Position numbers and translations under genes: made by a program | Notes under the pieces: model-generated | Told to the model about the DNA's origin: nothing | Databases searched by the model: none | What the model saw: only the letters and a program-made list of their open reading frames with translations | Virus record (IMG/VR): IMGVR_UViG_3300045988_021117 | Span: 1 to 6,255 of that record | Length of the DNA: 6,255 nucleotides | Reading direction: 5' to 3' (one strand) | Origin: a virus | Part shown: piece after piece, positions 1-6,255 of the stretch | Layout: each line of letters begins with the position of its first letter | How positions within the stretch are numbered: position 1 is the stretch's first letter

Positions 1-55
1 AGCAACATTAACACTGGCACCTTCAGTAGGAAGGTCAATTACAGCGACATCACCA
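1..55. repeat. Terminal direct repeat, copy 1; circular-contig overlap identical to 6201..6255
   Basis: Seen in sequence: agcaacattaacactggcaccttcagtaggaaggtcaattacagcgacatcacca occurs at both 1..55 and 6201..6255. The capsid reading frame is continuous across the implied junction. Inference: 55 nt is a common assembler k-mer length, so this is probably not a biological repeat. Confidence 0.95.
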
Positions 56-903
56 AATTGAGAATTCGGGAGAACACCCATCAATAGATCTTTGTTCCAA
101 TTACAATATCTGAGGTCAAGCATTGTATCGGATTTCCAATAGGACGAATCAGCTCCGGGAATATCAGGAGTAGAAAATACAAAAGGAGAAGTACCAGAAT
201 AGTAATCTACATTATAAGATGAAGGATTGGATTTTTCCCATTGAGACCAACGGAAAAAGTCTTGATAAATCTTCTGATAAGCAAGAACAGGGAAAAGATT
301 CACAACATTGTTCTGGATATAGGCTTGACTATAAGGAGAACTAGTGGAATTCTTCAAAGAGGTAGACCACCAACGATTATTCGAAGAGGGAACAGTACCG
401 ATAACATTTCCATAACCAAGATAACTCAAAAGCTTGAAAGCTAAATCTCCACGGTTAAAACCAAACAGATTCGAAAGGAAACCTGTTTTTCCAGGGTCAT
501 TGGCAGACCCGTTTAAACGATAAAGAAAAAAATTCAAAACATTCAAAGATACAGAAGGTAAATAAGTTCCAAGCGACAAATTCTGTGTCAAAGACAACGC
601 TTGAACTTGATTAATATCCTGCATCTGTGTTAAGACAGAAGGAGCAGACTTCCAAAGAAGACGCAACGGCACAGCGTAGAAATCAAAGTATTCACGCAAC
701 CGAGTATAAGCGGAAGTTTCAACGGGCTGAGTACGAGTAAAATACTCAACATTAAACTTATATTTATCACCAGGCATAGAAATATCCCAATAGACGGGAA
801 GAAGCTCACCAACTTTTGCAGTAAATGCATTTTTACGTCCAATGTCAAAGCCAGAACGGTGAGGGTGGTTCTGGAGATTGGACATTCCAGTGTAAGAAGC
901 CAT
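1..903 (-). CDS. VP1: Major capsid protein VP1 (phiX174 F homologue), N-terminal 301 codons; continues at 6200 after circularisation
   Basis: Minus-strand ATG at 903..901, then a frame with no stop down to position 1. Hand translation: MASYTGMSNLQNHPHRSGFDIGRKNAFTAKVGELLPVYWDISMPGDKYKFNVEYFTRTQPVETSAYTRLREYFDFYAVPLRLLWKSAPSVLTQMQDINQVQALSLTQNLSLGTYLPSVSLN... The HPHRSGFD and REYFDFYAVPLRLLW blocks match my recollection of gokusho/alpa-type Microviridae VP1. It is absent from the ORF track because it has no stop inside the window on this side. Confidence 0.92.
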   Translation of the reverse strand, partial: MASYTGMSNLQNHPHRSGFDIGRKNAFTAKVGELLPVYWDISMPGDKYKFNVEYFTRTQPVETSAYTRLREYFDFYAVPLRLLWKSAPSVLTQMQDINQVQALSLTQNLSLGTYLPSVSLNVLNFFLYRLNGSANDPGKTGFLSNLFGFNRGDLAFKLLSYLGYGNVIGTVPSSNNRWWSTSLKNSTSSPYSQAYIQNNVVNLFPVLAYQKIYQDFFRWSQWEKSNPSSYNVDYYSGTSPFVFSTPDIPGADSSYWKSDTMLDLRYCNWNKDLLMGVLPNSQFGDVAVIDLPTEGASVNVA

Positions 904-927
904 AACTAAAATTTAAAATTGAACATA

Positions 928-2625
928 TCAATCATGATAAGAAAAAATGCCAAACAAATCATTAGCCTTCTTGTGTTTGACCTTATCCCTACATTTCATC
1001 AATGCAGCGGCAGCCAAACGACGAACAAGAGGCAATTTATGGTAAGGCTCTTCCTTATCGCGAACAGTCCTATTATAACGGAAGGAATAATTGCGAATTT
1101 CAAAATCGACCAAGTCTTTATCATTAGCATCTTCCAAAGTCTGATAAAAGTCTACAAGACGACAATAATCATACCTCTTCCAAAAACAAAATATTTTTTC
1201 AGAGATTATTCGTAAGAACCTTTCTCGACAAAAGAGTTCTCCTCCAGAAGTGCCGCTGGACCAGAAGAATTCCGAGCATCCATCTGTTGAATATGTTCGA
1301 ACAAATTTAGAAATTCCGAGGAAAAATCGGTACACGCGGGAGAGACGATGAATAGGTTCTGAATCAATACCATCGTACAAACGACATTCAGTAAGAATGA
1401 GAATATCACTATGAGGTAAATTCGCCTGAGGAGAGAGGTAGTTCCTATATTCATTTGATTTTCCATAATTATCTACATAATTTAAATATTGTTTACAAAA
1501 AGACAAAACACTTTGCTTAGAACTTTCGCTAAACGGGTCACATCCTATATCAGCGCATCCGCTACGAATGACTCGTGAGGGCGCTGTGAACGCAGCAAAA
1601 AGTAACTGGTGAATACCCGATGGAGATTCACGAATAACGTCCGAAAATCGGGGGAATAGTCGAAGGAGATACGGCCATGTAGGTTTAATTGTTCGAAAAT
1701 AACCATTGCGCTCAACGCGGACTCCATCAAGGCACTTATGGATAACTTCATCAACTTCGGTAACTCGTACCTTTCGAGGAAAGAGATTTGATTCCGTAAA
1801 TCCAATGGAATGGAAGGATTTAGGTTGCACCACTTTTGGCATTTGAGTATAAAAGTCGGGTAAAGCGACAAAACTATTAACATACGACGCAACATACGGA
1901 GCTGCGAATCCTCTCGAAAGTGACGCATCACAACGACCGTAGGACCAAGCCTTAGATACATTTTCACAAACAGTTTGCGAGAATCGGTCGGAATTGGAAA
2001 ACAATAACAAGTGCCAATGTGGGCGGAAACTGGTAGGGCCGTATTCTGATACAGCGTAGTAACATAATTTTTCATCTGGGTAATAACTTCTTAAGCGTTT
2101 TAAAAATAAATCAAGGTCGCGATTACAGATATAAGGAATCCTATTCGGAACATCATGTTTAATCTTTCCAAGAATAGACAAAAGGTCCTTAGACTTCATA
2201 GGATAAGAAAATTTAATTTCAGGGTCCTTGAAGGTCCGTTCAACCGTAGAAGTCTTTAATTTAACAGAAGAGGTACGAGGAACGCTGCGAAAACCAAAAA
2301 GATAAGTGTTAGGGTCACCAGCGTCCAAGTCATCAATATTGGGAACGCAGGGAACATCCGCAATATCATCCGTACAAACTTCAATAACCGAAACCTCCAA
2401 AGTAGGAAGAAAGCAAGGAGCATAAGTGAGGGTGACAAAATAAACATAACGGAATTGAGCAGAATAAGTAGTGAGAAGGTTTGTCTGAACAGAAGACCGA
2501 CGAAGAATACAAGAAGGACAATGTCCACAAGAGACAACGACGGGCTCATGTGTGTACTTGTTGATAACTGTACGAGGATTCTGACAACGGGTCAACAACT
2601 TATTCTGCAATTCCTGAGTAATCAT
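928..2625 (-). CDS. VP4: Replication initiation protein VP4 (HUH rolling-circle endonuclease, phiX174 A homologue), 565 aa
   Basis: Track ORF. All three rolling-circle Rep motifs are present: FVTLTY (aa 63-68), HWHLLLF (aa 203-209; I verified the H203 codon at 2019..2017), and the double-Tyr YVASYVNS (aa 244-251; compare phiX174 A YVAKYVNK). There is an N-terminal Cys cluster, CGHCPSC (aa 33-39). The ATG overlaps the peptidase stop as ATGA at 2625..2622. Confidence 0.95.
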   Translation of the reverse strand: MITQELQNKLLTRCQNPRTVINKYTHEPVVVSCGHCPSCILRRSSVQTNLLTTYSAQFRYVYFVTLTYAPCFLPTLEVSVIEVCTDDIADVPCVPNIDDLDAGDPNTYLFGFRSVPRTSSVKLKTSTVERTFKDPEIKFSYPMKSKDLLSILGKIKHDVPNRIPYICNRDLDLFLKRLRSYYPDEKLCYYAVSEYGPTSFRPHWHLLLFSNSDRFSQTVCENVSKAWSYGRCDASLSRGFAAPYVASYVNSFVALPDFYTQMPKVVQPKSFHSIGFTESNLFPRKVRVTEVDEVIHKCLDGVRVERNGYFRTIKPTWPYLLRLFPRFSDVIRESPSGIHQLLFAAFTAPSRVIRSGCADIGCDPFSESSKQSVLSFCKQYLNYVDNYGKSNEYRNYLSPQANLPHSDILILTECRLYDGIDSEPIHRLSRVYRFFLGISKFVRTYSTDGCSEFFWSSGTSGGELFCRERFLRIISEKIFCFWKRYDYCRLVDFYQTLEDANDKDLVDFEIRNYSFRYNRTVRDKEEPYHKLPLVRRLAAAALMKCRDKVKHKKANDLFGIFSYHD

Positions 2626-2930
2626 TTTCTATCAGTATAATTAAGTTCCATTTGACGAGGATTTCGAACACGAGCAAAGGAAACGTGAATAAACGTACGA
2701 TATTTTATAAGCTGGTCAAATTTAAAGGGAGAACCTTTAATCTTCAAGATAAAGCCATCGACAGAAGAGTCAACAGGCTTTAGGTCAATAGCATCACCAG
2801 TCAGATGCTGAGAGTTTTTAACACCATTACACGCATCATTCTGTTCTTTAGTACGGAAAGCGGAAGTAACAGTAAAATGAATATTCTGGCGTAAAAGCCA
2901 CTCGACAAATTTCATTAATTCAGGATTCAT
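2622..2930 (-). CDS. Zn metallopeptidase of the M15/LAS (D-Ala-D-Ala carboxypeptidase-like) type, putative endolysin, 102 aa
   Basis: Track ORF. It contains TSAFRTKEQNDACNGVKNSQHLTGDAIDL with an H-x6-D spacing (H42 codon 2807..2805 and D49 codon 2786..2784, both checked) and a distal His in FIHVSF (H82, 2687..2685). This is the expected order of Zn ligands in M15-family phage peptidases. No signal peptide or TM segment is present. Third codon positions are T-rich, as in the other phage genes. Confidence 0.75.
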   Translation of the reverse strand: MNPELMKFVEWLLRQNIHFTVTSAFRTKEQNDACNGVKNSQHLTGDAIDLKPVDSSVDGFILKIKGSPFKFDQLIKYRTFIHVSFARVRNPRQMELNYTDRK

Positions 2931-3019
2931 GACTTACGAAAATATTTGAGCAATAGACGTAAGAAGATAAGAAGACTAACAGCAGCTGCAATAATTGCAG
3001 ACCAGATTATAGACTTAGT
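2927..3019 (-). CDS. Start-less open frame encoding one transmembrane helix plus a basic tail (TKSIIWSAIIAAAVSLLIFLRLLLKYFRKS*); probably the C-terminus of the upstream ORF after a +1 frame switch
   Basis: Hand translation of the minus frame with codon starts at 3019, 3016 and so on. It is the only open frame between 3014 and 2930. Third positions are T-rich like the real genes. Its TGA (2929..2927) overlaps the peptidase ATG (2930..2928) as ATGA. There is no ATG, GTG or TTG near its 5' end; in-frame TAA at 3022..3020 closes it upstream. Confidence 0.4.
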   Translation of the reverse strand, partial: TKSIIWSAIIAAAVSLLIFLRLLLKYFRKS

Positions 3020-3194
3020 TTAACTTTTCATCGGGAATTGCTTTAAAGGTTGAACAATGAGAAATAATAAGCAAACAATCAGGACGAAGATGCGAAGAAA
3101 CAAAACTAGAAACTTCGTCAACGGGAACAAGAATGGTTTCATTCTGATTGGGGTTGACCTTTGATTGAATAGAACACAAATAATACTTTTCCAT
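3015..3194 (-). CDS. Hypothetical small protein, 59 aa, first gene after the non-coding region
   Basis: Hand translation from ATG 3194..3192 to TAA 3017..3015: MEKYYLCSIQSKVNPNQNETILVPVDEVSSFVSSHLRPDCLLIISHCSTFKAIPDEKLN. It falls below the ORF-track length cut-off. Third codon positions are T-rich as in VP4 and VP1. Its leader shares the AATTTTAAAT..GTTATG motif with VP1. I recognise no family. Confidence 0.5.
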   Translation of the reverse strand: MEKYYLCSIQSKVNPNQNETILVPVDEVSSFVSSHLRPDCLLIISHCSTFKAIPDEKLN

Positions 3195-3236
3195 AACATT
3201 TAAAATTTTAATTATACATGTTTTTTAAAGACAAAG

Positions 3237-3269
3237 CAAAGTTACATATAAATACTTGAGAAAAACAAA
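3237..3269 (-). promoter_or_regulatory. Candidate Bacteroides-type promoter (-33 TTTG, -7 TAnnTTTG) driving the minus-strand gene circle
   Basis: Minus strand reads ATTTG(3270..3266)-21 nt-TAACTTTG(3244..3237). This matches the published Bacteroides consensus of -33 TTTG and -7 TAnnTTTG with a spacing of about 19-21 nt. It lies about 43 nt upstream of the ATG at 3194. The background is A/T-rich, so a chance match is possible. Confidence 0.3.
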
Positions 3270-3310
3270 TATCAACGTAAATATTAACATTAATAAACAA
3301 TAAGCTATAT

Positions 3311-3602
3311 GGGTGGCAGGCTGGTCTGTGAGTTTGCGTATATAAGACAAGAGGAGACTGAAAGCGATGAGGTAAATCGCTTTCCCTTCGGGCAAACTCA
3401 TGTAGACTTCGTCAATTTATATTTTAGGTGTTTAGCGGCGACGGAAAAGAAGAGATTAGAGGGAGATTGCTTACGCGTTGCAAGCGTCAAGCTTCAAGGA
3501 AGGCAGTACTATAGCCTAACGGCTCTGATTCCAGTCGACGAGGTCTCCCGGAATTCAGGGGAATGTATAACCACGCTACGCGCGGTTGCCAGAAGTTACT
3601 CC
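3311..3602. other. GC-rich, highly self-complementary non-coding island; candidate ssDNA complementary-strand origin or structured RNA
   Basis: By hand count, 3311..3640 has about 165 of 330 G+C, against about 19 of 110 for 3201..3310. Verified helices: 3329-3337/3392-3400 (TGAGTTTGC/GCAAACTCA); 3360-3368/3376-3384 (GAAAGCGAT/ATCGCTTTC); C(TTCG)G at 3386-3391; 3469-3476/3484-3492 with bulged C3488; AGCC-taac-GGCT at 3513-3524; 3461-3466/3544-3549 (GGGAGA/TCTCCC); 3569-3576/3580-3587. There is no minus-strand ORF here. Confidence 0.55.
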
Positions 3603-3639
3603 AAGCAACAAAACCCGGCGCGTATCACTACGAACCGGG
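3603..3639 (-). terminator. Candidate intrinsic terminator downstream of VP2
   Basis: The minus-sense RNA reads CCCGG-uu-CGUA-GUGA-UACG-cg-CCGGG (3639..3614) followed by UUUUGUUGCUU (3613..3603). That is a 5 bp plus 4 bp stem capped by a GNRA tetraloop and then a U-rich tract. It starts 31 nt after the VP2 stop. In the plus sense no U-tract follows the hairpin. Confidence 0.5.
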
Positions 3640-3669
3640 CTAGAAGAAAAACGAAAAGAAGTACGAACA

Positions 3670-4758
3670 TTAACGACCAGAGCGAATAACTCTATGAGGT
3701 AAGAAATTTCCTATAGTATTACCAATACTAGTTCCATAATCTACCCATTTATCAGAGTCAAAGTATTTATGCTTTTTCTTTTCATTTCTAGAACGATACC
3801 ATTCCTCAATGTTCCTACTGCGAGCATTATCCTGGGGAAGACCAAGTCTAAGTTCTTCCTTATGATAAGCCGCGGAAGACTCATTAGCTGCAATATTGGC
3901 AGAAATTTGAGACTCAGCAATACGAGAAGCAACTTCATTAGAAATATTCTGACCACGAGCACGAGCAGCAGCCAAAGCTTCTTCAGCCAAAGATTTTTTA
4001 GCTTCAGCATAAGAAAGATATCCAGAAGACATGCGCTGGTAATAATCCGCAGCCTTAACATTTAGGTCAAACTGTTGTTGTTGGTCAAGATACTTATTCA
4101 TAATACCTTTAGCCTCATTATCGAGAAGCATACCAGAACGTTGAGCACGCATAATGAGACCAGTCATTGCCATGTTATCAACTTCCTGTTGTTCCTTAGC
4201 ATAACCAAGCTGAGCACGAGCTAGTCCAGTAGACTTCAAATAATTACGAGTGTCTTCAGTAAGTTTTCCCCAATCAATATTAGAAAGAGTTTCCATCGCC
4301 TTAGCATCAGCAAGCTGTCGAGCACCTTGCAATTGAGACTTTTCAGATTGCATCAACTCGTATTGGAAAACATTACCAATGGAAGAACCTATACCAGAAT
4401 AATCAGCCTGAAAAGGTTGCATAACAGCATTTCCAGAAGAAGAAGCTGTAGCGCCAGTACCGGCAGACTGAGCAACACCAGCAGAACCTCCATTCAGCAT
4501 TAAATAAGGATTTAAACCAGCCTCTTCGAGACGTTGACGTTGGGCAGAAGCAGTGTTATAAGAATTTTCTTTATTCCACATATTTTCTTGCCAGTTACGC
4601 TGCTGTATAGCCATACGTTCGTTGAACTGGTTATTCATCTGATTAATTTTGTAGTTCATCTGGTTGGTCTCCCGGACACTTTGGCTGTTCTGCGAATTTT
4701 GAATTGCAGAAGAACCAAGACCAAAGAGACCACCAGCAATTGAACCAAGAAGACCCAT
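3670..4758 (-). CDS. VP2: Minor capsid / DNA pilot protein VP2 (phiX174 H-like), 362 aa
   Basis: Track ORF. It has a Gly-rich hydrophobic N-terminus (MGLLGSIAGGLFGLGSS). This is followed by NQFNERMAIQQRNWQENMWNKENSYNTASAQRQRLEEAGLNPYLM, which matches the conserved VP2 block (FN..A...R.W...M....YN.P.AQ..R...AGLNP) as I recall it. The remainder is Ala/Gln-rich and predicted helical. Its ATG overlaps the stop of the upstream ORF as TAATG at 4760..4756. Confidence 0.88.
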   Translation of the reverse strand: MGLLGSIAGGLFGLGSSAIQNSQNSQSVRETNQMNYKINQMNNQFNERMAIQQRNWQENMWNKENSYNTASAQRQRLEEAGLNPYLMLNGGSAGVAQSAGTGATASSSGNAVMQPFQADYSGIGSSIGNVFQYELMQSEKSQLQGARQLADAKAMETLSNIDWGKLTEDTRNYLKSTGLARAQLGYAKEQQEVDNMAMTGLIMRAQRSGMLLDNEAKGIMNKYLDQQQQFDLNVKAADYYQRMSSGYLSYAEAKKSLAEEALAAARARGQNISNEVASRIAESQISANIAANESSAAYHKEELRLGLPQDNARSRNIEEWYRSRNEKKKHKYFDSDKWVDYGTSIGNTIGNFLPHRVIRSGR

Positions 4759-5240
4759 TATTCAGAGGAAGCAGTATCGGCGGAAGCAGCGGCCGCTTTT
4801 TCTGCTTCTTGTTTAGCAGTTTCATCATCAATCAAATCCTGTGCCTGAGCTTCAAGATTTTCAGCATAAGCCGACAATTCCTTAGACCAAGCAATAATCT
4901 CAGAAGGAGCCTGAATATGCCGAGAACGAACCGTTGCCAAAAGGTCATCGTCAGACATCTTATCCATAACCTGTTGAATCTGGGAAGCGGACTGTCCTCT
5001 CTGTCCGAACTTAGAAGCAACAGAAAGACCAGCACGGGAAGCCAAATCCTTGGTATGAAGAATCAAACGAATATCAGAAGTGTAACGCACCGGGCAAGTT
5101 TTTTCGTTATCATAAATTTCAACACGGAGCTGTTCGGTAGAATCAAACTCAGGAGCAACTGCAAAATCATCAGGCTCAACATTGGGAATAAGTCCAAAAC
5201 CTTGTTCAAGACTATCCAAATTATTAAATTTTCCAATCAT
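4758..5240 (-). CDS. Hypothetical acidic protein, 160 aa; possible internal scaffolding protein (VP3-like)
   Basis: Track ORF lying between VP1 and VP2 and coupled to VP2 by a 1-nt overlap. It has an acidic, Ala/Glu-rich C-terminal tail. The block VRSRHIQAPSEIIAW resembles what I remember of gokushovirus VP3 scaffolds, but I cannot verify that. Coding status is much more certain than function. Confidence 0.65.
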   Translation of the reverse strand: MIGKFNNLDSLEQGFGLIPNVEPDDFAVAPEFDSTEQLRVEIYDNEKTCPVRYTSDIRLILHTKDLASRAGLSVASKFGQRGQSASQIQQVMDKMSDDDLLATVRSRHIQAPSEIIAWSKELSAYAENLEAQAQDLIDDETAKQEAEKAAAASADTASSE

Positions 5241-5252
5241 AATAAAAAAGAT

Positions 5253-6255
5253 TTAATAAGGTACACCATCACGAGACAAATTACGGGCAACATAGCAACC
5301 AATATAGGAATTAATCAATAATTGGTCAGTATCCCAGGTAGAATCCGCGTGAACACCAAAAATCGGGTCAAGAACAGAGGGATTAACCTTGAAGAACTTG
5401 TAATTCAAAACAACCTTGGTATTCTTATCGGCATCACCTTCTTGATAACCAAAGCCAAACCATCCGGAAAGGAGAGATTCAGTAACAGGAGAAACCCAAG
5501 ATTTAAGAGTAGTAGTAAACGCACCATTAACAACATCAAGTTTTGTCTTCCAGTTAAAATAACGAGGATTATATCCAGCATTAAACAAATTAACAATAGA
5601 AGCTTTCGGAGAGTTGAAAATTTGTGTCATAGGAAGAACTTCCATACCAATATTATCAAACTCCGGAATTGGGAGAGATTCAGCGTCAGTTACCAGTAAC
5701 TGTCCATCTTGACCAGTAATTGTATAGTCAAGTAAAGGAACGGCATGATAAATACACATAACGACACAATGCTCGTCAGTGGTATAAGTAAATGAGCCAT
5801 TACCAGCACCAACACCTTTACCAGCAATCACAGCGGTATCACCATCACCAGCAAGATTATTGTTAACAACTTCGCTAATATCAAGATTACGAGAGATACC
5901 ACCAATATAAGTGCACATATTGGAAAGAGCTTGAGGCAAGTTGACGCCAAAATGCTTACGAATCTGCTCACGATAATCAGAATCACCGGACTGACTGATT
6001 TCTTTCCAACGCTGAAGAGCCTCGGCCTGGCGAAGAGCAAGAACCGTAAACTCAGAAGCAATATCCTTGACATTAACAGAAAGGGTAGAACCAGCTTTTA
6101 TCGTTTCACCAGAAGCCAAATGAACACCAATAGGAGAAGTAGCAATACCAGTAGACATGACAGTAGCCGTAGCAACAGGATGCAGAACACCTTTAGTATC
6201 AGCAACATTAACACTGGCACCTTCAGTAGGAAGGTCAATTACAGCGACATCACCA
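5253..6255 (-). CDS. VP1: Major capsid protein VP1, C-terminal part (unique sequence 5253..6200; 6201..6255 duplicates 1..55)
   Basis: Track ORF 5253..6158 begins at an internal Met. The same frame stays open to the window end; hand translation of 6200..6159 gives DTKGVLHPVATATV, then MSTGIATS... Both 903 and 6200-6158=42 are multiples of 3, so 903..1 joins 6200..5253 in frame. The total is 1851 nt, or 616 aa plus stop. Confidence 0.92.
   Translation of the reverse strand, partial: GDVAVIDLPTEGASVNVADTKGVLHPVATATVMSTGIATSPIGVHLASGETIKAGSTLSVNVKDIASEFTVLALRQAEALQRWKEISQSGDSDYREQIRKHFGVNLPQALSNMCTYIGGISRNLDISEVVNNNLAGDGDTAVIAGKGVGAGNGSFTYTTDEHCVVMCIYHAVPLLDYTITGQDGQLLVTDAESLPIPEFDNIGMEVLPMTQIFNSPKASIVNLFNAGYNPRYFNWKTKLDVVNGAFTTTLKSWVSPVTESLLSGWFGFGYQEGDADKNTKVVLNYKFFKVNPSVLDPIFGVHADSTWDTDQLLINSYIGCYVARNLSRDGVPY
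6201..6255. repeat. Terminal direct repeat, copy 2 (identical to 1..55)
   Basis: Exact 55-nt identity with 1..55, seen directly in the sequence. Confidence 0.95.

Follow-up and report, generated by a model that had tools for sequence, protein, structure and literature searches.

A modular cluster of hairpins in gut microviruses, probably an origin of complementary-strand synthesis

Conversion of the incoming single-stranded DNA to double-stranded DNA is the first step of microvirus infection, and to our knowledge no cis element for this conversion has been defined in microviruses outside the phiX174/G4 group. The minus origin of the Ff phages (M13) consists of intergenic hairpins on the packaged strand and mimics a sigma-70 promoter. 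The ssoA, ssoU and ssi signals are folded single-stranded DNA, strand- and orientation-specific, recognised by priming enzymes of the host or the plasmid, and plasmid single-strand origins are interchangeable cassettes among replicons with unrelated Reps. In phiX174 the primosome assembly site (n'/PriA) is one intergenic hairpin of ~55 nt on the packaged strand, which works through PriA. The origins of G4, St-1, alpha3 and phiK are GC-rich intergenic islands of ~140 nt with three hairpins and one C-G-closed G...A mini-hairpin (CGGCGAAAGCCG in G4, GCGTTAGC in St-1 and alpha3). The mini-hairpins GCGNAGC, GCGNNAGC and CCGAAGG are, as DNA, much more stable than their RNA counterparts, bind SSB poorly, and sit at the complementary-strand origins of G4, St-1 and alpha3, at ssiA and at the N4 single-stranded DNA promoters (PMC13037366). 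Earlier proposals for microviruses outside the phiX174/G4 group rest on one or two hairpins; in reekeekee- and roodoodooviruses, conserved intergenic hairpins with compensatory substitutions were proposed, not certified, as negative-strand initiation sites (PMC9865509).

The locus described here lies in a window of 6,255 nt (IMG/VR record IMGVR_UViG_3300045988_021117, positions 1 to 6,255). Like the reekeekee- and roodoodoovirus hairpins, those of the window are intergenic and belong to a non-Bullavirinae microvirus; the former, however, are one or two in number, short, unrelated in sequence, and come with neither a polarity argument nor a mini-hairpin signature. At position 3311 of the window the GC content jumps from 0.173 (3201-3310) to 0.500 (3311-3640), the rest of the genome being at 0.39, the jump being as reported in the initial annotation, and the island is contained in the largest gap without a gene-strand ORF (3195-3669). 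In this genome the gene strand is the minus strand, which is also the T-rich strand. Along it, the stop codon of the pilot gene is followed by a hairpin with a T-run, the island and a conserved gene-strand promoter, an order in which the island likely sits between a terminator and a promoter.

The promoter, of Bacteroidota type (TTTG-N21-TAACTTTG, 3237-3269, minus strand), precedes the small-ORF/Rep block, lies outside the element and keeps a constant distance in 101 of 116 distinct relatives; a promoter pointing into the island (TTTG-N17-23-TAnnTTTG, plus sense) was found in none of the 116. At the other end, hairpin T (3614-3639), with TTTTGTTG after it on the gene strand (3606-3639 in all, minus strand), is 95.9% paired, with compensatory change at 4 pairs among 82 sequences and G.U at two pairs in 31-32 of the 82, in the gene-strand sense only. 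The capsid, scaffold and pilot genes probably have their transcription terminator here; the hairpin is possibly also part of the single-stranded fold, and it is missing from core-only copies of the element. The loop rule of a consensus terminator scan kept hairpin T from being called, and the hairpin and its T-run account for a weak Rfam match to L20_leader (3601-3780; E=0.13, 25 bits vs a gathering score of 58.7). The Rfam E-value scan of the whole window gave no match inside 3311-3600, and a tRNA/tmRNA scan returned none. A 126-aa ORF that spans the island on the plus strand (3309-3689) was rejected as spurious, being broken by stops and frameshifts in relatives (L001-L005), with no Pfam family and a best PHROG match at E=0.23. 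The AT-rich stretch directly upstream of the island is conserved; within AT-rich sequence, the motif T[AT]AATGTTAA was considered as a Dif/XerD-like or phiX-origin-like site and dropped, since only 29 of the 116 relatives have it.

The whole structured element (3311-3605, minus strand, as is every hairpin below) was delimited by an nhmmer profile, GC content and covariation, and comprises domain 1, a linker and a core. Domain 1 (3329-3400), recognised from pairing and covariation, is a three-way fold of helix H1 (3329-3337/3392-3400; 99.5% paired in 82 sequences), helix H2 (3360-3368/3376-3384; 98.9%) and a tip mini-hairpin, CCCGAAGGG (3384-3392, motif CCGAAGG). H1 and H2 are the two nested perfect 9-bp helices first noticed in the sequence, and the UUCG unit reported with them, CCCTTCGGG, is present at 3384-3392. 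Pair 3366/3378 of H2 changes from G-C to U-A in 34 of 82 sequences, and the tip loop reads GNA in 76 of 82 in the minus sense (GAA 53, GTA 12, GGA 11). Mini-hairpin M (3405-3413) is GAC-GAA-GTC in the window and GGC-GAA-GCC, i.e. GCGAAGC, in most relatives; of the 82 sequences, 26 have compensatory change at pair 3406/3412 and 11 at pair 3407/3411, and 81 have GAA as the loop. Alignments place next an AT-rich linker between domain 1 and the core (3414-3426), with insertions of 50-200 nt in some relatives (L003, L023, L025, L061, L069, L071), and a variable half of the core, 5' in plus numbering (3427-3512). In relatives this segment is purine-rich or a GGAGAG/CTCTCC hairpin, and it is replaced entirely in types B, C and D. 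It includes the previously reported bulged hairpin at 3469-3492 (W), which is 93% paired, with one-sided variation and, in the minus sense, 78 G.T cells vs 18 A.C cells.

The remainder of the core is built of hairpins X, Y and Z. In X (3513-3524, AGCC-GTTA-GGCT) all 4 pairs covary across types A-D (AGCC/GGCT, ATGC/GCAT, GAGTC/GACTC, GAAC/GTTC), and the minus-sense loop is of the form G...A in most of 59 sequences (GTTA 15, GAA 15, GTA 9, GTCA 7, GCCA 3). Hairpin Y (3525-3534/3548-3558, within 3525-3558) keeps a bulged T, varies in its interior and is likewise supported by covariation: 43 sequences have U-A and 17 have C-G at 3531/3551, a G.U that exists only in the minus sense occupies 3533/3549 in 60 of 63, and 5 compensatory changes fall at 3534/3548. 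Hairpin Z and its single-stranded flanks form a block that is near-invariant in sequence (3562-3605). Z itself (3569-3587, AACCGCGC-GNA-GCGTGGTT, containing GCGTAGC) was recognised from wobble, loop and covariation, with a G.T wobble at 3573/3583 in 117 of 117 sequences, a GNA loop whose middle base is free in 57 of 59 (GTA 31, GAA 23, GGA 3) and a C-G to U-A switch at 3574/3582. Z and its flanks are kept as sequence, and X and Y as structure only. On the minus strand a CTG 3' of Z is conserved; at G4-type origins CTG is the start from which E. coli primase makes its primer, beside hairpin I on SSB-coated DNA, and it may not be that of the host's enzyme. The initial annotation had listed X and Z in the plus sense, as AGCC-TAAC-GGCT (3513-3524) and AACCaCGC-TAC-GCGcGGTT (3569-3587), and both are there; hairpin Y, mini-hairpin M, the gene-strand hairpin with its T-run (3639-3606) and the plus-strand ORF (3309-3689) are additions to it.

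Its closure of a second domain by GGGAGA/TCTCCC did not hold: only GGGA/TCCC is conserved, without covariation, and bases 3548/3549 of TCTCCC pair instead with 3534/3533 in hairpin Y. The alternative partner suggested for this box, GGAGAC at 3353-3358, is 31-34% Watson-Crick in relatives. A GTCT/AGAC outer helix and GTTGC/GCAAC pairings were rejected as unsupported, partly as judged by eye.

That the structure goes beyond chance was confirmed. Across 82 full elements 97.8% of cells are paired, vs 27-42% in slid-partner controls, and compensatory change occurs at 15 pairs vs 6.2 in shuffles, none of 500 of which reaches 15. Among 63 copies of the 3' module, which represent four sequence types, compensatory change affects 12 of 20 pairs, with a covariation score of 0.22 vs 0.09. 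An independent RNAalifold consensus recovered X, Y and Z; a whole-element consensus that took in divergent sequences had collapsed through misalignment and was rebuilt per subset. Covariation in relatives, which had been named as a check from the start, supports H1, H2, M, X, Y, Z and T. What a mutual-information scan picked up was mainly the interior of Y, which occurs as two alternative haplotypes, and not base pairs. Folding of both strands, also suggested at the outset, gave modest single-sequence z-scores of -1.8 to -3.3 that are similar on either strand (RNA fold: -2.9 in the plus sense, -3.3 in the minus sense).

The folding strand is the minus (gene) strand, as the G.T excess, the wobbles of Z and Y and the GNA/GNNA loops indicate. 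In the minus sense the alignments hold 244 G.T cells vs 35 A.C cells, and 97.8% of cells pair, vs 93.5% in the plus sense. Read in the plus sense, the near-invariant wobbles of Z and Y become A.C mismatches and the loops read TNC/TNNC. The helices of domain 1 show no strand bias. These signals run against the earlier claim of a structure specific to the plus sense, and the two G-U extensions of the 9-bp helix, offered as strand evidence, never vary and are uninformative. G...A loops and wobble tolerance occur in RNA too, and in most genomes mRNA has the minus sense.

The loops of the tip, M, X and Z are all GNA or GNNA in the minus sense, closed by C-G and with N free. Within 335 nt there are 4 C-[GNA/GNNA]-G mini-hairpins in the minus sense and 0 in the plus sense; shuffles average 0.11, and 0 of 2000 reach 4. 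By its sequence, the element agrees with the d(GCGNAGC)/d(GCGNNAGC) class in the C-G closing pair, the G...A loop and the free middle base. As a positive control, the same scan recovers CGGCGAAAGCCG inside the annotated G4 primer site, and the G4 origin is itself a GC-rich intergenic island (0.59-0.61 vs 0.34-0.45 in the flanks). The window shares with the origins of the G4 group a GC-rich intergenic location, here on a strand that from its composition is presumably the packaged one, and a hairpin cluster with C-G-closed G...A mini-hairpins (here CCGTTAGG, GCGTAGC and CCGAAGG). The ssiA signal of RSF1010 contains CCGAAGG, the tip motif of the window (PMC13037366). In contrast to G4-type origins, the element is modular and exchanged between lineages and has four mini-hairpins instead of one; at 190-330 nt and 6-8 hairpins it is larger than known primase-type origins, and its host probably belongs to the Bacteroidota, whereas that of the G4 group is Escherichia. 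The covariance model (R1) gave no match in G4 or phiX174, and neither similarity in sequence to a characterised origin nor a plasmid homologue was found. The CS-6 sequence of ssoA, TAGCGT, occurs at Z, but there it begins with the freely varying loop base, and the match is accordingly not conserved. H1 was also considered as a promoter mimic for Bacteroidota RNA polymerase and rejected; TGAGTTTG is one base off the -7 box, and no properly spaced -33 box was seen by eye.

Relatives were collected by sequence, profile and Rep similarity. The island recurs in >130 independent microvirus assemblies, excluding the chimeric misassembly that the initial annotation had allowed for. An nhmmer profile finds the element full-length in ~100 microvirus contigs, and all BLAST matches of the island are gut and faecal microviruses. 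Neither plasmids nor 185,579 species genomes of bacteria and archaea contain it; five pattern matches there scored 15-20 bits vs 48-128 for true members. Every relative with a Rep of at least 73% identity whose contig covers the region has the element, which is single-copy, at the same site and fixed throughout the clade of the window. Empty sites were sought among GenBank phages and none was found; the Rep-based locus search returned only the window's own clade. The element now stands as a defined family of about 130 members, for which there is a covariance model; literature searches retrieved no paper on this element or on negative-sense microviruses. Several apparent members were discarded: L070 is a chance match in a 128-kb GC-rich viral contig, as are L124, L126 and L143 chance matches, the matching stretch reading by eye as coding (VFNHASRG), presumably an alpha-amylase. 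Long metagenome contigs (L078, L093, L119, L131, L138 and others) are concatemers or chimeras of microvirus genomes rather than host prophages.

The core is common to otherwise unalignable microvirus lineages, modules are swapped between types A-D, and core-only copies lack domain 1. Block 3562-3605 is 97.6% identical to Dulem virus 262, which otherwise has nothing in common with the window. The core is a module exchanged horizontally between microvirus lineages. Between the lineage of the window and the mar45-like lineage, Rep proteins can scarcely be aligned (31% over 51 aa), whereas Z with its flanks is near-identical, which fits recognition by a shared host factor.

In the mar45-like lineage the core-only copies have the reverse orientation with respect to the genes, and the core abuts the Rep stop codon. 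At four-fold sites the coding strand of this lineage is 56-66% A, whereas that of the other lineage is 50-67% T; the viral strand, where it is known, is 63% T in phiX174 and 46% T in G4. The mar45-like clade has >100 GenBank relatives by capsid similarity, and all members sampled (at least 38% capsid identity) are 51-66% A at coding-strand four-fold sites. In 144 of 144 genomes the T-rich strand is the one that has the minus sense of the element, a count of genomes and not of independent trials because the polarity flip is phylogenetically a single event, and this sense is the mRNA sense in 136 of the 144. T-bias at synonymous sites is a reported signature of single-stranded DNA phage genomes (PMC3278643), and from composition the T-rich strand is presumably the packaged strand in both lineages. 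It is conceivable, though we put it forward tentatively and would not rely on it, that the X-Y-Z core is a portable module of replication polarity, such that whichever strand has its minus sense gets converted and packaged.

Taken together, the island is probably the reverse complement of a cis-acting folded single-stranded DNA element, most likely a complementary-strand (single-strand) origin. Of the three options first entertained, an origin has the most support, though on the strand opposite to that proposed: the gene strand is T-rich and presumably packaged, so a plus-sense fold could not be a complementary-strand origin here. After entry, host SSB would cover the AT-rich viral strand, while the GC-rich hairpins with C-GNA-G or C-GNNA-G caps (tip, M, X and Z), together with Y and W, would stay folded and free of SSB. 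A host priming enzyme would then recognise Z and its single-stranded flanks and make a primer; this could be primase (as in G4), RNA polymerase (as in Ff and ssoA) or the PriA primosome (as in phiX174). Extension of the primer by the replicative polymerase would yield the double-stranded replicative form. Under this reading the 3' module X-Y-Z (3513-3605) would be the essential core, and domain 1 and the 5' core half would be lineage-specific accessories.

The element could also be, or include, a Rep-dependent viral-strand (rolling-circle) origin, with Rep recognising Z and its flanks and nicking close by; in that case the core would make up a whole replication module, deciding which strand is displaced and packaged. 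The conservation of Z and its flanks as sequence, and of X and Y as structure only, would suit such an origin, and the element flips together with the strand bias, as a nick site must. A single inversion of a combined module would be the most economical polarity flip, the core abuts the Rep stop codon in the inverted lineage, and in phiX174 a mini-hairpin, CCCCGAAGGGG, lies 25 nt from the viral-strand origin. However, the module is exchanged among different Reps, the similarity of which was given above, the middle base of the Z loop varies, so the loop is no conserved nick site, no convincing similarity to the 30-nt phiX174 origin was seen by eye, and the mini-hairpin of G4 marks the complementary-strand and not the viral-strand origin. 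We regard this alternative as unlikely. Rather improbable, too, is a role as gene-strand RNA, in which a read-through mRNA structure would be a 3' exonuclease barrier, a processing site or a regulator. The minus sense being the mRNA sense in most genomes, the G.U wobbles tolerated in that sense, the RNA fold z-score of -3.3 and the neighbouring terminator-like hairpin with its T-run all favour it, but the element lies downstream of that same hairpin and upstream of the next promoter, and has no Rfam match. GNA triloops are moreover reported to be much less stable in RNA than in DNA (PMC13037366). In the inverted lineage the minus sense runs antisense to every gene, and the three genomes scanned there gave no conserved promoter for it, the antisense promoter regex matching in L006 and not in L007 or L037.

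The second of the options first entertained, an independently transcribed, structured non-coding RNA gene in the plus sense, antisense to the phage genes, is hardly tenable. The C(UUCG)G unit, two constant G.U pairs beside H1, the plus-sense z-score of -2.9, the conserved AT-rich stretch just upstream and a weak sigma-70-like match at 3256-3285 speak for it; yet sigma-70-like matches are not commoner than in shuffles, and none of the 116 relatives has the plus-sense promoter, vs 101 with one on the gene strand. The same RNA would have TNC/TNNC loops, an almost constant A.C mismatch in each of Z and Y, 244 cells whose pairing exists in the minus sense alone, a 3' hairpin with no T-run in its own sense and no Rfam family. 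Very improbable as well is a selfish or passenger mobile element (MITE, PATE or acquired cargo), a protein-coding gene or an assembly artefact. Of the cargo hypothesis, exchange stood, in that the core and its swapped modules recur in lineages without other nucleotide similarity, and insertions adjoin the element in some relatives; but the element is single-copy, at one site and fixed in the whole clade, is absent from bacteria and plasmids, and, in alignments inspected by eye, showed neither terminal repeats nor target duplications. The ORF that spans the element is broken in relatives and without a family, and the many independent assemblies argue against an artefact.

The analysis provides a folding strand, a minimal core (3513-3605) and predictions for abundant gut phages that probably infect Bacteroidota, and the module could serve as a single-strand origin in single-stranded DNA vectors for this phylum. 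Mini-hairpin polarity combined with synonymous-site bias amounts to a call of the packaged strand from sequence only, and suggests that one clade may have a polarity opposite to the textbook rule. If the core does act as a polarity module, the mar45-like clade would package the strand antisense to all its genes; the family is described as positive-sense throughout, and members of negative sense would be new to it.

The window is a circular microvirus genome, in which bases 1-55 recur at 6201-6255, and its minus strand carries every long ORF, named from the annotation of relatives as Rep (928-2625), pilot (3670-4758), scaffold (4758-5240) and a capsid gene from 5253. The longest stretch without a gene-strand ORF (3195-3669) harbors the GC-rich island. 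The jump in composition at 3311 described in the initial annotation was confirmed, GC rising from 0.173 (3201-3310) to 0.500 (3311-3640), with 0.39 elsewhere in the window. A 126-aa plus-strand ORF (3309-3689) spans the island exactly, begins just where the composition changes and shares 20 nt with the 3' end of the pilot gene. It was rejected as a gene, being broken by stops and frameshifts in close relatives and lacking any Pfam or convincing PHROG family, and is thus a by-product of the GC-rich stretch. A different hypothetical CDS is annotated over the same island in Dulem virus 257, a GenBank relative. Neither the Rfam E-value scan, a check of the kind that had been proposed, nor a tRNA/tmRNA scan gave a match inside the island. 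A weak match to the Rfam L20 leader (3601-3780, minus strand; E=0.13, 25 bits versus a gathering score of 58.7) comes from the T-run hairpin and was taken as chance.

BLAST and pattern scans recovered the island in GenBank faecal microviruses, in at least 57 IMG/VR contigs and in 77 metagenome contigs, mostly human-gut circles of about 6.2 kb, a recurrence that excludes the chimeric misassembly previously considered. Wherever the contig extends over this locus, relatives with Rep identity of at least 73% all have the element, and a search among GenBank phages revealed no empty site. In 185,579 species genomes of bacteria and archaea, scans with exact patterns gave either no match or five chance matches (L191-L195), which score 15-20 bits with the covariance model versus 48-128 bits for true members; plasmids gave no match. 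The 23-28 nt pattern of hairpin Z (3569-3587) matches bacterial and environmental sequences by chance (L124, L126, L143 and L191-L195). In the first three of these the stretch reads as coding sequence (VFNHASRG), presumably resembling an alpha-amylase. Some contigs longer than one genome carry two copies, inverted in L129 and direct in L078 and L099. These and the other over-length contigs (L055, L093, L119, L131, L138) are concatemers, inverted duplications or chimeras of microvirus genomes, most likely products of amplification or assembly, and none showed the phage integrated in a host chromosome.

Alignments divide the element, along the plus strand, into domain 1 (3322-3413), an AT-rich linker (3414-3426), the core (3427-3605) and a hairpin with a T-run (3606-3639). 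The linker holds insertions of 50-200 nt in six relatives (L003, L023, L025, L061, L069, L071); the one insertion read, that of L003, contains additional GC-rich hairpins, GTCGCAAGCGAC for example. At least four versions of the core's 5' half exist that are unrelated to one another (types A-D), types B-D (L027, L045, L063, L008 and others) being wholesale replacements. The constant part is the 3' module, formed by hairpins X (3513-3524), Y (3525-3534/3548-3558) and Z and the flanks of Z. Identity to Dulem virus 262 is 97.6% over Z and its flanks, and identity to mar45 and mar40 is 74% over the core; none of these three genomes has further alignable nucleotide sequence in common with the window. 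As judged from these alignments, the element evolves through the exchange of modules. A segment of about 85 nt contains four 6-bp palindromes: ACGCGT (3473-3478), AGTACT (3505-3510), GTCGAC (3535-3540) and GAATTC (3551-3556). ACGCGT is invariant in 82 of 82 full elements, despite lying in a hairpin arm and loop with a varying partner strand, and AGTACT falls within a conserved single-stranded stretch.

At the level of sequence comparison, the folded structure is supported by covariation. Among 82 distinct full elements, 97.8% of cells pair, versus 27-42% with partners slid, and 15 pairs show compensatory change versus 6.2 in shuffles (0/500 reach 15). A covariance model of the 3' module aligned 63 copies of all four types over their full length, and this alignment has 12 of 20 compensatory pairs versus 5.4 in shuffles and a covariation score of 0.22 versus 0.09; an independent RNAalifold run recovered X, Y and Z, lengthening Y by two pairs. 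Single-sequence folding beats shuffles on both strands, but only modestly (z-scores of -2.9 plus and -3.3 minus for RNA, -1.75 and -2.64 for DNA), so that folding energy by itself decides nothing. Most helices of the initial annotation are there as written. Of its GGGAGA/TCTCCC closure, GGGA/TCCC is conserved and the remainder is not, 3548/3549 pairing within hairpin Y, and the alternative partner GGAGAC finds no support in relatives.

The same annotation favored folding in the plus sense, citing G-U extensions of helix H1 (3329-3337/3392-3400), which never vary, and a C(UUCG)G tetraloop, better read as CCGAAGG on the minus strand. A plus-sense A.C mismatch in hairpin Z is a minus-sense G.T wobble in 117 of 117 sequences, as is that of Y pair 3533/3549 in 60 of 63, and over all helices 244 cells pair in the minus sense only versus 35 in the plus sense only. 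The loops of Z, M (3405-3413), the tip (3384-3392) and X read T-N-C in the plus sense; in the minus sense they are G-N-A or G-N-N-A with a C-G closing pair and a freely varying middle base. Such C-[GNA/GNNA]-G hairpins occur four times in the minus sense and never in the plus sense of the 335-nt island, with a mean of 0.11 in shuffles (0/2000 with four). The window motifs are GCGTAGC (Z), CCGTTAGG (X), CCGAAGG (tip) and ACGAAGT (M), the last being GCGAAGC in most relatives.

According to a 2026 review of mini-hairpin DNA (PMC13037366), GCGNAGC and GCGNNAGC are extraordinarily stable DNA hairpins, far stabler than their RNA forms and poorly bound by SSB, and they occur at the complementary-strand origin primer sites of G4 (GCGAAAGC) and St-1/alpha3 (GCGTTAGC), in N4 single-stranded promoters and in ssiA (CCGAAGG). 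As a positive control, the scan detected CGGCGAAAGCCG at G4 3975-3986, within the primer annotated at 3970-3997; the origin of G4, too, is an intergenic island of high GC (0.59-0.61 versus 0.34-0.45 in its flanks). The phiX174 viral strand (L185) has two such motifs in all, one of which, CCCCGAAGGGG (4331-4341), is located 25 nt downstream of the viral-strand origin annotated at 4306.

The core stands alone in mar45, mar40 and seven metagenomic relatives, where it follows immediately on the Rep stop and its orientation to the genes is reversed; by itself, this argues against a strand-specific ssDNA element. An excess of T at synonymous sites has been reported as typical of ssDNA phages and attributed to deamination of C to T in the single strand (PMC3278643). 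T makes up 63% of four-fold sites in phiX174 and 46% in G4, where the viral strand is known. Coding-strand four-fold sites are 50-67% T and 11-13% A in the window's lineage, and 56-65% A and 9-12% T in the core-inverted one, the mirror image of phiX174, G4 and the window. In 144 of 144 genomes (136 in one orientation and 8 in the other; phylogenetically one flip) the T-rich strand carries the minus sense of the element, and the simplest reading of this pattern is that the element's polarity tracks the packaged strand. Relatives of mar45 without the element share the A-bias, down to 38% capsid identity. Over the mar45-like clade, to which capsid similarity links more than 100 GenBank relatives, coding-strand four-fold sites are 51-66% A and 6-18% T (L006, L007, L037, L064, L097, L103, L123, L141, L146, L186-L189). 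This composition suggests that phages of the clade package the strand that is antisense to their genes. No paper reporting antisense-strand packaging or such a bias in mar45-like phages was found.

Besides an origin, the island could, with lower probability, be a plus-sense RNA gene, a gene-sense RNA structure, a selfish element, or a site nicked by Rep, alone or within a combined module for replication. On the gene strand it follows the pilot stop and a hairpin with TTTTGTTG, read here as a putative terminator (a consensus terminator scan gave no call), and precedes a conserved promoter (TTTG-N21-TAACTTTG, of the form TTTG-N21-TAnnTTTG; 3237-3269, minus strand), which 101 of 116 distinct relatives have at a constant distance. 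In those 116, no promoter of this type points into the island. We take it to be of Bacteroidota type, suggesting a Bacteroidota host, and its place before the small-ORF/Rep block suggests that the replication genes form a transcription unit of their own. Between island and promoter lies a conserved AT-rich block (3283-3307; minus-strand GCTTATTGTTTATTAATGTTAATAT), to which TTAATGTTAA, a gene-strand sequence in the inverted lineage, is related. Its loose likeness to the XerD arm of dif or the phiX174 origin spacer was discarded, the strict motif occurring in 29 of 116 relatives only. Against a Rep nick site, the two lineages have Rep proteins that can hardly be aligned (31% over 51 aa), yet both have the same Z block, whose invariance is therefore better explained by a shared host factor.

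By analogy, the island is classed as a probable single-strand origin of, in principle, the G4/ssi type. On the strand that enters the cell, its cluster of hyper-stable and presumably SSB-resistant hairpins would mark the place where a host enzyme primes the complementary strand, and Z with its flanks would be what that enzyme recognizes by sequence. Searches of the literature found no account of the element; short conserved intergenic hairpins of other microvirus clades have been proposed, not certified, as negative-strand synthesis starts (PMC9865509). The window element is unrelated in sequence to G4/ssi-type origins and much larger than these, with four mini-hairpins in a modular, horizontally exchanged arrangement. 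Single-strand origins of rolling-circle plasmids behave as portable cassettes, a behavior that the element would match.
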